This document shows positions 1 to 47,611 of a DNA stretch of 47,611 nt, piece after piece (positions within the stretch are counted from its first letter, which is position 1; every line of letters begins with the position of its first letter). The notes below the pieces were generated by a model, which had not been told where the DNA came from, made no database searches, and saw nothing but the letters and a program-made list of their open reading frames with translations. Source of the stretch: Escherichia phage vB_EcoS_swi2. Made by a program: the position numbers and the translations under genes. The stretch is from the sequence record NC_054649.1; one strand, given 5' to 3'.

Positions 1-84
1 CGACAACAACAGCCACCAAAACAACAAAGCACACAAGGAGGTAATGAGACTCCGATGGACTTTGATGATTCAATACCATTTTGA
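1..84 (+). CDS. ssb: Single-stranded DNA-binding protein, C-terminal part (continuation of the ORF that begins at 47210)
   Basis: Frame 1 from base 1 reads RQQQPPKQQSTQGGNETPMDFDDSIPF then stop at 82-84; the acidic DDSIPF tail matches the E. coli SSB C-terminal tip; frame is continuous with 47210..47611. Confidence 0.7.
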   Translation, partial: RQQQPPKQQSTQGGNETPMDFDDSIPF

Positions 85-94
85 TGATAAAACT

Positions 95-118
95 AACCCC
101 GCATAAGCGGGGTTTTAT
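95..118. terminator. Rho-independent terminator hairpin downstream of the tailspike gene
   Basis: Stem ccccgc / gcgggg with ataa loop at 97-112, T-run on plus strand and T-rich flank on minus strand. Confidence 0.6.
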
Positions 119-119
119 A

Positions 120-2312
120 TTAAATTGTTGGGAAGTTTGTTGATAATGGTACTATTGCATATTCAAGTTTTGTTGGTGGTTGATTTGCCGAGCTGTATGT
201 TGAAAGAGCCTCAAGCACAATATACCCACTCCCGTTGTAGCCTGCTTTGAAGCAACTTTGCAGGTTTGCTATGGATGTGTCTCCGGGGTTTAGACGCTGG
301 TCAATAGGTGGTTTAAGGTCAGTTGCGTCGGCTCTTGATGTTGCATCATGAGCACCAGAAGACATGATATATGTAGCGTAGTTGTTTTTTATCCCACCGG
401 TTACTTTTATGTGGAGAAGGTAAAGTGAACGGTCAGATGTGGCCCCTGTTAATATCTGATGGTCAAGAGTAATTCTTATCTTTGAACCATCTGATACAGC
501 TGGTATAGTCTTGCTCAACATTGCTATGCCATTAACAGTATTATCATAACCATTGCCGATGTAGTTCCCTGAACCTACAAAAGCTGAGTTCATTCGCCAG
601 ATATCTTCTGCAGTAAATAACCCTGACGTAATGAAGTTACCTGTCCATACGTTTCTGTTTCTTTCTGGTCTGGCGTTAAGCACCATTCCTACTCCGCCAG
701 CCATAAAATTACCTGATATAACTGCCCCAGACATATCGGTCGGGTTAATACATTGCAACCTTAGAGACGTGTTTACGGCAGGGTCTAACACCATTTGCAT
801 TGTGTTACCGGTGATACTAATACCTGCGCACCATGTTCCGTTGAAACCATTGTTACTATTGTTGAGCGCCTGTGATGCTATAAAGTTAAATATCCTCTGA
901 TCTGATGGAATGCTCGCACCTTTGTAATAAAAAACATTATTAGATATGCTAACAAGTGATGTCCGTAAGAATATTGCAAAGTCATTTAACGGATTTTCTT
1001 CAAAATGAAATACGTTATTCGATATTGAAGATCTACCACCTAATCCGACGCGAGTGCTGCTATCAAATTGCATTGACATCATTTTAATGGCAGTGTTAAC
1101 AAAACGGTTTGATGTTAAAGATACTTCAAGACCACCAGTAAAAGTGTCAAATTCGCATGCACATTCCGTATTCCTGTTGCAGAAAAGATTGCCGTTAACA
1201 TTGCCGCCTATCGTAGTACCACCAACTTTACCCAAATCTGCATTAGGACCACTCTGCATAAAAACATCAAAGGTATTATTGGTCACATGGAACATTGACT
1301 TGCGAGGCGTCCCAATGTCGACGGATGCAGTCGTGTTTCCAAGAATCATCAGATATGGATATACCTCACCCTGTGCACCTGACATTCCTGCATCAGAAAT
1401 ATACTGGTCTGTGTTGTCATCAGTCTTGCAGTAGTTATTATCAACTGAGATATGTACGCTAGTTGGGTCCTGACAGTTAACCATGATGTAGCCAACACCG
1501 CAGTTAAAGCATTGCATATCTTTTAACACCACGCGCGTTGGCAAATTCGCCAGCCCATCAGGGTAATCATTGAAAATTACCTGAGGACGCTGGGTGTGGT
1601 ATGCATTTGCGGTGAACTTACCGCCGATAATCTCTACTGATTTTGCGCCAAGCGGATGGAAAATATAATCAATGCCATTGAAGGTAAATTCTCCAGCGGA
1701 AGCATCAATAATGATGTCTCCTGAGATGGTGACGGGGGTTGTTACGTCATACACGCCTGATGCGACAAGTCTTGTTTTGTTTGCCACCGCATAATTTACA
1801 GCTGCCTGTAATTTTTCTGACGCATTACCTCCGGGGAATACCTCTGGGACAACCCATTTGATGGCGTCCTGTACCGTGCCATATGGCATAATCCCAACAA
1901 GATCTGCGCCAGTCGTGTTTGCTAACTGTGTTCTCAAAGCTGCATCACCAACACTAACCCAGGAACCAACACCAATACCACCAGCTGTTTCAGGTGTTGA
2001 ACCAGCGGTGACGATTTTTGGAAACTCCCCATCCCAGCGATAATATTCTCCGTTCGCTTCATAACGCAGGGTCTGATTGGGCAGCGTCAGCGTCGCACCA
2101 TCTTCGAAGCTGTCCATCGTAATGTAGCCATAGTTGCGGATGGCCTCTTCTGCGGTGTGTTGAAAGCCAGCAATTGTCCAGCGGCGTACACCGAATCTGT
2201 CGGTATAGTAATGCGCATCAGAGTTGACAACCTCGTCGATTTTTCCGGCATTGAACTTAAGGTCGCGTGGGTCTTCTGATGGAATTGGTTTATTAGTTGG
2301 TGTGGTGGCCAT
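120..2312 (-). CDS. Tailspike / tail fiber with parallel beta-helix (pectate-lyase-like) domain, probable polysaccharide depolymerase and receptor-binding protein
   Basis: 730 aa ORF at the distal end of the tail module; Asn/Gly-rich repeated segments (NNVF, SGNF, TGNT) typical of right-handed beta-helix tailspikes; terminator immediately downstream. Confidence 0.65.
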   Translation of the reverse strand: MATTPTNKPIPSEDPRDLKFNAGKIDEVVNSDAHYYTDRFGVRRWTIAGFQHTAEEAIRNYGYITMDSFEDGATLTLPNQTLRYEANGEYYRWDGEFPKIVTAGSTPETAGGIGVGSWVSVGDAALRTQLANTTGADLVGIMPYGTVQDAIKWVVPEVFPGGNASEKLQAAVNYAVANKTRLVASGVYDVTTPVTISGDIIIDASAGEFTFNGIDYIFHPLGAKSVEIIGGKFTANAYHTQRPQVIFNDYPDGLANLPTRVVLKDMQCFNCGVGYIMVNCQDPTSVHISVDNNYCKTDDNTDQYISDAGMSGAQGEVYPYLMILGNTTASVDIGTPRKSMFHVTNNTFDVFMQSGPNADLGKVGGTTIGGNVNGNLFCNRNTECACEFDTFTGGLEVSLTSNRFVNTAIKMMSMQFDSSTRVGLGGRSSISNNVFHFEENPLNDFAIFLRTSLVSISNNVFYYKGASIPSDQRIFNFIASQALNNSNNGFNGTWCAGISITGNTMQMVLDPAVNTSLRLQCINPTDMSGAVISGNFMAGGVGMVLNARPERNRNVWTGNFITSGLFTAEDIWRMNSAFVGSGNYIGNGYDNTVNGIAMLSKTIPAVSDGSKIRITLDHQILTGATSDRSLYLLHIKVTGGIKNNYATYIMSSGAHDATSRADATDLKPPIDQRLNPGDTSIANLQSCFKAGYNGSGYIVLEALSTYSSANQPPTKLEYAIVPLSTNFPTI

Positions 2313-4734
2313 TATAATAAATGCTCCTTTGTGAATTTGATGTATATTGTATCACGATGACTGAATGGCATATTCGTACATGTCGTCGCTGTATTCGCTC
2401 ATGGTCAGAGTTGTTGTGCCGTCACTTCCCGGATTCTTCTGGCTGACAACCCACAACGTGGTATCAAGCTCTTTCTCAGTGCTCAGCACGTAACGAGATT
2501 CTGATTGCACGTTTGTACCATCCCAGATGTTTAACTTGAAATCTGATGGCAGATTGCAGGTGAATGTATGCAATCCAGTTACTGTGGCTGGCAATCTGTC
2601 TGATACGCTGCCGTCAGAACTGGTAATCACAACATAAAGATTATCATCAGCCGTTAGCTGCTCGCTGGTTGTGAGTGCGTTCCCGTTACGCGCTTCAATA
2701 ACGCCAGTCTGTTGCACGTCATCGTACATATCTACAACCTGAATCATGTCACCTACGTTAACCCATTCACCATCTGCCAGCGCTTTAATTTCCATGCTGC
2801 GACGAGAGTAAATCAGCCTGCGACATTCAAGGATTGCCCGGTCAACAGCCTGATATCGATTGCGAACATAAAGCATGTCGAATTTCTTCGCTTTAGTTGG
2901 CTCGCCTTCTACAATTCCGCTGTTGGTAATTCTATAGTAAACGTTGGCCTGCTTATTCGTTGTTGGGTCTCGATATTCGACGTTAACGCCATCATAAGTG
3001 CCGGGAAGGCTGATATCGTAACTCAGTTTGTAGCCATCGCTCTGCGTGTTTCTGGTATTGAATACAGTAGCTGGATATTCGCGTTTTTCATCACGCGAGA
3101 AACTCATCACTCCATCATCCCAGAATGCGGTGACACGCGCCGCATCGCAGATGGTCTGCAGGCGTTCACCGATGCTCTTATCCTCATCGTCAAACGTATA
3201 ATCGAAATACCCAAGTCGCTCATCAGGCAGGCTATCGGCAATTTCATACAGCTTCACGATGTCGATCGTGTTTTCTGGATTGCCAGCGGTAATCAGCCAG
3301 TTATGCAGAACAGCATCAGCAAAGCTACGAGATGGTGCAAGTGTATAGCGCACCGTGCCAGTATCCCGGTTGTATCCGATGGTATGACGCATGATTAGCG
3401 CATTATATTTCCTGTCACGGCTTCCTGTTGCGTTCTCCGTTGCGCGCACGATAACCTTAACCACCGTATCATCTGGATACGAAACGTTTCTGCGCGTGAC
3501 GATTGAATGCACTTCATCAAGCTGAATGATTGATTCTTGGGTGCTGTTGTTTGTCCTTGTAAACTGAACTGCGTATCTGGCGCTACCATATGATGGCGTT
3601 ATTTTTCTTGTGTAATAGTAGGTATCTGCTCCTCCAGCCACAAAGGTATATGTGGTTGATTGGTATGAACCTGCAATCTGCACGTTATCATCATCCACCG
3701 CCCACCACTCAGCTTTGACAATAGCACCCTGATCTTCACCAAATTGAGCAACAAAGTGGAACCACAGCTGATCACCTTCTATTGGTGAGAAATACGGACC
3801 TGAAACAAGAGGTTGGTTATCAGTAAGGTTGAAGTAAGTGTTATTGATGGTTGCGCCACTCAAGGATGATATCGGTGCGCCTGAGTAGTTGATGTTATTA
3901 ATTATAAATGTATACCAGTAATCAACGGGTGGAATATTTCCATCATCCGTTTCTGATGCTGACACAAGACTACCTGACAAGGTGACGTTTTCAGTGACCG
4001 ACGTGCCGCCGCCAAGCGCGTAAGTGATGTTTAGTTTGAAAACCACATCATGAGGCATAACCAAATCAACAAAGTAATCGAAAGCGGAATTTTTTGGTAT
4101 TTTTACAGCTATTTGTCCGCCAGCAAAGTCAGTGCTGGTCACCGATGTTGTTGTGGCTGACTCAATGACAACAGAGTTAGTGTCGTTTGGCCCATACAGT
4201 TCCTGACCGTCAACGTCATCAAATGCGTAAGGTTCAAGAACAACAGGGATAACTTCTCCAGGCTGATAAATGGTGTAACTAGCGCCAGCCAGAGAGCCGA
4301 GGTTTGATTCCGAATAACGCACAGAAGATACATCATACTTACCGAGGCCAAAGTTCATGAACTCGGTGACGTATTTAATATTATTGATGTATTCGAATAA
4401 TGATTCCTGAAGTAAGTCAGGAAACGCACGAATCTGTCCGAAGTTATCAGGGCGCGCCTCGCCGTTACGAGCAATGTTAGTCTGTGCCTTCAGGCTGGTA
4501 TTTGGTGATGTTTTTGAGCTGGTATCCGTTTTGGGTGTGGATACCTTCGGCGTAAGGAAGGAGAAAATCTTCGTTACTGGTTTCAGTATCGCACCGATCA
4601 GGTCGCCGATTGCGCCGGATGGCTGACAATAAACGTTGACAACGTCGCCATCGCGCAGGCAGAAGGAAAGCTCATCATCTTCACCAAGCACTCTGCCATT
4701 TACCGCAATTGAAATGCTGGCAGGAAGATTTGAT

Positions 4735-6189
<1,455 letters not shown>

Positions 6190-6277
6190 TCATAAGTGCA
6201 GCTAGTCCGGCCAGATGAAAAGCGATTGGTTATCGCCTGCTGCATCACTTCAAACCACCTTTAACCGAGGATTCAAT

Positions 6278-7156
6278 ATGAGTAAGTCAACCGCTGAAGA
6301 ATTTATTATAAAAGCCAGAGGTATTCATGGTGATAAATATCTTTATGATGCTGTTTCTTATATAAAAAGTTCGATAAAGGTAAAGATAACATGCCGTAAG
6401 CATGGGCTATTTGAGCAGACTCCAAACTCTCATTTGAATGGAGCTGGATGCCCTTCTTGCTCTGGAAATAAGAAGAAAACAACGCGTGAATTTGTGGCTG
6501 ATGCGATTGCAAAGCATGGTGACTCTTATGATTATTCTAAAGTTGAATACAGAGGCGGTCACAAGAAAGTAAAAATAATATGCAAAGTACATAATTTTGA
6601 GTTTTCTCAGGAGGCCAACAGCCACCTTAATGGGTGTGGTTGCCCTGTTTGCGCAAGGGAGAAAATTACAGCATCTGTAACTAAGGGGTTCAATAAGTTC
6701 AAGAAAGATGCCATTATAATTCATGGGAATAAGTACCATTATGATTGCTTGTCATACATTAATGTGACAACAAAAATGAGAATAAAATGCCCAGAGCATG
6801 GGTGGTTTACAAAGACGCCAGATAAGCATCTCCAAGGGCAAGGTTGCCCTCATTGCTCCAAGGGAGGTTTCAAGCTGAAAGAAAAGGCCTTTGTTTACTT
6901 CTTGTTCTCAGGAAACGAAATTAAAGTTGGGATCACTAACAATCTTAGGCGTAGAGTTTGTCAGTTAAAGAAAAACACACCATTTGATTTTCACGTCATA
7001 TCAAAAATAAAGACAATAGGTAGTGATGCCCTTGCTATTGAAAAGTACTATCATAAGAAATACGAAAGTGCAGGACTGACAGGGTTTGATGGCGCAACGG
7101 AGTGGCTTAAATATTCACCTGAATTAATGGATGAGATAATGAACAAAGCCCCGTAA
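6278..7156 (+). CDS. T5orf172 / GIY-YIG-like domain protein with three tandem Cys/His zinc-finger repeats (putative homing endonuclease)
   Basis: Three about 45 aa repeats each with C-x-x-HG ... HL-x-G-x-GCP-x-C; C-terminal VYFLFSGNEIKVGITNNLRRR motif typical of T5orf172; GAGGA RBS before ATG 6278; AT-rich; opposite strand to flanking tail genes. Confidence 0.6.
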   Translation: MSKSTAEEFIIKARGIHGDKYLYDAVSYIKSSIKVKITCRKHGLFEQTPNSHLNGAGCPSCSGNKKKTTREFVADAIAKHGDSYDYSKVEYRGGHKKVKIICKVHNFEFSQEANSHLNGCGCPVCAREKITASVTKGFNKFKKDAIIIHGNKYHYDCLSYINVTTKMRIKCPEHGWFTKTPDKHLQGQGCPHCSKGGFKLKEKAFVYFLFSGNEIKVGITNNLRRRVCQLKKNTPFDFHVISKIKTIGSDALAIEKYYHKKYESAGLTGFDGATEWLKYSPELMDEIMNKAP

Positions 7157-7170
7157 GGGGCTTATTTTTC
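7146..7170. terminator. Bidirectional terminator hairpin between convergent genes
   Basis: agcccc gtaa ggggct hairpin followed by T-run; overlaps stop codon of the plus-strand gene. Confidence 0.6.
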
Positions 7171-9547
7171 ACTCTGTTGCTCTCCTGTTGGTATTAAAGT
7201 TTCTTGAGATAGATTGGCTCATCGGTCCGCCTTCATTCATATCGGATATAAATGTCTCAATAGTTATCGAGCCATCACCGTTATCAGTGGCTCTGCTTGT
7301 TGCGCTAGCATTGCTTGAATTATTGTAAACATTATTATAGACCACAACTCCGCCACCTCCACCGGAAATATCCTTATTGCTGATAACCTTTCCTGAGTTG
7401 CCAGGTATCATGTATTGCCTGCCTGTACTCGCCTGGAATATTTCTGGTGCATTTCCCTCGCCCACTTCGTACATACTTCCTGCACTAACAGGGCCACCAT
7501 TTTTTCGCTTGCCAGCAATTCCCATCGCCAGCGCCCCGAGAACAGCACCTACCCCAATTGCAGCCGCTCCACCGAAAGAACCGATTGATGCGACGATTGC
7601 CGCAGGAGTCCATGCTGCCGTTGTGGTGGCTGCCGCTGCAGTTGATGCTGCTGTTGTGGTTGCCAGTCCTGCCGTTTGCGCCGCTGTGGTGGTAGCTGTT
7701 GCCGCAACCTGCGCAGTCTGCCCCATAACGGCGGATTTAACCCACTGAACGCCCATTTCAACAAAGCTGTTTACCAGAGAATTCAGCACCGTAGAGCCGA
7801 GGCTGCGCATTGCATCCTGAACGCTCATTGTGCCTGTGAGCAATCCAGTGATGCTGTTTGATGCTGCACTCATCGCTGAATCAAGCGCCGTGCCGAACAA
7901 TTGCGCCCCGAGGCTTTGCTGCTGCCATTCAGCCCACATCGCATCCATTCTCTGCTGGCGATACTGCGCTTCAATTGCTGCGCGAGCCTGCTCAATCTCC
8001 GTGATTTTCTGCGGATATGCTGCGGCGTAGGCGTCAAGGTCAGCCATGCGTTGCTGGTATTCGCTATCAATGCCAGCCGTTGGCGACGCAATGGCGCGTA
8101 ATCCCTGATATGATTGTTCTACTCGCTGTCTTTCCTTCTCAGCTGCTGCCTGCTCCTTCAGTGCATTCTTCTGGTCCCAAATCTTGGCAGCGTACTCGCC
8201 AGCCAGTTTTATCTGCTCCTGAGTTGCCGACTTGCCAAGCGATTGCTGCGCGTTGAGGATGGCTTGCTCGCGGGATAGTTCGCTGGTAGATGTGGCATTG
8301 AGCATGGTTTGCTGGCGTAATTTCTCCAGCTTTTCAGCCACTGACTCAGCTTGCCGTTCTTCTGCACTTTTTCCTGTTGCTTTTTTCTTTTTCTCTTTCT
8401 CTGCTGCTTTTGGCACTGTCAAGTGCGCCTGCGCCTTTGCCGCTTCCCCTGTCGATTTGGTGACAGCATCCATATCCGCGACCAATGTGGCCGCCTGATT
8501 TGCTACCGCCGCTATGGCTTGATTCTGCGCAGCCCAACCATCAATTCCAATCCATGACCATGTTCTTGCTCTACGACTGAACATTTCTGCTGTTGATGTC
8601 AAATCAGAAATAACCTCTGCCGCACCTATGGTCTGACCAGTTAGTCTGTTGATTGCTGAGGTAATAGAGTCAATAACTGAAACAAAGGTAGAACTGGCTC
8701 CGGTTGCTTCGTTTATGCTTGCTATCATTTTTGCAAATGATGTTTCAAGACTGCCAGTCGCCTGAGATATAGAGCGCGGTAGCTTTGCGAACTCAGCATT
8801 GACGACACTCGTCCTGTCCTGAATGGCATTCAGTGCATCTTCTGCTGTCAGTTTGCCATCGAGCATTCTTGCGCGAAGTTCACCCATTGAAATGCCAAGA
8901 CCCGCCGCAATCTGGCGAGCAAGCTCAGGCATCTGTTCAAGGATGGAGTTAAATTCTTCGGCGCGGATTGTGCCAGATGCGATTGACTGACCGAACTGAC
9001 GTAATGCATTCGCCATTTCTTCAGTTGATGACCCACCTATTCGACCTATTTTTTGCAGGGTATCTGTAAGGTTCAGAACCTGCGCATTTGTCGCTCCAGC
9101 CTCTTTCAGTGATGACGTCAATGTTTCCCACAACTTCGTAGTGTCACTGAGGCTTGCGCCAGTGGTCGAGGCGATATTTGCCAGTGTGCTGAATGTTTCG
9201 TTCGCGGTTTTCGCATCAGTTGACAGGCGAGCAATCCTTGCCTGAAGCTGAGTCATGTTATCGGCAACCTCAAGGAATCGCTTTCCCCATTCGATAATCA
9301 GTGACACGGATATTGCGCCAGCCAGCATCGACATGCTGGTTTTAAGCCCTGAAGCTGCGCCGCCAGCATTCTTCATTCCGCTGCCAGCATTGCGCGCGCC
9401 TTTATCCAGCTTGTTGAACTCTCCTGTAGTCTTGTTTAGTGATGATTCAAGGTCATCTAAAGTCTTATTGGCTGTTGTCGCGCCAGCTTTCAGGCCTTTA
9501 ACATCCATCCCGACTTCATAGACAATTCCGCCGACTTCTTCAGCCAT
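7169..9547 (-). CDS. Tail tape measure protein
   Basis: 792 aa, Ala/Gln-rich predicted coiled-coil over most of length, Ala/Thr/Gly-rich hydrophobic segment near C-terminus, position between chaperone and minor tail genes. Confidence 0.8.
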   Translation of the reverse strand: MAEEVGGIVYEVGMDVKGLKAGATTANKTLDDLESSLNKTTGEFNKLDKGARNAGSGMKNAGGAASGLKTSMSMLAGAISVSLIIEWGKRFLEVADNMTQLQARIARLSTDAKTANETFSTLANIASTTGASLSDTTKLWETLTSSLKEAGATNAQVLNLTDTLQKIGRIGGSSTEEMANALRQFGQSIASGTIRAEEFNSILEQMPELARQIAAGLGISMGELRARMLDGKLTAEDALNAIQDRTSVVNAEFAKLPRSISQATGSLETSFAKMIASINEATGASSTFVSVIDSITSAINRLTGQTIGAAEVISDLTSTAEMFSRRARTWSWIGIDGWAAQNQAIAAVANQAATLVADMDAVTKSTGEAAKAQAHLTVPKAAEKEKKKKATGKSAEERQAESVAEKLEKLRQQTMLNATSTSELSREQAILNAQQSLGKSATQEQIKLAGEYAAKIWDQKNALKEQAAAEKERQRVEQSYQGLRAIASPTAGIDSEYQQRMADLDAYAAAYPQKITEIEQARAAIEAQYRQQRMDAMWAEWQQQSLGAQLFGTALDSAMSAASNSITGLLTGTMSVQDAMRSLGSTVLNSLVNSFVEMGVQWVKSAVMGQTAQVAATATTTAAQTAGLATTTAASTAAAATTTAAWTPAAIVASIGSFGGAAAIGVGAVLGALAMGIAGKRKNGGPVSAGSMYEVGEGNAPEIFQASTGRQYMIPGNSGKVISNKDISGGGGGVVVYNNVYNNSSNASATSRATDNGDGSITIETFISDMNEGGPMSQSISRNFNTNRRATE

Positions 9548-10293
9548 TATGTGTTCCTCGCTTTTTTCGCTTTGCGTTCAGCCAGTGCCTTCATGCGCTC
9601 ACGGTCTGCTTTAGCCTGATCGTACTCTGCCGCGCGTTCTTCTTTCGTTAACCCTTTCGGCTCTGGATATTTATTCTTAATCATCATCTGAAACTCTGTC
9701 ATGGACAGGTTTTCAGCCTCATCGCGCGTCATGTCGAAATGCGTGCGTGCTGAGATGATGTATTGCGATGCATGAAATTCGTTTGTGGTTTTCTTGCCTT
9801 GCTCTTCCAGACGCTCAGGAACTTTGAGTGGTGACTTGCCGATGATGCCGTGCTCCATTAATGAGCGGGCAATCTCAATAATTCCACCTGTTCCCCCTGG
9901 CAAATGCCCAGTGCCGCCAATTGGCATTACTCCCGGCACATATCTCACACCACGCGGAGTTGGCTTCCATCCACCAATCAGCACGGAAATATCATCTTCA
10001 CAGCATGACTGCATGACGATGTAGGCGGCGCTCAGTACATGGCGACCATACACGGGCTTGCTGATGGTCTTCATGACCTGCATCTGCGCGCCAAATGGCA
10101 GGTATTCGACGTGCTGCAATGGCGCAACATAATCAATGCCATTGAGCTTAGCGTACACCTCGACGATTTCCTTTGGTGTGCCGATTTCATTCATGGCGCG
10201 GAATGATGGCTTAAAGAAAAAACTCCTGTCAGAAAGCGAGATGCGCATCTCCCCGATTTCTGTTAGTGGCGTGCGATTGCTCATGTTTTGCAT
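9547..10293 (-). CDS. Putative tail assembly chaperone (G/T-equivalent by position)
   Basis: 248 aa ORF immediately upstream of tape measure gene; exact start uncertain (several in-frame ATGs). Confidence 0.4.
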   Translation of the reverse strand: MQNMSNRTPLTEIGEMRISLSDRSFFFKPSFRAMNEIGTPKEIVEVYAKLNGIDYVAPLQHVEYLPFGAQMQVMKTISKPVYGRHVLSAAYIVMQSCCEDDISVLIGGWKPTPRGVRYVPGVMPIGGTGHLPGGTGGIIEIARSLMEHGIIGKSPLKVPERLEEQGKKTTNEFHASQYIISARTHFDMTRDEAENLSMTEFQMMIKNKYPEPKGLTKEERAAEYDQAKADRERMKALAERKAKKARNT

Positions 10294-10313
10294 CCTGAAT
10301 TTGACTGATGTTG

Positions 10314-10319
10314 ATTATA
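10314..10319 (-). promoter_or_regulatory. Minus-strand -10 element (TATAAT) upstream of the chaperone gene
   Basis: Perfect TATAAT on minus strand about 20 nt upstream of ATG 10293. Confidence 0.3.
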
Positions 10320-10333
10320 TCATCTCAGTGGTG

Positions 10334-10362
10334 TTGACACCTGCTAGGTGGTGATGTAGATT
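10334..10362 (+). promoter_or_regulatory. Sigma70-type promoter TTGACA-N17-TAGATT
   Basis: -35 TTGACA 10334-10339, 17 nt spacer ending gtgatg, -10 TAGATT 10357-10362; 35 nt upstream of ORF 10398. Confidence 0.6.
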
Positions 10363-10397
10363 CAAGTCATGGAAGCAGATGAGGAATGAGGTGATTT

Positions 10398-10712
10398 ATG
10401 ATTAATAAGAAAATTATTATTTGTGGTTTGTCAGCGGTATTTCTGATTGGCGCAATGCAGGTAGCTGTCATGCTTGGGTTTATGAAGCCTCTATTCATGT
10501 TCAGTTATAGCGGAGCAATACAGAGCGTATCACTGTTATTTGTTATTGGTTTAGTTATTTTTGTGTACCTTTTGCCTGCATTTGTGGCGCTACAACGCAA
10601 GCATGTAAACACAACAGCAATTTGCGTGCTGAATATTTTTGCTGGCTGGTGTTTCTTTGGTTGGGTGGCTGCACTGGTTTGGGCTTTGGTTAAAAGTGGC
10701 GACAAGAAATGA
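10398..10712 (+). CDS. Small integral membrane protein (accessory gene; candidate superinfection-exclusion type protein)
   Basis: 104 aa with several long hydrophobic segments; own promoter; plus strand inside minus-strand tail cluster. Confidence 0.5.
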   Translation: MINKKIIICGLSAVFLIGAMQVAVMLGFMKPLFMFSYSGAIQSVSLLFVIGLVIFVYLLPAFVALQRKHVNTTAICVLNIFAGWCFFGWVAALVWALVKSGDKK

Positions 10713-10852
10713 ACGAACAAACAAAAGCTGACCTGACTTTCTACACTGAATTGTATGTTGATGCTGGTTATGACTACGAAGAAGCAGAGCGAATGGCAAA
10801 AGACCTGCTTCGTGTGATTGGTGTGATTTTTGATGAGGATAAGGTGATATGA
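10709..10852 (+). CDS. Small acidic hypothetical protein
   Basis: 47 aa ORF with ATGA start/stop overlaps to both neighbours. Confidence 0.35.
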   Translation: MNEQTKADLTFYTELYVDAGYDYEEAERMAKDLLRVIGVIFDEDKVI

Positions 10853-11049
10853 GCCAGTGGATTAAGTGTAGTGATAGGATGCCTGAAGAAGGCGAGATGG
10901 TTCTCACAGCATTTCGTGGTGTCGTTAGAACTGCGGTATGTAAAGTTATCGACAACATTGGCAGTAAGATTTTTGTTAGTGAATTAGAACGCTGTCACGG
11001 CATTCCAGCTACCCATTGGGCCAATCCACCAGAACCACCACAAGAATAA
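10849..11049 (+). CDS. Hypothetical protein (DUF551-like N-terminus MSQWIKCSDRMPEEG)
   Basis: 66 aa ORF, ATGA coupled, followed by terminator. Confidence 0.4.
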   Translation: MSQWIKCSDRMPEEGEMVLTAFRGVVRTAVCKVIDNIGSKIFVSELERCHGIPATHWANPPEPPQE

Positions 11050-11052
11050 AAC

Positions 11053-11078
11053 AAAGCCCCTTTCGGGGCTTTTTCTTT
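11053..11078. terminator. Bidirectional terminator hairpin
   Basis: aaagcccc tttc ggggcttt followed by T-run; between convergent plus accessory operon and major tail gene. Confidence 0.6.
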
Positions 11079-11079
11079 A

Positions 11080-11796
11080 TCAGGATACAGTGCAAGCTGT
11101 ACTGATGATAATTTCAGGGTCAGTAGATGAATCAGTCACTGTAACGGTATATACGCCAGCCGTAGGACTTGCCAGCGATGCGCCTGATTCACCACCAACA
11201 ACTACGCCATCTTTGCGCCACACGTAAGTGTAAGGAGAGATGCCACCTTCAACAACAACCGTTAACGGGCTTCCAGTCGTGCCAGTTGGTTGCAGGTCAG
11301 TAGTGAACTTCAGAGGCTCAAGGCTTTCGACGGTAACGCTGTCAGAATCATACACCTTAAACTCAAGGCTTCCGGTAACGATGTCGTTAGTGCCGCCTTC
11401 GTAGCTGATGCTGGTGATGTTGCAGTACGCGGTAACGATAGTCGCACCAGTCACCTCGCGAACCCACAAGGAAGGCTGGCGACGAGCTTTCAGTTCAGTG
11501 GTGTAAATCTCGACCAGACGATGGAAGCCAAACTCATCGCTCGGGTCATTCTTGCGGATTTCCACTTCTGCGCTGATGGTCATATCAGAGCTGGTAACGA
11601 GAGTGGAAACAAAGCCGCCAGCGGTATCAGCTTCAGACGTGGTAGTCTGCGGTGAGTAGTCAACACCCTTACTGGTGGTTGAGCCTAAATACTTCCAGTC
11701 TTCTGCCTCCGGAACTGCGTCACCGCATCCTTCAGCAAGGAACAGTCGAGTCATACGACCGACCAGAACGCCCTTATCATTTGCACAAATAGCCAT
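11080..11796 (-). CDS. Major tail protein with C-terminal Ig-like domain
   Basis: 238 aa, position at head of tail operon, C-terminal segment TVVVEGGISPYTYVWRKDGVVVGG...GVYTVTVTDSS resembles Big_2-type Ig domain as in lambda V. Confidence 0.6.
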   Translation of the reverse strand: MAICANDKGVLVGRMTRLFLAEGCGDAVPEAEDWKYLGSTTSKGVDYSPQTTTSEADTAGGFVSTLVTSSDMTISAEVEIRKNDPSDEFGFHRLVEIYTTELKARRQPSLWVREVTGATIVTAYCNITSISYEGGTNDIVTGSLEFKVYDSDSVTVESLEPLKFTTDLQPTGTTGSPLTVVVEGGISPYTYVWRKDGVVVGGESGASLASPTAGVYTVTVTDSSTDPEIIISTACTVS

Positions 11797-11831
11797 TTCG
11801 ATCTCCGAATTGTGTTAGCTGCTAACGTGGT

Positions 11832-11840
11832 GATTATATC
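11832..11840 (-). promoter_or_regulatory. Extended -10 promoter element (TGnTATAAT) on minus strand upstream of major tail gene
   Basis: Minus-strand TGATATAAT about 35 nt upstream of ATG 11796. Confidence 0.35.
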
Positions 11841-11847
11841 ACAGGTG

Positions 11848-11876
11848 TTGACAGTGATTATTTTGTGGTGTAGATT
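11848..11876 (+). promoter_or_regulatory. Sigma70-type promoter TTGACA-N17-TAGATT driving the noncoding/tRNA region
   Basis: -35 TTGACA 11848-11853, spacer ends gtggtg, -10 TAGATT 11871-11876; no plus-strand ORF follows, tRNA lies downstream. Confidence 0.5.
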
Positions 11877-12344
11877 GTATTTCAGATAGTTTTCGTGAGC
11901 GACTTTGCGGACTTTTTAGAAACTGATCACAAAGATAAATGCAAACGAAGAAATGTATCTGGCCGTAGCTTAACAGCTAAACACAAGTGAGGTATTCCAG
12001 TTCCTCATCAACGAATCTTGCGCACTGGCCCGGTGTGATTAATAATGGGCACACAACGGAAAGAGCATTACTGGTGACGGAGACTAGCGATTAGCTATAT
12101 GCGAAAGTTCTAGAAGCCAAGGCGGTTCGACTCCGCAAGTGCTCTTTCCGGTGTGGTGAATGCGCAGGCTGATGCGCGCAGGAGAGCTTCGGAAGAACAA
12201 GGTGCCTGTATACAAGCCGGAGATCAGCACCGGCCACCACAATACTTAACATCCAGCATTATCGCAATCATATGTAGGGGTATGTATGGGTTACGGGGCT
12301 GGATGTTAAGAAAGCACGCTGGCAATGCTTAAACCAGCACTTAT

Positions 12345-12421
12345 GGACGCGTAGCTTAATTGGTTAAAGCAACCGACTCATAATCGGCTGATTGAAGGTT
12401 CAAATCCGTCCGTGTCCACCA
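12345..12421 (+). tRNA. tRNA-Met (anticodon CAT; could alternatively be Ile2-type)
   Basis: Acceptor GGACGCG pairs with CGTGTCC, D-stem GCTT/AAGC, anticodon loop CTCATAA, T-loop TTCAAAT, 3-prime CCA encoded; terminator follows. Confidence 0.75.
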
Positions 12422-12427
12422 AATTAA

Positions 12428-12452
12428 AAGCCGCTTTATGCGGCTTTATTTA
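12428..12452. terminator. Terminator hairpin after tRNA
   Basis: gccgc tttat gcggc followed by tttatttatttc. Confidence 0.55.
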
Positions 12453-12866
12453 TTTCACGACCCGTAAAAGCAACTCATGCACAGGACGTTTTTCTTCCGT
12501 CAGCATTGGCCTACCAAGTGGCGCTTGCAACTGGATGTAGTTAACGCATGAATCAATCGGATGCGTCTTGATGTATTCGATAATCTCCAGCGCCTTCGCA
12601 TCAACATCAGCAACGTTGTACTGGCCTTGCTTGCCAACAACATACAGCGAGAAATAGAAGTCACCGCCGAGTCCATCCATCACCTGCGTGCCACCATTGG
12701 ATTGCAGAACAATAAATTGCTCACTTCCATCTCCGGTATCATTCCAGAACTGCAATTGCGAAGTCCAGCCATCATACAATCCGGCATCCTGAAGATATGC
12801 ATCAACCAGCTCAAGCATGTTCATATTAAACCCCAATATTGCAATATCGATGCACATATCATACAC
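12450..12866 (-). CDS. Putative tail completion / head-tail joining protein
   Basis: 138 aa ORF in neck-gene region between capsid and tail modules; function by position only. Confidence 0.35.
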   Translation of the reverse strand: MYDMCIDIAILGFNMNMLELVDAYLQDAGLYDGWTSQLQFWNDTGDGSEQFIVLQSNGGTQVMDGLGGDFYFSLYVVGKQGQYNVADVDAKALEIIEYIKTHPIDSCVNYIQLQAPLGRPMLTEEKRPVHELLLRVVK

Positions 12867-12994
12867 TACCTATGTCACGTAGGCGTGGAACCCGAAACGA
12901 CACACAGGCAACAATGAATTTAACGCCCTTGTCAGTATGGTTTGTTGCAACCATGTTCCACCTGACAGGGGCGTTTCCCTTTTGGAGTGAGTAA

Positions 12995-13486
12995 ATGATT
13001 TCAGAGCGGGATTACATAGCAATCGCGTCAAGGGTTAAATACGACCCGATTACCGGATTGTTCACCTGGGCTGTAAGTTGCGGGAAAATATCAAAAGGTG
13101 ATATTGCAAATTATCACAACGACGCAGGATACATAACACTTGGGAAGAAAAGATTAAGGGCGCACCGAGTGGCTTGGTTTATCCATTATGGATATGTCCC
13201 TGAGCATGAAATTGATCACATAAACAATATTCGTGATGACAATAGAATTTCAAACCTGAGGGAGGCCAGTGACTGCGAGAACGCAAGGAACACAAAGATA
13301 TCTAAATCAAACACGTCTGGATATAAAGGAGTTCATTTTTGCAAGTACACGGGAAAATGGAGAGCCACGGTAAAGATGCATGGGAAAAGCTATCATCTTG
13401 GTAGGTTTTCAGACAAAGAAGCCGCCCATAAAGCCTATTGCAAAAAAGTAGATGAACTGTTTTTGGAGTTCGCAAACCACGGCTAA
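12995..13486 (+). CDS. HNH homing endonuclease with C-terminal AP2 DNA-binding domain
   Basis: HNH_3-type motif AHRVAW...EIDHINNIRDDNRISNLR followed by AP2-like SGYKGVHF...GKWRATV...GKSYHLGRF; opposite strand to flanking structural genes; AT-rich. Confidence 0.8.
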   Translation: MISERDYIAIASRVKYDPITGLFTWAVSCGKISKGDIANYHNDAGYITLGKKRLRAHRVAWFIHYGYVPEHEIDHINNIRDDNRISNLREASDCENARNTKISKSNTSGYKGVHFCKYTGKWRATVKMHGKSYHLGRFSDKEAAHKAYCKKVDELFLEFANHG

Positions 13487-13944
13487 ATCTTCATTTCTTT
13501 TTTTATCACTGAATCAACGAGGCTGCGAGTTTTATCGGCAGCCTTTGTTAAGAATCTAGGTTCAGCATTAGGCGACCAGTACGTGCCATTACCATTACTG
13601 CGTGGTTTACCTGCAAGTTTACCGCTGGCATTGTGGACGTACAGCGCATATTTCGCAGAATAGCCAACCTTGCCAGTGATTCGCGTTCCGCTAACTTCCA
13701 CAGTATCAAACTGACTGTTAATCAGCGTTGATGTGTCAATTGGCGTCAACGTGGCTGATTCGGTGCGGATGATATATGTCGCTGACTTCAGAGCACGCAC
13801 CGCTTTTGTGGCGATTATCTCGTCCACAATCTGCGATGTTCTGGCGATGGCTTCGTTAATACCTTTGAGTTTGGCTGGCATGTTAGCACCACTCCATCCA
13901 TCCAAAGCATTTTTTGTATGCCCCACCACAGGATAAATCATCAC
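13483..13944 (-). CDS. Putative neck / head-tail connector protein (HK97 gp10-like)
   Basis: 153 aa ORF in head-tail joining region; family assignment tentative. Confidence 0.4.
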   Translation of the reverse strand: MMIYPVVGHTKNALDGWSGANMPAKLKGINEAIARTSQIVDEIIATKAVRALKSATYIIRTESATLTPIDTSTLINSQFDTVEVSGTRITGKVGYSAKYALYVHNASGKLAGKPRSNGNGTYWSPNAEPRFLTKAADKTRSLVDSVIKKEMKI

Positions 13945-14079
13945 TTTTTCTTGCGGCCTTGGATGCCTTTCTTTTCCAGTACCTGCCAGACGGTTTTACA
14001 TACGCACTAAACCAGATTCTTGAACCTGATTTGTTTCTGCTCTGTTTGTGGTTCTTGAGATTTAATTTTTCATCTTTCA

Positions 14080-14427
14080 TTATGTAATCAACGCAAAGTC
14101 AGGTGGCTCAGCGCGACTGAACGTATTGCCATAGTTAATCACATTCAGAATCTGGTTTGCGCCAGCCGACAGCGGGTCATCTTCTGTCACCGTGCCAATT
14201 ATGATGTAATCACCTACCTTAGCACCAGTGTATTCTGTCCAGAAAGTATTCTTCTGCACAATCTCATTACCTTTCGCGTCAGTCGATACATCATCGTTAA
14301 AGCCATAATCGCACATGATGCTTACTGGCGCATCAAAAGTTGGCTTGCCGTACTTGTCAGTGCCGCTTTTATGCCAGATGGTGCATGGTTGCGTATAGCT
14401 CCAGTTAGCCAGCGAAGTCATTTGCAT
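14080..14427 (-). CDS. Putative head-tail adaptor protein
   Basis: 115 aa ORF, overlapping-stop arrangement with neighbours in neck cluster. Confidence 0.35.
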   Translation of the reverse strand: MQMTSLANWSYTQPCTIWHKSGTDKYGKPTFDAPVSIMCDYGFNDDVSTDAKGNEIVQKNTFWTEYTGAKVGDYIIIGTVTEDDPLSAGANQILNVINYGNTFSRAEPPDFALIT

Positions 14428-14846
14428 TTACTCCCACGCACAACCGCAAACCACGGTTTACCGCTTCCATCAGGGTCTTCCACCAAATCGCCAGTGCATC
14501 CGGCTGTATCCAGTAGCTTCATCTGATTGTACAGCGCCACCCACGGCTTACTGCCATACGCGAATGATTGTGATGCGCCAGACGGTGCGCTCTGACTGGT
14601 AACGTAGCGACCAGCGGTATTTGCGCTAATCAGAATGGAAGCCCACAGCATGATCGCATTTTGTCGGCATTCATCGTTTGGATAGTTCAGCTCAAGGCAT
14701 TCACTGATTGATGCCACAAGACACAGAATGCCAGACGCATCCGTTGTGGTGATAGTCATCCCGCGCGATGCCATCTGACTAACCAGTTCTTCAGGTGTTG
14801 GTGCTGTCATTTCTCTTTGACTCCCGGACTTTCCACCACATTTCAA
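14418..14846 (-). CDS. Hypothetical structural protein
   Basis: 142 aa ORF in neck cluster. Confidence 0.35.
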   Translation of the reverse strand: MKCGGKSGSQREMTAPTPEELVSQMASRGMTITTTDASGILCLVASISECLELNYPNDECRQNAIMLWASILISANTAGRYVTSQSAPSGASQSFAYGSKPWVALYNQMKLLDTAGCTGDLVEDPDGSGKPWFAVVRGSKCK

Positions 14847-15075
14847 ACAGATTCTTTATTACCAGAGACAGAGCGCCGAGGATTGACGCTACTGCCGCCC
14901 ACTCCGTCAGGCTGTGTGGAATCATAGCCTCAAAATAAGACTGCGTGACAGGCGTTTGCTCTGCAACTTTCAGGCCAATGCCAGTACCAATAGAGGCATA
15001 TCCAGCCTTGTCAATCACCTGTCCTGTCGTTCCGCTTATAATCTGCTCTGCGACTTGCCTTAGTGCTCCGTTCAT
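14791..15075 (-). CDS. Hypothetical protein
   Basis: 94 aa ORF in neck cluster. Confidence 0.3.
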   Translation of the reverse strand: MNGALRQVAEQIISGTTGQVIDKAGYASIGTGIGLKVAEQTPVTQSYFEAMIPHSLTEWAAVASILGALSLVIKNLFEMWWKVRESKRNDSTNT

Positions 15076-15107
15076 TGTGTGTCTCGCTGATGATATGTTT
15101 CCAGCAC

Positions 15108-15548
15108 TTATAGATTTGAATCAGCGAAAAAACAATGGCGACCACGCCAAGAATAATGTCCAATTTCGCCGCCCCATTTAAAAGTGATGGAAAGGATGAA
15201 CAGATGGGTGCCGATAATAATAAATGCGTACTGCGCATGAAGCGGCGTTTCTACAGGCGTGATAAATTCCCATACGAATGACTCTATCGCTACCAGCCAT
15301 TCGTAAAGGCTCATCGTCAGCACGCAGAGAGCCATCTTTGTACTTTTGCGCAGTGCAATAGCCTGGAACAACCAGACCATAGACTGCGCAAGGTAATACA
15401 GATATTCGGCGGGAAATGAATCAACAAGCACCCATCCAAGATACACAGACATCACCATTGCCGGAATGAACACCAGAAACGCAACCATGCCCGTACAGGC
15501 GAAACCCAGCACATACATGATCATGATGGCAACGTCTGCGCCGAACAT
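15108..15548 (-). CDS. Integral membrane protein
   Basis: 146 aa with multiple hydrophobic helices. Confidence 0.4.
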   Translation of the reverse strand: MFGADVAIMIMYVLGFACTGMVAFLVFIPAMVMSVYLGWVLVDSFPAEYLYYLAQSMVWLFQAIALRKSTKMALCVLTMSLYEWLVAIESFVWEFITPVETPLHAQYAFIIIGTHLFILSITFKWGGEIGHYSWRGRHCFFADSNL

Positions 15549-15667
15549 TATTTCTTACCGCGCGATGGTGAGCTGGTGGAACCGTTTGGCTTCACTGCGC
15601 CAGTTTTGCCGCCAGTTTTAGTATTGCCAGTAGCGCGTGAACGAGACGGCGAATTGGTTGAACCCAT
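15549..15667 (-). CDS. Small basic Gly/Ser/Thr-rich protein
   Basis: 39 aa ORF (MGSTNSPSRSRATGNTKTGGKTGAVKPNGSTSSPSRGKK) with AGGAG RBS 5 nt upstream; stop overlaps next start (TAATG); not in ORF track because under 60 aa. Confidence 0.35.
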
Positions 15668-15713
15668 GTTTAAATCTCCTGTTGTTTGATTAGCATGATT
15701 TTAGCATATTACT

Positions 15714-15742
15714 GTTGACGTAGATTTGTGTGGAGTTTATAG
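15714..15742 (+). promoter_or_regulatory. Sigma70-type promoter TTGACG-N17-TATAGT
   Basis: TTGACGTAGATT then -10 TATAGT 15737-15742; second copy of GTGACGTAGAAAC motif just downstream. Confidence 0.55.
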
Positions 15743-15784
15743 TTAGTGACGTAGAAACAACAATAAATGTTAGAGGTGAGTGAT

Positions 15785-16093
15785 ATGAAAGATGAATTTA
15801 AAGGCACAAAAGGTCAGTGGACCAATCATTCTTTATTTACTGGTGAAGCGCGTACATCAATTTGGTCTGGTGATATTTATGTAGCAGAAGTAATGAGTGT
15901 TAGGGAGTCAGAATCGGTGAAGAAGGCTAACTCAAATATTATCGCTGCAGCGCCAGAATTACTCGAAGCACTTCGCCAGCTTCGCGATTATGTTGAGGAT
16001 GTTTGCGCAGTATCGTCTGATGATTGCCATGAGGAACACCCATTAAATCTGGCAAACAAAGCAATCAAGAAAGCATTAGGAAAGAAGCAATGA
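15785..16093 (+). CDS. Hypothetical protein, paralog of 28232..28525
   Basis: Shares EFKGT-G-W N-terminus and IAA-P-LL-AL-QL central motif with 28232..28525; GAGGTGA RBS. Confidence 0.5.
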   Translation: MKDEFKGTKGQWTNHSLFTGEARTSIWSGDIYVAEVMSVRESESVKKANSNIIAAAPELLEALRQLRDYVEDVCAVSSDDCHEEHPLNLANKAIKKALGKKQ

Positions 16094-16899
16094 AAACACT
16101 AAGCAAAATCTATTCAGACAAAGAAACGCGCAACGGTATCGCAGTCAACAAAACCTACCTCGTGCCAGTGGAGCAAATCTATCTGGAGCCGGGATACAAC
16201 ATCCGTGAAGCAGATGAGCAGCACGTTGAATATTTCGCACAGTGCTGGGAATCAGGTCAGCCACTGCCAGCATTAACAGTTATTCCTGACGAGAAGGGGA
16301 TACGCATTCTTGATGGTCAGCATCGCTATCTCGGCGCATTGCGTGCCATTGAGCGTGGCGCACCAATCGCTCGTATTGAGTGCAAGGATTTCACTGGCGA
16401 TGAGGCGGACAAAATTGCCTTCATGGTGTCATCCAGTCAGGGTAAGCAGCTTGACCCGTTTGAACGCGCAAAGGCTTACACACGACTGAAAGGCTTTGGC
16501 TGGACTAACGAGGAAATCGCCAAGAAGGTAGGTCGCTCAGTATCTGACGTGCAAATGCACCTGTCGCTGGGTGATGTTCCGGCCGAAGTAAAAGCACGCA
16601 TCAGTGCAGGACAAATCAGCTATGCAAACGCCGTAGCGGTAACGCGTGAGCATGGCGACGATGCGGTTAAAGTCATCGACGAGGCAGTAGAAGAAGCCAA
16701 AGCACAAGGTAAGGACAAGGTCACAGCGAAGGTGCTGAAGTCGAAAAAGATTAAGCCAGTAGACCGCCTGATTGAGCTGTTGAAGCAAGCAGATCACGTG
16801 ATTCTCCCTGCTGGTCATTTTGTGGCAGAGGATGAGGAATTTATCCAGATTCCTGTTGCTGATATTCACGAGGTCATGGCAATTCTGGAGAAGATGTGA
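16090..16899 (+). CDS. ParB-like N-terminal domain protein with HTH
   Basis: ILDGQHRYLGA motif (ParB/sulfiredoxin-type) and HTH-like WTNEEIAKKVGRSVSDV; ATGA overlap with upstream gene. Confidence 0.65.
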   Translation: MKTLSKIYSDKETRNGIAVNKTYLVPVEQIYLEPGYNIREADEQHVEYFAQCWESGQPLPALTVIPDEKGIRILDGQHRYLGALRAIERGAPIARIECKDFTGDEADKIAFMVSSSQGKQLDPFERAKAYTRLKGFGWTNEEIAKKVGRSVSDVQMHLSLGDVPAEVKARISAGQISYANAVAVTREHGDDAVKVIDEAVEEAKAQGKDKVTAKVLKSKKIKPVDRLIELLKQADHVILPAGHFVAEDEEFIQIPVADIHEVMAILEKM

Positions 16900-17102
16900 T
16901 GAATGAGCATGATGATAAATTAATTGCAGGATGGGGCGACCCATTACTGGCTAAGAAAGTTCACTATTTCCGTGATGGGAAGATTATCAGTGAATGTGGA
17001 AAGTGGATGTTTGGCGGTGAAAGAGAAGATATATCAGCATGGAAGCATGACGCAATATGCAAACAGTGTCTCAAGAAGTACGAGAAGATGGAGAAAATGT
17101 GA
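16896..17102 (+). CDS. Small Cys-containing hypothetical protein
   Basis: 68 aa ORF with C-x17-C-x2-C spacing, overlapping stops. Confidence 0.35.
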   Translation: MMNEHDDKLIAGWGDPLLAKKVHYFRDGKIISECGKWMFGGEREDISAWKHDAICKQCLKKYEKMEKM

Positions 17103-17353
17103 TGAGCAAGTATGAAAAACTTGATTCGATGATTATGGATATTCTTGATTTCAAAATTCCGACGCCATTCATGGCAATTCATTTTTCTGATGGCATCCAT
17201 AGTGGCATATACGCAGAGTGTGAAAAGCTGGCAACAAAACCACATGAGGGATTTCGAGTCCTTGATCGCCGACTTCAGGCGTTGCGAAAGAAAGGTCTCA
17301 TCTTATCGCATGGAGCAAGTAAAGGATGGGTGAAGATAAATCATGAACGCTGA
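17102..17353 (+). CDS. Hypothetical protein
   Basis: ATG overlapping upstream stop. Confidence 0.35.
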   Translation: MSKYEKLDSMIMDILDFKIPTPFMAIHFSDGIHSGIYAECEKLATKPHEGFRVLDRRLQALRKKGLILSHGASKGWVKINHER

Positions 17354-17516
17354 ACAATTCATCGAAAAACAACTTCGCGCCAAGCTGCCTGACATCGACC
17401 AGATGGCAATTGATGCGGCGATTCAGTACTACAAGCGCAATCAGAGCGCTAAGAAGGGCGGCATTTTTGAAGAATGCCTGAAGGTTGCAAAACAGCACAT
17501 GATTAAGGTGAAGTGA
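17343..17516 (+). CDS. Small hypothetical protein
   Basis: 57 aa ORF not in track; stop overlaps start of next gene. Confidence 0.3.
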   Translation: MNAEQFIEKQLRAKLPDIDQMAIDAAIQYYKRNQSAKKGGIFEECLKVAKQHMIKVK

Positions 17517-18052
17517 TGAAACTAAAAATCAGCAAATTATTACTTGAATCAGCATTAATCTTTCAGGCGCGCAATGATGTGCGATATTACCTGAATGGAA
17601 TCTGCTTTATGCCTGATGGTCGCATTGCCTCAACTGACGGTCATCGTGCGTTTATTGGTGGAAACCATGATAATAATCTGACAGAAAATGTGATTATCAA
17701 GATTGGCAAGTCACCAACAAAGCGTTATGAGCACGCCATCATTGATACAAAGTCGAAAATTGCAACGTATCATAATGAAGCTGGCGTGATGGTTGGCGCT
17801 GGTATCTGCGAAGAGATTGATGGTCGATTCCCTGACATTGACCGCGTGATACCAAAAGAAACAAAAGCAGCAGATGAAATTGGCTTCAATGCTGGCTATC
17901 TGGTTGATATCGAGAAAGCTGCGAAGCTGTTTAATCCTAAATTCTGTGGCGTCAAATTTGAACTGAAGGGAAATACAAATGCCGCAGTTTGCTGCCTTAG
18001 CGCGCCATCTGGCGAGACTGCGAAGATTGTTGTTATGCCGATGCGCCTGTAG
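17516..18052 (+). CDS. Truncated DNA polymerase III beta sliding clamp (DnaN) homolog
   Basis: 178 aa; NDVRYYLNGICF...TDGHRAF, DGRFPDIDRVIPK and C-terminal IVVMPMRL match E. coli DnaN domain II, the II-III linker and the extreme C-terminus; domain I is absent. Confidence 0.75.
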   Translation: MKLKISKLLLESALIFQARNDVRYYLNGICFMPDGRIASTDGHRAFIGGNHDNNLTENVIIKIGKSPTKRYEHAIIDTKSKIATYHNEAGVMVGAGICEEIDGRFPDIDRVIPKETKAADEIGFNAGYLVDIEKAAKLFNPKFCGVKFELKGNTNAAVCCLSAPSGETAKIVVMPMRL

Positions 18053-18056
18053 CAAT

Positions 18057-18085
18057 AAAAGCCCCTTTACGGGGCTTTTCTTTTA
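18057..18085. terminator. Bidirectional terminator hairpin
   Basis: aaaagcccc ttta cggggctttt plus T-run, between convergent genes. Confidence 0.6.
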
Positions 18086-18934
18086 TCACGCCAGATAAGT
18101 ATCATCCTCAAACCACGAGACATACGCATTGATATTCTGCACCGCAGTATCCAGTGATGTTATGCGAAGCAGATATGTGGTATTTGGTGCCATGATTATT
18201 TGCTCACCCAATCGAGCCTGCGAGTTACCCTGCCCCTGATTCGATGCATTCCCTTCGCTATACGTTGCTGCAACTGTCAGCTGTCCAATGTTTGTCACTG
18301 TAGAGCCAGTCAGCAGCTGTGCCGTAGCTGCCTGAGGCGTTATGTCGTTGGGATTATTAATCTCCGCAGCAGTACCGCCAGCGGCAACCGCGCCACGATA
18401 GATTGATGCTACGACACCTTTCCCTGTGTAACCAATAATCCGCTGGTTAAATATCACCTGTTTTGTTCCGGTGATAAAAACGCTGTCAAGGTTTGAGCCG
18501 CCAGCAACATCAGTCACCCTGCGCGATGCAGTAAACAGCTTGCCTTGCTTATTGGCGCGCTCAATATATGACTGTGTGGTAATGTCGCTTAACGCCACAT
18601 CAGGCTGAAGGTTTACTACCGATTGAGGAGACACGCCAGCGCGCCACACCGAAACGCGCAGCGAACTTACTGCTGCTGGCAATTCCGTTTTGATTATCTT
18701 CAGGCGCAGCGCTACGCCATAATAATTATTATTGTTGACGTCAATCCAGTAGTTGCCAGATTCAAATGGCGACACTTTCACTGATACGGTGCCACTGACA
18801 AGTGGTGTGTATGCGCCAGATGAATTAATCGGCATCACGTTAACCTGTAGTGCCGTCCAGTCAGCAGACATCAGCTCATCAAGTATCACCTCGCCATCTT
18901 CGCGCGTGGTGAATATGTCGTATCTTACAGCCAT
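18086..18934 (-). CDS. Hypothetical structural protein (capsid- or neck-associated)
   Basis: About 282 aa from first ATG (track ORF begins at alternative TTG 18946); downstream of major capsid gene. Confidence 0.4.
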   Translation of the reverse strand: MAVRYDIFTTREDGEVILDELMSADWTALQVNVMPINSSGAYTPLVSGTVSVKVSPFESGNYWIDVNNNNYYGVALRLKIIKTELPAAVSSLRVSVWRAGVSPQSVVNLQPDVALSDITTQSYIERANKQGKLFTASRRVTDVAGGSNLDSVFITGTKQVIFNQRIIGYTGKGVVASIYRGAVAAGGTAAEINNPNDITPQAATAQLLTGSTVTNIGQLTVAATYSEGNASNQGQGNSQARLGEQIIMAPNTTYLLRITSLDTAVQNINAYVSWFEDDTYLA

Positions 18935-18943
18935 AGAAACCCC

Positions 18944-18970
18944 CAATAAAAAACCCGCATTGTGCGGGTT
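18944..18970 (-). terminator. Minus-strand terminator/attenuator hairpin
   Basis: aacccgca / tgcgggtt stem followed on minus strand by TTTTATT. Confidence 0.45.
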
Positions 18971-18974
18971 CAGT

Positions 18975-19172
18975 TTACTCTGCTTTCTTTCTCTTTGTCG
19001 TCTTTTCTTGCGGGGTTGCGACTTCGAAAGACTTTTCCAGTTCTGGCATGATGCGCAGCTTTGGTAGCAGATGCTCGTCTGGTTCGGTAATCACCTCGCC
19101 AAGCTGCAACTCGCGAATCTTGCCTTTCTCCTTAACAAAGATTCCGCGTGCGATGACTTCGTATTTAGCCAT
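18975..19172 (-). CDS. Small hypothetical protein
   Basis: 65 aa ORF with GAGGTGA RBS. Confidence 0.4.
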   Translation of the reverse strand: MAKYEVIARGIFVKEKGKIRELQLGEVITEPDEHLLPKLRIMPELEKSFEVATPQEKTTKRKKAE

Positions 19173-19190
19173 TATTCACCTCAAATTCAT

Positions 19191-19216
19191 AAAGGGGCTT
19201 TCGCCCCTTTTTTTAT
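19191..19216. terminator. Hairpin immediately downstream of major capsid gene
   Basis: ggggc tttc gcccc with 7-T run on plus strand; weaker T-tract on minus strand. Confidence 0.45.
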
Positions 19217-20286
19217 TACACCGGAGTTTGCGTGCCGTAGCCGTTGAACACTTTGGACTTGCCAGTGAAATCCTTGCGCACCTGAAGCCCCATAGCTGAC
19301 CACACGAGGAAGTTGAAGTTATCGTGCGGGTTGACACGGGCTGCCGCATAGGTGGAAACAGGCTGGGCAACGCGCGGACGGATGTACATGTCGTTGCGAA
19401 CATAGCCAACAAAGTGGTTACCAGTCAGCAGGAAGTTGGTGCCAATCTTGCCAATGCGACCGTTGCCGAACTGCGTGATGTACTGCTCAACCGTGCCGCC
19501 TTTGAATCCTGCTGCATTAGAATACGGACGCATGAAGCTACGGCGCACTGCCGGGGAGACCCACAGAGTCACCTGCTCAAATACGTTCTGCGCATCCAGA
19601 ATAGCCTGGAAATCCTGATTGAAGAAGGTCACTATTTCGTCTGGTGTTGCAGTTTGCAGGTCGATATTCAGGCCGCCAGAAGCATTCAGGTTAACCTGAA
19701 CAGTGTTCGGGTGGTTGGTGATACCGTAGCCGGTGTAAACGCCGTTCACGTTCAGAGTCTGGTCGCCAGTCAGCAGGTATTGCGCCATATCGGAACGCAG
19801 GTTAAAGGTGACGTTGGCCTGATCGTCCAGCAGTGGGTAAAAACCTTCAGACTGCATACCAAGCAGTTCGCGCCATTCGCGGCTGTAGCCAGTCTTGAAG
19901 ATTGGAATCACATCGCCAGTGTAATCGTAGCGAGTTTTATCCAAATCTTCCGGCTCCTGACCAGACAGAGTGCGAACAACCTTGCCAGCATCAGAAGCAA
20001 TGCGGCTGATTGCCACAGTCTTACCAATGTTGATGTTTGCCGCGATACCCATCAGGTCAGCCATCATGTCCTGACCGGCTTCATTGCGGAAAACGCGGGT
20101 GGTAACGTTATCCACGTCGCGCCAGTAATCTTTCGTCACCAGTGCGGTGGCGTTAACTCCATAGGTTTTCGCCAGTTCAGCTTCTGCATTGCAGAACACC
20201 TTGCGGTCGATGGTGAGATGTTTCCACTGATCAGCCACCACTGCGGAGTTGGCTACCAGGTCTTTGGTAAAAATAATCTTTTCCAT
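19216..20286 (-). CDS. Major capsid protein
   Basis: 356 aa ORF in scaffold-decoration-capsid order; hairpin immediately downstream. Confidence 0.6.
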   Translation of the reverse strand: MEKIIFTKDLVANSAVVADQWKHLTIDRKVFCNAEAELAKTYGVNATALVTKDYWRDVDNVTTRVFRNEAGQDMMADLMGIAANINIGKTVAISRIASDAGKVVRTLSGQEPEDLDKTRYDYTGDVIPIFKTGYSREWRELLGMQSEGFYPLLDDQANVTFNLRSDMAQYLLTGDQTLNVNGVYTGYGITNHPNTVQVNLNASGGLNIDLQTATPDEIVTFFNQDFQAILDAQNVFEQVTLWVSPAVRRSFMRPYSNAAGFKGGTVEQYITQFGNGRIGKIGTNFLLTGNHFVGYVRNDMYIRPRVAQPVSTYAAARVNPHDNFNFLVWSAMGLQVRKDFTGKSKVFNGYGTQTPV

Positions 20287-20288
20287 TA

Positions 20289-22168
<1,880 letters not shown>

Positions 22169-22505
22169 GGTTAACTCTCCACGGTTAGTTTGTGGTCGAA
22201 TTATAACACAGGGAGATATAGCACCATGAGGCGGTAGCCAGCGCAAATAATGGCGAATTGGTGAGTGCGTATAGCGTGAGAAAGTAAGTGATAGGGATTA
22301 TGTTCATGGGCTACCTCCTGATTAAATGATAGCAGCCCATGATGAACAAAAGATATACGGAGTTAGTCTGAAATCACATCATCCATAAATGCAAGTGCAG
22401 CACCTGACAGGCAGAACAGAGCGCCATAGCAAATCATCTGGTACAGAGTGTCAGCCTCAAATACCCTTGCGAATGCGTAGGCTGATAATATCCAAAGCAA
22501 TGGAA

Positions 22506-22694
22506 TCATGGTCTACCCCTGTTTTCTTTATATAGAGAATCGCAAATCTTACGGTACGCAATGCCAAAGAAGTCGTATTTCTCATTATATCGACCACCTA
22601 CCGCGCTAATTTGATTTGCTGCAATGGTGCTTGCTGCATTAATCAATGCAACCTGAACCTCAACAGGCAGTTCTGGAAATTTTGGCTCGCTCAT
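22506..22694 (-). CDS. Hypothetical protein
   Basis: 62 aa ORF. Confidence 0.3.
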   Translation of the reverse strand: MSEPKFPELPVEVQVALINAASTIAANQISAVGGRYNEKYDFFGIAYRKICDSLYKENRGRP

Positions 22695-23017
22695 AACCCA
22701 GCCTCCTGTTTTGCGCGGTGCACGTATGACATAAACTTGCCAATCGGCATTTCCTTGCGTATTTGCGCCAGAATAGCTCCGTGAATCATCCTTTCCTCGC
22801 CAAAATAAAGTTTATCCAGACGAGTTTTAATAAGTGCTCGCTTGCGCTTCATGTGGTCGCGCGCCTTAAGTGCTTTCTCATGCCAGACGCGGTCGTTCTT
22901 CTTATCCGCATATTGCAGTTGACGATCAACGGTTTCGATTTCAAACGCCAGTTGCACGTCATAATCTTCAAGCTGAATGATGTCTGCTTTCATAATGTCG
23001 TTTAGTTGGATAATCAT
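22691..23017 (-). CDS. Hypothetical protein
   Basis: 108 aa ORF with overlapping start/stop to neighbours. Confidence 0.4.
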   Translation of the reverse strand: MIIQLNDIMKADIIQLEDYDVQLAFEIETVDRQLQYADKKNDRVWHEKALKARDHMKRKRALIKTRLDKLYFGEERMIHGAILAQIRKEMPIGKFMSYVHRAKQEAGL

Positions 23018-23394
23018 TTTTTCACCTCTAATCCTGCTTGCTCAATTACCATTTCATATGCATCCATTGCGTCACCAAATCCATTGGAGTAATCAACCGT
23101 GTAGCCTTTATTTAATGCCGATCTTGAATCAATGAAATCAGGAGACTCAATCTCAACTTCAGCGCGCGATGCCTGCCATGCTTTCCATGCCCATGCAGTT
23201 GGCGAATACACATAATCACAGTCACCATAAACAAGGCTCATTCCGTTCTCTTTGGCCCACCCTTCAAACTGCTTTCTGCTCGTCATCTTCATCTCCTCCA
23301 CTATCCAGCCCATCTTTCTACGGTTATTGGCAATAAACTTATCCGATGTTACAAAAAGAGTCCTGCCAGATTTATGATTAATAGCCCATCTCAT
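23014..23394 (-). CDS. Hypothetical protein
   Basis: 126 aa ORF. Confidence 0.4.
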   Translation of the reverse strand: MRWAINHKSGRTLFVTSDKFIANNRRKMGWIVEEMKMTSRKQFEGWAKENGMSLVYGDCDYVYSPTAWAWKAWQASRAEVEIESPDFIDSRSALNKGYTVDYSNGFGDAMDAYEMVIEQAGLEVKK

Positions 23395-23519
23395 TTAGTA
23401 CATCCTCAGCAAGTTTGCGGAACATAATTTGCACTCTTGCCACTTTGCGCCACTCAGCCTCGGTGAGAATCACATCCTCATGCTGCGGCATTCCCGACAT
23501 TTCGCATGGTGGCAATGGC

Positions 23520-24014
23520 TCATACTCTTGCTTCTTGCGTTTGGCTTTTCCCATGATGACCTCTTGCGCTGCGAAGAAGTGAATTAAACAGGTTGCTCAC
23601 ATTTACTTCCTGCTCCCGCCATGAGTAACGCCACAACTTCTTGTGGTGGTCATAACTTCTCGTCACATCGCCGTTGTGAAACATGATGCGGATGCGGCTT
23701 TTCACTATTCGGTAATCAATGCCAGTGGCTACGCTGATTTCTTTCACTTCCGCACCAGAGTTATCAAGCAAATGGCACTTAATCGCACCATCAATACCAG
23801 CGGAATCATCAGAGATAAAATATTTATACTGCCACTTCCCGCCGCGAATCACTGACTTCTCACGGCGAATAAAGCCAAGCGCAAGCATCTCATGTAAGCG
23901 ATGTGTTGTGGTGCTTGAATGCTTACCGCCGCAATGCTTTTCAATATATGCACGCGTTGCTCCTGGGTGATTCATAATCACGCGCATGATTTGTGATTTA
24001 TAATCCATAATCAC
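23520..24014 (-). CDS. Hypothetical protein, possibly winged-helix DNA-binding
   Basis: 164 aa ORF with two basic helix-rich segments; tentative. Confidence 0.35.
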   Translation of the reverse strand: MIMDYKSQIMRVIMNHPGATRAYIEKHCGGKHSSTTTHRLHEMLALGFIRREKSVIRGGKWQYKYFISDDSAGIDGAIKCHLLDNSGAEVKEISVATGIDYRIVKSRIRIMFHNGDVTRSYDHHKKLWRYSWREQEVNVSNLFNSLLRSARGHHGKSQTQEARV

Positions 24015-24249
24015 GCTCCTGTGCTGCCTGATTGAAGTCGTCGGCTGTGTAGAGGTGTCCGCCTCTTGTGTTCCATGACTTCACTGCTGATGCTTGGTGA
24101 GGCCACTCATCAGTACCACACCCACACTGCGAGCAAGCGACATAAAACGCTCCAGGACCATCGTTATCTATATACGCATGACTATCCCCACAAAACGGAC
24201 ACTCAAGCAGCATTTCATCATTCGTCATCGGCATATGTGGTGCGCTCAT
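23998..24249 (-). CDS. Lar-family restriction alleviation protein (putative anti-restriction)
   Basis: ECPFCG...C-x2-C zinc-ribbon signature typical of Lar-like proteins; GGAGA RBS before ATG 24249. Confidence 0.55.
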   Translation of the reverse strand: MSAPHMPMTNDEMLLECPFCGDSHAYIDNDGPGAFYVACSQCGCGTDEWPHQASAVKSWNTRGGHLYTADDFNQAAQERDYGL

Positions 24250-24440
24250 TTCAACCATTCTCCAAGATTATTAAATTTAGGTGCATCGCCAGACCAGTCG
24301 ATAACGTCTTTCTGCTGACTGCGCTTGCGTTGCAGGCGGTTTCGCACTTCCCGCAGCTCACATTCAAGCCATTCGCGAGTGCGTTCAACTTCATTCAGTC
24401 GCTTGATTAACGATTCCTCGTACAGCTCGTCATGCGCCAT
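24246..24440 (-). CDS. Small coiled-coil hypothetical protein
   Basis: 64 aa ORF overlapping downstream start. Confidence 0.35.
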   Translation of the reverse strand: MAHDELYEESLIKRLNEVERTREWLECELREVRNRLQRKRSQQKDVIDWSGDAPKFNNLGEWLK

Positions 24441-24500
24441 TTATAATTTCTCCCGTAGAATTTGATAACAACGTGCTCAACGCACAGATAACCTTCATCC

Positions 24501-24698
24501 TCAACCGTTACTGGTTGAACTATAAACCACCGCAGATATAAGTTCGTCAGCCTTTTCACGACCTGCAACCTCCGCTTCAAGCGCCAGTGAACACATGGCA
24601 GTTTCCACAAACTTAATGGTATCTTCGCGAACGTTAAGAATCTCCATAACCTCGCGAACTTCTTTCTGGTATCTCGCTGCTATTTCTTTGTATCGCAT
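24501..24698 (-). CDS. Hypothetical protein
   Basis: Internal ATG (MRYKEIAARYQ) preceded by AAAGGTGA RBS. Confidence 0.4.
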   Translation of the reverse strand: MRYKEIAARYQKEVREVMEILNVREDTIKFVETAMCSLALEAEVAGREKADELISAVVYSSTSNG

Positions 24699-24735
24699 TT
24701 CCACATCACCTTTTCCGTTGTGGTACAATCTACGT

Positions 24736-24773
24736 CAATAAGTATTGACTAAGTGATGTAGAAACGTCAAGAT
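24736..24773 (+). promoter_or_regulatory. Promoter-like region with conserved GTGATGTAGAAA motif
   Basis: TTGACT 24745-24750 and GTGATGTAGAAAC 24753-24765; exact -35/-10 assignment ambiguous. Confidence 0.35.
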
Positions 24774-24797
24774 GTTTTTCGAGAAGGAGTAGTAAAT

Positions 24798-24992
24798 ATG
24801 CCAAGACCACGACGCGAGCCGATGGACATTATCACCAGCATTGTTGAGAAGCGGCAGCCGCTGACACTCCGTGATGTTCGCTACTTTGCCCGTTGCTATG
24901 TGGCGCTGGCTGATATGCCAAAGGATGATATGTACCAGATGATTCGTGAGAATTTTAATGTTGATGAAAATAACCGGGTGACGATGAAATGA
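24798..24992 (+). CDS. Hypothetical protein
   Basis: 64 aa ORF with GAAGGAG RBS. Confidence 0.4.
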   Translation: MPRPRREPMDIITSIVEKRQPLTLRDVRYFARCYVALADMPKDDMYQMIRENFNVDENNRVTMK

Positions 24993-25480
24993 AAAAATGG
25001 AAATATCTGAAAGGTTATGAGGATGATTTTGTTGACCATGACACGGCTTGTCTTGTAGTTAAGTCAGGAAGTACTGGTGAGATTTTCTATCTAAGCATAG
25101 ATTACGCTGGTCGCATTGAAGTGATTGAGGGTTGCGGGGATGTTGTTATTGCATACCGCGAGCCAATTACCGACGAACAAGACCTCAACGATTGCATTGG
25201 AGCGCCGGAAGCTGACGCAACAGAGCAACTCATCACCGAACGCGGCAGTCGATACGGCAAATTCAAAGACGGCGCAGCCATCATGCAGGAGTTGAAATTC
25301 GTCATGCGCGAGGTTGACGGGTGGCATAACCTCACACCAAGCCAACGCGAGGCGCTCGACATGATTCAGCACAAGATTGGGCGTATTCTGAATGGTGACC
25401 CGACTTATGATGATAGCTGGAAAGACATTGCTGGCTATGCGACATTAATTGTTAATGAACTGAACGGAGAGATTAAATAA
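24989..25480 (+). CDS. Hypothetical protein
   Basis: 163 aa ORF, ATGA coupled. Confidence 0.45.
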   Translation: MKKWKYLKGYEDDFVDHDTACLVVKSGSTGEIFYLSIDYAGRIEVIEGCGDVVIAYREPITDEQDLNDCIGAPEADATEQLITERGSRYGKFKDGAAIMQELKFVMREVDGWHNLTPSQREALDMIQHKIGRILNGDPTYDDSWKDIAGYATLIVNELNGEIK

Positions 25481-25788
25481 TGTCATTCTGCGACATCACA
25501 ATCGCGCAACGAAACGCGAACTTTACCAATATTGCTGACACGTCCGCACAACTGGTGTCACTGAACAGCGACGGTAGCGCAGTGCTGAAAATCGGCACTG
25601 AAACAGCGCAATTCATCGTGCAGAATCTGTCACAGGCGAACGCAAAGCAGGTGCTGATTAGCACTGGTAGCGTTCTGTTTCTGGCTGGTAATTACAACGC
25701 ACCAAATCTTGAGTGCTCACTGGTGCGCATCGTCGAAACAACTGCGGAGGAGTCTGTTGATGATCCAACAACACTGCCAGCAGAGTGA
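25480..25788 (+). CDS. Hypothetical protein
   Basis: 102 aa ORF. Confidence 0.4.
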   Translation: MSFCDITIAQRNANFTNIADTSAQLVSLNSDGSAVLKIGTETAQFIVQNLSQANAKQVLISTGSVLFLAGNYNAPNLECSLVRIVETTAEESVDDPTTLPAE

Positions 25789-25915
25789 GCCACCAAAACC
25801 ATCAGCATGGTGCGAGAAAATGGAGCGCAATGCGAAAGATGGCGATGAAGCGTATGTTTATTTCCAGCTAAAGCAGATGTGGAAGCAACGAGAAAACTCA
25901 GAGCAAACCAATTAA
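25760..25915 (+). CDS. Small hypothetical protein
   Basis: ATG 25760 preceded by GGAG; followed by terminator. Confidence 0.3.
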   Translation: MIQQHCQQSEPPKPSAWCEKMERNAKDGDEAYVYFQLKQMWKQRENSEQTN

Positions 25916-25917
25916 AC

Positions 25918-25942
25918 ACAAGCCCCATTGCGGGGCTTTTTC
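25918..25942. terminator. Terminator hairpin
   Basis: agcccc attg cggggct followed by TTTTT. Confidence 0.6.
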
Positions 25943-26023
25943 ATCCCTTAAACTTTATCCAGCCGAACATCCTGACACCAAGCCACATAACGCCAGTTCT
26001 CAGTGATGAAACACCGCTATCCT

Positions 26024-26254
26024 TTAATGCCTGTCTGAATGGGTGGCATACAGATAGTCATGAACGGCTGCTGCTTTCTGACCAACATCACCAATAAAAG
26101 CGAACAGGTAAGGAAGCCGAGGAACACTGGCAAAATCAGTGCGAAATCCTGCTGGCACTTTTATTTCTTGATGCCTGAACTCATAGATTGGCGGCTCAAT
26201 CAGTGTCCACGTTGAGTCCTTGTTCAGCTTGACGATAAGATCGGATTTGAACAT
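26024..26254 (-). CDS. Hypothetical protein
   Basis: 76 aa ORF downstream of spanin genes. Confidence 0.4.
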   Translation of the reverse strand: MFKSDLIVKLNKDSTWTLIEPPIYEFRHQEIKVPAGFRTDFASVPRLPYLFAFIGDVGQKAAAVHDYLYATHSDRH

Positions 26255-26261
26255 TTATTTT

Positions 26262-26744
26262 TTATCTCCTTGTCAGTGATTCGTATTGCTTCTGGCATGC
26301 TAATCCCGCCTCTCTTGCTCTGTCAGCGTAATCTGCCAGTTGTCGATTTCTTTCGACAGATTCTGAGAGCAGCTGGGCAAGCAAAACTCCGGTTTCTGCG
26401 GCTGGATTGCCAATGGACTCAGCGGTGGAATATCCGACGAGTTGCTTGCGGATGTTTGCAAGTTGTTGCTGCAACCTGCCAGACTTAGCGGCAGCATTAA
26501 CAGCATCATTGCGCGCAGCATCAATCCTTTGCTGTGCGTTAGCCTGAATCTTTTGCAGTTCTGCATTGCGTCGTTGCTCCTCTTTTTCGTCTGCGGCCTT
26601 CTGTTCTGCAATTGCTTGAGCTTTGCCTTCTGCGTATCGCTGGTCGCCGTACTCTACAACCTCTCCGCGAATCCATAGCGCACCAGCAGCAACAATTATA
26701 ATAATTGCCAGTGGTTGCCAGTATTTAGCGAGAATTGACATCAT
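26262..26744 (-). CDS. i-spanin (Rz-like)
   Basis: N-terminal transmembrane segment then Ala/Gln-rich coiled-coil; downstream of endolysin and holin-like genes. Confidence 0.6.
   Translation of the reverse strand: MMSILAKYWQPLAIIIIVAAGALWIRGEVVEYGDQRYAEGKAQAIAEQKAADEKEEQRRNAELQKIQANAQQRIDAARNDAVNAAAKSGRLQQQLANIRKQLVGYSTAESIGNPAAETGVLLAQLLSESVERNRQLADYADRAREAGLACQKQYESLTRR
26300..26521 (-). CDS. o-spanin (Rz1-like) embedded in the Rz reading frame
   Basis: Alternate frame inside Rz; signal sequence MLRAMMLLMLPLSLAGC with lipobox Cys, Pro-rich mature part. Confidence 0.55.
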   Translation of the reverse strand: MLRAMMLLMLPLSLAGCSNNLQTSASNSSDIPPLSPLAIQPQKPEFCLPSCSQNLSKEIDNWQITLTEQERRD

Positions 26745-26964
26745 TGCGCAGCCTCCGGTTTTCCTTCCTCATGCCGTGCATTTTGCCGAGGATGCCAACC
26801 AGCATGATTGAGTAGCTCACCCCTTTAACCACGATTGGCGGCAGCGCTGCTTTCAGGTCGTCCGGCATCATTACCCACACATGCATCATTGCGTCAGGCC
26901 ATAGCTGCAATAGCGAACAGAATGAAATCCACGCGCCGAGCAGCCAGTTGCTTAGTTTTTTCAT
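26725..26964 (-). CDS. Holin-like small membrane protein
   Basis: 79 aa, two hydrophobic segments and charged C-terminus; ATGA overlap with endolysin stop. Confidence 0.5.
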   Translation of the reverse strand: MKKLSNWLLGAWISFCSLLQLWPDAMMHVWVMMPDDLKAALPPIVVKGVSYSIMLVGILGKMHGMRKENRRLRNDVNSR

Positions 26965-27428
26965 GCCACAACTCCGCCAGCCTCTTTGTATACCTGAATC
27001 AACTTATCCAGTTTCTGCTCATGCTGACCATATCCAGCACCGGGCAATGAAGCCCAACGTGAGCGGCATTTATGAATGGCATCAGCAATGCGGCCAGCCT
27101 CAACATCGGCGGTGGCTTTGCATTCGCGGATTAGCTGCATTGCAATAGCATCCTGCGATGCGGGGGAGAAGTCCGGTAAACGCAACTGCTTTTTGTACGC
27201 ATCATAAAATTTAGCCAGCACCTGATAGCGCCCAGCGGCAGTGGATTTGATGCCCAGCTTAGGCAGGCTAATCAGCTTGCGCGGGTGATCGGAATATTCG
27301 GTAAACAGTGAGCCACCTACAATCACATCATAGCCATGATTGTTGGTTTTCTGTCGCCCGTTATCCGTGCCCTCGCTGTACGCCAGCATATCCAGAAACG
27401 CCTTCATGTTTTTGCTAATATCCATACC
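26961..27428 (-). CDS. Endolysin, lambda R-like lytic transglycosylase
   Basis: MDISKNMKAFLDMLAYSEGTDNGRQKTNNHGYDVIVGG...AGRYQ closely matches lambda R along full length; start at internal Met of track ORF. Confidence 0.9.
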   Translation of the reverse strand, partial: GMDISKNMKAFLDMLAYSEGTDNGRQKTNNHGYDVIVGGSLFTEYSDHPRKLISLPKLGIKSTAAGRYQVLAKFYDAYKKQLRLPDFSPASQDAIAMQLIRECKATADVEAGRIADAIHKCRSRWASLPGAGYGQHEQKLDKLIQVYKEAGGVVA

Positions 27429-27693
27429 AGTAAACCTCTTTTTCAGCTTTACGTTTTGCCTTGTCGCCAGTCTTCTCGCCCCACAAGATGAAATGAGCAA
27501 CGGCACACGAGAAGCAGCGTAGATTGTGCTTCTTCAGAAGCGTTGATTTGCGGAAAGTGTCAATGCCGATGTCGGTGGCGAGGCTTGTCAGGGCATCAAA
27601 CTGATTCTGCGTTGTCTCGGCGGTGATGTAAGGCGATATATCCACGGCATCGGTGACATCAAGCGCCTCCATGCCGCGTTGCGATAGTTCCAT
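27415..27693 (-). CDS. Hypothetical soluble protein at head of lysis operon
   Basis: 92 aa ORF with AGGAGG RBS 5 nt before ATG; no transmembrane segment. Confidence 0.45.
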   Translation of the reverse strand: MELSQRGMEALDVTDAVDISPYITAETTQNQFDALTSLATDIGIDTFRKSTLLKKHNLRCFSCAVAHFILWGEKTGDKAKRKAEKEVYWYGY

Positions 27694-27736
27694 TCTGCCT
27701 CCTGTTCAAATAATGATTAATTCTATCACAACGACT

Positions 27737-27765
27737 ATTGACGTAGATTGAGTGGTGGTGCATAG
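27737..27765 (+). promoter_or_regulatory. Sigma70-type promoter TTGACG-N17-CATAGT
   Basis: TTGACGTAGATT followed 11 nt later by CATAGT; same architecture as 15714..15742. Confidence 0.5.
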
Positions 27766-27798
27766 TATCTACATCAAATGGTGAGTGAGGTGGTGGAT

Positions 27799-28077
27799 AT
27801 GTGTGATTGCATGAACAAAATGGAAGAGTTACTGAAGGAAAGATTGATGGAGCGCGTGCCAAGCGGTTCGGAGGTGAGTTCTAATGTTTTTGACAAAACT
27901 GGTTGGGATAATCAATTCATTAGCCTTTCGTCAGGAAAGGTTTTTGTGATGCTCAAATACAGGCTAGCATACAGGGCAAGAAAGAAAAACGGAGAACTGG
28001 CTAAAAACTTAACAAGATTGGAGTCTAACGTAAAAATGTCATACTGCCCATTTTGTGGCGAGAAGCAGGTGGATTAA
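27799..28077 (+). CDS. Zinc-ribbon hypothetical protein
   Basis: CDC near N-terminus and CPFCG near C-terminus; GAGGTGGTGG RBS. Confidence 0.4.
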   Translation: MCDCMNKMEELLKERLMERVPSGSEVSSNVFDKTGWDNQFISLSSGKVFVMLKYRLAYRARKKNGELAKNLTRLESNVKMSYCPFCGEKQVD

Positions 28078-28079
28078 AC

Positions 28080-28223
28080 ATGGTAATGGTCAAATTCAAA
28101 GAAAACGGACGCTGCGGAGTATTCGGTCTTAAGCAAATCAAAATCCGTCCGTGCGGCAAGGTGATCGCGCCATTTGGTCTTGTGCAGATGCGTGAAGTTG
28201 AGATTGTTGAATATATCAAGTGA
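28080..28223 (+). CDS. Small hypothetical protein
   Basis: 47 aa ORF not in track, fills gap between flanking genes. Confidence 0.3.
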   Translation: MVMVKFKENGRCGVFGLKQIKIRPCGKVIAPFGLVQMREVEIVEYIK

Positions 28224-28231
28224 GGTTGGTG

Positions 28232-28525
28232 ATGGAAGAATTTAAAGGCACGCATGGCCCGTGGAATTACTGTGCTGATGAGCCGGATTGGGTTACAGAT
28301 AGCAATGACAATATAGCGGTAGCAAGGGTCACTCGTTACAACGCGGATGCGGAAGCTCAACATGCAAACGCAAAGCTGATAGCAGCATCTCCTGACCTGC
28401 TCTCAGCACTCCAGCAACTACTGGAAATCTACGACGATAACTCCGGAAAAGTCTGGACAACATCAAGCAAGCGTCGCGCTCTGGATAATGCGCGCGAGGC
28501 GGTTAATAAAGCGTTGGGAGAATAA
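28232..28525 (+). CDS. Hypothetical protein, paralog of 15785..16093
   Basis: Shared EFKGT-G-W and IAA-P-LL-AL-QL motifs. Confidence 0.5.
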   Translation: MEEFKGTHGPWNYCADEPDWVTDSNDNIAVARVTRYNADAEAQHANAKLIAASPDLLSALQQLLEIYDDNSGKVWTTSSKRRALDNAREAVNKALGE

Positions 28526-28748
28526 TTATGTGGCTTGTATTTAATATTGGATGAATCGAATGCGGTGTTTCATCAAATGTTGTTGCTGTTTATCCAACTG
28601 AACAGGAGGCTAATGCGGTGGCTAAAAAACTGAATGAGGTTCACTCATGGCGAGAAGGAGGCCAAAACTCGTATGAGGTATTTAAGCTGGGTGATCTGTA
28701 CGAGGTTGAGGGTGAATATAAAGAAATACTTTCTGATGGAGAAACAAA

Positions 28749-29399
28749 ATGAAACTTATTGACCTGTTAGTTAAAGAATTGCCTAAGCGTGGTGGGTGGC
28801 CTCAAAACTCGCTGTCAATTACTCAAGATAATGACGGTTCACTGTGCGTATGGGACACGAATGACCCACACTACGAAGGGTTCTCATGGAAACACCACAC
28901 TGGCAATAGTCTTATGCATTTCTGGTGCGAAGAAGCGGCCATGCCATTATCTTCCGACCACAAGGAGTCAATAGTAACCTACTGGCAATACAAAGCAGCA
29001 CTCGCCGCATCGCAAAAGCCAACATGGGACGGCGAAGGTCTTCCGCCAGTTGGTGCAAAAGTAGAATTCTTCATTAATCCAAAGTTCGGATACCGCAATG
29101 CCTGGATTCCTGATGCTGGCACTGAAATGGAAGTTGTAGCGCACAAAACAACAACTGACGGGAACGATGTTGCTGTTTGCTATTGGGATGATGGTGGCGC
29201 TGGTCGGTCATGCTGCTTCATACCGGAAAGCCTAAAACCACTACGCACAGAAGCAGAAAGGAGGCGCGACGCATTTATAAATGCAGTTCTTGATGGTATG
29301 CGCGTAATCCCTTGTGATTTGTCGTTGCGTGATGAGGTTGCTGTTATTTACGACGCCATCGCAGCAGGAAAAATTCCCGGCGTGAAACTGGATGATTAA
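28749..29399 (+). CDS. Hypothetical protein
   Basis: 216 aa ORF followed by terminator. Confidence 0.45.
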   Translation: MKLIDLLVKELPKRGGWPQNSLSITQDNDGSLCVWDTNDPHYEGFSWKHHTGNSLMHFWCEEAAMPLSSDHKESIVTYWQYKAALAASQKPTWDGEGLPPVGAKVEFFINPKFGYRNAWIPDAGTEMEVVAHKTTTDGNDVAVCYWDDGGAGRSCCFIPESLKPLRTEAERRRDAFINAVLDGMRVIPCDLSLRDEVAVIYDAIAAGKIPGVKLDD

Positions 29400-29477
29400 A
29401 ACAATATTCAGCGTCGTAGAGATATTGTGCTATGCGATAATAATATTTGTTCTGTGCATGCTGATAAGATAAAGCAA

Positions 29478-29503
29478 AGCCCTCACTTAGAGGGCTTTTT
29501 GTT
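29478..29503. terminator. Bidirectional terminator hairpin
   Basis: agccctc actta gagggct followed by TTTTT. Confidence 0.55.
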
Positions 29504-30439
29504 TGCTGATTGCCACGCTTCTCGCTGCTTATCAAGCCTTTCCTGCGACGATTCCAGAATAACTGGCTTGCCATCCATTAATAACGCAGGGGTTTGTGCA
29601 CAATGGCAATTATATCTATTGCCATTCTCGCTATAAAACGTGTCAATCTCTTCTGGCGTGTAAAACCGTCCGTGACGAGCGGCGTGCGTCTGGCGAGTTG
29701 TACGCATTAATGCAGACTGCCACAGCATCACCGTCTCAATGCCTAATTCTTCGCGCGCCTCAATGACCTCTCGCCTGTTTGCCTGCCGAAGTGTTCCGGT
29801 GATTTCTGTCTGCGCAATCTGTTTTGCGTAGCTGTGGGAAACGTCAACTCGCTTAACAATGTCAGCTTCAACATCGCGAGGATTAGCGCCACGGGCAATG
29901 CCTTCCATAATGACAGACGCCAGTTGCTGACGGGAATAATCACTCAATCCGCGCCAGTCTGAGTAACCTTGCGTATAAGCCAGTTGCAGTCGATTCAGAT
30001 AAGGCTCACTGTAGAGTATCGCGGAAATCGGCCTTTGCTCGGCGTAAACCGGAGACAGGCTTGACAGTTCAGAGTTGGCCTTCTGCGTGCCTGCTTGATA
30101 CGCATCACCGATGAATACATTGGCCCACATCCTGCCGTGATCAAGATCATCACCTTCAAGAAGAATCTCGTCAATAAGTGCCTGCAACTCATCCATGAAA
30201 GTGGCAGCCCGCGCACTGCTGAAATCGTAGAAATACAGACCGCTTGATTCTGCGTTGGTCTGACCGTTCGGAATGGTGCGAAACAGCTCAAGTGCACGAG
30301 TCCTGAGCTGTTTGTATTTGCGCGTTATCACCTTATCCATCTTCGACAGGCGGGTTGCAGCGCCTAACGGGTCGGTCAGACTCTGCGATATGCGCGGTTG
30401 TGGTAGTCTTGCGTTAAACCGGAGTATCTTCATTTTCAT
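29483..30439 (-). CDS. Putative head morphogenesis protein
   Basis: Immediately downstream of portal gene and overlapping its 3-prime end; start at MKMK. Confidence 0.45.
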
Positions 30440-31826
30440 CTTCCGGCGGTGTGTCTTCGCGATAGCTTTCGTCAAGTTCAATCGGCTCCATACCAACCAT
30501 TCCGCGAGCCTCATCGACAGTCAGCAACGCAGATTGACCAGCATCAAAGAACGACTTGTTCGCAGTGGCGAGCTTGGACAGCAACTCCGCTTTATCCAGT
30601 TCTGAAGGCGCAAGCAGGTCATCCCACTTAACCTTGTAGCCATTTGCCGGGGCTTTATCGACAACACCAAACTGAATCATGCGCTCAACGAACATTGAGA
30701 TGACATAATCAACCCATGTTTCGCGGCGCTGCTTGGCTGTCATTGCCTCCTGCATCTTGTCTTCATCGCTCGCAAGGCGTCCGGTTTGCTGGCCAAAAAT
30801 GACGGTGAACGGAAGCGCCATTGATGCAGCGAACTGGTTGGCAGCAACTTCCCATGTGGGTTTTGGGTCGGCTGGCGTTACAGCAAGAACCTTAGCATCA
30901 GCCCCCATTGTGAACATAGCTGCGTCAATCCCGGAGTTCAGTGCCTCAATGTTCTCATTCATGATGTCGGTGAGTTCTTCGATATCGACACCCATTGACT
31001 GCGCAAGGCTTGCTGGTGTTACGTTATCCTTCGTGTAGTTTACCGCCAGTTGACGGCTGGCATTCTTCAGGAACCCTTCCGCTGAGCTACCGGAAACCTT
31101 AGCCATGTCGATAAGGCTATTGTAACCAGCGCGCAGCATTGGGATACCACTGAACATGCTGCCGTCAAAACTACCCTCAGCCAGAATGATGATGCGGTCA
31201 GGATGAATCTGCACTGAACGATCAGGCTTACCGTCGCTGTCGAAGTCTTCCACGGCGCTTTCCTGATATTCGTACATCTCAGGCATTCCGTAGTCTTCGC
31301 TGGTTTCATCGTTATTCCACGCACTGACTCGTAGTTGCTCCTCCCACACAGGAATAAAGCGAACGATGGATTTATCTTTAATACGTCTGGTTTTGGTGAT
31401 GTCAACAGGCTCGCTCCACTGGCGACCATCGCGGATTTGCAGGATAACGGCGGAATAGCGGTTGATGGCGTTACGCTTGTCAGCCTCCTTGATAAACGGA
31501 TAGGCTCGCTTCATCATGTCGTTGATGGACAATTCCCACGGCGTTGAATTCTTGTCATCCTCGCCATCTTCGACAACTTCAGGGTATTTCTGCCAGCATT
31601 TATTAATAATACGGTTAATGCCAGCGGCTGCGGCTGGGTGTCGCTCATAGGCGTAGCGGAACATCTCGGCGGTGATCTCCTGCGGGTAGCCGCATTCCGT
31701 CCAGAGTCTGTCGTGCTTCTGGTCGAGATTCTTCCCACCAGCACAAAGCCGTTGCTGCTGAAGCGCCCGGTTATTGTTCGCCACGCGGTCGCGTATATAG
31801 GCGTTTAATGCATCAATTTTGGACAT
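30414..31826 (-). CDS. Portal protein
   Basis: 470 aa ORF, acidic C-terminus, position between terminase and head morphogenesis genes. Confidence 0.55.
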
Positions 31827-31871
31827 ATGTCACCGATAAAAAATCCCTCACGATGGAGGGATTATAGCATG

Positions 31872-32120
31872 TCACTTGTTGCGATTTCGGTTTCTGTATG
31901 CCGGATAGAATTTTGACAGAGGCCACACCCAGAATTTCCAAAGCATCTCATCGTAGCTTGGTAGTGCCTCATGGAATCGCTTGCCGGCTGCGTATCCATC
32001 AGGGTCTCCTTCATAGAAGAACTTTATAAACCCAATTCTCGCGTCAGCGACCGCGCTATTTCTAATAAACATATAAGCAAAGAACGCCATAACAACAAAG
32101 CCGATAATAATAGTCACCAT
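31872..32120 (-). CDS. Small membrane protein
   Basis: Start at MVTIIIGFVVMAFFAYMF with AGAGGTG RBS. Confidence 0.35.
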   Translation of the reverse strand: MVTIIIGFVVMAFFAYMFIRNSAVADARIGFIKFFYEGDPDGYAAGKRFHEALPSYDEMLWKFWVWPLSKFYPAYRNRNRNK

Positions 32121-32130
32121 AGTCACACCT

Positions 32131-32292
32131 CTATTTGAAATACTGATACAGCAAGCATGGCACAACACCAGTCACCACAGCGAAAAATGAACCAACTATA
32201 AAGTGAATCCATCTCGGATCATTCACTTCTGCAGCCATAGCCCACCAGAACATAAAGTTTAGTGGAATCCAGAACGACCAGAATAGTGCCAT
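32131..32292 (-). CDS. Small membrane protein
   Basis: 53 aa hydrophobic ORF not in track; GGTGGAG RBS; start overlaps upstream stop. Confidence 0.3.
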   Translation of the reverse strand: MALFWSFWIPLNFMFWWAMAAEVNDPRWIHFIVGSFFAVVTGVVPCLLYQYFK

Positions 32293-32483
32293 CACTCCAC
32301 CTTTTCGAATTTGTCGATTACTACTTTGATGCCTTGAGATGTTAGAGATGACACCATATCATTACGCCAGAAATTCTCTAGAGCATCAACTGCGTTGGTG
32401 GCAACCATCACTCCACTTAACTTTTCTGCCGCACAGTCATTATTAACAAAGACTTCCGCATGAATAAAATAAACACTCATCAC
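32292..32483 (-). CDS. Hypothetical protein
   Basis: 63 aa ORF. Confidence 0.3.
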   Translation of the reverse strand: MMSVYFIHAEVFVNNDCAAEKLSGVMVATNAVDALENFWRNDMVSSLTSQGIKVVIDKFEKVE

Positions 32484-32649
32484 TCAATCTCATCACCATT
32501 TACCCAGCTTTGCAGGACTTCGATAAGCTGCGCGGCTTGTTTTTTATCAAGCTGAACCCAGTCGTCGCATTGCCTTAAATTTATTACTAGTTCTGTATTT
32601 ATATACAGACTGTGGCATTCATTTGTTTTTTCAATAATCATCACTCACA

Positions 32650-33093
32650 TCAACAAAGTTCACCATCAGTTACCATTAATAACTTCTGCCATTTGGCTAC
32701 TGGCTTGCACAGTTCAGCCTTTAGCCTGCTTAACGAACCTGTAATATCACTCCATTCAGTGAACGGAACGTATCGCACAAACCGGTAATCAGCACCAGAC
32801 CAGTGCCAGCCGAGCGTGTAATCAACATAAGAGCCGTCTGACTGCATGTTGATGTAATGAGCTGTTGCGCCATCATCATTAATCATAACCACCTCAACCA
32901 CTGCGCACGAACCACCATCGCGAGCCTTGTTTACTGCATTCAGATGACAGGCATGATTGTACAGTCCGGCGCCGTCGATGAATGATATATCAATCTTTTT
33001 GGTGTATTTCTTGTCCGCAGCGTCGCGGATTATTTTCTTTAATTTATTTCTGAACATGATTAATCCACCATGCGGCAATGTCATCACCGGCAA
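32650..33093 (-). CDS. Hypothetical protein
   Basis: 147 aa ORF. Confidence 0.4.
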   Translation of the reverse strand: MPVMTLPHGGLIMFRNKLKKIIRDAADKKYTKKIDISFIDGAGLYNHACHLNAVNKARDGGSCAVVEVVMINDDGATAHYINMQSDGSYVDYTLGWHWSGADYRFVRYVPFTEWSDITGSLSRLKAELCKPVAKWQKLLMVTDGELC

Positions 33094-33365
33094 ATCTTGA
33101 CCACATAGTCAATCTTGTTTGCATTAAAATGGACATCTTTAAATGCAGCCTCTACACTTTGATAAGTGCCATTATTTCTGCGAACGCCCAACTTCTTGGC
33201 AATAACCATTGATTTACCAGTCTCTGGCACAGCAATCCAATTGCCACAATCAATTAGCACATCACAGCCAAATACCAATCTGTGACGGGCTTTGCGATGA
33301 ACATGCAATCCACCAATGCGCTTCGGTATAATCTGACCTTTTTTAAATAGTTCGCCACTCATCAT
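33084..33365 (-). CDS. Hypothetical protein
   Basis: 93 aa ORF. Confidence 0.4.
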   Translation of the reverse strand: MMSGELFKKGQIIPKRIGGLHVHRKARHRLVFGCDVLIDCGNWIAVPETGKSMVIAKKLGVRRNNGTYQSVEAAFKDVHFNANKIDYVVKICR

Positions 33366-33366
33366 G

Positions 33367-33573
33367 TTACCCTCTCAAAAAATCATTCTTGCAGCAGATA
33401 CCTTTGTACCCGCGCTTCTCTTGCAGGTTAACGAAAACATCATCCAGAACGCGCAGCAGGAAATCCTCGTCGATATCATACCGACGGCAAATCACATCAT
33501 CAGGCACGCCAGCGCGCGCCAGTGAATAAACCTGCTCTTTTTCCTCCTGTGTGAATCCTGCATAGCTGCGCAT
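33367..33573 (-). CDS. Hypothetical protein
   Basis: 68 aa ORF. Confidence 0.4.
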   Translation of the reverse strand: MRSYAGFTQEEKEQVYSLARAGVPDDVICRRYDIDEDFLLRVLDDVFVNLQEKRGYKGICCKNDFLRG

Positions 33574-33670
33574 AGTGGTATCTCCGGTAAGCCTGATGTA
33601 GATATACTATGCGCTCGGTGTAGATTGGTCAAGTGTGGTGATGCGGATTTATCAACAATAATAATAAATG

Positions 33671-33699
33671 TTGAAGTGGATATAGTGGTGATGTAGAAT
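33671..33699 (+). promoter_or_regulatory. Sigma70-type promoter TTGAAG-N17-TAGAAT
   Basis: Spacer ends ggtgatg, -10 TAGAAT 33694-33699; three more copies of the TGATGTAGA motif lie within 100 bp upstream. Confidence 0.5.
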
Positions 33700-33733
33700 C
33701 ATCTTATCGACAAGAGATTAAGGAACAAAAGAA

Positions 33734-33889
33734 ATGTTTGAGACTAAAAAAGAATGCGAAGCGTACATTGCCGAAACTTATGGTGCTGATTACGTTAAAT
33801 TTGGCATCGTTACCGCCCAGAAGGTTGGCCCAACAGTCGCCAAGATGCTTGGCATCAAAGAAGGTTACTACCCATCAAATGCCTACTAA
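33734..33889 (+). CDS. Small hypothetical protein
   Basis: 51 aa ATG-initiated ORF (MFETKKECEAYIAETYG...) with upstream AAGGAAC; preferred over TTG-initiated track ORF. Confidence 0.35.
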   Translation: MFETKKECEAYIAETYGADYVKFGIVTAQKVGPTVAKMLGIKEGYYPSNAY

Positions 33890-33893
33890 TTAC

Positions 33894-34091
33894 ATGCCGA
33901 GATGCCTTCGTGAAATACCGAAGGCGAAAGTTAAACCAAGAAATCAAGCGATAAAAGAGGCAAAAATTGAGGCTTTCAATATTGCCATTTCGATAATAAA
34001 AGACAGATGCAGAAATGAAAAGTCTGAACGCATTAAATCAAACATGTATGCAGCTGTGAGTGATATATCAAGATTGAGAGATGAGCTTTAA
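33894..34091 (+). CDS. Small basic hypothetical protein
   Basis: 65 aa ATG-initiated ORF in frame of track ORF 33738..34091. Confidence 0.3.
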   Translation: MPRCLREIPKAKVKPRNQAIKEAKIEAFNIAISIIKDRCRNEKSERIKSNMYAAVSDISRLRDEL

Positions 34092-34117
34092 GCCCTCGAA
34101 TGAGGGCTTTATTTTAT
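34090..34117. terminator. Bidirectional terminator hairpin
   Basis: agccctc gaat gagggct followed by TTTATTTTAT. Confidence 0.55.
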
Positions 34118-35538
34118 CGCCTGCGCCGGATTAGCATTCCACTACCGCGCTGAACTATATGGTCATTAAGTGCGTAACGAACCGCGTCCCAATAGTGGTT
34201 GTATGCATCAACAATATCAGTCAGCACATTCCCTGTCAGCTTATCAACTTTGTAGCTGTACATTACCGCCTCATTCTGCATCTCCTTGCATCGCTCATGA
34301 ATGATGATGCTGTCACAGCCACGCAGCCACGTTACACCATCCTCAACGCTTCCCGGCCATTTCGTGCACGGGTGGATATCGAATCCAGAACGCTTGATGT
34401 GACTGATGGTTTCAGGTCGAGCGCAGTCGGCATACCATCGTGCGCGCTTAGCCATCGGGAATGATTGCTCCATCGCAGCCGGTGTATCGGTAATCTCAAG
34501 CCCCACCTTGCCGTACTCGCGATTAATATAAATGTTGCGCCGCCCACCTGGTAACTCCTCGATGTAAACCTCAACCATCGCGGTAGGGTCCGTGCTGAAT
34601 CCGAAGTCCATCCCGAAATATGGGCCATGCCATTCAGGTTTGACCTCGAAGTTATCAATTCGCCACTTGCCGCCGAAGACCTGTTCGTCGCTACGCTTGT
34701 TGAACTTGCCTTCCCATATCCACATGTAGCGGTCGAAATCGACGCGCTTCATTTGCTCCATAGCGGATGGCAACGGCGTATCCCAGAACCACGGGTTGTC
34801 TGAATAGTTACATTCGATAATCAGAATTTCATCATTTTCGAAGATGCCATCAACCATCTGTGAGTGATAGGGGGCAATCCAGTTTTTCCATGTGGGGTCT
34901 GTTTCCTTGTTTGGGTTGAATGAGCACCACAGTTCGGAATTGGCAGCACGGATGGTAGGCACAAGAATATCCCAGCTTGTCTGGCTGACGTTCTCTGCTT
35001 CCTCTACCCAACCGACGGTAATCCCAGCAAAACCCTTAACTGTAGTCTGATTGCGATACAACCCCTTAAAGCGAAATTTGGCCTTAGTCTTTTTGTGTGT
35101 TATCTCGTTGTTGATAACGCGAAACTCTGCCGATTCACCCTTGCGGGCTATCTCATCAACAAGCTCCTGATAGCTTGAGTCTTCAATGGATTGCTGAATC
35201 TCACGAAAACAGGCAAAGCGGTCAGGGCGAAACCTTGCGCGCTCAGTGAGTATAGTGATAATCGTTCTTGTCTTGCCTGACCCGCGGCCACCGTAGATAA
35301 ACTTGAATCGTTTTGGGTAAAGCAGGCGCTCCAGTTTTGCGGGAATCAGGTGGTCAGCATGAGTGGTTGCATTTGTCACGTCATCAACGCCAGTGGCGGT
35401 CATCCTTAGCCGTTTGATGACGTTTTTCTGTATGTCGCAGATGCCAAAAATGGCTGACTCGGCGACATCTGTCATTTCATCATCAATCTGCGCTTCCAGC
35501 TTTTCGATTGCCAGCGCGGAGAGGCGTTTACGAGCCAT
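34114..35538 (-). CDS. Terminase large subunit
   Basis: Walker A YGGRGSGKT near N-terminus, 474 aa, position upstream of portal. Confidence 0.85.
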   Translation of the reverse strand: MARKRLSALAIEKLEAQIDDEMTDVAESAIFGICDIQKNVIKRLRMTATGVDDVTNATTHADHLIPAKLERLLYPKRFKFIYGGRGSGKTRTIITILTERARFRPDRFACFREIQQSIEDSSYQELVDEIARKGESAEFRVINNEITHKKTKAKFRFKGLYRNQTTVKGFAGITVGWVEEAENVSQTSWDILVPTIRAANSELWCSFNPNKETDPTWKNWIAPYHSQMVDGIFENDEILIIECNYSDNPWFWDTPLPSAMEQMKRVDFDRYMWIWEGKFNKRSDEQVFGGKWRIDNFEVKPEWHGPYFGMDFGFSTDPTAMVEVYIEELPGGRRNIYINREYGKVGLEITDTPAAMEQSFPMAKRARWYADCARPETISHIKRSGFDIHPCTKWPGSVEDGVTWLRGCDSIIIHERCKEMQNEAVMYSYKVDKLTGNVLTDIVDAYNHYWDAVRYALNDHIVQRGSGMLIRRRR

Positions 35539-35666
35539 TGGCTAGCCCCTGAAGGATAGTTGCCACCTCTTCATCGCTCATTGCTTTGTCAAATGTAACG
35601 CTGCGAGCACTGCTGTTGCGTGGCAATAGCACCTCATCACATTTTGATTTATAGTTATTTGCTTCA

Positions 35667-36086
35667 TCATCCATTCTGCTGCTCCAGCAATTTCTCCAGT
35701 CGCTCAAGGCGCGCGGCGAGTTCGGTAACTTCGGCAATATCCAGTCCCGTCCTGATAACCTCAGCAAACGTTTTACCAATGTCCACAGGTATAACGCCAG
35801 CGGCTATGCCACGAATAACAGCATCAATCTTCTCGACTGGAGTTCCGTCATCAGGGAAATCCACCTCAAACACTGGTGCTACAGGCTTAGGCAGCGGACT
35901 GAATCGAACGATAAGCTCCTTCATCATTGACGTGTCACGCTCAATCATCGCCATCTCAACGATGGTGTCATAGAGCTTTTCCTCACTAAACCCCTTCCGC
36001 TCAAGAGCTTCAACGAGCAACTTGCGCTTATCTTTTCCGCGTTTATTTTGTGGTTGATTTTCTTTACTGAATAGCTTTTTAGCCAT
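35667..36086 (-). CDS. Putative terminase small subunit
   Basis: 139 aa basic N-terminus and C-terminal coiled-coil, immediately upstream of large subunit. Confidence 0.45.
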   Translation of the reverse strand: MAKKLFSKENQPQNKRGKDKRKLLVEALERKGFSEEKLYDTIVEMAMIERDTSMMKELIVRFSPLPKPVAPVFEVDFPDDGTPVEKIDAVIRGIAAGVIPVDIGKTFAEVIRTGLDIAEVTELAARLERLEKLLEQQNG

Positions 36087-36163
36087 AGATAAAACCTATC
36101 AATATTCCGCTTTTTTTCCGTTATTCGATATTGTAACAGATTCTACACCATGACGTTAATGGC

Positions 36164-36190
36164 AAAAAAAGAACCCGCACAAGGCGGGTT
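36164..36190 (-). terminator. Minus-strand rho-independent terminator separating early-left genes from packaging genes
   Basis: aacccgc / gcgggtt stem followed on minus strand by CTTTTTTT. Confidence 0.6.
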
Positions 36191-36394
36191 AAAGGTTGGG
36201 TGATGATATGAGTGAAGCAATGGTGGTTATGCGTTTATTGTACACCATCACTATCACGCTTGCCAGCATAGCACCATGCGTTTTCTGTTTGCGTCTGCAC
36301 ATGAACGATTTCAAGCGCATCAGGGAATGTCTTTGCCACCTTAGCGATGAAATCGTCCAGTTCGTGCTGTTTCGCGAGTTGCCAAACTTTCTGT

Positions 36395-36574
36395 TTAGTG
36401 GTTTGCATTAGCATAATCTCTCGTTGAGCACATGCACTTAATGTTATGCACGCCGTTATCAGGCACAACCTCAATGCGATTGCCGAGCTGCACCATCATG
36501 TAATGACAGGTCATCATGCAATCCCAGTAGCGTTTCCACATAAATTCCATTGCGGCGTTGATGTCGTCAAACAT
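36395..36574 (-). CDS. Small Cys/Met-rich hypothetical protein
   Basis: First ATG of the track ORF. Confidence 0.3.
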   Translation of the reverse strand: MFDDINAAMEFMWKRYWDCMMTCHYMMVQLGNRIEVVPDNGVHNIKCMCSTRDYANANH

Positions 36575-36674
36575 AATGCACAACTCCTGCAATAGCTGCT
36601 ACCAGCGCCAAAACATAAACAGCAAGGAAAATTTTAGCGCCAGTGGTGTATCGGCGTCGTTGGTGTTTGGTCAT
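36567..36674 (-). CDS. Small transmembrane peptide
   Basis: 35 aa ORF MTKHQRRRYTTGAKIFLAVYVLALVAAIAGVVHYV with GGAGAT RBS; not in track. Confidence 0.3.
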   Translation of the reverse strand: MTKHQRRRYTTGAKIFLAVYVLALVAAIAGVVHYV

Positions 36675-36720
36675 CTCAATATCTCCACTAAAGCGTGCGC
36701 CACATAGAGCGCACTGATAA

Positions 36721-37038
36721 TTAATATGAACGGGTACTATTCACTTTTAGCCAGGCTTTCGAATTGCTGAGCGCGATGTCAAACTGAAACCTCTTGACAA
36801 CATCGTCAAACATGACAAATTCGCCTTCATGGTCTTCAGTCATGTCAGCACAGCAGTTCGGACTGAATGTGTCGCAACCACCAGTATTAAGATCGTATCG
36901 CTTGAGTTTTACGATATTTGATAAATTAAGCGCCAATACAGCAAGGTCATAAACCTCTTCGGCGGTATAACCTGCACCATGTCCATACATTTTAATGCGC
37001 GATATTATTTCTTCTACTCTTTGTTTTGTGATTGTCAT
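36721..37038 (-). CDS. Hypothetical protein
   Basis: 105 aa ORF. Confidence 0.4.
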   Translation of the reverse strand: MTITKQRVEEIISRIKMYGHGAGYTAEEVYDLAVLALNLSNIVKLKRYDLNTGGCDTFSPNCCADMTEDHEGEFVMFDDVVKRFQFDIALSNSKAWLKVNSTRSY

Positions 37039-37451
37039 TTTTTATCAACTCCTTTACGAAGCTGGGCGGCGAACTCGTTAAGTGATATGTAGCAATCTCC
37101 AAATGTTAACGAACCGCTCGACTGCATATGCTCCATAGCCATCTCCACTCCCTGCGCCCGTACTTCAGCCAGGAAGGCGTCGGTTGCTGGTGTTTTGTTG
37201 TCGCACATCAATTCAATCGCGTCGTTCCCATCAAGATTGCAGAACTCCCATGCTGACGAATAGAACTCGATGCCAGGCCAGACCAAGATTCTATTCATTT
37301 TGTCATTTAGTGTCGCATTCTCCGCTGCCAACGCAGCGCATTTAGCTTCGAGTTCCGCGTAGTCCTCGTAATTAACATAAGCACCATCGCCACACTCATC
37401 CATAGACATGCTACCAAAAGCAGAAATGTCATAACGCTTAACTTCACTCAT
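37035..37451 (-). CDS. Hypothetical acidic protein
   Basis: 138 aa ORF. Confidence 0.4.
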   Translation of the reverse strand: MSEVKRYDISAFGSMSMDECGDGAYVNYEDYAELEAKCAALAAENATLNDKMNRILVWPGIEFYSSAWEFCNLDGNDAIELMCDNKTPATDAFLAEVRAQGVEMAMEHMQSSGSLTFGDCYISLNEFAAQLRKGVDKK

Positions 37452-37681
37452 ACCCTAACCCCAATAATTTCTTCATAATAACCATCTTCTTCAAACTCAA
37501 TCTTTGCGATTGTGAGAGCATCCTCATCTGTGATGTCAATTGCTTTGAATTTGCACTTTGCCAGCACAATGCAGCCTGACAGGATTAACCACTTATTCCA
37601 CCAGCGCGCTCGCTTGACTGTCTTGCACGCATACATTGCGTTCCGCACAAACCAGAACTCATATGTTTTTACTTTTGCCAT
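37448..37681 (-). CDS. Hypothetical protein
   Basis: 77 aa ORF. Confidence 0.4.
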   Translation of the reverse strand: MAKVKTYEFWFVRNAMYACKTVKRARWWNKWLILSGCIVLAKCKFKAIDITDEDALTIAKIEFEEDGYYEEIIGVRV

Positions 37682-37717
37682 ATCATCACCATTAAAAATA
37701 AGAGAGCTGAATCGATA

Positions 37718-37900
37718 TCAGAATACGATAATCAACTCATCCATTACTCTTCGCTTACCTTCACCATTAAAAACGCGCACAACGCGATTTACGCGAATAG
37801 ATTCCATTGCATTACGTGCTTTCTTGCTCATAAAGTTCTGCGCGCCAACGTGTCCAAGTTCTTGTTCCAGCTTCTCGCGACGATAGATAGTTTTTGCCAT
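37718..37900 (-). CDS. Small basic hypothetical protein
   Basis: 60 aa ORF. Confidence 0.35.
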   Translation of the reverse strand: MAKTIYRREKLEQELGHVGAQNFMSKKARNAMESIRVNRVVRVFNGEGKRRVMDELIIVF

Positions 37901-38080
37901 TTATTTCGCCTCGCAAGAGTTAGTGATTGACTTAATGCGACGGCGATACAGCTGCATTATGTGCTCGTTATGCCAGTTGCTCATTCTGTTACTCCTTATA
38001 ACCTGATTTGGAAACTGCTACTGCGATAATGATGAGCGCCACGATAACCAGACTGGCGATAATTTCAAATGATGCGCCTG

Positions 38081-38227
38081 TCATTTGCTCAACCCATACG
38101 CTGAGATTAAAGCCTGCATTGCTGCGTTCCAGAATGCTTCAGCAGGAATGCTGTTGTTTGTGCGCTCAACTGCAATGCGTGCCATAGCCTGCGCATCTTC
38201 AAATTCTTCACGGTCTTTGATTTTCAT
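38081..38227 (-). CDS. Small hypothetical protein, first gene of leftward early operon
   Basis: 48 aa ORF with GAGGGTGA RBS directly downstream of minus-strand promoter; not in track. Confidence 0.4.
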   Translation of the reverse strand: MKIKDREEFEDAQAMARIAVERTNNSIPAEAFWNAAMQALISAYGLSK

Positions 38228-38257
38228 CTCTTCACCCTCGTTTGTTCCGATGAGTTC

Positions 38258-38286
38258 AATCTACATCAACGATGATTCTACGTCAA
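38258..38286 (-). promoter_or_regulatory. Sigma70-type promoter on minus strand, TTGACG-N17-TAGATT
   Basis: Minus strand reads TTGACGTAGAATCATCGTTGATGTAGATT; drives leftward early genes. Confidence 0.6.
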
Positions 38287-38292
38287 CAGCAA

Positions 38293-38675
38293 GTTACCCA
38301 AATAACGCAAAATCCGGTAACTCGGAACATAAAAACCGGTAACTGTTACAAATCAATTACTTATGTTGTTTTATACCATTTTTGCCATTAAAAAGTTACC
38401 GGAGTTACCGGTCGTCCGGTAACTTGAAACCCGCGAACAGCAAGGCTCTCAGGCGAGTTACCGGATTTACCGGGTAACTCCTTACATATATAAAAGGGTT
38501 GAATTTCTTATTATATATATGATTTATAAGCATTTTATTCAATTTTGATACAAATTCTCATTTTTGAAATTTTTATAGACTCATATGCAAAAAATCCGGT
38601 AACTCCGGTAACTCTATATCTATCAGTAACTTGCATCGGTAACTGATCGGTAAAAACCCGGTAACTCCGGTAACT
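38293..38675. repeat. Iteron array: at least 12 copies of CCGGTAACT / AGTTACCGG in both orientations flanking an AT-rich core (putative origin or operator region)
   Basis: Copies at 38314, 38336, 38395, 38403, 38416, 38456, 38471, 38596, 38605, 38637, 38658, 38667 plus variants; AT-rich about 100 bp at 38485-38590; no ORF. Confidence 0.7.
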
Positions 38676-38715
38676 ACTGTAAAGATGTGTAAGTTAGAAC
38701 GTTATCTTGCTGTCG

Positions 38716-38744
38716 TTGACGTGTACATAATATTCATGTATATT
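38716..38744 (+). promoter_or_regulatory. Sigma70-type promoter TTGACG-N17-TATATT for rightward replication operon
   Basis: -35 38716-38721, -10 38739-38744, AAGGAGGA RBS and ATG at 38770. Confidence 0.55.
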
Positions 38745-38769
38745 TTTTACATCACAAAAGGAGGACTGA

Positions 38770-39048
38770 ATGTACCCAGATGGCACTAAATTAATGTTTG
38801 CATACGAGCTGTTATCTTCAATGAAATCTGGAGAACTGGTTGGTATTCACTTCGAGAATGAATACTCAAGCGAAATAATCAAAGGAGAAAAGGAAAATTG
38901 CTGTTGTGTAGTGATCGATGAAAAGTACCGCATGACGCACAACATGTTCAGGTCTTACTGCACCAGAATAGCCAATGAACAAGGTATGGTCATCAAAACA
39001 AAAACCAGTGAAAGCAAAAAATTCATGTATATCTGGAGAGTCCTCTGA
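38770..39048 (+). CDS. Hypothetical protein, first gene of rightward operon
   Basis: 92 aa ORF with strong RBS. Confidence 0.45.
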   Translation: MYPDGTKLMFAYELLSSMKSGELVGIHFENEYSSEIIKGEKENCCCVVIDEKYRMTHNMFRSYCTRIANEQGMVIKTKTSESKKFMYIWRVL

Positions 39049-40676
39049 TGACTGATTCAAAGCAAATCATTGAACTAAAGGAATCTCTTAAGCCAACAGG
39101 TAAGCCTGATTCTGGAAATCCACTTGATGAAATTGACGTGCCAGAATTCCGTGAAGGATACAAAATTCCTCCTGGCTCTCTTGGTGAATTCATGTGCGAG
39201 ATAGAGAATCATTTTGAAAATCGCGAAGAAGGAGAGGTATACCGATTGCCGGGTGCTATCGCGCTTGCTCAGGTGATGGCTGGCAGATACATCATTGGCC
39301 CAAGCGCAAAAAACAAGTGTGCGACGGGGACATTTATTGTTGGTCGATCTGGCGCAGGTAAGGGTGCTCCATCTGATTTTGTTAAGGCTTACGCAGAGAA
39401 TCTTGGAATAACTCCTCGCGTATCAAAAAGCACCGTAACATCATTGCGACAAATCAAAGAACGACTAATTGAGGCTGATGGTTTCTTGCTTTATATCGCA
39501 GATGATTGTCCTGAACACCTTCAGGCTTGGTCAGATACGCGCTCACCGCTTGGTGAAACAGCTTCATGGTTCAGGACGTCGATTAGTGGTGACTGGTTCC
39601 CTGAGTCTCCTGTCGTTACATTGTTTCAGGAGAAGCTGGCTAGTGCTCAAAACCCGAAGTTAATACTCTCTGCTGCGCAGGCTCAGGGGTGGATGATACC
39701 TCGCATAGGTGAATCTGATGGCGCTATAGATTATCGCAGACTTGCGAAAATGAACCATGATATTGGAAGAAGATTAAATCACGCCATGCAATGTTATGAC
39801 CTGTGCATTAACGAGAAGGGAATACAGAACGTAAGGTTCATTCCTTTCATAACTGTTACCCCAGAACAGGGGATTGCAACAGTAAGGAGATGGGAAAAGG
39901 ATGGCGGCATGGGCAGATCTCTTTTCATTAAAGGCCATGAACACATGCCAGAACTTAAGAATACTCCTGACATGGAAATCAATAAAACAATAATAAACGA
40001 ATGGAAACCAAGAATTCCAGGTGGATTCTTTAATGTGGAATATGCAAATGATGGCGTTTCGAAATACTATGAGATGTTGCGCAGGCGCATAGATAAGTCA
40101 AGCAACATTCCCGGTGTAATTGGTAGCGTCGGCCCTCGCTCTGCTCAGATGGTTATTGAGCTTGCGACTCTTTGCGCTTTTGCTGACTTATCATCGCGCA
40201 ATGGCATGACTCCGCAGATAAGGGAATGCCATATTGAATGGGCGTATGCAACAGTAATGAACAGCATGTACGATCTGCGTGATTATCTGGAGGGAGAAGC
40301 AGAGTTTGACGGACTTGAAAACACTGAGTGGGACAACATTGTTATGAAGGTTAAAAAATGCATTGAATCAAAGGCTTTCGCTGAAAAGCCTTATATTTCA
40401 GTGGTAAAAAACAAACTTTGTCGCGACAGAATCAGTAAGATAATTTCCGCCGCCGATTCAAACTCAATTCAGGTTACGCCGGATAAATTTACTTACGAGG
40501 TCATCATTGCCATCTCTGAAAACAGGCATTCACCAATAGAGCTTGACCCAGAAAATCCATCCAATATCCGGCTTTCTGGTGGCGGTTCATGGTCTGGGTT
40601 GCGGATGAACTCATCAGTCAGGAATATCCTGTCATCAGCAATGAAGCGAATGAGATTTATGAGGAACTTGAAATGA
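39048..40676 (+). CDS. P-loop NTPase, putative replication initiator or helicase-type protein
   Basis: 542 aa; Walker A-like GRSGAGKG; located next to putative origin and primase. Confidence 0.45.
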   Translation: MTDSKQIIELKESLKPTGKPDSGNPLDEIDVPEFREGYKIPPGSLGEFMCEIENHFENREEGEVYRLPGAIALAQVMAGRYIIGPSAKNKCATGTFIVGRSGAGKGAPSDFVKAYAENLGITPRVSKSTVTSLRQIKERLIEADGFLLYIADDCPEHLQAWSDTRSPLGETASWFRTSISGDWFPESPVVTLFQEKLASAQNPKLILSAAQAQGWMIPRIGESDGAIDYRRLAKMNHDIGRRLNHAMQCYDLCINEKGIQNVRFIPFITVTPEQGIATVRRWEKDGGMGRSLFIKGHEHMPELKNTPDMEINKTIINEWKPRIPGGFFNVEYANDGVSKYYEMLRRRIDKSSNIPGVIGSVGPRSAQMVIELATLCAFADLSSRNGMTPQIRECHIEWAYATVMNSMYDLRDYLEGEAEFDGLENTEWDNIVMKVKKCIESKAFAEKPYISVVKNKLCRDRISKIISAADSNSIQVTPDKFTYEVIIAISENRHSPIELDPENPSNIRLSGGGSWSGLRMNSSVRNILSSAMKRMRFMRNLK

Positions 40677-40864
40677 GAACAATATCAGGCGAACTTTGCC
40701 GCTCAGAAGGTTTATGGCATTTCAGGCCGTATGGTTATTCGACGTGGTTTTTCTGGAGTGGGATTAACAAAGTATGGATTCGCTCTAATTACCACGTGCT
40801 TAATGATTACTGGCACAGATTTTGTGTTGGTCACGTTGATATTTCAAAGATGATGATTAAGTGA
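40673..40864 (+). CDS. Small hypothetical protein
   Basis: ATGA overlap with upstream stop. Confidence 0.3.
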   Translation: MRTISGELCRSEGLWHFRPYGYSTWFFWSGINKVWIRSNYHVLNDYWHRFCVGHVDISKMMIK

Positions 40865-40954
40865 GTGTAAGGAAATAGATATGGAATATCACACAGGTAA
40901 GTCGCTGCGAAATGTAGACTTCTGGACTGAAGCGCCAGAGTTCAAGGAATAACA

Positions 40955-40982
40955 AAAACCCTCCGATTGGAGGGTTTTTGTT
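40955..40982. terminator. Bidirectional terminator hairpin
   Basis: aaaccctcc gatt ggagggttt followed by TTTGTTAT. Confidence 0.6.
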
Positions 40983-41934
40983 ATCTGATGACTGACATTT
41001 TCTCTATCAACTCGCCAGCGTCATAAATCTTTCTCCTGATTCTCTTTGCCATCCTGATTGTGTCAGCATCATCAGGTAGCATCACCGGAAGGCCTGCATT
41101 CTCTGCGGCGCACAGCTCGTCGAATTTATAATTAACTATGCAGCGTAACCGTGCTTTCGTCTCATCGCTAACAGAACGCACCACTTCCCACATGTTTTCC
41201 GGTGACCAGCAGCACCAGACATGGGCGCCAGTGAAGTAATGGCATTTCCACGCATCGGCATAATCAGATGCCAGGTAAATGAACTTTCCGTTGTCTTCTC
41301 CGATTGGACTTATCGCTCCGCGCGTGAGCTTTCCGTTGATAGCTGAGTCTTTGTTGTATCCAGCACGGAAAAACGTTCTGAATAAATCACCATCCATGCC
41401 AATGAATGCCACGTTGCACGGCTTCATTGTGTCAGCGCGCATCATCTCAACCGCAATAAGCTCTCCAGATTTACCTCTGGTGACATTAACGTCGCAACCA
41501 ATACCATTTATCAATGTCCACTCATTCATCGCGACACGCGTCGTTTTGGCCATGATTGCTGCGACTTCCTGCTCGGTGATGAAGTTATCGTTGTAATTTA
41601 TCTTCGGCAACTCCTTCCTAATTGCCTCCAGCTTTTCACGCGGGTGCATATTCAGGAATCCACCAAGTGCCTCCAGTGCTTCGGGAAAGCTCATGCCTGA
41701 AAGTTTCATCAGCCAGTTCATGCCGCTACCGGAACCGCACTGATTGCATATTGCGCCGCCGTCGCCTTTTGTTTCGAAGTTGTCATCGAAGCGATACCTG
41801 TCTTTTCCTGAGCATGACGGGCATGGCTGATGCTTGCCATTGAAAACTCTGCTATCCACATTGACGATAGACATGATGGCGGCTTGCCAGTTGCCAAGCA
41901 TTTTTGGCTCAATGTCTTTCCAGTAGTATCTCAT
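40981..41934 (-). CDS. Putative DNA primase with zinc-binding motif
   Basis: CPSCSG...CNQCGSG zinc-ribbon near N-terminus; start at MRYYW with AGGAAG RBS. Confidence 0.5.
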   Translation of the reverse strand: MRYYWKDIEPKMLGNWQAAIMSIVNVDSRVFNGKHQPCPSCSGKDRYRFDDNFETKGDGGAICNQCGSGSGMNWLMKLSGMSFPEALEALGGFLNMHPREKLEAIRKELPKINYNDNFITEQEVAAIMAKTTRVAMNEWTLINGIGCDVNVTRGKSGELIAVEMMRADTMKPCNVAFIGMDGDLFRTFFRAGYNKDSAINGKLTRGAISPIGEDNGKFIYLASDYADAWKCHYFTGAHVWCCWSPENMWEVVRSVSDETKARLRCIVNYKFDELCAAENAGLPVMLPDDADTIRMAKRIRRKIYDAGELIEKMSVIR

Positions 41935-41946
41935 AAAATCTTCCTG

Positions 41947-41975
41947 TTGACTGTGATGTAGAATCATTGTAATTT
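41947..41975 (+). promoter_or_regulatory. Sigma70-type promoter TTGACT-N17-TAATTT
   Basis: Contains conserved GTGATGTAGAATC spacer motif. Confidence 0.45.
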
Positions 41976-41981
41976 ACTCAC

Positions 41982-42026
41982 ATGAAACAATCAATCGTTA
42001 CTTGCAATGAAACAATTAATCGTTAC
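41982..42026 (+). repeat. Tandem 20-bp direct repeat ATGAAACAAT(C/T)AATCGTTAC x2
   Basis: Copies at 41982-42001 and 42007-42026, 19/20 identical, 5 nt apart, immediately downstream of promoter. Confidence 0.7.
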
Positions 42027-42041
42027 AATAGAGGATAAGAA

Positions 42042-42194
42042 ATGGCTATCACCGTTAAGAAGTGCGAGGTTTGCGGAAATGAGTTTATCGGAACTGCAAA
42101 AGCAAAATGTTGCTCAGGAAAGTGCAGATTGCGCAAGCACAGACAGAAGAAAAACCCAATTCATAACTCAAAAACAGATAATGGAATATCTTGA
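42042..42194 (+). CDS. Small zinc-ribbon protein
   Basis: 50 aa ORF with C-x2-C ... CC-x3-C; GAGGA RBS; overlaps HNH start. Confidence 0.35.
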   Translation: MAITVKKCEVCGNEFIGTAKAKCCSGKCRLRKHRQKKNPIHNSKTDNGIS

Positions 42195-42654
42195 ATATAA
42201 CCCTGAGACTGGTGTTTTTACAGCTGCAAAAACACATGGAACACTCTGGCGTAAAGGCAAGATTGTTGGGCATAAGAATAAGGCAGGGTACATCACCATC
42301 ACGCTACTGGGAAAACTAAGGAAAGCTCACAGGCTGGCATGGATTTATGTTTATGGAGAAGATATAGATGGGTATGAAATAGACCATATAAATGGTGACA
42401 AATCAGACAATAGAATTTGCAACCTTAGGATTTCTAGTCACCAACAAAACATGTTCAACATGAAAAAGAAATCAACAAATAAATCTGGTGTAAAAGGTGT
42501 GCATTTCGATAAAGGGTGCAACAAATGGAGAGCGCAGACATCAATAAACAAGAAGAGGGTTCATCTTGGTTTGTTTGACACCATAGAATCAGCAGAAAAG
42601 GCGATTCGTGAATTCATGGTTGCTAACCATAAAGAGTTTATTAATTTAGGGTGA
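42181..42654 (+). CDS. HNH homing endonuclease with AP2 domain (paralog of 12995..13486)
   Basis: AHRLAW...EIDHINGDKSDNRICNLR and SGVKGVHF...NKWRAQ motifs; track ORF starts upstream at 42007 without RBS, so internal ATG preferred. Confidence 0.75.
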   Translation: MEYLEYNPETGVFTAAKTHGTLWRKGKIVGHKNKAGYITITLLGKLRKAHRLAWIYVYGEDIDGYEIDHINGDKSDNRICNLRISSHQQNMFNMKKKSTNKSGVKGVHFDKGCNKWRAQTSINKKRVHLGLFDTIESAEKAIREFMVANHKEFINLG

Positions 42655-42657
42655 GTT

Positions 42658-44580
42658 ATGCATAAGATAGACAAAATGATTTCAGAGATTGACATTAACT
42701 TGCTGAAATCCTGCTTGGATACTGGTGATATCGAGCCAAGACCATATCAGTGGTTGATATATAAGTTAACTGGTGATGTGATCCGCCATTATGTTGGTCC
42801 AAGCTATGTAACAGCAAGCGTCGGTAGCGGAAAGTCACTGATGATTGCCATGATAGCAAAGCGTTTTCAGGAAATGGGATATTCAGGGATGATTTTATCA
42901 AGACAGGGCGAAATAGTGGAGCAGGATGCGGAAGAGCTATGGTCGTTTGGTGTTAGAAACTCGCTATTCAGTGCTTCGTTAGGTAGGAAAAGTTCTACGT
43001 ACCCAATAATCTGTGGTTCTGAGGGTACTGTTGTAAATGCTTTGTTTGATAAAAAGGATGGGTCAGGGAATGTTATTGCAAAAGGTGTGCTCTCTGACTT
43101 TTGCCCAAGATTCCTGCTGATCGATGAAAATCATATGGTTAATGACATTGATGTTGTTAATAATGGTGATACGCAGTATGCAGTGATAATTAATGAGCTA
43201 ATGAAAAGGTGCAAAGATAAGCACGGCCATGAGTTGAGAATAATAGGTTATACAGGCTCACCGTTTCGCGGAACTACATCAATAAAAGGCGCTTTCTGGA
43301 AGAAAGAGATTATCAACATAGACACCAAGTACATGGTTGAAAACGGTTTTCTTGTACCAACAATTTTTGGTCTTCATGATGTTGATAGTCTGCATTATGA
43401 CCTTTCAGATTTTCATGGTTCAGATGTTGATGGTACTCAGGACTTTACCGCCGAGCAGCTCAAGCAGATGCAGAAAGAAATTCTTGAGCAAGGTACGTTG
43501 ACGCAGAAAATCATGCTCAAGGTTATGGAATTGACTAAAAACAGGAACGGAGTGCTAATTACATGTGCTGGTAAAAAGCATTGCCAGGAGGCGGCAAAGT
43601 ATTTGCCTGAAGGAAGTTATTCAATAGTTACAGAAGATATGGGGTCAAAAGCCAGAAGGAAGGCTCTAAAAGATGCATACACCGGGCGCAAAAAATTCAC
43701 ATTCCAGATAGCTGCCCTTACCACTGGCGTAAATATACCGTTATGGGATACGAGCTGCATATTGCGAAAAATAATGTCACTCACTCTTCTTGTTCAGTTG
43801 CTTGGTCGCGGGATGCGCCTGCTGAAGAAAGAGCAAATTGATGCCGGGTATCATAAAGAGGACCATCTGGTTCTTGATTTCTCTGGCACGATGTTTGAGC
43901 TTGGTCAGCTATATGAAGACCCAATCCTTGAAGAGGCTGAAGCGCAACGTTCAAAACGCAGTGGTGAACAAGTTCCGTGCCCGAAATGCGGAACAATGAA
44001 CAGCCCATATGCGCGCCGCTGCATTGGCAAAGATGCATTGTCGCCAGATGGTAGATGCGAAGAGTTTTTCAGTTATATCCGTTGCGGTTTCGACAAACAT
44101 GGCATCCGTATTTTTGATGATGGATGCGGCACTAAAAACGACCCCACTGCGCGTTATTGCCGACATTGCGATCATGTTTTGCGCGACCCGAATGCGGCAC
44201 TTAATGAGCGTGCGTATACAGATAATGAGTGGGCTGATGTTATGGATTTCAAAGTCCAGTTAACGAAGGATGGAGAAGGTATTTTGTATCGCTACTGGAT
44301 TAATCGTTGTGATGGCAAAGAAGGCTGGGCTAACGAAGTTTTCTACCCTTATGGCGGCGCAACTCACATGAAAAACATGTTTAAGGCAAAGGCGGTCTTT
44401 CCTCACCTTGATGATAAGTCAATGGCGGGGAAGATCCTGAAATGCCAGAACGCCAAGCAATTCATGATGTATGCGGGATTGATTAAAGCGCCAAAACGCA
44501 TCACGCATCGAATTAATGATAAAGGTCGCGACATAATACACCGCAAAGAATTTAAAGGGGAACAAAGTGAAGCAGCTTGA
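42658..44580 (+). CDS. Superfamily 2 helicase with C-terminal zinc ribbons
   Basis: Walker A VGSGKSLM, DExH-like LLIDENHM, later motifs, Cys-rich C-terminal region. Confidence 0.7.
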   Translation: MHKIDKMISEIDINLLKSCLDTGDIEPRPYQWLIYKLTGDVIRHYVGPSYVTASVGSGKSLMIAMIAKRFQEMGYSGMILSRQGEIVEQDAEELWSFGVRNSLFSASLGRKSSTYPIICGSEGTVVNALFDKKDGSGNVIAKGVLSDFCPRFLLIDENHMVNDIDVVNNGDTQYAVIINELMKRCKDKHGHELRIIGYTGSPFRGTTSIKGAFWKKEIINIDTKYMVENGFLVPTIFGLHDVDSLHYDLSDFHGSDVDGTQDFTAEQLKQMQKEILEQGTLTQKIMLKVMELTKNRNGVLITCAGKKHCQEAAKYLPEGSYSIVTEDMGSKARRKALKDAYTGRKKFTFQIAALTTGVNIPLWDTSCILRKIMSLTLLVQLLGRGMRLLKKEQIDAGYHKEDHLVLDFSGTMFELGQLYEDPILEEAEAQRSKRSGEQVPCPKCGTMNSPYARRCIGKDALSPDGRCEEFFSYIRCGFDKHGIRIFDDGCGTKNDPTARYCRHCDHVLRDPNAALNERAYTDNEWADVMDFKVQLTKDGEGILYRYWINRCDGKEGWANEVFYPYGGATHMKNMFKAKAVFPHLDDKSMAGKILKCQNAKQFMMYAGLIKAPKRITHRINDKGRDIIHRKEFKGEQSEAA

Positions 44581-44983
44581 TAGCGGTATATGGGTATTTG
44601 ATAGCGGTTATCGCGGAGAATGCCCAAAAGAGGAGATCGACCAGATGGGTTACGGTACATGGATGCAACACCGTTTCCCTGATGTTCTGTGGTTTCACGT
44701 CCCGAATGAAACAGGAACATCCAGCCGCGTCCAGTTCGTACTGAAGCGCCAGAAGATGGGTGTTAAGACTGGAATAGGCGACAATGTGATAATGACGCCT
44801 GGAGTGAAGCACACTTGCGGAATGATTGAGGCAAAGCGCCGCGATAAAAGCAAAAGCAGAGTGAGCAAGGAGCAATCTACTGTATTAACTGAGATGTGCA
44901 GGCTTGGTCATTATGCCGCAATAGCTTATGGGCTTGATGAATTAAAAAAAGCTACTTTATTCTATTTTGGACTTGATGAATGA
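44567..44983 (+). CDS. VRR-NUC domain nuclease
   Basis: GTG start with AAAGGGG RBS; PD-(D/E)XK-like core with conserved Glu and Lys; adjacent to SF2 helicase. Confidence 0.6.
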   Translation: MKQLDSGIWVFDSGYRGECPKEEIDQMGYGTWMQHRFPDVLWFHVPNETGTSSRVQFVLKRQKMGVKTGIGDNVIMTPGVKHTCGMIEAKRRDKSKSRVSKEQSTVLTEMCRLGHYAAIAYGLDELKKATLFYFGLDE

Positions 44984-45001
44984 CGTAGATTGATGTAGAT
45001 T
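44973..45001 (+). promoter_or_regulatory. Sigma70-type promoter TTGATG-N17-TAGATT
   Basis: Two tandem TGA(C/T)GTAGATT motifs; -10 TAGATT 44996-45001. Confidence 0.45.
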
Positions 45002-45032
45002 CAATTACACAATGACAAGTGAGGTGATGAAG

Positions 45033-45209
45033 ATGGATATTGAGATTCCGGATAGTTTTGATGCTGAGTGGCAATGCGAAATGCTACGCAATCTTCTTGT
45101 TAAGTTAAACGAACTTGATGATGGAGGTTATGTTGTCAGCGATGGTTATTCATTGCTTGATGATGCAATGAAAATTGTCGAAGCGTTACGTGAATACAGT
45201 GGTGATTAA
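45033..45209 (+). CDS. Small acidic hypothetical protein
   Basis: ATG 45033 with GAGGTG RBS at correct spacing. Confidence 0.35.
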   Translation: MDIEIPDSFDAEWQCEMLRNLLVKLNELDDGGYVVSDGYSLLDDAMKIVEALREYSGD

Positions 45210-46148
45210 ATGAAAGTCTATTTCAATAATGAATTAACTAATGAGCAATACCACGCTGACACAGAGCACATCAACGGTTCTGGCCTGTGGAACATTTATG
45301 ACCGCTGCCCCGCAGCTTGGCGCTACAAAGACGAAGAAGATGAGCAGTCAAAAGCTCTTATCTTCGGAACCGGAAGCCATACGGCTCTACTTGAACCTGA
45401 GCGCTTTGATGCGGAATATGCTCGCATGCCAACCAAAGAAGATTTTGGTGATGACCTGCTTGTTACTGTAAGCGATATGAACTCATGGGCGAAAGAGCGC
45501 GGCATTAAAGGACTATCAGGGAAGTCGAAAGCTGAGGTGATCAAAATAATTCGTGCAACTGGCGAACCAGTGAAGATTTACGACGAAGAGCGTCTTATTG
45601 CTGAAATTAACGCCAATGGTCGCACTCTGTTAGAAGGTGATGATTATGACGTCATTCAGCAAATGCGTGCTGTAATTCACGCAAACAGCTATTACAGCAG
45701 CCTTCTTGCTGGTTCTTATGCTGAAGTATCAATCCTCGGTGAGCTTTACGGGGAAAAGGCAAAGGTTCGGTTTGACTGCCTGACAAAAGGTGGTGACATA
45801 ATTGACTACAAGACAGCGGTAAGCGCCAAGCCTGATGAGTTTTTCCGTCATGCTGCGCGACTTGGCTACTTTATGAAGATGGCGATGCAGCACGACATGT
45901 TTGTTGCGGCATACGGTCATGCGCCGCGTTCTGTAAACCTTTTAGTTCAGGAAAAGAAAGCGCCGTTTATTCCTGCGTTAATTCTCTTGACTGAAGAGCA
46001 ATTACGCATCGGTCGCATTCAGTTGAATGGTGCAATGGAAATTTACAAGGCGTGTAAAAAAGCCAATTCATGGCCGGGTTATTCAATGGGTAATCCTGTT
46101 ATCGAAATGGAAACGCCTGAGTGGTTCAAGAAACAGTTTAATTTATAA
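45210..46148 (+). CDS. PD-(D/E)XK family exonuclease (recombination exonuclease)
   Basis: 312 aa; D ... IIDYK catalytic-like motif; gene context with AAA_24 ATPase and SSB. Confidence 0.6.
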   Translation: MKVYFNNELTNEQYHADTEHINGSGLWNIYDRCPAAWRYKDEEDEQSKALIFGTGSHTALLEPERFDAEYARMPTKEDFGDDLLVTVSDMNSWAKERGIKGLSGKSKAEVIKIIRATGEPVKIYDEERLIAEINANGRTLLEGDDYDVIQQMRAVIHANSYYSSLLAGSYAEVSILGELYGEKAKVRFDCLTKGGDIIDYKTAVSAKPDEFFRHAARLGYFMKMAMQHDMFVAAYGHAPRSVNLLVQEKKAPFIPALILLTEEQLRIGRIQLNGAMEIYKACKKANSWPGYSMGNPVIEMETPEWFKKQFNL

Positions 46149-46165
46149 TTAATGAGGTGATGCAA

Positions 46166-47206
46166 ATGGGTATTCTCAATATCAAACCAGCAGAGCGTTC
46201 AGGTTCTCGTGTGGTCATCGGTATTTCAGGTCAGTCTGGTAGTGGTAAAACATATAGTGCACTTAAGCTGGCGCGAGGTATGGTTGATTCACCAGAGGAA
46301 ATCGGATTCCTTGATACTGAAAACGGTCGCGGTCGCCTGTACTCAAACATCCTTGATGGTAAATTCCTGCACGCTGATATGTATGCTCCATTCAGCCCGG
46401 CTCGCTACCGTCAGGCCATTGAAGAGTTTCAGGTTGCTGGCGTTAAGGTTCTTGTTATTGATTCTGGCTCGCACGAATGGGAAGGGGAAGGAAGTTGCAC
46501 GGAGATTGCTGAAAAGCCTCTTCTTAACGGTAAAAAGATGGCTGACTGGAAGCGCGCCAAAGCTGAACACAAGAAGTTCATGAACGCCATGCTACAAAGC
46601 AATATGCATATCATTGTCTGTCTTCGCGCTCGCCAGAAAACTGACTTCGCAAACCCGAAGGAGCCTGTATCACTTGGGTTGCAGCCAGTGTGCGAGAAAG
46701 ATTTCATGTTCGAGATGACCGTGAGCATGATGATGCACGATGGAGGCAAAATTCAGGAGTTCACCAAACTACCAGAAGAGCTACGTCCAATCTTCTTTGA
46801 GTCTGGTCGTGAAAGTGTTCGTCATGGATACATTGGCGAGGCTCACGGTCGCGGACTCATCAAATGGGTGGACTCTGGCGTTAAAGTTGACGAAGAATTT
46901 GAGTCATGGCGCTCACGACTTCAGCTTTCCGCCGCAAAAGGCATGGAAGGCCTGAAGGAAGAAGCAAAATCAATACCTGATAACCTGAAAGATAAAATTC
47001 GAGCAATCTGGCCTTCTCTGGCTGCTTCGGCCGCAGAATATGATCGCATTGAGTCTTTCATCAATGATGAGCAATTATCCCCTGTGGTAATAACTCCTCA
47101 GGATAATTTCAACCCTGCAAAACTGGCCAAACAGCAACCACAGCAGCCAGAACAGCAGGAAGAAACAAAAACCGAACATAAACCAACTCCAATTGAAGGA
47201 TTTTAA
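46166..47206 (+). CDS. AAA_24-type RecA-fold ATPase (putative recombination protein)
   Basis: Walker A GQSGSGKT, FLDTENG motif, GAGGTGA RBS before ATG 46166. Confidence 0.6.
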   Translation: MGILNIKPAERSGSRVVIGISGQSGSGKTYSALKLARGMVDSPEEIGFLDTENGRGRLYSNILDGKFLHADMYAPFSPARYRQAIEEFQVAGVKVLVIDSGSHEWEGEGSCTEIAEKPLLNGKKMADWKRAKAEHKKFMNAMLQSNMHIIVCLRARQKTDFANPKEPVSLGLQPVCEKDFMFEMTVSMMMHDGGKIQEFTKLPEELRPIFFESGRESVRHGYIGEAHGRGLIKWVDSGVKVDEEFESWRSRLQLSAAKGMEGLKEEAKSIPDNLKDKIRAIWPSLAASAAEYDRIESFINDEQLSPVVITPQDNFNPAKLAKQQPQQPEQQEETKTEHKPTPIEGF

Positions 47207-47209
47207 TAA

Positions 47210-47611
47210 ATGGCTCGCGGCGTAAATAAAGTAATTATTGTTGGCACTCTCGGAAACGACCCTGAAGTTAAATATTCAGCATCAGGCTCTGCAATTGCCA
47301 ACCTTTCTGTTGCAACATCTGATCAGTGGAAAGACAAGCAGACAGGAGAAAAGAAAGAGCAGACTGAATGGCATCGCGTGGTCATCTTTGGAAAACTTGC
47401 AGAAGTTGCCGGAGAATATCTTCGCAAAGGTTCACAGGTTTACATCGAAGGCCAGCTTCGAACTCGCAAGTGGACTGACAGCAACGGTGTGGACAAATAC
47501 ACCACTGAGATTGTCATTCCACAGATGGGCGGAGTTATGCAGATGCTTGGAGGTAAACGTGATGATTCTGGTCAGCAACAACCACGCCAGCAGTCAGGGC
47601 AACAACCGCAA
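47210..47611 (+). CDS. ssb: Single-stranded DNA-binding protein, N-terminal part (ORF runs off window end and continues at 1..84)
   Basis: [22 protein letters not shown]...[39 protein letters not shown] closely matches E. coli SSB OB-fold; no stop before window end. Confidence 0.85.

Follow-up and report, generated by a model that had tools for sequence, protein, structure and literature searches.

The window analysed here is the whole 47,611-nucleotide stretch from Escherichia phage vB_EcoS_swi2 (NC_054649.1), a Skatevirus-like lytic siphophage genome that is ~89-92% identical over 60-80% of its length to the Salmonella virus VSt472, to Escherichia phages Bas77-81, to ECO111 5-P and to others. 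Its minus strand carries a Lar-like open reading frame (ORF) at 23998-24249, whose product is 83 aa followed by a stop codon and not the 84 aa given in a preliminary description of this DNA. Read from the first ATG, the ORF would be 23998-24258 and 86 aa long. The start at 24249 chosen in that description is preferred here on three grounds: the ATGA at this position overlaps the stop of the upstream gene at 24246-24440, a GGAG lies ~10 nt 5' of it, and nearly all homologues start at the same point with M-S/T-A-P-H-M, the N-terminus of the swi2 protein being MSAPHM. The cysteine motifs described for the product were found as E16-C17-P18-F19-C20-G21 and C39-S-Q-C42, and a W59-N-T-R62 motif lies downstream of both cysteine pairs. 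The protein is acidic, with a net charge of -9 and a pI of 4.3 (the mean charge of the orthologue group is -7.2). None of C17, C20, C39 and C42 varies among 62 distinct orthologous coding sequences, and this invariance, together with pN/pS values of 0.17-0.28 at the two ends of the protein and the profile matches given below, identifies the ORF as a genuine, selectively maintained gene and not a chance match.

The gene stands third in an operon of small, overlapping genes that runs leftward from 24698 to 22363 (Table 1). Seven small minus-strand genes had been counted between 22506 and 24728; the cluster itself is there, but it comprises the Lar-like gene and seven others, the first gene probably starts at 24698, and an additional 48-aa gene lies at 22363-22509. 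The revised start of the first gene, at the ATG at 24698, follows from its PHROG 37091 match beginning inside the TTG ORF. The placement of the cluster between head genes and a plus-strand block held up as well. The minus strand continues downstream with the head genes, a prohead protease/scaffold gene at 20756-22246 being followed by the head decoration and major capsid protein genes; the divergent plus-strand block begins at 24798, with the lysis cassette beyond. All genes of the cluster match PHROG families, and those around the Lar-like gene are of unassigned function in PHROG apart from the MarR-like neighbour. As its start and stop codons overlap with the adjoining genes, the Lar-like gene appears to be translationally coupled to them.

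Table 1. The Lar-like gene, its segments and the surrounding features in the window.
Feature	Coordinates	Strand	Evidence
Lar-family zinc-ribbon CDS	23998..24249	-	ORF; PF14354; PHROG 599; 38 close homologues; AF2 model
Conserved N-terminal segment, codons 1-21 (MSAPHMPMxNDEGLLECPFCG), with the first zinc knuckle C17/C20	24187..24249	-	Alignments of 32 and 66 orthologues; pN/pS 0.17
Hypervariable zinc-ribbon core, codons 22-58	24076..24186	-	Identity drop; pN/pS 0.66; at least 22 alleles
Conserved C-terminal segment, codons 59-83: WNTR, then acidic tail GGHLYTADDFNQAAQERDYGL	24001..24075	-	pN/pS 0.28
First operon gene, 65 aa, PHROG 37091	24501..24698	-	PHROG match from residue 11 of the TTG ORF
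Upstream 64-aa gene, PHROG 15697	24246..24440	-	Stop overlaps Lar start (ATGA); present in 65/65 related loci
Downstream winged-helix (MarR-like) gene	23520..24008	-	Starts at an ATG at 24008, 11 nt inside the 3' end of Lar
Five further small genes (58, 126, 108, 62 and 48 aa)	22363..23554	-	PHROG matches; each in between 7 and 61 of the 65 loci; mosaic coverage
Conserved divergent promoter-like region, 99 bp	24699..24797	.	Consensus scan; hexamers conserved in 50 loci

Gene presence was counted in 65 related IMG/VR loci. Several of the neighbours occur in only 7-31 of these, the winged-helix gene directly follows Lar in 63, and the Lar-like gene itself was found in every related genome retrieved. 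The earlier characterisation of the site as a typical anti-defence locus thus applies loosely, in that the region is mosaic, but not to the gene itself, which is constant among related genomes and not a sporadic accessory. In most relatives an extra ~73-aa gene, absent from the window, lies between the 64-aa gene and Lar. The winged-helix protein matches PHROG 1687 ("MarR family") at 6.7e-58, from residue 3 of a GTG ORF, with a weak Pfam MarR_2 match. Its N-terminal half is MarR-like, and its central part weakly resembles a "Ren-like exclusion protein" (phrog_142, E 1.3e-6).

The 99 bp that separate the two divergent operons are conserved more widely than any other part of the neighbourhood (coverage 0.95-0.97). 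They contain a leftward sigma-70-like match, TTGACG-18-AATACT (24770-24741), and a rightward extended -10 element, TGgTACAAT, ending at 24729; the hexamers are conserved in the 50 loci that allowed this region to be placed and aligned. We take 24699-24797 to be a putative divergent promoter region. The nearby winged-helix protein could have its operator in a 12-nt inverted repeat, the arms of which are at 24698-24709 and 24753-24764. In VSt472 an extra HNH endonuclease gene (5768-6256 of its locus L001) is present between the divergent operons and is absent from the window (~24729-24797).

The profile search confirmed the earlier assignment to the Lar family. The protein matched PF14354 (Lar_restr_allev) with 44.2 bits against a gathering score of 28.6 (E 2.4e-11, the match spanning residues 17-65 of the 86-aa form) and PHROG 599, "Lar-like restriction alleviation protein", at 9.5e-17. 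TIGR03655 (anti_R_Lar) was matched over the full length of the model with 38.8 bits (E 8.4e-10), 0.8 bit under its cut-off of 39.6. A precomputed PF14354 match is present on nearly all of the 38 close homologues, and an HMM built from broad-family representatives scored the protein at 77 bits. The Rac Lar of E. coli K-12 (b1348) matches PF14354 with 53.5 bits; BLASTP against it gave 28% identity over 46 aa (E 6e-5), covering CPFC, CxxC and WNxR, and the WNTR of the swi2 protein lines up with WNKR in Rac Lar and with the consensus of the broad family. Membership in the Lar family (PF14354) is hence almost certain. It is also not new: the gene at the same position in RefSeq and BASEL records is already annotated as a "Lar-like restriction alleviation protein", and the swi2 gene is a new allele of a known gene.

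In the AF2 model, computed with 32 orthologues (mean pLDDT 80.9), ribbon strands are followed by a helix at residues 52-59, and a second helix at 69-80 is of low confidence. The model thus has a four-cysteine zinc ribbon, with the helix typical of the family and WNTR after it. The top matches among viral predicted structures (BFVD) were Lar-family proteins. The closest solved folds were the Elf1/ELOF1, aIF2-beta and TFIIB-type zinc ribbons, which likewise pair a four-cysteine ribbon with an adjoining helix. A sequence search of solved structures with the family profile returned only generic zinc ribbons such as aIF2-beta, at E values no better than 0.005. Neither Pfam nor structural matching revealed a nuclease motif or fold in the protein, and the PADLOC models gave no match for it or for either of its neighbours. 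An exhaustive profile search retrieved 4990 cluster representatives at E <= 0.001, with matches typically ending at WNTR. Most of the top-scoring representatives of the broad family are tandem arrays of two to five Lar domains without other recognisable domains, an arrangement that hints at a domain acting multivalently or as a dimer. When ten long members of the broad family were inspected for an informative partner domain, only tandem Lar arrays were found.

The orthologues in Skatevirus and its relatives (among them VSt472 gp22, Bas77-81 and IME207) have the locus, the neighbours, the conserved termini and the cysteines in common with swi2, and differ from it in the core allele, the best match from a cultured phage being 77-79% identical. 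The closest homologue overall is a metagenomic protein (92% identical). Among the module genes that are universally present, Lar is the most divergent, with a mean identity of 58% against 63-77% for the others. VSt472 also encodes a second, tail-less Lar-domain protein (gp76, 45106-45294 of its sequence L070) and a very acidic 86-aa "anti-restriction protein" (gp39, 18887-19147 of L070), both without counterpart in the window. No second Lar domain and no Ocr-like acidic protein were found when the window was searched for them.

The variation between orthologues is distributed very unevenly along the gene. The N-terminal peptide PMMNDEGLLECPFCG has a pN/pS of 0.17 with a pS of 0.70, which indicates that its conservation acts at the protein level, and the C-terminal 25 residues (WNTR-GHLYTADDFNQAAEERDYGL) have a pN/pS of 0.28 with a pS of 0.50. 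Both terminal peptides are under purifying selection. In the 37-codon core between them the pN/pS is 0.66, a value that, with synonymous sites saturated (pS 0.5-0.75), does not serve as a formal test of positive selection, and C39 and C42 are the sole invariant residues. Aligned relatives have a nucleotide identity to the window of 0.57-0.65 across 24091-24180, compared with 0.85-0.9 on either side. When 56 phage pairs whose 650-nt flanks are 93-97% identical were compared, the mean identity was 0.60 in the core and 0.89 in the termini; identical cores were observed only in pairs with flanks at least 97% identical. Clustering at 60% amino acid identity separated at least 22 core types among 66 loci, and the variation includes indels and wholesale replacement. 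This step-like pattern of identity between core and flanks points to recombination inside the conserved gene ends, by which unrelated alleles replace the core, and not to gradual drift. Four different cores occur in the five BASEL phages Bas77-81, which were all isolated on the same host background, an E. coli K-12 whose O16 antigen had been restored. This argues against an invariant, essential host target; none of the five has the swi2 core type. A diversity-generating retroelement was considered as the source of the core variation and ruled out, as no second copy (template repeat) of the variable core is present elsewhere in the window; the annotation of the relative VSt472 includes no reverse transcriptase.

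The GHLYTADDF...ERDYGL tail is specific to this subfamily: broad-family profile matches stop at about WNTR, and few representatives share the tail. In Bas78 and in two further related loci (L059 and L061), the 3' end of Lar is the insertion site of an HNH homing-endonuclease gene (3465-4206 in the Bas78 locus, L073, and ~3001-3733 in L059 and L061; the stretch concerned in the window is 24010-24060). Lar has in these relatives a different but similarly patterned tail (GGFVYSNADYED...), and the displaced original tail forms the first 17 codons of the HNH ORF. That a look-alike tail was kept after the insertion argues that the tail motif matters.

The preliminary description took the protein to relieve host restriction, as Lar-family proteins are held to do. 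Rac Lar was reported by King and Murray (1995), as cited in PMC4041452 and PMC11482910, to alleviate EcoKI restriction and to enhance modification, on genetic evidence. The gene b1348 is now annotated as "endodeoxyribonuclease toxin RalR", and RalR was reported to act as the toxin in a type I toxin-antitoxin pair, as a non-specific DNase that cuts methylated and unmethylated DNA alike. Apart from King and Murray (1995), our literature searches for mechanistic work on the Lar family turned up only the RalR paper and some speculation on gene 32 of Bas63. The general statement that Lar proteins relieve restriction goes back to a single member, Rac Lar.

The plating behaviour of relatives bears on this point. 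Bas77-81, the closest cultured phages to have an orthologue at this locus, are described in the BASEL study as markedly sensitive to restriction-modification (RM) systems, and in the raw BASEL counts Bas77-80 are restricted by all six RM systems of the panel. The EOP was 0.02-0.2 on EcoKI (type IA), with a single site, and 1e-4 to 1e-3 on EcoCFT_I (type IB), with 2-3 sites; on the type II/III systems EcoRI, EcoRV, EcoCFT_II and EcoP1 it was 1e-5 to 1e-7 or lower. Restriction per site thus looks alike for types IA and IB, so that no alleviation is visible in Bas77-80. The window has three EcoKI sites (AACN6GTGC, at 15199, 31741 and 44887) against 7.3 +/- 2.7 expected, and the BASEL relatives have 1-2, which suggests that EcoKI sites are avoided in the Skatevirus-like group. 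Such avoidance would be less necessary for phages with an effective anti-EcoKI factor, and the small number of sites therefore counts against alleviation. As a reading of the swi2 protein, restriction alleviation is unproven and somewhat undermined by analogy with these relatives, and we regard it as doubtful.

With Rac Lar/RalR the swi2 protein shares the Pfam family, the CPFC...CxxC ribbon, the helix with WNxR, the small single-domain architecture and an origin in phage DNA, the similarity being confined to the zinc-ribbon scaffold. Rac Lar, however, is basic (+5, pI 9.1) where the swi2 protein is acidic, and it lacks both the conserved N-terminal peptide and the subfamily tail. Its gene adjoins recET on a temperate prophage and has the RalA antisense RNA as partner, whereas the swi2 gene belongs to an operon of a lytic siphophage. 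Lar is reported to act like the Ral protein of lambda, alleviating EcoKI restriction by faster modification. Ral has no sequence relationship to the swi2 protein, for which a Pfam scan reporting E values up to 1 gave no Ral-family match, and a functional equivalence of the two would be an argument by analogy. Ral is not known as a zinc ribbon. T7 Ocr and ArdA offer another likeness, being strongly acidic proteins of small size, encoded by phages or plasmids, that target type I enzymes through protein binding, but their folds are unrelated, without Pfam or structural match to the swi2 protein. At 83 aa, and as a zinc ribbon, the latter is too small for long DNA mimicry of the Ocr/ArdA kind, and its relatives are unprotected from type I restriction.

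Taken together, the data are most likely explained by an acidic Lar-like protein that binds a polymorphic host protein and not DNA. A net charge of -9 argues for a protein binder over a DNA binder, and the acidity combined with a core that is swapped among near-identical phages while the termini stay constant would point to a host protein as the partner. The variable face of the ribbon would set which host variant is recognised, and the conserved termini would supply a common fold or an effector contact. The role would be one of narrow-spectrum counter-defence against a host target that is polymorphic and non-essential; a binder of narrow specificity fits the allele-swapping core, whose diversity resembles the mark of an arms race, the conserved termini and the presence of four cores on one K-12 background. 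From these sequence features we lean towards a host-protein-binding role in counter-defence. The leading specific candidate would be Lar/Ral-type modulation of a type I (family IA) RM enzyme, on the precedent that this is the only activity ever assigned to the Lar family; a defence system other than type IA RM is about as likely to be the target. The explanation as a whole, namely a Lar-family protein that binds a host protein in counter-defence, with type IA RM enzymes as leading candidate, has in our estimate an even chance of being correct.

Other explanations were weighed against this one. Because the founder of the family, b1348, is annotated as a DNase toxin, is reported to cleave DNA and matches the same Pfam model, the swi2 protein could be a small RalR-like nuclease or toxin that cuts host or competing DNA non-specifically. 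What was found at the locus makes this very improbable: the whole group is acidic (-9, with the mean given above, against +5 for RalR), which is unfavourable for DNA binding, the protein has no nuclease motif or fold, its 28% identity to RalR covers scaffold residues only, and no RNA family, and thus no antisense RNA family, lies near the gene, the Rfam scan of the window returning one tRNA only. An unlikely but more serious alternative is a core regulatory or replication accessory factor, a ribbon acting as partner of the MarR-like protein, a polymerase or a primase, in which the termini would contact the partner and the core would be unconstrained. The presence of the gene in all related genomes found and its tight linkage to the winged-helix gene would also fit such a factor, but the exchange of its core for unrelated alleles despite flanks 93-97% identical would be unusual in a housekeeping partner. 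Against this role also stand the position of Lar as the most divergent universal gene of the module and fold matches at the level of generic zinc ribbons only.

The protein might also counter a defence that is not of type I, such as type IV restriction or a different polymorphic system, "restriction alleviation" then being a historical label. Gene 32 of Bas63, which is described as a close Lar homologue ("90% homology"), was found to be less essential in DH10B than in three further strains. Type IV systems that are absent from DH10B occur in each of these strains, an intact type I system is missing from two of them, and the authors proposed a type IV target for this gene (PMC11482910). The allelic diversity of the core would fit a diverse target, and the lack of visible alleviation of type I, II or III restriction in the relatives points the same way. 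The Bas phages, however, have no special resistance to the other systems of the BASEL panel, most of them being somewhat sensitive to Old (Bas80 is not), and the support, drawn by analogy, is purely indirect. We consider this alternative improbable, to about the same degree as the regulatory one. Returning to the preferred explanation, the binding of a polymorphic host protein, one can conceive of a more specific form of it, in which the swi2 protein belongs to a distinct acidic, tail-bearing subfamily whose core is an exchangeable specificity cassette (at least 22 alleles, with intragenic breakpoints) and whose termini are a constant effector module. Each allele would then act against a single variant of a host defence component that is polymorphic, such as allelic type I HsdM/HsdS or some other variable system. 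This form is possible, although we hold it tentatively; if true, it would explain why no effect is seen against the few laboratory RM systems in the panel, and the five BASEL phages, with four natural alleles on one K-12 background, would be a convenient system for finding the target.

These results have a bearing on annotation in general. The Lar family is very widespread, with about 5000 cluster representatives matching the profile, and the label "Lar-like restriction alleviation" has been spread by automated phage annotation on the basis of a single genetic result of 1995. Since the charge and tail of the present subfamily differ from those of the founder, its carriers are sensitive to restriction and its core behaves as an exchangeable cassette, we suggest that the label be taken as the name of a fold and not of a function.

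Two minor features were noted elsewhere in the window. A tRNA-Met (CAT) gene is located at 12345-12421 by both Rfam and ARAGORN; an overlapping tmRNA call by ARAGORN (12047-12421) is probably spurious. On the plus strand, a 99-aa ORF at 27778-28077 ending in ...MSYCPFCGEKQVD* has a lone CPFCG knuckle and a weak match (E 0.004) to the N-terminal Lar profile, and may be a truncated zinc-ribbon or HNH-associated remnant.

Follow-up and report, generated by a model that had tools for sequence, protein, structure and literature searches.

A lysis cassette of Escherichia phage vB_EcoS_swi2 that begins with the C-terminal lobe of a GH24 lysozyme

The S-R-Rz/Rz1 region of phage lambda encodes a three-helix holin (S105) ahead of a soluble R-type transglycosylase, in tightly overlapping genes with Rz1 embedded in Rz in the +1 frame. 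The cassette described here lies in a 47,611-nucleotide stretch of DNA from Escherichia phage vB_EcoS_swi2 (NC_054649.1), all of which was analysed and is referred to as the window. Like lambda, it has a soluble R-type transglycosylase, an embedded +1-frame Rz1 and tightly overlapping genes. Unlike in lambda, the holin belongs to the DUF7940 family, has two predicted helices, follows the endolysin and is encoded without a dual-start motif; Rz is a DUF2514 protein, and an extra gene stands first. This first gene, orf92, and its homologs are called the short gene below.

The gp60–63 region of phage N4 is ordered as pinholin, holin, endolysin and spanin, and no lysozyme-lobe gene is annotated in it. 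N4 gp62 is a holin shown experimentally to form large holes, and it releases soluble lambda R in lambda lysogens without S; in N4 itself it is late-acting and non-essential, and the pinholin gp63 drives lysis (bioRxiv 10.1101/2025.11.12.688109). Both gp62 and the window holin are DUF7940 proteins; gp62 has two helices and both ends in the cytoplasm, a topology that the window protein may share. In N4, gp62 works alongside a SAR endolysin and the dominant pinholin gp63, whereas the endolysin of the window is soluble and no gp63 homolog was found in the window.

Sister cassettes with an intact GH24 lysozyme occur in Roufvirus pIS4-A, Klebsiella phages KP591P3 and ZX4, E. coli phage HC6 and Salmonella phage D10. 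They share with the window the genome position, the leader and first seven codons, and the holin and spanin families, but they carry one 144–146-aa muramidase in the endolysin slot and neither an R-type gene nor a short gene. The GH24 enzyme of ZX4 (LysZX4), which the present analysis assigns to this slot, is muralytic in vitro (PMC10755502). The sister lysozymes and the short protein carry a common lineage mark, KHNxxCxxC.

Non-catalytic polypeptides derived from endolysins are known from the Gram-positive phage systems CTP1L, Lys170 and Ms6 LysA, where they are made alongside the enzyme and take part in lysis. These secondary products arise at internal starts in the gene of the enzyme, correspond to its wall-binding domain and join the full-length enzyme in one assembly. 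In contrast, the window has a separate gene, which encodes half a catalytic domain and accompanies unrelated enzymes.

Layout of the cassette and its lysis proteins

Five tightly overlapping minus-strand reading frames, extending from 27693 to 26262, were all confirmed. They and their flanking features are as follows.

27694..27777, minus strand: leader and ribosome-binding-site region 5' of orf92; combined with codons 1–7 of orf92, the conserved 5' arm of a swappable endolysin slot
27415-27693, minus strand: orf92, 92 aa; C-terminal lobe only of a GH24 lysozyme; first gene of the cassette
26961-27425, minus strand: R-type endolysin, 154 aa; lambda R-type, soluble, lytic transglycosylase family
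26725-26964, minus strand: predicted holin of the DUF7940 (N4 gp62) family, class II-type, 79 aa
26262-26744, minus strand: Rz, predicted inner-membrane spanin, 160 aa; PF10721 DUF2514
26300-26521, minus strand: Rz1, predicted outer-membrane lipoprotein spanin in the +1 frame inside Rz; 73-aa precursor, 57-aa mature
25944..26254, minus strand: DUF1353 gene, frameshifted, 3' of Rz
25920..25938, minus strand: terminator-like hairpin

Four of the cassette products match protein families with E-values of 1e-9 to 1e-61, far beyond chance. The gene order is that given in the sequence-only reading of this DNA, which had taken it to be unusual; in fact the same order is standard in the phage cluster, where endolysin-holin-spanin is the rule and is already annotated in GenBank. 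The embedded Rz1, also described as unusual, is the classic lambda arrangement. In GenBank the same cassette is present and annotated in over 140 phages of the Skatevirus/Macdonaldcampvirus group, among them Vi II-E1, Skate, BS5 and Bas77-81. It is therefore mostly ordinary for its phage group, with an enzyme, a membrane hole-former and an outer-membrane breaker. The head genes are split by it, as had been noted, because the terminase (34114-35538), portal (30414-31826) and MuF (29483-30514) genes flank it on one side and the capsid-side genes (20756-22246 and 19216-20286) on the other; the same split occurs in Vi II-E1 and Bas80.

A simple scan found no sigma-70 consensus promoter on the minus strand. 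At the distal end, the hairpin would close the transcription unit; it has an 8-bp stem, AAGCCCCGCAATGGGGCTT, in which 5 pairs are GC, ahead of a T-rich tail, and is a consensus match only. The DUF1353 gene (PF07087, E 3.2e-14) is probably not part of the lysis function: residues 1–76 and 82–113 of the intact 113-aa Bas80 homolog fall in different frames here, and the gene is missing at the corresponding place in HC6 and D10.

The endolysin matches lambda lysozyme (1AM7/3D3D) over residues 2–153 with a phmmer E-value of 1.6e-61, is 65.6% identical to lambda R and keeps the catalytic Glu of the SEGT motif, YSEGT aligning with WSEGT of lambda. These data bear out its earlier description as lambda R-like; by sequence it is a lambda R-type lytic transglycosylase, and this chemistry is predicted. 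The gene evolves under strong constraint (dN/dS 0.035). Its true ATG lies at 27425, so that it overlaps the end of orf92 by 11 nt (ATGGATATTAG), and its ribosome-binding site, GAGG, falls within the last orf92 codons. R contains no hydrophobic segment (maximum 17-residue hydropathy 0.46); soluble and devoid of a signal or SAR segment, it would rely on a large-hole holin.

The 79-aa gene starts at the R stop through an ATGA overlap, and thus the holin candidate does lie downstream of the endolysin, as the sequence-only reading had it. The protein scores 39.2 bits against PF25612 (DUF7940; E 1.1e-9, cut-off 27), for which N4 gp62 itself scores 50.4 bits, and matches phrog_13249 'holin' with an E-value of 3.3e-52. 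In hhalign it is linked to the N4 gp62 group with 98.6% probability and an E-value of 6.6e-16, both helices being covered. The two helices proposed earlier are unequal: the segment at residues 39–60 is strong and clear, while the first, at about residues 7–23, is only moderately hydrophobic (KD ~1.1 by hand calculation). The N-terminal MKK and the basic C-terminal tail, RKENRRLRNDVNSR, fit the positive-inside rule. The gene has a dN/dS of 0.137. It overlaps its neighbours on either side, endolysin and spanin, and its place is the same in all four cassette types. The holin call is strengthened rather than refuted by the score above the DUF7940 cut-off and the link to gp62, and the protein is predicted to be a DUF7940-family holin of class II-type that forms holes. 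Since gp62 is late and non-essential in N4 and the window has no gp63 homolog, membership in DUF7940 is no proof that the 79-aa protein alone would bring about timely lysis.

The Rz gene overlaps the holin gene by 20 nt. Its product has an N-terminal transmembrane segment (residues 1–31 by hydropathy) and matches PF10721 DUF2514 (E 4.1e-30) and phrog_312 'Rz-like spanin' (E 9.6e-48). Rz1 was correctly placed wholly inside Rz in another frame; its stop lies at nt 445 of Rz, a gene of 483 nt, and it matches phrog_11621 'Rz-like spanin' (E 8.9e-36) and carries a signal peptide, MLRAMMLLMLPLSLAG, that precedes the Cys of the lipobox LSLAGC. Its start is most likely the ATG at 26521, with alternatives at 26509, 26506 and 26497. 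The embedded frame, the lipobox L[A/V]GC, the 57-aa mature length and the stop position are kept in 29 of 31 related loci. Rz and Rz1 are thus a candidate two-component spanin of embedded architecture, for which complex formation and membrane fusion are predicted.

A lysozyme lobe without its catalytic half

The sequence-only reading had described the product of orf92 as a soluble 92-aa protein with a very strong ribosome-binding site and no membrane segment. The site is AGGAGG, 5 nt 5' of the ATG, and the maximum KD17 hydropathy is 0.82, both in agreement with that description, which missed the lysozyme origin of the protein. The match of orf92 to PF00959 is restricted to profile positions 55–114 of 125, compared with 1–125 for the intact GH24 neighbours in sister phages; phrog_10457 is matched with an E-value of 1.4e-40. 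Residues 19–88 are 46–52% identical to the intact 144–146-aa enzymes that occupy the same slot in KP591P3, pIS4-A, HC6 and D10. Aligned with these, orf92 is short of about 50–55 residues, including the Asp and Thr of the catalytic triad and the TIGxGH segment, and the catalytic-Glu position is D, N or E in the short proteins. Of the features of a GH24 enzyme, orf92 lacks the whole-domain match, the N-terminal β-hairpin lobe and a conserved catalytic set of Glu, Asp/Cys and Thr. The missing half was not found elsewhere: tblastn with the N-lobes of HC6 and P22 gave nothing better than E 0.9 in the window, which rejects a split lysozyme.

The AlphaFold2 model of orf92 is confident (pLDDT 95, pTM 0.88), and in Foldseek searches of the PDB its only matches are GH24 lysozymes, the best being R21 (3hde), P22 lysozyme (2anv) and PHAb11 (9kbs), with TM-scores of about 0.72 normalised to the query and an rmsd of 1.6–2.3 over about 74 residues. 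The model thus has the fold of the GH24 C-terminal helical lobe. In T4 lysozyme, helix A together with residues ~60–164 folds independently as a laboratory construct; the short protein matches this folding unit, consistent with the confident model. The GH24 domain of SpmX (6h9d) is also among the fold matches and illustrates that a phage lysozyme can acquire a function outside lysis, although SpmX, unlike the short protein, keeps the whole muramidase domain. A CxxC motif with a His, formed by C60, C63 and H56 in the short protein, is present in the intact sister enzymes too and is therefore a mark of the lineage rather than of the short form. We conclude that orf92 is a GH24 (T4/P22-type) lysozyme that has kept its C-terminal lobe and lost its catalytic lobe. 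The GenBank and PHROGs label "endolysin" for the short gene is very likely wrong. In the literature searched, no paper was found that discusses the short gene, nor one that reports an experiment on any of the cassette genes or, whichever the phage, on the short protein.

The short gene is under purifying selection as a protein. Its dN/dS is 0.117 for orf92 (34 unique sequences), 0.10 in a second allele class (n = 9) and 0.125 in a lineage linked to GH108 endolysins (n = 5), with off-frame controls for orf92 at 1.5 and 1.9. Constraint is strongest over residues 19–92 (0.05–0.10). The first 18 residues are loosely constrained (omega 0.35), and the N-terminal helix is not conserved in the GH108-linked lineage. 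The 92-aa frame is intact in 35 of 35 loci and the short gene in all 32 contigs located via the R gene; length and frame are maintained among proteins only 38–55% identical. YxYGY at the C-terminus shows no variation, and this includes loci that have another downstream gene and another overlap (L049, with an ATGA overlap). In view of the selection values, the intact frames and the model of the fold, a pseudogene or relic was rejected. The short form is about 50% identical to the intact enzymes, which are 80% identical to each other; over long times it thus evolves faster than they do, which fits a new function and looser constraint alike.

Apparent compensated frameshifts in two short proteins (P0029 and P0033) are probably assembly errors, because their source contig also has broken R and Rz genes (L038). 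A search of all proteins for mini-lysozymes returned about 20 short matches. Most of these begin at the internal Met that is conserved in the family and could stem from genes truncated where a contig ends, so they do not establish many independent mini-lysozymes. Clear membership in the short-protein family is limited to P0106, P0107 and perhaps P0128, and another candidate (L127) is a frameshifted full gene.

Exchange at the endolysin slot and the role of the short protein

HC6, D10, KP591P3 and pIS4-A have a single intact GH24 gene of 144–146 codons followed by the holin gene and Rz, with no second enzyme. Window positions 27777-27672, comprising the leader and codons 1–7, are 91–93% identical to HC6 and D10; nucleotide homology is then lost and is back exactly at the holin ATG, and the holin and Rz DNA is 88–94% identical. 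Defined to the base, the boundaries of the swap are codons 1–7 of orf92 on one side and the holin start codon on the other. In other relatives the slot is filled differently. A GH108/PG_binding_3 endolysin lies 3' of the short gene in L049, L085, L174 and L175, and L082 has the same short allele as these loci on a contig that ends before the next gene. In one contig (L077), on which this combination rests, the short gene precedes a full GH24 gene with a SAR-like N-terminus. The DUF7940 holin and then the spanin follow each of these swapped endolysins. The short gene is thus retained by selection even where the working enzyme has been replaced by an unrelated one. The intact sister genes do not appear to make a C-lobe product from an internal start, as no convincing ribosome-binding site precedes Met47 or Met53.

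We consider it probable that the locus is a standard lysis cassette to which a selected, non-catalytic protein of lysozyme origin has been added. The 79-aa holin would gather in the inner membrane and open large holes, the soluble lambda R-type transglycosylase would cross them and cleave the cell wall, and the Rz/Rz1 pair would disrupt the outer membrane last. The ancestral cassette probably consisted of a GH24 endolysin, a holin and a spanin; an unrelated enzyme would then have been inserted between the lysozyme gene and the holin, taking over catalysis, and the non-catalytic lobe would have been kept for a function other than cutting peptidoglycan. The new part of the cassette is the 92-aa protein, which its conservation and sequence mark as a non-catalytic accessory. 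We infer that it may be a non-enzymatic binder that tunes lysis and whose target stays constant when the endolysin, the holin subtype or the spanin is exchanged. Quite possibly, though short of probably, it is a new lysis accessory needed whichever endolysin is present, lambda R-type, GH108 or SAR-GH24.

The likeliest target would be the cell wall, a wall precursor or some other component of the host, and binding to such a target is proposed only tentatively. The short proteins have a net charge of -2.4 to +2.7, compared with +6 to +7 for the C-lobes of catalytic enzymes, and the conserved YN of the AYNIG motif is altered in them; the loss of positive charge and the changed YN weaken the idea of cell-wall binding. 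In addition, the short protein has no export signal and would therefore reach the wall only after the holin fires. The remaining probability falls to roles other than host or wall binding, holin timing and effects in cis.

Given the near-neutral charge, a protein partner in the cytoplasm would be a better fit than the wall, and the short protein could control the timing of lysis from there by binding the DUF7940 holin, in the manner of an antiholin or as a cofactor; a soluble cytoplasmic antiholin is known in T4 RIII. A lysis regulator is also what the sequence-only reading had suggested. The orf92 product is soluble and is encoded first in the cassette behind its strongest ribosome-binding site, and a DUF7940 holin occurs in every cassette found with the short gene or the intact ancestral enzyme. 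We nevertheless regard this as unlikely, because the short protein shows no co-variation with holin subtype. Members of one short-protein class that are 73% identical (L077 and L035) pair with very different holins: that of L036 is 98.6% identical to the window's, and that of L077 is of N4 gp62 type and by eye very unlike it. Conversely, short allele classes that differ by 45% stand beside almost identical holin and R genes, and N4, Kaya, Samson and BcepNazgul, phages with DUF7940 holins, have no such gene annotated beside the holin. Nor does orf92 derive from the holin gene, as an antiholin from a dual start would; the two are unrelated.

It is improbable that the short gene is merely what remains of the GH24 gene after its displacement, with no protein function and kept for cis-acting reasons only. 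It would then have survived because its 5' end supplies the promoter-proximal leader and strong ribosome-binding site, because the next gene has its ribosome-binding site and start in the 3' end (translational coupling), and because the gene provides an upstream homology arm for module swaps. The ends of the gene behave as this predicts: the leader and first 7 codons are common to phages with intact enzymes, the N-terminal 18 residues are loosely constrained, and the 11-nt overlap contains the start of R, with the GAGG site nearby and synonymous change lowered over codons 81–92, where pS is 0.13 compared with about 0.3 in the rest of the gene, as an overlapping signal would cause. The middle of the gene does not. 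In three lineages dN/dS is 0.05–0.10 over residues 19–80, far from the overlaps; length, frame and a confidently predicted fold are maintained despite the divergence; the YxYGY tail is conserved beside a different overlap sequence; and 74 conserved codons are not needed for a leader role.

That the cassette has been mis-read, with the effective holin elsewhere or a fused or frameshifted orf92-R product, is very improbable. In its favour, gp62 acts weakly and late in N4, other small membrane proteins are encoded on the minus strand (14791-15075 and 15108-15548), the R frame is open for 27 codons 5' of its ATG in most relatives, and the short gene and R are fused in frame in one contig (L081). 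Against it, these other membrane proteins are encoded 11 kb from the cassette in a region of structural genes and have no match to a holin family, no homolog of gp63 or of the "putative antiholin" of phage RSU-F4K5 was found, the 79-aa gene keeps its overlapping place between endolysin and spanin, R is in the +1 frame relative to orf92 with no slippery site in the overlap by eye, the upstream opening is not universal (L011) and 27 stop-free codons arise by chance in about 27% of cases, and the fused contig, the sole one, has a coverage of 2.5 and is probably an assembly error.

Implications for annotation and for models of lysis

More than 140 GenBank phage genomes and phrog_10457 call the short gene "endolysin" or "lysozyme", which it cannot be; for the mining of antibacterial enzymes in these phages the right gene to clone is the next one. 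The locus also shows how endolysins are exchanged as modules, with block limits that are exact to the base. For protein evolution it appears, from the fold model, to be a natural case of half a lysozyme persisting as a stable protein. The Bas77-81 phages of the BASEL collection carry the cassette and grow on E. coli K-12.

If the short protein is a lysis accessory, the intact GH24 endolysins of the sister phages would have a second, non-catalytic job in their C-terminal lobe. In models of phage lysis the components are holin, endolysin and spanin, with antiholins in addition. A conserved fifth protein, one that has outlasted three different endolysin replacements, suggests an extra step or control point in lysis.

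Layout and genomic setting of the lysis cassette

The window corresponds to approximately one full siphophage genome, close to the Salmonella phages Vi II-E1, Skate and BS5 and to the E. coli BASEL phages Bas77-81; the cluster is described as Skatevirus and relatives in the BASEL paper. The minus strand carries, in order, terminase, portal and MuF; after a plus-strand block of small genes come the lysis cassette, further small genes and then genes of the capsid side and the tail. The cassette contains five overlapping reading frames from 27693 to 26262, in the order set out in a sequence-only reading, which was also correct in describing the interrupted head module, an Rz1 lying wholly inside Rz in another frame and a very strong ribosome-binding site for the first gene, orf92 (AGGAGG, 5 nt 5' of the ATG, the strongest of the cassette).

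Features of the cassette and its surroundings
34114-35538, minus: terminase
30414-31826, minus: portal
29483-30514, minus: MuF
27415-27693, minus: orf92, 92 aa
26961-27425, minus: R endolysin, 154 aa
26725-26964, minus: membrane protein, holin candidate, 79 aa; ATGA overlap with the endolysin stop
26262-26744, minus: Rz; 20-nt overlap with the 79-aa gene
26300-26521, minus: Rz1, +1 frame within Rz; signal peptide MLRAMMLLMLPLSLAG followed by C
25944-26254, minus: DUF1353 gene, after Rz on the same strand
25938-25920, minus: strong terminator-like hairpin, AAGCCCCGCAATGGGGCTT with a T-rich tail, directly 3' of the DUF1353 gene
20756-22246 and 19216-20286, minus: capsid-side genes, then tail genes

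The R endolysin starts at the ATG at 27425 and not at the GTG upstream, which gives an 11-nt overlap with the orf92 stop. The DUF1353 gene is frameshifted near 26030, the parts that match residues 1-76 and 82-113 of the unbroken 113-aa homolog in Bas80 lying in different frames; it is either a pseudogene or the product of a sequencing error. PHROGs names this family 'tail assembly chaperone', which is doubtful given the position of the gene. The lysis transcription unit probably ends at the hairpin.

Gene order, embedded Rz1 and split head module had been flagged as unusual, but all are commonplace in this group of phages. The cassette region is matched by 164 GenBank phage records at 80-95% identity, annotated with two endolysins, a holin and an Rz-like spanin, and the cassette lies within the head gene region in Vi II-E1 and Bas80 too. 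Nor is the embedded Rz1 unusual, since lambda has the same arrangement. As an annotated gene set, the cassette is already known.

The plus-strand block at 27778-29400, divergent from the cassette, contains small genes of unknown function and differs among relatives (HNH endonuclease, P22_Y8K6-like and DUF7448 genes), which marks it as a gene-turnover hot spot adjoining the cassette. Two related contigs have an extra small reading frame of 47-56 aa called between holin and Rz (L036:4950-5120 and L176:3450-3593), absent from the window. Among the tail genes, on the opposite strand (10398-10712, plus), lies a 104-aa multi-pass membrane protein with a Pfam superinfection immunity domain (PF14373, E 1.4e-15). 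Two conserved membrane proteins at 14791-15075 and 15108-15548 (both minus) belong to phrog_13738 'membrane protein' and phrog_14688 'lipoprotein', and neither has a Pfam match; the 94-aa member of the pair looks slightly holin-like in having one helix and a charged tail, and lies 11 kb from the cassette.

Endolysin, holin and spanins

The endolysin is lambda R-like, as proposed from the sequence: it matches the lambda lysozyme structures 1AM7/3D3D over its full length (E 1.6e-61) with the catalytic SEGT glutamate aligned, and is 65.6% identical to lambda R. No hydrophobic segment was found in it by hydropathy, and a large-hole holin would therefore be required. The protein encoded 3' of the endolysin, read earlier as two-helix and holin-like, matches Pfam DUF7940 (39.2 bits against a curated cut-off of 27), the family of phage N4 gp62, and falls in the PHROG holin family phrog_13249. 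Profile-profile comparison of its group with that of N4 gp62 gave 98.6% probability (E 6.6e-16) spanning both helices. N4 gp62 is a two-helix protein whose termini are both cytoplasmic; it kills cells upon membrane depolarisation, allows release of a SAR endolysin as well as of soluble lambda R, and is late-acting and non-essential in N4 (preprint, bioRxiv 10.1101/2025.11.12.688109). Distant DUF7940 members in Pseudomonas phage Kaya, Xanthomonas phage Samson and Burkholderia phage BcepNazgul differ in occupying the usual holin-first position. Rz is a DUF2514 protein with an N-terminal membrane helix, and the embedded Rz1 is kept in 29 of 31 relatives with lipobox, 57-aa mature length and stop position unchanged. 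The cassette is predicted to work in the manner of the lambda paradigm, with a holin from the N4 gp62 family.

The first gene and its relation to GH24 lysozymes

The match of orf92 to the Pfam phage lysozyme model is limited to positions 55-114 of 125, and PHROGs gives the protein a 95-residue family of its own under the label "endolysin". Aligned with intact GH24 enzymes, it lacks ∼50-55 residues, among them the triad's Asp and Thr and the TIGxGH segment, and no N-terminal lobe is encoded elsewhere in the window. Opposite the catalytic Glu, the alignment shows a non-conserved position occupied by D, N or E among short forms. A confident AlphaFold2 model (pLDDT 95, pTM 0.88) found good PDB matches only among GH24 lysozymes (phage 21 R21, P22 lysozyme, PHAb11 and AbLys1), superimposing over ∼74 residues with an rmsd of 1.6-2.3. 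The region corresponds to the part of T4 lysozyme able to fold independently. Residues invariant across all short forms include H56, C60, C63, W71, R81, E84 and a C-terminal YxYGY, the last also retained in loci with a different overlap into the following gene. A distant 101-aa family member, P0128 (L051:120-425; phrog_10457, E 1e-19), runs straight from an N-terminal helix into the C-lobe, lacks the CxxC and has neighbours that do not resemble lysis genes; it may represent an independent case.

Sister phages sharing this genome layout, namely Klebsiella phage KP591P3, Aeromonas phage pIS4-A (Roufvirus), E. coli phage HC6 and Salmonella phage D10, encode a single intact GH24 enzyme of 144-146 aa in the first slot, with holin and Rz immediately after it and with neither an R-type gene nor the short gene. 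The enzyme of Klebsiella phage ZX4, which is muralytic in vitro (PMC10755502), matched to this same slot. Residues 19-88 of orf92 are 46-52% identical to the intact sister enzymes and share with them a KHNxxCxxC motif absent from other GH24 enzymes; the first seven residues, MKLSQRG, are common to the short-family consensus and the sister enzymes. At the DNA level, the window is 91-93% identical to HC6 and D10 in the leader and codons 1-7; homology is lost after these codons and resumes, at 88-94%, exactly at the holin ATG. These boundaries define a swapped block of 707 bp in the window (the rest of orf92 and R) versus 415 bp in HC6 and D10 (the rest of the intact gene).

Metagenome and assembly searches recovered relatives keeping the layout of portal, MuF, small genes and cassette. 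In four loci (L049, L085, L174, L175) the short gene is followed by a GH108/PG_binding_3 endolysin, and in L077 by a full-length GH24 enzyme with a hydrophobic, SAR-like N-terminus; both cassette types continue with a DUF7940 holin and a spanin pair, the L049 spanins being of different families. Contig L082 carries the short allele of the GH108-type loci and ends before the next gene. The short gene is thus the constant partner of three unrelated enzymes. Its alleles form two deep classes, those of L035-L037, L047, L173, L176 and L177 being 52-57% identical to the window's (63% for L176); where measured, in L035-L037, the adjoining R genes are 94-97% and the holins 84-99% identical. By these comparisons the cassette is sharply mosaic, with a boundary lying within it.

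Selection on the short gene and possible roles of its product

Within the window's allele class (34 distinct sequences), dN/dS was 0.117 for orf92, 0.035 for the R endolysin, 0.137 for the holin and 0.29 for Rz. Along orf92 it was 0.05-0.10 over residues 19-92 and 0.35 over residues 1-18; the two wrong frames of the alignment gave 1.5 and 1.9. The second class (52-57% identical) gave 0.10 (n=9) and a third short lineage (38-47% identical) 0.125 (n=5). The 92-aa frame is unbroken in 35 of 35 loci, and all 32 contigs sampled via the R gene have an intact short gene upstream and a holin downstream. On this sequence evidence orf92 is not a dead gene. Two apparently frameshifted short genes (P0029 and P0033) were rejected as probable assembly errors because R and Rz of their source contig are broken too. 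In a low-coverage metagenome contig (2.5x; L081:646-1377), the short gene is in frame with R as a single 243-aa frame, probably through a 1-nt assembly error, although a natural fusion may exist.

The short gene probably encodes a functional non-catalytic protein. A specific partner inside the cassette is hard to reconcile with short alleles 45% different adjoining almost identical R and holin genes, and with one short class pairing with different enzymes, different spanins and holins very unlike as judged by eye rather than by measured identity (L036 versus L077). This variety points to a target invariant to the swaps, for example cell wall, wall precursors or another host component. Binding to such a host or cell-wall target is a tentative reading. 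Simple wall binding is disfavored by the net charge of the short proteins (-2.4 to +2.7, versus +6 to +7 in catalytic C-lobes), by changes to the conserved YN of the AYNIG motif and by the lack of an export signal. That the protein regulates holin timing is unlikely. Least plausible is a relic acting only in cis: a leader or coupling role gains some support from the way orf92 runs into the R start and from reduced synonymous change across the final 12 codons, but selection on codons 19-80 would be left unexplained.

Related ideas include the non-catalytic secondary products of Gram-positive endolysins, the regulatory role of T7 lysozyme, and SpmX. Literature mentioning these phages, searched by group names and lysis terms, names the short gene as lysozyme, with nothing further found. 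As far as we could find, the encoding of half a catalytic domain by a gene of its own, retained through several enzyme replacements, is new. The real interest of the locus lies in this conserved and, judged from sequence, catalytically dead lysozyme lobe heading the cassette.

Follow-up and report, generated by a model that had tools for sequence, protein, structure and literature searches.

The DNA analysed here (the window, a stretch of 47,611 nucleotides) carries at positions 27737-27765, and again in other gaps between genes, a promoter-like sequence. The question raised by this locus is what the repeated unit is, and whether it marks a phage-specific class of promoters or an operator superimposed on promoters of the host sigma70 type.

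In essence, the 47.6-kb window is the whole genome of a small virulent siphophage that belongs to the Skate/E1/Sa179lw group. Its nearest records are Bas77-80, Sa179lw, IME207, Sf11 and C1, with about 90% identity in a mosaic arrangement, and its capsid protein is 96-99% identical to the capsids of Skate, seszw and Vi II-E1. The phages with genomes of about 46 kb to which it belongs form a family of more than 10 genera, including Skatevirus, Buchananvirus, Macdonaldcampvirus, Swiduovirus and Roufvirus. They are often isolated for the biocontrol of Salmonella, E. coli and Klebsiella and have also been used in genome minimisation, while their gene regulation has so far gone without description.

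A self-trained codon-bias map of the window gave approximately 85 genes arranged in approximately 20 alternating transcription units. The minus strand encodes the tail, tape-measure, major-tail, capsid, lysis, portal and terminase genes and also has three small-gene clusters; on the plus strand are the immunity genes, a tRNA-Met, a ParB-like operon, small genes, and genes for replication and recombination. Only 10.4% of the genome is non-coding. The units had been described as ending in hairpin terminators, and strong hairpins, mostly bidirectional, were indeed found to close them.

The repeated unit is a ten-base box

The initial annotation had proposed that a consensus, TTGAC(G/A)-N17-TAGA(T/A)T, is what recurs between the units. 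The element is present at each of the places listed there, but a scan of the window for TTGACR-N17-TAGAWT returned only three matches (10334(+), 11848(+) and 38286-38258(-), with 0.03 expected), and a relaxed -35 added two sites, 33671 (TTGAAG) and 44973 (TTGATG). Since the strict consensus matches only three sites, it is not the repeated unit. The true repeated unit is an asymmetric box of 10-13 bases, TGAYGTAGAW, which with its flanks reads (K)TGAYGTAGAW(WSA) and is called here the GTAGA box. Fourteen exact copies are found in the whole window when 0.25 are expected, a number reached by none of 100 shuffles, and three variants with one mismatch are located at further promoters.

Several details of the original description change accordingly. 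The -10, said to be consistently TAGATT or TAGAAT, has this form in five of the approximately 13 promoters, counter-examples being TATAGT at 15715, CAAGAT at 24745, TATATT at 38716 and TAATTT at 41947. The gtgatg block regarded as a conserved spacer is real as a sequence but is the 5' half of the box rather than a separate feature. At the site numbered 27737 the -35 begins at 27738 (the coordinates 15714 and 27737 were each one base early), the -10 is CATAGT or TAGTAT and not TAGAWT, and a second box is present in inverted orientation (27767-27776).

All 14 exact copies are intergenic (P ~1e-14 for 14 copies of a sequence confined to the non-coding fraction, or ~1e-10 if they are counted as 10 regions). 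The genome-wide motif scan that had been suggested as a check was run, and it showed that the motif is not equally frequent in coding DNA. A scan of the genome with a position weight matrix revealed no additional strong site, all the strong sites and the variants at 11865(+) and 36138(-) being non-coding. The box had also been assigned to every switch region, which holds for eight of the 10 divergent gaps but not for the gaps 6085-6277 and 12867-12994, both of which adjoin homing-endonuclease-like genes; two same-direction gaps, 36087-36234 and 44984-45026, bear it as well. No box was found among the convergent gaps, which hold terminators.

The two halves of the box resemble the two promoter hexamers, TTGAC being -35-like and TAGAWT being -10-like, so that the box can be written straight into either of them. 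Among the host factor sites of FNR, CRP, MetJ, NarL, IHF and DnaA, we know of none that fits it.

Registers and orientations of the box in sigma70-type promoters

Promoters were taken from the sigma70-like calls of a scanning tool (10334, 11848, 15715, 24770(-), 27738, 33632(-), 33671, 38286(-), 38716, 41994(-) and 36159(-)) and were completed by three identified by eye (24745, 41947 and 44973), with the start set 7 nt past the -10. The boxed promoters have a -35 near TTGACA, a spacer of 16-18 nt and a -10 with A2 and T6. Over the whole genome, sigma70 matches do not outnumber those in shuffles; what is informative is therefore where they are placed. All 14 exact boxes and the three one-mismatch boxes lie inside -34 to +7 of approximately 13 predicted sigma70-type promoters, on both strands, and the sole copy outside this interval is a weak match downstream, at +18 to +27 of P44973.

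Five promoters have a direct box at -17 to -8, where it provides the TAGAWT -10. These boxes are TGATGTAGAT (10352..10361, +), which covers the -10 of P10334-10362 (TTGACA-N17-TAGATT) ahead of the superinfection-immunity unit 10398-11049; the variant TGGTGTAGAT (11866..11875, +) of P11848-11876 (TTGACA-N17-TAGATT), upstream of the tRNA-Met gene 12345-12421; TGATGTAGAA (33689..33698, +) of P33671-33699 (TTGAAG-N17-TAGAAT); TGATGTAGAT (38259..38268, -) of the minus-strand promoter P38286-38258 (TTGACG-N17-TAGATT), which drives the small-gene cluster 38227<-36235; and TGATGTAGAT (44991..45000, +) of the internal promoter P44973-45001 (TTGATG-N17-TAGATT), which drives the recombination genes 45027-47206. 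Boxes in this register place a conserved TG at -17/-16, which is not the extended -10 position (-15/-14).

Three promoters have a direct box at -34 to -25, where it covers the TTGAC of the -35: TGACGTAGAT (15716..15725, +) of P15715-15743 (TTGACG-N17-TATAGT), the promoter of the ParB-like operon; TGACGTAGAT (27739..27748, +) of P27738-27766 (TTGACG-N17-CATAGT), the site from which this study started; and TGACGTAGAA (38276..38285, -), the second box of P38286-38258(-). Direct boxes are also found within the spacer, at approximately -28 to -17, in four promoters. They are TGATGTAGAA (24754..24763, +), at -26 to -17 of P24745-24773 and at the same time inverted in the spacer (-29 to -20) of P24770(-); TGATGTAGAA (41954..41963, +), direct in the spacer of P41947-41975 and inverted at -4 to +6 of the primase promoter P41994-41966(-) (TTGATT-N17-TACAAT); TGACGTAGAT (44981..44990, +), at -27 to -18 of P44973-45001; and the variant TGGTGTAGAA (36141..36150, -), at -27 to -18 of P36159(-).

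The remaining copies are located at the start of transcription. Two are direct, at -3 to +7: TGACGTAGAA (15747..15756, +) of P15715-15743, which is invariant in seven of seven aligned genomes and whose TAGAAA is not a possible sigma70 -10 because it has no T at -7, and TGACGTAGAT (24728..24737, -) of the minus-strand promoter P24770-24741 (TTGACG-N18-AATACT), which drives the small-gene cluster 24698<-22363. The others are inverted, at -6 to +4 or, in P41994, at -4 to +6: TGATGTAGAT (27767..27776, -) of P27738-27766, TGATGTAGAT (33594..33603, +) of the minus-strand promoter P33632-33604 (TTGACC-N17-TAGTAT), and the degenerate TGATGTAAAA (38745..38754, -) of P38716-38744 (TTGACG-N17-TATATT), which drives the replication unit 38770-40676. 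Another degenerate inverted copy, GGTGTAGATT (33616-33625), is in the spacer of P33632-33604(-). A sigma70-dependent pause element was considered for the copies at +1 and was rejected, since inverted copies occur in the same place.

Seven relatives that were scanned in full, belonging to several genera, have retained the box at orthologous positions; their hosts are Escherichia, Salmonella and Klebsiella, and one phage is recorded on Vibrio. The genomes of Bas80, Sa179lw (Buchananvirus), Vi II-E1 (Macdonaldcampvirus), CF-SP1 (Swiduovirus), Klebsiella phage KP591P3 and pYD38-A (Roufvirus) hold between nine and 14 copies of the 10-mer each, at orthologous promoters. Alignment of ten regions from seven genomes showed that boxes and hexamers are invariant while spacers and flanks drift, and this invariance across diverged genomes extends to the +1 copies that end in TAGAAA and to those inverted at +1. 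The promoter of the ParB-like operon reads TTGACGTAGATTG-N12-TTATAGT-N3-TGACGTAGAAACAACA in nearly all genomes, and both copies are almost always present in 20 further IMG/VR loci. The promoter of the portal cluster in CF-SP1 still has its inverted +1 copy although nothing is encoded in the direction of the copy itself, which points at the 3' end of the terminase gene.

Copies located at +1, inverted, or ending in TAGAAA without a T at -7 cannot serve recognition by RNA polymerase. A box that occurs both ways round and whose register varies (-35, spacer, -10 and +1) amounts to more than two promoter hexamers and is operator-like: a sequence that goes beyond the needs of RNA polymerase recurs, is conserved as a unit, and overlaps the RNA polymerase footprint. 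One of the two readings offered by the initial annotation, that of operators overlapping host sigma70 promoters, fits a 10-mer that is kept intact over all these positions.

The same pattern could come from the plain consensus or shared ancestry of strong early sigma70 promoters read by host RNA polymerase only, the extra copies being tandem or divergent promoters. The resemblance of the box halves to the hexamers agrees with this, the box being the -10 in five promoters and the -35 in three, as does the orientation of the boxes of same-direction gaps, which always point toward the downstream gene; the proximal copy, when read as a -10, is usually 19-29 nt from a start codon. The register pattern is also partly trivial, given that the box resembles the -35 and -10 hexamers, and most of the inverted copies are in divergent regions and could instead be promoters of the opposite direction. 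We nevertheless consider this explanation unlikely, since the GTAGA that follows TTGAC and the TGAYG that precedes TAGAWT are equally conserved yet lie outside the known sigma70 contacts, the copies ending in TAGAAA are invariant although they have no T at -7, which is essential, and the copies inverted at +1 (four promoters) and the spacer copies play no role in recognition by RNA polymerase. The inverted copy kept in CF-SP1 is also difficult to explain in these terms.

Two promoter classes and a putative early shut-off

Comparison of the genes located downstream showed that the boxed promoters precede the immunity genes, the tRNA-Met, the ParB-like gene, a RusA-like gene with the small genes next to it, and small-gene clusters of unknown function, as well as a primase/helicase-like gene beside an iteron-rich origin and the primase, helicase, exonuclease and AAA_24 genes. 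A second class of promoters has an extended -10. The pattern TGnTAnnAT has 29 matches, 15 of which are non-coding when 3 are expected, and ten of them are located 27-87 nt upstream of virion, lysis or packaging units (tail-fibre, tail, minor-tail, tape-measure, major-tail, head-accessory, capsid, lysis, portal and terminase). These promoters have been retained in the Klebsiella relatives. Small-gene clusters of the minus strand are driven from boxed promoters, and after each comes an extended -10 promoter that serves virion genes; the clusters that precede the portal and terminase units end in a terminator. At the terminase unit, the variant box 36141..36150(-) lies immediately ahead of the extended -10, TGTTACAAT (36138-36130).

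Judged from gene content alone, the boxed promoters look like an early/middle class and the extended -10 promoters like a late class. The other initial reading, that of a phage-specific promoter class, is retained weakly in this sense, as a boxed class for early, replication and accessory genes set against the extended -10 class of the structural genes. Its version with a special polymerase or sigma factor is not retained: no RNA polymerase or sigma gene or domain was found with Pfam or PHROGs among approximately 70 predicted proteins, and the box lacks the fixed orientation and distance from the start that promoters of a phage polymerase or sigma factor require. A broader form of this idea is that the box is an element for an activator or a modified polymerase (sigma appropriation of the MotA type, a phage sigma or a phage polymerase), by which the units would be turned on. 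Such a motif would likewise be intergenic, oriented toward the gene in same-direction gaps and conserved in the group. We consider this very unlikely, since at least five registers and both orientations are incompatible with an activator or promoter element of fixed geometry, and since the boxed promoters, with a near-consensus -35 and 17-nt spacing, should need no activation.

On balance, the GTAGA box is probably the operator of a global repressor encoded by the phage, superimposed on the cores of early/middle sigma70 promoters and shutting this class off. From the registers, the conservation and the two classes we infer the binding of a protein, its action as a repressor rather than an activator, and the timing of the switch. 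Upon infection, host RNA polymerase would fire the approximately 13 promoters with near-consensus -35 and -10, which would express accessory or anti-defence genes, the ParB-like operon, and genes of replication and recombination. One of the early products would be a sequence-specific DNA-binding protein that accumulates and occupies the boxes. Since all of these lie within -34 to +7, the bound protein would exclude or trap RNA polymerase, and the whole class, including the regulator's own promoter, would be turned off together. The structural, lysis and packaging genes would escape the shut-off by means of their extended -10 promoters, which are box-free and independent of a -35.

The box and the extended -10 class together provide a testable map of the whole programme, with approximately 13 regulated early promoters and approximately 10 late ones. 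For phage engineering, the loss of a box or of its regulator by deletion or insertion should derepress early genes, and the boxes may represent a ready-made set of promoters under phage control.

Candidate binding proteins and comparison with known systems

Three small conserved genes can be singled out as candidate master regulators, and it is among their products that we infer the binder to be. The first is a ParB/KorB-like HTH protein of 269 aa (16090..16899, +) with matches to Pfam HTH_ParB (2.4e-11) and KorB (2.3e-6), to PHROG 1033 and, in the PDB, to Spo0J (1vz0, E = 1.5e-12), KorB (8qa8, 2e-3) and Noc. By these matches it is a genuine member of the ParB family with a predicted HTH DNA-binding domain. 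The second is a protein of 64 aa (24798..24992, +), the product of the first gene after a two-box promoter region. Its single-sequence model (pLDDT 81) has the topology a1-b1-a2-a3-b2-b3 of a predicted winged helix, and its top Foldseek matches are all winged helices, although weak (E at least 0.19); its homologues in the loci L030, L236 and L238 adjoin GTAGA copies. A monomeric winged helix, if the model is right, would suit an asymmetric site that functions in either orientation. The third is a protein of 68 aa (33367..33573, -), encoded by the first gene downstream of the boxed P33632-33604, for which a single-sequence model (pLDDT 74) predicts a three-helix HTH with weak matches of the NarL/GerE/sigma-region-4 type (Foldseek E at least 0.2).

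The 64-aa and 68-aa families are confined to this phage group, and all three candidates are present in every relative and in the seszw mutant, a viable minimal genome of 36.5 kb (PMC9825161). Covariation with the box links none of the three to it, and a pooled alignment of 67 distinct upstream regions was uninformative because it contains two clusters that are arranged differently. A MarR-like protein (23520-24008, -) was disfavoured as the binder, since the viable seszw mutant lacks its gene but still has the boxes.

The ParB-like protein suggests another role for the boxes, that of parS- or OB-like loading sites of a ParB/KorB-type protein, serving primarily DNA organisation, replication, packaging or long-range silencing by a sliding clamp; the sites would then be located at promoters since coding DNA cannot hold them. 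The protein is 80-98% conserved in the relatives and retained in the minimal genome, the promoter of its operon has two boxes in all genomes compared, and the box always accompanies it inside the phage group. Beyond the group, a single box, no more than suggestive, lies upstream of the operon that holds the homologue, exact in ep3 and Vibrio phage 2.096.O and with one mismatch in ECO1230-10. A distant lineage (L030, L031 and L236, ParB-like protein 67-71% identical; IMG/VR UViG_3300041407_000223 and UViG_3300011807_000001 for L030 and L236) retains only the GTAGAT core. It has TTGACY-N9-GTAGATAWTAATCTAC immediately upstream of the ParB-like gene, including a 16-bp palindrome, GTAGAT-N4-ATCTAC, and another of its promoters has copies of ATCTAC at +1 and behind the -35.

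A role as loading sites is quite unlikely in our estimation, as the boxes of the window are asymmetric single units, unlike the palindromic parS and OB sites of 13-16 bp, which have a counterpart only in the distant lineage. The boxes are also restricted to RNA polymerase footprints, with none in the terminator-holding convergent gaps. The N-domain of the protein has DGQHRY or DGHHRY in six of six homologues in place of the GERR arginine patch of the CTP-binding motif, 58 distant ParB-like loci of IMG/VR showed no enrichment of the box (four in 635 kb versus 4.8 expected), and no ParA or KorA partner was noticed.

The repressor-operator reading and the ParB-like protein can be combined in a more specific and tentative proposal, which we regard as possible but doubtful. 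A ParB/KorB-family protein with a degenerate DGQHRY motif, retargeted from parS to an asymmetric box that mimics promoter hexamers, may run the early-to-late switch by silencing approximately 13 sigma70 promoters, its own included, while the extended -10 promoters express the virion genes. If this is true, the phage would possess its own version of the KorB regulon of RK2, in which the sites are recognised in a new way.

In the literature on Guernseyvirinae, 9NA, Buchananvirus, related genera, seszw and the motif strings, we found no published description of the GTAGA box, nor any data on binding, transcript starts or time courses in this phage group; the genome papers of related phages have generic promoter predictions or a different PHIRE motif only. 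In the Kagunavirus phages Golestan and fBC-Eco01, TAATAGnnTACTATT was predicted by PHIRE as phage promoters (PMC7203180 Table S4; PMC9825357). This motif is also recurring and intergenic in small enterobacterial siphophages without a phage RNA polymerase. Unlike the GTAGA box, it is a palindrome from another phage group, read there as a phage-polymerase promoter without evidence, and it was rejected as the same element since its sequence is different.

The boxed promoters can be compared with the middle and late promoters of T4, where a short phage-specific motif marks a temporal class read by the host core polymerase. The MotA box of T4 has a fixed position at -30, replaces the -35 and needs AsiA and MotA, and the T4 late promoters (TATAAATA) need gp55 and gp33. 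The GTAGA box, in contrast, varies in position from -34 to +7 and in orientation and retains a near-consensus -35, and factors of the AsiA, MotA, gp55 or gp33 type were not detected.

Small phage repressors that overlap early sigma70 promoters are known in phi29 (p4 and p6 at A2b/A2c-A3), P22 (Arc and Mnt) and lambda (Cro at OR). The proposed switch would resemble these in its divergent control regions and in late promoters that escape or are favoured. It differs from them in having approximately ten scattered boxed regions among approximately 20 alternating units, where they act at one or two, and in the structure of its late promoters, which have an extended -10. Homology to p4, Arc or Cro was not found.

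In the IncP plasmid RK2, KorB, together with KorA, controls about a dozen OB operators over plasmid promoters, some of which overlap the -35, and its own operon is included. The phage system would share with it a ParB-family HTH protein encoded by the element itself, about a dozen short operators, the control of its own operon and a joint shut-down. It differs in that OB is a 13-bp palindrome, whereas the phage box is asymmetric, single and in either orientation, in the DGQHRY of the ParB-like protein, in the lack of a visible KorA/IncC partner, and in its carrier, a virulent phage rather than a plasmid. By analogy, the box network would work most like the KorB-OB regulon of RK2 combined with the repressors by which phages shut off their early genes.

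Extended -10 elements and opposed candidate promoters

A second class of promoter was found on the minus strand, consisting of extended -10 elements (TGnTAnnAT) without a good -35. These elements lie at 2346-2354, 4913-4921, 6167-6175, 10314-10322, 11833-11841, 15698-15706, 22200-22208, 27720-27728, 31861-31869 and 36130-36138, and each virion, lysis and packaging unit has one 27-87 nt upstream. Genome-wide, 15 of the 29 matches to TGnTAnnAT were non-coding when 3 were expected, and the elements are also conserved in the related Klebsiella phages. Because they are -35-independent, these promoters would remain active in the presence of any factor blocking sigma region 4.

Three candidate promoters stand face to face within about 50 bp at 24721-24773: TTGACT-N17-CAAGAT on the plus strand, TTGACG-N18-AATACT on the minus strand, and an extended -10 promoter, TGGTACAAT, on the plus strand. 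The -35 of each overlaps the -10 of the other, and two copies of the GTAGA box (TGAYGTAGAW), the proposed operator, are located between them.

Repeats, homing-endonuclease-like genes and a tRNA gene

The 542-nt gap that precedes two genes, encoding a 92-aa protein and a 542-aa primase/helicase-like protein (PHROG 3022), holds the 9-mer CCGGTAACT no fewer than 12 times, in both orientations, between 38290 and 38690. Several copies are arranged as a 9-bp tandem, and copies border an AT-rich core at about 38485-38590. The 38290-38690 region resembles an iteron-containing origin of replication.

Three homing-endonuclease-like genes, all on the plus strand (6278-7156, 12995-13486 and 42043/42079-42654), are patchy across the relatives; one codes for a T5orf172/MUG113 protein bearing a zinc finger and the other two for HNH_3+AP2 proteins. 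Both divergent gaps that are free of the box, 6085-6277 and 12867-12994, flank genes of this kind, 6278-7156 and 12995-13486, respectively. A tRNA-Met (CAT) gene is located at 12345-12421 on the plus strand, about 470 nt 3' of the boxed promoter at 11848; the ARAGORN 'tmRNA' call at 12047-12421 overlaps this gene and is probably spurious.

Box variation and the ParB-like protein

In the relative Vi II-E1, the core of the box carries substitutions of one base each (GCAGA, CCTAC and GTGGA) at the orthologues of 27738-27776 and 15716-15725, sites where every other genome has the exact sequence. The altered sites retain both promoter hexamers, -35 and -10, and these changes may represent natural operator-down variation.

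The ParB-like protein (16090-16899, plus strand), one of the candidate binders of the box, has a homologue in the unrelated myovirus ep3 that is 50% identical over the N-terminal 214 residues, and the ep3 genome has an over-represented palindromic 10-mer of its own, ACAATCATTG/ACAATGATTG, with 6 copies of each. At residues 74-80, approximately, the ParB-like protein has DGQHRY where chromosomal ParB has GERRxRA, and DG(Q/H)HR(Y/F) was present in all six aligned homologues. DndB-type ParB/Srx-fold regulators have DGQHR as their signature.

Follow-up and report, generated by a model that had tools for sequence, protein, structure and literature searches.

Results

Organization of the locus

The window analysed here is the whole stretch of 47,611 nucleotides from Escherichia phage vB_EcoS_swi2 (NC_054649.1), in which the structural genes are read from the minus strand. 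Skate-like siphophages of Salmonella, E. coli, Shigella and Klebsiella (D10, C1, DS8, KFS-SE2 and Skate) are 84-91% identical to the region, and the Skate record is laid out with its structural genes in one direction, interrupted by short opposite-strand modules and many terminators. The junction under study separates a leftward block of about ten small genes from a unit that contains terL (Table 1). The block is transcribed divergently from the replication genes, its canonical promoter adjoins the replication-gene control region, and the sequence between block and replication genes is full of GTTACCGG repeats. A Pfam/PHROG scan of seven of the approximately ten small genes (excluding two small ORFs and a putative membrane ORF) returned unknown-function families, with the exception of one weak Lar-like match. 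The upstream gene content fits an early block, a timing that we infer. Literature searches found no transcriptomics for Skatevirus and no transcript ends for this phage group, and two Skatevirus papers searched for packaging mode and for promoter or terminator analysis contained none.

Table 1. Features of the junction and extended -10 elements of the late modules, in window coordinates.
Feature	Position	Strand	Remarks
Canonical promoter TTGACG-17-TAGATT	38286..38258	-	Starts leftward small-gene block
DUF7334 gene, 57 aa	36408..36235	-	Last of upstream block; PHROG/Pfam scan
P1, promoter-like, CTGGCA-18-TACAAT within ATGGTGTACAAT	36266..36237	-	Inside 3' end of DUF7334 gene
G-poor CA-rich stretch, core CATCACC	36230..36191	-	Conserved, between P1 and terminator
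Predicted terminator stem-loop AACCCGC-CTTGT-GCGGGTT (AACCCGCCTTGTGCGGGTT)	36190..36172	-	Geometry, fold energy, covariation
Terminator C + T7 tract, in CTTTTTTT	36171..36164	-	Directly 3' of stem
TTAACG, -35-like hexamer	36159..36154	-	4/6 match, 18 nt upstream of TACAAT
GGTGTAGAATC, copy of the -10 region of the -35-type promoter motif	36149..36139	-	TAGAAT at 36145..36140
Predicted extended -10 promoter TGTTACAAT	36138..36130	-	TG 36138..36137, hexamer TACAAT 36135..36130
Leader of packaging-gene mRNA, ~40 nt	36129..36087	-	Weak Shine-Dalgarno TAGG
139-aa ORF, small-terminase candidate by position only	36086..35667	-	Directly upstream of terL
48-aa ORF	35674..35528	-	Overlaps both neighbours; annotated in relatives D10, SeSz-2
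terL, terminase large subunit	35538..34114	-	Pfam Terminase_3 7.6e-35, Terminase_3C 1.4e-11; PHROG terminase-large-subunit families
Tailspike extended -10 TGATACAAT	2354..2346	-	
Minor tail extended -10 TGCTAAAAT	6175..6167	-	
Tail block extended -10 TGATATAAT	10322..10314	-	
Major tail extended -10 TGATATAAT	11841..11833	-	
Head-tail block extended -10 TGCTAAAAT	15706..15698	-	
Head block extended -10 TGTTATAAT	22208..22200	-	
Endolysin extended -10 TGATAGAAT	27728..27720	-	
Portal extended -10 TGCTATAAT	31869..31861	-	

Downstream of the junction, the putative leader is unstructured (its fold is no better than that of shuffles) and carries the direct repeat CGGAA..N6..CGGAA. The 139-aa ORF belongs to PHROG 9747, 'unknown function', and gave no Pfam hit, no PDB sequence hit and no TerS-family match; all 120 of its listed homologues are without a functional name ('hypothetical', 'coil containing' or unnamed). 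The AF2 model of the protein (pLDDT 73) is all-helical, three short helices on the N-terminal side preceding a long C-terminal one, and comparison with solved TerS structures gave no similarity in fold. The gene for this small helical protein adjoins the terL region in the window and in relatives. The first-pass annotation had called it the terminase small subunit; sequence, profile and fold matches to TerS being absent, the label is here kept as that of a candidate, by position only. The 139-aa-ORF/terL unit measures only ~2 kb, after which it meets a plus-strand gene pointing towards it (33738..34091); the hairpin of this convergent gene (34090-34109) is followed by a T-run only for the plus strand.

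A conserved predicted terminator at the end of the small-gene block

The minus-strand element at 36190..36164 is a predicted Rho-independent terminator, and its features lie far beyond chance. The 7-bp stem, including 5 G-C pairs, closes a loop of 5 nt and begins 45 nt past the TAA (36237..36235) of the co-oriented DUF7334 gene. The hairpin folds with -10.6 kcal/mol (z = -2.7), and equally stable folds were found in 4/200 shuffles; together with the U7 tract this energy predicts efficient termination. A bidirectional terminator was considered and rejected, as the plus strand has no T-run after the hairpin.

Homologous junctions were collected from 36 viral contigs found via the downstream protein, from 38 loci obtained in two pattern scans, most of which are the homologous junction, and from 11 metagenome contigs and GenBank records. 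The terminator is kept in ~60 related phage loci, and a hairpin with T tract stands at the homologous position in every relative collected, including all 34 loci of one set, the tract varying from 4 to 8 T. At least six stem/loop versions occur among relatives: CCCGC/GCGGG with a CTTGT, TTCG or TCCG loop, the stems GCCAGC/GCTGGC and CCCTC/GAGGG, and a few single-mismatch intermediates. Across 12 distinct hairpin variants 96.4% of the cells are paired, compared to at most 47.6% in slid-register controls, and changes on both sides have compensated each other at three of the seven stem pairs; the covariation score was reached by none of 500 shuffles. In the GenBank record of Salmonella phage Skate (NC_054639) the homologous site is annotated 'terminator'.

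The element thus has the G+C-rich 7-bp hairpin, 5-nt loop and directly following U7 of enterobacterial and phage intrinsic terminators and, here too, a position shortly after a stop codon (45 nt) and compensatory stem changes. All that sets it apart from ordinary intrinsic terminators is that its T tract is also a mosaic joint and occupies the -35 place of the next promoter. A strong minus-strand terminator ending the leftward block had been proposed at 36164-36190 in the first-pass annotation, and geometry, energy, covariation and conservation all agree with it; no other strong terminator lies between the element and the canonical promoter at 38286..38258, and it would close the small genes begun there. 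The coordinates given for terminator and promoter motif were likewise correct, while the gap of about 20 bp between them is in fact 14 nt, counted from T-run to motif. An Rfam scan of 35500-38800 (E up to 1) gave no family match for the CA-rich stretch and terminator region; a sub-threshold Trp-leader match (23 bits, gathering threshold 41) was caused by the hairpin.

Two -10-like elements follow the terminator

The promoter motif named in the first-pass annotation, GGTGTAGAATC, begins 14 nt after the T-run and about 52-53 nt before the ATG at 36086. As an 11-mer it is repeated only marginally, with 3 copies in the window at up to one mismatch (0.6 expected; 3/100 shuffles reach 3). The related 12-mer family TTGAYGTAGAWT has six exact and seven one-mismatch copies, nearly all of these 13 being intergenic and in front of genes, and at up to two mismatches it occurs 37 times compared to 16.3 expected, a number attained in 0/100 shuffles. 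The shorter GTAGAWT occurs 18 times (9.2 expected), and TAGAWT lies 17 bp from a TTGACA-like -35 at 10334, 11848, 33671 and 38286. These observations indicate that TTGAYGTAGAWT represents the -10 region in a class of promoters of this phage that also have a -35, and the claim that the named motif recurs at promoter-like sites is upheld through this enriched family. The motif is often paired, direct or inverted, an arrangement that would suit an operator. It also precedes a block containing structural genes (24738..24727) and is therefore not a late-specific signal.

The copy at the junction is best described as a genuine but diverged copy of this -10 region. In the form ATGGTGTAGAAT it differs from the 12-mer by 2 mismatches, compared to 0-1 in the other promoter copies, whose motif ends lie 28-41 nt from the ATG. 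A -35 hexamer 17 bp upstream of TAGAAT was not found, the best candidate being TTTTGC with 2/6 matches. ATGGTGTAGAAT is conserved in 20/24 distinct relatives; two others have GGCGTAGAAT (GGCG), and in L009 and L016 the critical -11 A is G (TGGAAT). GGTGTAGAATC is absent from relatives with the other two versions of the downstream gene. A layout almost the same as that of the junction copy is found at 41953 (TTGACTGTGATGTAGAATCATTGTAATTT). Possible roles for GGTGTAGAATC are those of a second promoter of low strength, an operator or another protein-binding site. The conservation of ATGGTGTAGAAT in 20/24 relatives is unusual for a mere spacer, and it may be a start site or a second one.

Immediately downstream, so that GGTGTAGAATC spans about -28..-17 relative to it, lies the extended -10 element TGTTACAAT, with TG one base upstream of the hexamer (CTGTTACAAT). 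The hexamer TACAAT matches TATAAT at 5/6 positions, among them the A in second and the T in sixth place, and TGnTACAAT is invariant in 24/24 distinct relatives that have the downstream gene class of the window (n = T or A). The -35 region after the T tract varies freely among these 24 sequences; TTAACG is not conserved and is replaced by CATGCG and similar hexamers in the Klebsiella-type sublineage. The other two gene classes have TGTGGTAAGAT / TGTGTTAAAAT and TGTGTTAAACT (TGnTAnnnT) at the equivalent place, 9-19 nt past the T tract and 33-36 nt before the ATG. They are without the GGTGTAGAAT insert, and the position equivalent to the -35 lies inside the terminator.

The invariance of TGnTACAAT, the variable -35 region and the counterparts in the other classes place the main promoter of the downstream genes at 36138..36130, and TGTTACAAT is better supported in this role than GGTGTAGAATC. 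The first-pass annotation was thus right that promoter elements precede the packaging genes, although the best-supported one is not the motif that it named. The start from TGTTACAAT is predicted around 36122-36126, near 36124. As in extended -10 (TGn) sigma-70 promoters in general, TG stands at -15/-14, A at -11 and T at -7, with no conserved -35, and the variable 'n' between invariant flanks is the evolutionary signature expected of them. The predicted promoter differs from a typical one in that another conserved hexamer resembling a -10, TAGAAT, precedes it by 4 nt. At 43 nt, TACAAT is also somewhat farther from the ATG than are the hexamers of the other eight late-module sites (25-36 nt).

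Extended -10 elements in front of late modules

The window was scanned for TGn followed by a hexamer matching at 5/6 or better, with A at position 2 and T at position 6. There were 32 such strict matches, compared to 28 +/- 5 expected; since overall enrichment is absent, the argument rests on the position of the sites. Nine of the 16 minus-strand matches are found 25-43 nt ahead of an SD-ATG that opens a late module. The zone 20-45 nt upstream of minus-strand gene starts makes up ~2-3% of the strand by a rough estimate, which suggests that this number is far beyond chance. The best -35 matches of the nine sites are 1-4 of 6. In the other promoter type, 7/12 sites have a -35 with 4-6 of 6 matches at 17 bp, and TGn occurs in none of those. 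It thus appears that -35-type promoters front early, accessory and replication modules and that extended -10 elements front every late module.

Several of the late-module elements are conserved in relatives. The one before the portal gene abuts a terminator with compensatory stem changes and is found in at least 10 different upstream contexts. Some late genes follow terminators without room for a promoter, as at 18971..18951, with 18 nt to the next ATG, so that elsewhere in the genome late genes clearly owe part of their expression to read-through, as those at the junction may too.

The junction had been taken for the early/late boundary. It is true that the small-gene block ends here and that the promoter class changes across the terminator, but with an own extended -10 before every late module the site is one of many module boundaries and not a single early/late switch. 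Nor would it gate packaging and structural genes as one, as had been suggested, since the later late modules each have their own extended -10 and the short unit downstream ends against the convergent gene.

P1 and the CA-rich leader upstream of the terminator

A further promoter-like element, P1, lies 46 nt ahead of the terminator hairpin; its ATGGTGTACAAT closely matches the 12-mer found past the terminator. The -10 of P1 is kept or improved in five upstream contexts: it is mostly TACAAT, TATAAT behind an HNH gene and a membrane ORF, and TAAAAT in L190 and L191, and in L038 TTGGCA-18-TACAAT stands in a non-coding remnant. The exception is L171, with TGCAAT. The hexamer is followed by ~8 variable nucleotides, then by the conserved CA-rich stretch and then by the hairpin, which is the only predicted fold between P1 and the terminator. 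P1 and the CA-rich leader could possibly yield a 47-66 nt RNA or a read-through leader.

A plus-strand ORF from 36208 (SD GGTGAT) was rejected as the reason for the CA-rich conservation, its frame stopping after two codons in Klebsiella-type relatives, and a boxA-like reading of CCTTTAAC was rejected for too weak a match. A degenerate search of viral contigs for the CA-rich element (ATCATCACC..CTTTAA) returned unrelated contigs only. Whole-window duplex scans for small-RNA targets were dominated by self-antisense and G-U-rich matches.

In phage lambda, the late-gene leader is formed by pR', 6S RNA and tR' and is subject to antitermination by Q. The locus may resemble it, a promoter-like element being followed within 30-45 nt by a strong terminator upstream of packaging genes. 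It differs in that neither a gene like Q nor a Q-binding element or pause signal was identified here, in the separate promoter that follows the terminator, and in the division of the late genes into many units by opposite-strand modules.

Mosaicism at the T tract

Relatives are identical through the T tract; beyond it they form three classes, one for each type of downstream gene, with about 100%, 54% and 45% identity to the 139-aa protein. Upstream, Salmonella-type DUF7334, Klebsiella-type DUF7334, an HNH endonuclease, a membrane ORF or a DUF7334 deletion is found; downstream, the three protein classes with their sub-variants. The terminator is shared by at least 10 upstream-by-downstream combinations, and homology breaks exactly at the hairpin or T tract. 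This pattern suggests that the T tract is a recombination joint for the exchange of modules among relatives. Genome ends at the junction were considered and rejected, the GenBank/IMG records that begin or end within 50 bp being opened at the ATG or circular.

Discussion

The site is most readily understood as an ordinary transcription-unit junction of a Skate-like Salmonella/E. coli/Klebsiella phage. We consider it probable, on the sequence evidence, that a terminator is followed by a restart from an extended -10 promoter independent of a -35, that the late modules in general share this promoter design, and that modules are exchanged at the T tract. Host sigma-70 RNA polymerase would start at 38286..38258 and transcribe about ten small genes, and most transcripts would end at the hairpin 36190..36172 with its U-tract to 36164. 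The packaging unit (139-aa ORF, 48-aa ORF and terL) would then restart at TGTTACAAT, with a start near 36124 and a leader of ~40 nt. Since the terminator fills the -35 place, this promoter would have to rely on the TG extension. GGTGTAGAATC may give a minor second start or bind a motif-recognising factor. An extended -10 without -35 would stand in the same way before every late module, with the T tract serving to exchange modules.

The competing readings differ in which of the conserved elements they make responsible for expression of the packaging genes. TAGAAT in GGTGTAGAATC (36145..36140) could be the working -10, with TGTTACAAT incidental or secondary; its family TTGAYGTAGAWT is real and enriched, TAGAWT serves as a -10 with a consensus -35 at 17 bp at four sites, ATGGTGTAGAAT is kept in most distinct relatives and the layout recurs at 41953 with TTGACTGTGATGTAGAATCATTGTAATTT. 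We hold this to be possible though unlikely, because the copy has no TGn and a best -35 match of 2/6, departs from the 12-mer at two positions, stands 53 nt from the ATG compared to 28-41 nt in other copies, has lost the -11 A to G in L009 and L016 and reads GGCG in two more relatives, and is missing in the two other gene classes, which retain the extended -10 only. It is likewise unlikely that the packaging mRNA comes mainly from 38286 or P1 by leaky or factor-assisted read-through, with the terminator as an attenuator and the downstream hexamers minor, in the manner of lambda pR'-tR' with Q or of P23-45 gp39. The conservation of P1 and leader in five gene contexts, one of them non-coding, is what one would expect of such a mechanism, as are the late genes elsewhere that follow terminators without promoter room (18971..18951), and P23-45 gp39 is a precedent for a phage factor that combines antitermination with the sparing of extended -10 promoters (PMC3351154, PMC3950348). 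It does not explain, however, why TGnTACAAT and the equivalent elements of the other classes are invariant, and the U7 tract and -10.6 kcal/mol predict efficient termination; moreover, P1 is TGCAAT in L171, and among the seven of the ~ten upstream small genes scanned with Pfam/PHROG there was no antiterminator homologue.

The region may also do something other than start packaging transcripts. P1, the CA-rich leader and the terminator could form a gene for a small non-coding RNA of 47-66 nt, the terminator mainly ending that RNA. A -10 kept or improved in unrelated contexts, then a variable discriminator and a conserved transcribed stretch would fit this, and the AU-rich stretch, hairpin and U7 tail are reminiscent of an Hfq-type 3' module. 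Ribosome-binding sites of the GGUGAUG type could pair with the core CAUCACC, and at the gene that starts at 37681 the match to RBS and AUG is perfect over 12 nt. We nevertheless regard this as doubtful: an Rfam match is absent, seed and targets show no covariation, relatives with an altered RBS keeping the same seed so that the 37681 match goes uncompensated, and complementarity is cheap when GGTGATG occurs 37 times genome-wide compared to 6.6 expected. In Klebsiella-type relatives, furthermore, translation of DUF7334 probably continues into the CA-rich stretch, which would lengthen the protein at its C terminus. Very unlikely, in our judgement, is that the sequences from terminator to ATG are mainly packaging signals, a pac site for the small terminase, and not elements of transcription. 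In SPP1 the pac region does overlap promoters and the 5' end of the small-terminase gene. Here, all sequence from the T tract on falls into three classes that go with the type of 139-aa protein encoded, and the leaders carry repeats: CGGAA..CGGAA in the class of the window, ACGAAAA twice in the second and the palindrome TGAGTTACTCA in the third. Such co-variation is also expected from simple linkage, however, what stays invariant is just what defines an extended -10 (the TG, the A in second and the T in sixth place), and genes unrelated to packaging are fronted by eight paralogous sites. GenBank record ends near the site reflect a start-at-gene convention or circular records, and no packaging mode is given in the two Skatevirus papers searched for it.

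Returning to the terminator followed by an extended -10 restart, the two promoter classes invite comparison with Thermus phage P23-45, in which gp39 blocks -10/-35 promoters, spares the extended -10 middle and late ones and also antiterminates at intrinsic terminators (PMC3950348, PMC3351154). There, as in this phage, two promoter classes are split by gene function: here -35-containing promoters stand before early, accessory and replication genes and -35-less extended -10 elements before all morphogenesis and lysis modules, with a P23-45-like layout of intrinsic terminators before and between late genes. The resemblance is one of layout, not membership, and is used as an analogy only, as homologues of gp39, gp76 or AsiA were not identified, the eight small ORFs scanned giving nothing informative, the phage has an enterobacterial host and the timing is one that we infer. 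One may speculate, though we think it unlikely, that Skate-like phages switch promoter class by a putative small protein that, in the manner of P23-45 gp39 or T4 AsiA, blocks -35 recognition and suppresses termination, the P1 cassette being a read-through loading site or a regulatory RNA. Such a switch would silence the TTGAYGTAGAWT/-35 promoters and leave the nine extended -10 late promoters active, and polymerase would read past the terminators that stand ahead of packaging, portal and other late genes. The cassette of P1, CA-rich stretch and terminator would then load the read-through complex or give a separate RNA of 50-65 nt with an anti-Shine-Dalgarno-like seed.

By itself the assignment of these elements is routine annotation; the genomes of the group have been deposited almost without regulatory features. 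Its value lies in correcting which element is likely to be the promoter and in a map of transcription that can be put to the test in Skate-like phages, a group under development for use against Salmonella, E. coli and Klebsiella. The use of terminators as module exchange points could be helpful in engineering or reducing these genomes. In lambdoid phages, 'boundary sequences' act as linkers between modules. The junction shares with the linkers of mosaic tailed phages the break of homology at a short conserved regulatory element that is found in many combinations, and is distinct from the lambdoid boundary sequences in that the joint is a terminator hairpin with its T tract.

Promoters and terminators

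The terminator homologous to that at 36164-36190 in related phages is a mosaic joint. Ten or more pairings of an upstream gene type with a class of the downstream 139-aa protein share it, and homology among the relatives breaks at its hairpin or T tract. A promoter-like CTGGCA-18-TACAAT (P1) is embedded in the final codons of DUF7334, followed 3′ by a conserved CA-rich stretch with the core CATCACC and then by the terminator. The -10 of P1 and the leader are retained in five different upstream gene contexts among relatives, one of which is non-coding. The segment from P1 to the terminator could represent a 47-66 nt RNA or a read-through leader.

Ahead of the portal gene, the terminator AATCCCTCCATCGTGAGGGATT is directly adjoined by TGCTATAAT, and the portal ATG lies 8 nt past the T tract. 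Transcripts from TGCTATAAT are predicted to start within the hairpin of AATCCCTCCATCGTGAGGGATT and would escape termination, unlike transcripts coming from upstream, which would be halted there. This layout is kept in at least ten different upstream contexts, with compensatory changes in the stem.

On the minus strand of the window, each module for morphogenesis or lysis has a TGnTAnAAT element lacking a -35 at 25-36 nt ahead of its first gene, whereas most promoter-like sites in front of the early/accessory and replication modules have a -35 and lack TGn. This difference in sequence points to two promoter classes in the phage, split according to gene function.

The stem GAACCCGCACAATGCGGGTTT is nearly identical to that of the 36164-36190 terminator. 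Merely 18 nt separate this second terminator from the next ATG, and that gene would therefore require read-through. The plus-strand gene following terL has the promoter TTGAAG-17-TAGAAT at 33671; its terminating hairpin carries a T-run in the plus-strand direction only, and terL transcripts therefore probably continue antisense into it. The tRNA(CAT) gene has a consensus promoter upstream (11848-11876) and a terminator at its end (12427-12447). An overlapping tmRNA call by ARAGORN (12047-12421) looks spurious.

Regulatory features of the window and of homologous loci
Feature	Position	Strand	Context
Extended -10 elements TGnTAnAAT	2346-2354, 6167-6175, 10314-10322, 11833-11841, 15698-15706, 22200-22208, 27720-27728, 31861-31869	-	without -35
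Copies of 12-mer TTGAYGTAGAWT	10351, 15715, 24727, 27738/27766, 33593-33699, 38258/38275, 41953, 44980/44990		motif recurrence in window
tRNA gene, anticodon CAT	12345-12421	+	
Second terminator, stem GAACCCGCACAATGCGGGTTT	18951-18971	-	after major-capsid-like gene
Extended -10 TGCTATAAT and terminator AATCCCTCCATCGTGAGGGATT	31842-31869	-	upstream of portal gene
Small gene with own promoter and terminator	33738-34109	+	inserted convergently right after terL
CTGGCA-18-TACAAT, CA-rich stretch, terminator	36164-36266	-	sequence
Mosaic joint	junction loci L003-L038, L161-L209, homologous to 36164-36190	-	comparison of relatives
Ten copies of GTTACCGG	38314-38674	both	divergent control region between small-gene block and primase/helicase genes
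Two tandem copies of ATGAAACAAT(C/T)AATCGTTAC	41982-42026	+	leader repeat

Repeated motifs

Six exact and seven one-mismatch copies of TTGAYGTAGAWT were found in the window, usually two per control region, direct or inverted, and overlapping -35 or -10 hexamers. TTGAYGTAGAWT may serve both as a promoter core and as the binding site (operator) of a phage regulator. In all, 12 copies of GTTACCGG are present in the window, where 0.6 would be expected; those in the divergent control region frequently take the form AGTTACCGG. They are iteron-like and may mark an origin or an operator array.

The tandem ATGAAACAAT(C/T)AATCGTTAC copies, spaced by 25 nt, are located in the leader that runs from the promoter motif at 41953 to the SD-ATG near 42082. 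Counted over both strands of the window, the heptamer GGTGATG has 37 copies where 6.6 would be expected (0 of 100 shuffles). The copies fall inside as well as outside coding sequence, and promoter motifs together with GGTGAT-type Shine-Dalgarno sequences account for just part of the excess.

Follow-up and report, generated by a model that had tools for sequence, protein, structure and literature searches.

A repeat array with an AT-rich core, paired with an MCM-like helicase gene, is a candidate replication origin in Skate-like phages

In the SaPIs, one protein, Rep, serves as both the initiator and the replicative AAA+ helicase; it reads short repeats via its C-terminal winged helix and acts without a loader (PMC9371898, PMC7581432). 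The SaPI ori holds 6-12 of these repeats, in both orientations and arranged as two sets around an AT-rich centre. Rep proteins fall into different classes, with SaPIbov1 Rep/Rep2 being MCM-like (SF6) and Rep1 and PriRep5 belonging to SF3. A primase gene adjoins, and the specificity of repeat and Rep varies between elements (PMC9371898, PMC7581432). The phage DUF3987 proteins are helicases too, divergent members of SF6 that are related to MCM; they carry a wHTH at the C-terminus and have an AEP or DnaG primase gene as a neighbour (PMC4889955). Helicase activity has been demonstrated for one of them, AgaPH (PMC11724360). Neither of these two papers describes an origin for the DUF3987 helicases, and we found no description of a replication origin for the Skate-like phages in the searchable literature.

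We analyzed the genome of a Skate-like siphophage, vB_EcoS_swi2 (NC_054649.1), whose full 47,611 nt are called the window here. About 16 copies of a short repeat are present in a 390-bp non-coding stretch, on both sides of an AT-rich core. Judging from the sequence and its relatives, this array (38290-38675) is probably a replication origin, and the 542-aa protein encoded downstream of it is probably both the origin-specific initiator and the replicative helicase. We infer binding of the repeats by the protein, and origin activity itself, in part by analogy with SaPI Rep/ori.

The exact 9-mer CCGGTAACT occurs 10 times in the whole window, always inside 38314-38675. Chance would give 0.09 copies per window, and none of 100 shuffles reached 10. 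There is no exact copy in the rest of the 47.6-kb window, coding regions included. The preliminary description had counted at least 12 copies of the 9-mer, a figure that is too high for exact copies and is reached once near-copies are included; three in the array have one mismatch, and two weaker ones can be recognized by inspection. The 7-bp core GGTAACT is found 13 times in the 384 bp from 38292 to 38675, versus 6 times in the other 47.2 kb. Neither the 9-mer nor the 7-mer forms a second cluster anywhere in the window. The array had been described as free of ORFs, and the only ones overlapping it are mechanical TTG ORFs of 85 and 45 aa. An Rfam scan of the array region returned nothing at an E of 1 or better.

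Both orientations are present and adjacent pairs are frequent when near-copies are included, again as first described. The left cluster reads - + + - - + - - +, and the copies of the right cluster are all on the + strand. The outermost left repeats are a degenerate copy, TGGGTAACT (38290-38298, -), and two copies of CCGGTAACT (38314-38322 and 38336-38344, both +) that are 22 bp apart. These are followed by a triplet in the order - - + (38394-38402, 38403-38411 and 38416-38424, respectively). A G+C-rich box, GGCTCTCAGGCG (38444-38455, +), then lies directly 5′ of an inner triplet that borders the AT core. The inner triplet (38456-38479) consists of AGTTACCGG (38456-38464, -), ATTTACCGG (38465-38473, -, one mismatch) and CGGGTAACT (38471-38479, +, one mismatch), and its outer two copies make up a 7-bp inverted repeat. 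The right cluster is built from two tandem pairs, 62 bp apart (38596-38613 and 38658-38675, +), and three single copies, also on the + strand: TCAGTAACT (38623-38631), TCGGTAACT (38636-38644, one mismatch) and TCGGTAAAA (38647-38655), the first and third being the degenerate copies seen by inspection.

The core between the two clusters (38480-38595) is a candidate DNA-unwinding element. It is 81% AT, versus 54% for the window, and contains (TA)n runs. An AT-rich stretch had been noticed here before, and it ranks first in the window on two measures: 38480-38595 is the most AT-rich 116-bp stretch, and 38501-38550 is the least stable 50-mer by nearest-neighbour stability. Sites for host factors are sparse in the array region, with no DnaA box within one mismatch and a single GATC. 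A single match to the IHF consensus, AATCAATTACTTA (38351-38363, +), lies in a spacer between repeats and is a tentative assignment. Similar matches can be seen by eye in the arrays of the relatives L007, L008, Bas77 and Bas81, and the match is not conserved in L011. The minimum of the cumulative GC skew falls in the 38-39 kb bin, which agrees with an origin, but gene orientation confounds this reading. GC skew is not counted as independent evidence here because the direction of transcription switches at the same locus, at the array.

A consensus scan recovers both of the divergent sigma-70-type promoters that had been proposed, at the same positions and facing outward. The leftward promoter (TTGACG-17-TAGATT, 38258-38286, -) is conserved in sequence in Skate, HC6, Bas77, L007, L009, L011 and L013, and sits at the left edge of an exchangeable cassette described below. 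The rightward promoter (TTGACG-17-TATATT, 38716-38744, +) drives the operon of a small gene and the helicase gene, with a ribosome-binding site, AAGGAGG, at about 38757-38763. A promoter-like sequence is also present at this position in L007, L008, L011 and L013.

The location of the repeats between two divergent promoters raises a different explanation, in which they are an operator array only. The 92-aa product of the small gene, or the ATPase, would then control the early promoters, and replication would start elsewhere or by recombination. Iteron autoregulation is common in plasmid systems, and the degenerate copy at the far left of the array lies directly against the leftward -35 hexamer. 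The PDDEXK nuclease and the AAA_24 recombinase-like protein encoded in the neighbourhood could support recombination-dependent replication. However, no repeat overlaps any promoter hexamer or either transcribed leader, and the repeat nearest the rightward -35 ends 40 bp upstream of that hexamer. An operator array also gives no role to the 116-bp least stable core, whose position is conserved in every relative. The genome comparisons below bear on this explanation as well.

The rightward operon begins with the gene for the 92-aa protein (38770-39048, +), followed by the gene for the 542-aa protein (39048-40676, +). The latter is an MCM-like AAA+ helicase (SF6, related to DUF3987), and is our proposed initiator-helicase. 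Its identity came from fold comparison only, which revealed the MCM-like AAA+ fold. Pfam (at an E of 0.01 or better) and NCBIfam gave no match, DUF3987 (PF13148) included, nor did the PDB, whether its sequences were searched with the whole protein, its C-terminal domain or the family profile. The sole match in PHROGs was phrog_3022, 'DNA primase', and only to the C-terminal part of that family. In database records the helicase is often annotated as 'hypothetical' or 'primase'. The family is rare, with 11 clusters in a collection of 5.8 billion proteins and 88 matches in a profile search of 1.84 billion cluster representatives. When distant profile matches were compared with Pfam, P0027 scored above the DUF3987 gathering score and two others below it. 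Three distant profile matches carry N-terminal Prim-Pol, PriCT_2 or NrS-1-type domains.

The motifs of the ATPase core include a Walker A, GRSGAGKG (residues 99-106), and a Walker B, LLYIADD. K105, D153 and R290 are invariant in the family. The canonical Walker A has GK[ST], and HC6 conforms to it with SAGKT. The motif of the 542-aa protein reads GxxGxGK-G instead, the window and its close relatives sharing GAGKG, and Skate has GGKD. The ATPase competence of the protein is not assured, because the Walker A has GK-G (GK-D in Skate) and not GK-S/T. The C-terminal part contains a winged helix (about residues 445-510) and a basic tail helix (522-540). Assigning the C-terminal domain as the repeat-binding domain is tentative, as the predicted recognition helix (478-490) is fairly hydrophobic and the domain differs only modestly between phages with GGTAACT repeats and those with GGTAAAA repeats. 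Positions 482-483 in the predicted third helix and KNKLCRDR at 454-461 do vary between repeat classes, a variation that is confounded by phylogeny and that, as a sequence pattern, agrees with a recognition role.

The genes named in the preliminary description, namely the P-loop gene downstream of the array, a primase gene and a helicase gene, were all confirmed. A DnaG-type primase with a zinc ribbon and primase core (40981-41967, -) adjoins the cassette and probably cooperates in initiation; an SF2 helicase is encoded at 42658-44580. Other neighbours encode an HNH endonuclease and the nuclease and recombinase-like proteins mentioned above. Domain scans of the neighbouring proteins found no homologue of lambda O, lambda P or a DnaB loader. 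No DNA polymerase was found among the proteins scanned, which came from the window to the right of its first 28 kb.

The relatives of this locus were reached through the 542-aa protein and not through the array DNA; a sensitive blastn search of 50,697 phage records with 38287-38770 gave no match. The upstream region was read in 12 relatives, Skate and HC6, and two further loci (L020 and L028) were checked by core positions only. Every locus read has the same layout of cluster, AT core and cluster upstream of an MCM-like/DUF3987 helicase gene. An AT core of about 80-200 bp lies between the clusters at 10 of 10 loci mapped, and at HC6 by eye. The part of the array best conserved across the family is the GC box, followed by the - - + triplet and then the start of the (TA)n run. 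The GC box (family consensus approximately GGCTTGCAGAGG) is the same whatever the repeat type. In database records, several of these arrays carry annotated ORFs, and the AT core is often labelled a 'hypothetical' or 'membrane' protein.

The repeat differs from group to group along with the protein. Across 17 loci, about six repeat types are matched with as many protein variants; this covariation is confounded by phylogeny, and counts as about six independent repeat types and not as 17 independent observations. The repeat of the window, CCGGTAACT, is also that of L008 (protein 60% identical), L011 and L020. GGTAACT mixed with GGTAAAAC is found in L007 and L013, GGGAACT in VR6602, BUCT541 and L009, CCGGTAAA(A) in Bas77, Bas81 and L010, and TAGTAAA in KLB16, whose protein is 33% identical. 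Skate and seszw have TTATCCC, and HC6 has CGTGGGG. Several of these types are stepwise one base apart (GGTAACT, GGGAACT, GGTAAAA, AGTAAA). The 495-aa protein of Skate is a distant homologue in its ATPase core only (residues 39-444; hhalign 96%), and hhalign did not align its C-terminal part to the C-terminal domain of the 542-aa protein. The helicase at the same locus of HC6 is a canonical DUF3987 member (Pfam, 1.3e-34), and single-sequence hhalign detected no relationship between it and the window family.

In IMG/VR, a scan for the tandem 18-mer picked out 20 contigs. A homologue of the 542-aa protein is encoded on L020 only, at 99% identity, while L028, a 47.3-kb contig of which 1.2 kb of sequence was examined, has a similar array. 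The multi-copy clusters of L026 and L029 are collagen-like Gly-Val-Thr coding repeats, probably of tail-fibre genes, and were set aside as irrelevant.

Comparison with close relatives defines the extent of the unit. The left flank of the array is 90-94% identical to Salmonella phages Skate and seszw and E. coli phages HC6 and C1 up to 38288, and homology to HC6 and Skate ends there, exactly where the array stretch begins. Against HC6, a nucleotide identity of about 92% up to 38288 returns at 40668, with no nucleotide similarity in between. The identity is broken only over 38289-40667, and therefore the array, the small gene and the helicase gene were replaced as a unit, an exchangeable origin-initiator cassette.

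This exchange also bears on whether the array could serve some cis function other than replication, for instance packaging, as a pac site, or partition. Short repeats on either side of a central region make up some pac sites, that of P1 among them. Nevertheless, the repeat type tracks the helicase gene and not the terminase, the array and the helicase gene are exchanged together, and no partition genes were seen. The terminase large-subunit gene (34114-35538) is about 2.7 kb from the array here and about 5.6 kb in KLB16. Because the repeats follow the helicase gene, a pac site was rejected, and we regard this whole class of explanation as very improbable.

The array has an internal polarity, and in one lineage it has been turned around. 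In VR6602 and BUCT541 the unit of GC box and triplet lies on the opposite strand, and in these two phages and L009 the unidirectional cluster is found on the other side of the core. Thus, the array has been flipped with respect to its neighbouring genes, with its internal order kept. The array of L011 is 91% identical to that of the window, and the differences are unevenly spread: they affect 2 of 91 core positions and 75 of 340 other array positions (Fisher p = 5e-7). By this comparison, the repeat cores are under purifying selection and the spacers drift.

KLB16 narrows the list of partners further. It keeps the array and the helicase gene, with the primase 10 kb away, and no homologue of the 92-aa protein was detected in its whole 44.9-kb genome (HMM E > 0.9). 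Judged by gene content, the helicase gene is the array's constant partner, a role that neither the small gene nor the primase fills. These observations count against an operator array. In one lineage the array has been flipped between promoters that keep their places, its constant genetic partner is a replicative-helicase homologue and not a known regulator, and it persists in KLB16 where the small protein, as a potential regulator, has no detectable homologue. An operator for an early regulator, which the preliminary description had offered as its alternative, is thus improbable as the sole function, given the repeat-free hexamers, KLB16 and the inversion. Regulation may be a secondary role.

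KLB16 also bears on the possibility that the array is an origin with a different reader. The 92-aa protein could be the specific binder and recruit the MCM-like helicase, much like lambda O/P or a plasmid Rep with DnaB. Its gene is the first in the operon, lies inside the swapped cassette and is found in every relative read except KLB16, with two paralogues in Bas77 and Bas81. Against this reading, KLB16 pairs array and helicase gene with no detectable homologue of it. In Skate, the small ORF at the same position has no homology to the 92-aa protein, and this positional equivalent has been deleted in viable mutants of seszw. In addition, the helicase carries a winged helix of its own, as do the DUF3987 and SaPI Rep proteins (PMC4889955, PMC9371898). 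We therefore consider a 92-aa binder unlikely, though less so than an operator array.

The seszw mutants come from a published CRISPR genome-reduction study in which known essential genes were excluded from targeting (PMC9825161). The seszw cassette is identical to that of Skate, and the array and helicase gene are kept in every mutant listed (PMC9825161). In the smallest genome (36.0 kb), only the small ORF was lost from the locus (positions 2705-2886 of the Skate locus), and the array has five point changes and no deletions. Retention of the helicase gene is weak evidence for the origin-initiator model because essential genes were left out of targeting.

An origin of the iteron and unwinding-element type, as first proposed for this locus, is supported by the recurring layout, the exchange of the cassette, the purifying selection on the repeat cores and the position of the least stable DNA at the centre. 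There is a plausible sequence of events by which it could work. First, host RNA polymerase would transcribe the rightward early operon from the promoter at 38716-38744. The MCM-like AAA+ protein would then bind the GGTAACT repeats, probably via its C-terminal winged helix, and assemble on both sides of the AT core. The left cluster, with its box, triplet and mixed orientations, could set an internal polarity of the origin against the unidirectional right cluster. The (TA)n-rich core would melt, perhaps helped by the negative supercoiling behind two diverging transcription complexes, and the MCM-like protein would load itself as a ring helicase without a separate loader. The neighbouring DnaG-type primase would prime synthesis, to be extended by host DNA polymerase III, which we propose because the scanned part of the window contains no polymerase gene. 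Finally, occupancy of the leftmost copy, beside the leftward -35, may modulate early transcription or feed back on it.

We consider it a reasonable possibility, short of an even chance, that the array and the MCM-like initiator-helicase form a self-contained, orientation-independent replicon cassette. Such a cassette would be exchanged among Skate-like enterobacterial phages by recombination at two points, the conserved leftward promoter and the 3′ end of the helicase gene, and would exist in at least six specificity types.

There are several reasons why this locus matters. The Skate-like group includes many candidates for biocontrol and therapy against Salmonella, E. coli and Klebsiella. Knowledge of the origin and initiator is useful in genome engineering, since it shows which DNA has to be kept in cis. 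An origin-initiator cassette also explains the mosaic break at this locus, and the relatives provide a natural allelic series of repeat/initiator pairs for studying DNA recognition and origin melting by MCM-like helicases of bacterial viruses. If the model is true, the BASEL phages Bas77-81 would offer an E. coli-tractable system for an MCM-type ring helicase that works without ORC, Cdc6 or Cdt1. One could then ask how such a helicase recognises and opens a defined origin and loads itself there, and how the type of replicon shapes competition between co-infecting phages.

Among known systems, lambda and the iteron plasmids (RepA/RepE/pi) likewise place initiator-specific repeats beside an AT-rich unwinding element. 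In both cases transcription may activate the origin, and specificity types are swapped among related phages. The lambda ori, however, is embedded in the O gene, with its four dyad-symmetric iterons of 18-19 bp all to one side of the AT region, whereas the array of the window is intergenic. The lambda initiator is no helicase and host DnaB is loaded through P, while the window lacks O, P and loader homologues as well as a DnaA box. SV40 large T and papillomavirus E1 resemble the proposed system in being self-loading AAA+ initiator-helicases with opposed short repeats around a melting region, at an origin between divergent transcription units. They differ in being non-homologous SF3 helicases of eukaryotic viruses with an N-terminal origin-binding domain. 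P4 alpha is an initiator-helicase with a C-terminal DNA-binding domain and short repeats (TGTTCACC-type iterons), all of which are reminiscent of the window. Unlike the window, where the primase is a separate DnaG-type protein, P4 alpha fuses a primase to an SF3 helicase, and P4 needs a second cluster, crr, several kb away, for which the window has no counterpart.

The DUF3987 helicases share with the 542-aa protein an MCM-like ATPase core followed by a C-terminal wHTH and a gene beside a primase. Distant relatives with Prim-Pol/PriCT fusions, and the canonical DUF3987 protein at the same locus of HC6, add to the likeness. In contrast, the window protein belongs to a rare subfamily that falls below any Pfam model at E 0.01 and has GK-G, not GK-T, in its Walker A.

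The closest functional analogue is SaPI Rep/ori, with its self-loading initiator-helicase, although the element in the window is not a member of that group at the sequence level and the 542-aa protein shows no homology to SaPI Rep or Cch in sequence, nor a close one in structure. The SaPI ori lies directly downstream of rep, whereas the array of the window is upstream of its helicase gene, between divergent promoters. SaPI repeats are 5-6 nt, and the window has a 7-nt core in a 9-nt unit. The window is the genome of a virulent-type siphophage of a Gram-negative host and not a satellite, and it adds a conserved GC box and an extra small protein. Both systems nonetheless have two sets of repeats in opposed orientations around an AT-rich centre, an AAA+ helicase with a C-terminal winged helix, and a primase gene nearby. 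In both, the repeat type differs between elements, as it does among the relatives of the window. The combination of iterons, an unwinding element and a self-loading helicase is of a kind already known from the SaPIs, and would be new for the Skate-like group.

A GC-rich box (approximately GGCTTGCAGAGG) lies at 38444-38455 of the window, adjoining the inner repeat triplet at the edge of the AT-rich core. The box is present at equivalent sites in seven related phage loci (L002-L005, L007, L010 and L013), and it stays constant whatever the type of repeat around it. A conserved factor may act at this site, or the box may serve as a signal for priming or loading. A single match to the IHF consensus occurs in a spacer of the array (38351-38363); by eye, similar matches are found in the arrays of the relatives L007, L008, Bas77 and Bas81, and a check of L011 found no conservation of the match. 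On each side of the core (window 38394-38675), paired repeats recur at a spacing of 62 bp, or roughly six turns of the helix. The left side has one such interval (38394 to 38456) and the right side has two (38598 to 38660, 38607 to 38669). Relatives do not keep strictly to this spacing.

Public records place ORFs, labelled "putative membrane protein" or hypothetical, within the arrays and AT-rich cores. Examples are CPT_Skate_081 (L001, the Skate locus, 2293-2532), UAW06822.1 (L003 1802-2137) and Bas77_0083 and 0082 (L005, the Bas77 locus, 1375-1697). These annotations are probably spurious. In the published genome-reduced mutants of phage seszw, which carry a Skate-type cassette, single-base indels break the Skate_081 ORF, though the DNA itself is retained. 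The array 18-mer AGTTACCGGAGTTACCGG also occurs in two unrelated viral contigs from IMG/VR (L026 5050-5750 and L029 5540-5900), where it forms collagen-like Gly-Val-Thr coding repeats within long ORFs that are probably tail-fibre genes. Pattern searches with AGTTACCGGAGTTACCGG can be misled by such coding repeats.

The gene between those for the primase and the SF2 helicase (42007-42654) encodes an HNH endonuclease that carries an AP2 domain. Some relatives have a homing-type HNH gene here, others have one elsewhere, and others lack it; this pattern suggests a mobile insertion. Two small genes precede the helicase gene in Bas81 (L004 1982-2510) and Bas77 (L005 1918-2450). One encodes a 96-residue orthologue of the window's 92-residue protein, and the extra 76-79-residue protein looks like a distant paralogue of it. 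In both phages the helicase is missing some 40 residues at its N-terminus.

The Walker A motif of the window's MCM-like protein is GRSGAGK-G (residues 99-106, window 39342-39365). All its close relatives share GK-G, and the family keeps K105, D153 and R290 without exception. The Skate protein (L001 2916-4400) has GK-D, so the Mg2+-binding Ser/Thr usual in Walker A is absent from all of these proteins. The canonical DUF3987 protein of HC6 (L016 6587-8137) has GKT.

At the same locus, the closely related phages Skate and HC6 carry quite dissimilar arrays: CGTGGGG/CCCCACG repeats in HC6 (L016 8356-8778) and TTATCCC(G) repeats in Skate (L001 2234-2694). Each of the two arrays surrounds an AT-rich core of its own, and the phage's own DUF3987-type helicase gene lies downstream of the array. 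The Skate repeat has TTATCC in common with the DnaA box.

Follow-up and report, generated by a model that had tools for sequence, protein, structure and literature searches.

The window (the whole 47,611-nt stretch of phage DNA analysed) contains, between a leftward primase gene and a rightward helicase gene, a compact cassette made up of tandem repeats, a candidate promoter, a small zinc-finger gene (ZnR) and a gene for a homing endonuclease of the HNH-AP2 type. The features of the locus are as follows.

40981-41934, minus strand: DNA primase gene (Zn_Ribbon_Prim, 4e-12); RefSeq relatives carry a 954-nt version
41947-41975, plus strand: P1, candidate promoter TTGACT-17-TAATTT; its homologue in cassette-free relatives is the helicase promoter
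41966-41994, minus strand: primase promoter-like site TTGATT-17-TACAAT from the consensus scan, its -35 hexamer within O1
41984-42001, no strand assigned: O1, imperfect palindrome GAAACAATCAATCGTTAC, core of the first 20-mer
42002-42029, plus strand: P2, candidate cassette promoter TTGCAA-16-TACAAT (sigma-70-like) from the consensus scan
42009-42026, no strand assigned: O2, imperfect palindrome GAAACAATTAATCGTTAC, 85% complementary, inside the P2 spacer
42030-42035, plus strand: ZnR Shine-Dalgarno AGAGGA, conserved in relatives as (A/C)GAGG
42042-42194, plus strand: ZnR gene, 50 residues, with a conserved core (residues 1-37) and a variable tail
42066-42081, plus strand: proposed nuclease start in the +1 frame (GAGG at 42066-42069, 9-nt spacer, ATG 42079)
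42079-42654, plus strand: HNH_3 + AP2 homing endonuclease ORF (Pfam, phrog_99), 191 residues from ATG 42079
42147-42155, plus strand: Lys-rich A-run AAGAAAAAC, where ZnR conservation ends and nuclease-specific sequence begins
42658-44580, plus strand: helicase gene, beginning 3 nt after the nuclease stop

The true start of the primase is likely ATG 41934 (MRYYWKD), which is preceded by AGGAAG. The nuclease stop and the helicase are only 3 nt apart with no terminator predicted between them, so that P1, P2 and both palindromes are all upstream of the helicase.

The nuclease comprises an HNH_3 domain (PF13392; 1.3e-18, 66.8 bits against a cut-off of 24.8; approximately 42319-42453) and a C-terminal AP2 domain (PF00847; 2.5e-8, 34.5 bits against a cut-off of 33.3; approximately 42484-42609), and matches phrog_99 at 2.5e-67 in an alignment beginning at QFITQ, near 42154. 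It is, as the first-pass annotation stated, the second such enzyme of the window; the other copy, at 12995-13486, is 46% identical. Matches to the flanks were found in 162 records, with the insert in only 16, and in Akira the primase-helicase gap is an empty 75 nt. This comparison with insertion-free relatives, suggested at first pass, identifies a mobile free-standing gene. In phages approximately 90-95% identical in the flanks, the gap is occupied by this HNH, by other HNHs or by nothing (Akira), and further contents are an endonuclease-VII-like gene and an unrelated 87-residue ORF. The same front end occurs elsewhere in the genome in HC6, CHRF_10034 and in Vibrio, Aeromonas and Listonella phages. 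The domains and the presence/absence pattern are those of a homing nuclease, while homing and cleavage themselves are putative activities.

Upstream of the nuclease, a mini-ORF had been proposed, and 42042-42194 does encode 50 residues with four cysteines (MAITVKKCEVCGNEFIGTAKAKCCSGKCRLRKHRQKK...) behind AGAGGA. This mini-ORF, ZnR, is a genuine gene and is maintained by purifying selection: of 101 differences summed over 12 pairwise comparisons of its nucleotides 37-105, 32 are synonymous in the ZnR frame against 4 in the +1 frame. It was found by tblastn in 74 phage records and is left without annotation in most records; only three ZnR clusters occur among 5.8 billion proteins. A set of 11 diverse sequences shows no variation at residues C8, C11, G12, F15, C24, C28 and R34, and all 11 thus retain the four zinc ligands (CxxC...CxxxC; C8, C11, C24, C28). 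Pfam returned nothing for the mini-ORF alone at E <= 0.1, and DUF2116 ("probable treble clef") scores the window copy at 9.8 bits, below its cut-off of 26.8; the same model is matched by eight of 11 family members (best E = 4.7e-4) and by 35 of 124 distant relatives scanned (1.4e-20). DUF2116 and proteins with tandem CxxCGxxF...CSxxCR units share the cysteine spacing and the FCS/CCS motif of ZnR, which we regard as a probable treble-clef-like zinc finger. Some of these relatives are fused in frame to HNH, whereas the ZnR of the phage cassettes is a single unit, with in-frame ZnR-nuclease fusions in 0 of 50 unique cassettes. The AlphaFold (AF2) model obtained from a three-sequence alignment is poor (pLDDT 60), and a Foldseek search of the PDB with it gave nothing significant (best E = 0.46; YacG, E = 1.4). 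A PDB sequence search with the ZnR profile gave generic "KCxxCGKxF" zinc-knuckle matches only, and phmmer searches of four cassette nucleases against 127 representative proteins gave zero matches.

The consensus promoter scan called two sites in comparison with 3.6 expected from shuffles, that is, not above chance. P1, proposed at first pass, is plausible (its counterpart, the Akira helicase promoter, reads TTGATT-16-TATAAG), although the scan did not call it. P2 would be the cassette's own promoter, but its use in the enterobacterial versions is questionable: a transcript from P2 would begin inside the ZnR Shine-Dalgarno, because only 12 nt separate its -10 hexamer from the ZnR ATG.

The two near-identical 20-mers noted earlier, ATGAAACAATCAATCGTTAC (41982-42001) and ATGAAACAATTAATCGTTAC (42007-42026), agree at 19 of 20 positions, are spaced 25 nt start to start, and are the only matches in the 47.6-kb window with up to three mismatches allowed (0 expected from 100 shuffles). 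Each contains an imperfect palindrome, GAAAC-N8-GTTAC, which had been overlooked, and G(T/A)AAC-N8-(G/A)TTAC occurs within the window at this locus only. O2 sits between the -35 (42002-42007) and -10 (42024-42029) hexamers of P2 such that the inverted repeat overlaps core promoter elements, its final three bases, TAC, being the first of the -10 hexamer. Far from being absent from related elements, the site recurs in them: of 26 nuclease-bearing cassettes taken to represent those of enterobacterial, Vibrio and Aeromonas phages, 24 have it (19 strict, 5 degenerate), and in a common register: TTGNNN, 2 nt, then the site, whose TAC opens the -10. Enterobacterial cassettes have a second copy (O1) 25 bp upstream of O2, and marine cassettes have a single site in the promoter spacer. 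In HC6b two sites share the half-sites and the 25-bp spacing and differ in the N8 sequences, and a ZnR-only locus (L064) retains the palindrome. Because this promoter geometry recurs in 24 of the 26, the repeats look like an operator and not like an RNA element or a target-site duplication. Among these three readings offered at first pass, only the operator is supported, by inverted-repeat copies in or beside a promoter that are conserved at several genomic sites. Most lineages whose half-sites read GTAAC...GTTAC have His at residue 33 of ZnR (as does the window, though its half-sites are GAAAC...GTTAC); the residue is Phe alongside GAAACGCAACT-type sites and Trp in cassettes lacking the palindrome, a hint of co-variation between protein and site. 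Identity of the repeat with an IHF site or TyrR box was rejected on spacing, judged by eye against the consensus sequences.

The overlap of the two genes is as first described: ATG 42181 lies approximately 13-14 nt before the ZnR stop, with HNH in the +1 frame. It had escaped notice that this frame is open from 41986, and ATGs 42007 and 42079 are therefore also in frame with HNH; the RefSeq annotation of relatives starts the nuclease at the equivalent of ATG 42079. The conserved HNH N-terminus FITQKQI is encoded upstream of ATG 42181, and aligns both to phrog_99 and with the M-ISER N-terminus of the other HNH of the window. In cassettes generally the nuclease ORF stays open upstream into the ZnR gene. 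It occupies the +1 frame in 50 of 50 unique cassettes (frames 0 and +2, none), and the cassette nucleases fall into at least four PHROG families (phrog_99, phrog_1035, phrog_953 and phrog_20046). The first-pass annotation had raised coupling or frameshift control of the nuclease. Because the +1 relation is constant over unrelated nucleases, a translational link between mini-ORF and nuclease is supported in general; plain coupling at ATG 42181, however, cannot account for the cassettes at large, and no recognisable frameshift signal was found.

In 23 of 26 cassettes, ZnR has among its first 50 nt a +1-frame start behind a Shine-Dalgarno, and the identity of this start varies (ATG at +37 or +46; GTG at +19, +22, +34 or +37). 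By synonymous resampling, the +1 frame would be open and contain a start codon by chance in 30-89% of cases per lineage, the lineages being non-independent. In a locus without nuclease (L066), the +1 frame is stopped at ZnR codon 30 (GTA AAA), but stop avoidance at this codon is a weak discriminator, because Val30 is GTT even without stop risk. The part of the nuclease frame that overlaps ZnR (approximately 115 nt) shows no protein-level constraint. Current annotations give the cassette nucleases an arbitrary N-terminus.

We propose, with a probability of about 0.5, that the locus is an autoregulated homing-endonuclease cassette in which the nuclease is started at the internal, out-of-frame ATG 42079. 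In a Skatevirus-like Salmonella phage, a free-standing cassette, consisting of a conserved front end and a swappable nuclease, would have entered between the promoter of the helicase gene and its start codon. The front end would include P2, its spacer filled by the 18-bp inverted repeat G(A/T)AAC-N8-GTTAC (O2). The enterobacterial versions add O1, which overlaps the candidate primase -35 on the other strand and directly follows P1, the ancestral promoter of the helicase. The unit would be completed by a strong ribosome-binding site and the 40-50-codon, treble-clef-like ZnR gene. ZnR may bind O1 and O2 and repress the cassette and, because of the cassette's position, may also damp transcription of the flanking primase and helicase. 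The nuclease frame would begin within the ZnR gene, in +1, behind GAGG at 42066-42069; such a start would yield low-level nuclease from the same mRNA, with an unconstrained N-terminal leader of approximately 25-30 residues, and ribosomes translating ZnR would interfere with it.

It is also conceivable, if unlikely, that the nuclease is reached by +1 recoding: ribosomes from the ZnR ATG would shift at AAG AAA AAC (42147-42155) to make a ZnR(1-37)-HNH fusion, in which ZnR would be the DNA-binding domain at the N-terminus, with unshifted ZnR as repressor or competitor, much as in IS1 InsA/InsAB'. The constancy of the +1 relation over at least four unrelated nuclease families fits this proposal, as do the junction of ZnR core and nuclease-specific sequence exactly at the A-rich run, the unconserved ZnR tail beyond it and the unconstrained +1 frame before it. 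One cassette (L040) has an intact nuclease ORF of 208 residues despite having no internal start, and ZnR units are fused in frame to HNH elsewhere (P0050, P0103, L076). AAA-A permits perfect +1 re-pairing of tRNA-Lys, but any Lys-rich stretch trivially contains it. Recoding has no conserved stimulator here: the A site at the run has neither a rare nor a stop codon, no Shine-Dalgarno lies upstream at prfB-like spacing, and the overlap region folds no more stably than shuffled sequence (z = +0.95). It also has no need of the open +1 frame and Shine-Dalgarno-preceded start that lie far 5' of the run in 23 of 26 cassettes. As for other types of shift, the window has AUA UCU UGA without the Shine-Dalgarno of a prfB-type +1 site. 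SeSz-2 and Skate do have GGGAGG-U-UCU-UGA, yet this stop comes only after the conserved nuclease N-terminus. An IS1/IS3-type -1 shift was rejected on the +1 position of the downstream ORF in all 50 unique cassettes, and the A-runs, of merely 4-7 nt, are too short for efficient transcriptional slippage, either in support of recoding or as a general mechanism.

Ordinary coupling, with ribosomes that finish ZnR re-initiating on HNH at ATG 42181 and the upstream open frame incidental, is doubtful too. Short overlaps are common in phage operons, this ATG overlaps the ZnR stop region, and the Met is kept where the same nuclease subtype follows a different ZnR group (L041, L042). ATG 42181 nevertheless has no Shine-Dalgarno, and its product would miss approximately nine residues of the conserved N-terminal segment. 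In approximately 12 of 26 cassettes, no ATG, GTG or TTG occurs at 30 nt or less from the ZnR stop; the Met and any canonical start near the stop are absent from Skate, sal3, SeLz-2, L039 and L043, and likewise from pYD38-B, L052, Vib1.210, L067 and L070.

A more far-reaching version, in which ZnR, palindrome and promoter form a portable two-product platform, seems to us rather improbable as a whole. ZnR would serve as repressor and as shared DNA recognition, rare +1 recoding or an internal start would join the nuclease to it or co-express the two, and primase and helicase would come under selfish control.

The chances are slimmer still that the repeats are sites for a factor other than ZnR, whether a regulator from host or phage that acts on the divergent primase and helicase promoters, or as the iterons of a replication origin. 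They do lie between two replication genes, O1 overlaps the primase -35, and cassette-free Akira has a GAAAC...GGTTAG segment at the homologous place. Site and ZnR nevertheless travel together to settings unrelated to replication: in HC6 they are flanked by a hypothetical gene and exonuclease VIII, and in Vibrio phage 1.236.O they follow the lysis genes; only two copies exist, with none elsewhere in the genome, and the single site of marine cassettes is in the promoter spacer. That the 20-mers are a structured RNA leader or an insertion-derived target-site duplication deserves almost no credence: lying downstream of P1 they would be present in P1 transcripts, but the leader folds no better than shuffled sequence (MFE -6.3 kcal/mol, z = -0.03) and matches no Rfam covariance model at E <= 1, conservation falls on half-site sequence and not on pairing, most cassettes have the site upstream of the expected transcription start, and a duplication needs a copy at each insert end, whereas the two copies here lie 5 nt from each other on the upstream side of the cassette and are carried along to unrelated insertion sites.

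The proposed autoregulated cassette has partial parallels in known systems. I-TevI of phage T4, an intron-encoded homing endonuclease, reportedly represses its own promoter through its own DNA-binding domain. The likeness is a homing endonuclease promoter with an operator that keeps a potentially toxic nuclease low; there, however, nuclease and repressor are one protein, whereas here a separate small zinc-finger gene accompanies the operator and the nuclease family varies. Com of phage Mu, a very small Cys4 zinc-finger protein, is said to activate mom translation by binding an RNA hairpin. The com-mom pair resembles ZnR and its nuclease in that a small Cys4 gene lies just upstream of, and overlaps, the gene for a potentially toxic DNA-acting enzyme, but here no significant RNA structure is present, and it is a promoter-embedded DNA palindrome that is conserved. 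In IS1 (InsA/InsAB') and IS3 (OrfA/OrfAB), a -1 shift occurs on A6C or A6G motifs. As proposed for the cassette, the product of a short upstream ORF is a repressor-like protein that binds DNA, and an A-rich run marks the out-of-frame overlap of this ORF with the catalytic one; the cassette differs in its +1 relation, in having an internal start codon available, and in that no defined slippery motif or stimulator was found. In lambda Rz/Rz1 and phiX174 D/E, a second protein is made from an internal +1-frame start within another gene; the overlap of the cassette, by contrast, covers only the first ~115 nt of the nuclease ORF and is unconstrained at the protein level. The domain architecture is shared with gp59 and gp209 of ICP1, free-standing HNH_3 + AP2 homing endonucleases of phages (PMC10448857), and so is the presence/absence polymorphism beside essential replication genes. 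A term search of that source gave no mention of an upstream zinc-finger gene or a promoter-embedded palindrome, and literature searches found no description of the operator-ZnR-nuclease arrangement.

Free-standing homing endonucleases are everywhere in phage genomes and, to our knowledge, little is known outside T4 of how their expression is kept harmless. Here, across phages that infect enterobacteria and Vibrionaceae, at least four nuclease families unrelated to one another share a promoter, a palindrome and a zinc finger of approximately 37 residues, with the frame relation fixed, and for this reason the front end has the look of a portable unit by which selfish nucleases are controlled. 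If the proposed functions are correct, it would be a modular "expression platform" into and out of which nucleases are swapped. Because it separates the helicase gene from its promoter and overlaps that of the primase, the cassette could also influence phage replication genes through its regulator, a form of entanglement between selfish element and host that would be new.

The window phage is a Skatevirus-like Salmonella siphophage, 95.7% identical over 41700-42900 to phages BS5, LPST10, VSt472, and others. A cassette comprising a putative operator/promoter region, a 50-residue Cys4 zinc-finger mini-ORF (ZnR), and a nuclease gene lies between primase and helicase genes, and the anatomy described in the first-pass annotation (20-mers, mini-ORF with a ribosome-binding site overlapping the HNH frame, HNH-AP2 ORF) was confirmed in the sequence.

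Features of the primase-helicase interval
40981-41934, minus strand: primase gene, left flank of the cassette
42042-42194: ZnR ORF, 50 codons, preceded by AGAGGA (42030-42035)
ending at 42654: HNH_3 plus AP2 ORF, +1 frame relative to ZnR (Pfam 1.3e-18 for HNH_3, 2.5e-8 for AP2)
42658-44580: helicase gene, right flank of the cassette

On sequence-level criteria of membership, all of which agree, the nuclease is classed as an ordinary HNH_3-AP2 free-standing homing endonuclease. It is indeed the second such gene in the phage; the other (12995-13486, plus strand, 163 residues, 46% identical) has its own ATG (MISERDY...), and neither a zinc-finger ORF nor a GTAAC palindrome is present upstream of it. 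Since the open +1 frame reaches back to 41986, three ATGs (42007, 42079, and 42181) are in frame; for identical relatives, RefSeq places the nuclease start at the equivalent of 42079. Shortly past the ZnR stop, the HNH ORF contains a near-perfect 12 + 12 palindrome without spacer (42212-42235, GTGTTTTTACAG/CTGCAAAAACAC, 92% complementary). The helicase has weak, borderline zinc-ribbon-like matches after its Helicase_C domain (residues ~441-456 and 490-508), none of which exceeds its Pfam curated cut-off.

Judged from its pattern of conservation, the mini-ORF is a real gene. Residues C8, C11, G12, F15, C24, C28, and R34 are invariant in 11 diverse ZnR sequences, in which the tail past the Lys run is unconserved. 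Over nucleotides 37-105, summed across 12 pairwise comparisons, there are 101 differences, of which 32 are silent in the ZnR frame and four in the +1 frame. Pfam gave only a sub-threshold match for ZnR, to DUF2116 (“probable treble clef”). An exhaustive HMMER search recovered 125 relatives, most consisting of two to eight tandem copies of the ZnR unit and a few being in-frame fusions to HNH domains (e.g., P0050 and P0103); DUF2116 matches occur in 35 of the 124 scanned (best 1.4e-20). In more than 100 metagenomic proteins (P0004, P0005, P0008, and others), two to eight CxxCGxxF...CSxxCR units are joined by basic linkers, and a few of these proteins end in HNH domains. ZnR-type small proteins account for only three clusters in a 5.8-billion-protein collection; gene callers usually pass over ZnR for the long overlapping ORF.

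The two near-identical leader 20-mers are located as reported (41982-42001 and 42007-42026), agree at 19 of 20 positions, and start 25 nt apart; at up to three mismatches the window has no further copy (expected number 0). Operator, RNA element, and target-site duplication had been offered as explanations, of which only the first is supported. Target-site duplication is excluded because the copies are both found to one side of the inserted DNA and move with the cassette to unrelated sites. An RNA element is not supported: the proposed structure prediction of the leader gave a fold no more stable than shuffled sequence (z = -0.03), and an Rfam search gave no match.

Each 20-mer holds an imperfect palindrome, GAAAC-N8-GTTAC, with 14 of 18 positions self-complementary by manual count. 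O2, the palindrome of the second copy (42009-42026), fills the spacer of a promoter-like TTGCAA-16-TACAAT (P2, 42002-42029), the -10 hexamer of which begins with the last three bases of O2, while O1, that of the first copy (41984-42001), overlaps the -35 of a promoter-like site for the primase gene. Rather than being absent from related elements, the site recurs in the register TTGNNN, 2 nt, G(T/A)AAC-N8-(G/A)TTAC in 24 of the 26 representative nuclease-bearing cassettes used for operator and start-site counts (19 strict, five degenerate as GAAAC-N8-GTTTA), examples being Vibrio phage 1.236.O (TTGACT..GTAACCATAAATCGTTACAGT), phiHSIC, and pYD38-B. HC6b and loci L039 and L040 share the two-site, 25-bp arrangement of the window with different N8 sequences, and therefore it is the half-sites that are conserved, not the 20-mer as such. 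The G(T/A)AAC-N8-(G/A)TTAC motif has no other occurrence in the window. ZnR is the obvious candidate to bind the palindrome, because it is the sole constant partner while nucleases change and because the site persists at L064, a locus with ZnR alone. There is a hint that residue 33 co-varies with half-site type: most lineages with GTAAC...GTTAC have His there, those with GAAACGCAACT-type sites have Phe, and those lacking the palindrome have Trp; the window ZnR also has His33, but with GAAAC...GTTAC.

The suggested comparison with insertion-free relatives is provided by Akira, whose empty 75-nt gap (L005 1736-1810) is homologous to window 41935-42009. It aligns from the promoter-like P1 (TTGACT-17-TAATTT, 41947-41975) through O1 and the TTGCAATG stretch to TTGC(A/C)ATG, the start of the Akira helicase. 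This alignment would make P1 the ancestral helicase promoter, with the cassette between P1 and the helicase ATG and the insertion point essentially at that start codon, although Akira might instead have arisen by deletion, retaining an O1-like half-site. The P2 -10 lies 12 nt from the ZnR ATG in enterobacterial cassettes (42024-42042 in the window) versus 17-23 nt in marine ones. In the former, a P2 transcript would start within the ZnR Shine-Dalgarno (SD) sequence, so the ZnR:nuclease ratio might differ between P1 and P2 transcripts.

Other phages with common flanks carry in this gap the studied HNH or other HNH_3-AP2 genes, a 257-residue endonuclease-VII-like gene (Bas80, Bas78), or an unrelated 87-residue ORF (HC6; L004, L010). 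In HC6 and CHRF_10034 the cassette occupies a second genomic site, with a hypothetical gene on one side and exonuclease VIII (exonuclease-VIII-like in HC6) on the other; this is ~2.4 kb from the primase-helicase gap in HC6, and one cassette can thus reside at more than one site. The mini-ORF matched 74 phage records by tblastn, including Klebsiella, E. coli, Shigella, Vibrio, Aeromonas, and Listonella phages, which together with IMG/VR and metagenome scans gave 50 unique nucleotide versions. Downstream nucleases belong to at least four PHROG families (phrog_99, phrog_1035, phrog_953, and phrog_20046, the last with a weak T5orf172 signal). The cassette anatomy is firmly established, as is its conservation. 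The 334-residue Skate nuclease (L011 1538-2542) looks chimeric, with an HNH_3 N-terminal part and a Cys-rich endonuclease-VII-like C-terminal part that occurs alone in Bas80 and Bas78. In L048, L060, and L064/L065, the nuclease ORF is truncated (61 and 38 residues past the ZnR stop) or absent and ZnR and operator are kept, consistent with nuclease decay and retention of the zinc-finger gene.

Across the 50 unique cassettes, nuclease ORFs use the +1 frame of ZnR without exception (in-frame 0, +2 0) and are open for at least 110 nt before the ZnR stop. A +2 relation is seen only in 15G and L066, where the gene behind ZnR does not encode a nuclease and is coupled in the ordinary way through ATGA. 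This fixed frame, despite unrelated nuclease N-termini, points to translational dependence on something inside ZnR. We infer, with a probability of about 0.5, internal initiation as the favored mechanism, whereby the nuclease would start within ZnR at ATG 42079 behind GAGG (42066-42069). When +1-frame starts no more than 50 nt into ZnR are counted, 23 of the 26 cassettes have an SD-like tetramer (GAGG, GGAG, or other) 3-9 nt (mostly 6-9) before the start, which is ATG at +37 (from AAT-GAG), ATG at +46 (from (T/C)AT-GGN), or, in a few, GTG. Tyr/His16 is encoded by TAT or CAT in all cassettes that lack the +37 ATG; pYD38-B, in which that ATG is present, uses TAC, and the nuclease-free 15G uses CAC. 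L066, also lacking a nuclease, has a +1-frame stop at ZnR codon 30. Under synonymous resampling, chance alone gives a start plus open +1 frame in 30-89% of cases, depending on the lineage, the lineages not being independent, and L040 has an intact nuclease ORF and no internal start.

Production of a ZnR-nuclease fusion by +1 recoding in the Lys run (AAG AAA AAC, 42147-42155) is unlikely. It fits the position of the module junction and the unconserved ZnR tail, and in-frame ZnR-HNH proteins exist elsewhere; however, the A-runs are too short for slippage, a search for a stimulatory signal, rare codon, or RNA structure found none, and recoding does not need the observed upstream open frame. Of the translational coupling or frameshift control first proposed, the link to the mini-ORF is supported by the constant +1 frame, but simple coupling at the ZnR stop cannot serve all cassettes, because in about 12 of the 26 representatives (e.g., Skate, sal3, SeLz-2, L043, pYD38-B, L052, and Vib1.210) ATG, GTG, and TTG are all missing within 30 nt of it. 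For the window phage in particular, coupling at ATG 42181 is doubtful; the conserved segment at the HNH N-terminus (FITQKQIMEYLEYN in the window, HISQERLREVLDYN in Skate, LITHDELIKTLSYD in sal3) begins upstream of this codon, and aligns with the extreme N-terminus (M-ISERDY...YDP) of the other HNH of the window and with phrog_99 from residue QFITQ. In SeSz-2 (L002) and Skate (L011), at ~1636-1653, a single base separates a strong SD-like GGGAGG from the UCU UGA that ends ZnR; its likeness to a prfB-type +1 site is superficial, and it probably represents just Gly-Gly codons, since the conserved nuclease N-terminus lies upstream of UCU UGA.

The proposed regulatory logic resembles that of I-TevI autorepression, from which it differs in the identity of the repressor, and of IS1 InsA/InsAB', in which the frame is -1 versus +1 here. 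Mu com-mom likewise pairs a small zinc finger with an overlapping toxic gene, but com has an RNA rather than a DNA target. Out-of-frame nested phage genes resemble the ZnR/nuclease overlap but differ in a defining feature. Literature searches and a term search of a paper on phage nuclease genes found no description of a zinc-finger/palindrome front end, a silence that is weak evidence for its novelty. The interpretation first offered is partly supported, and the locus is read as a homing-endonuclease cassette that carries a conserved, portable module of putative operator, promoter, and zinc finger, and a probable overlapping, out-of-frame nuclease start.
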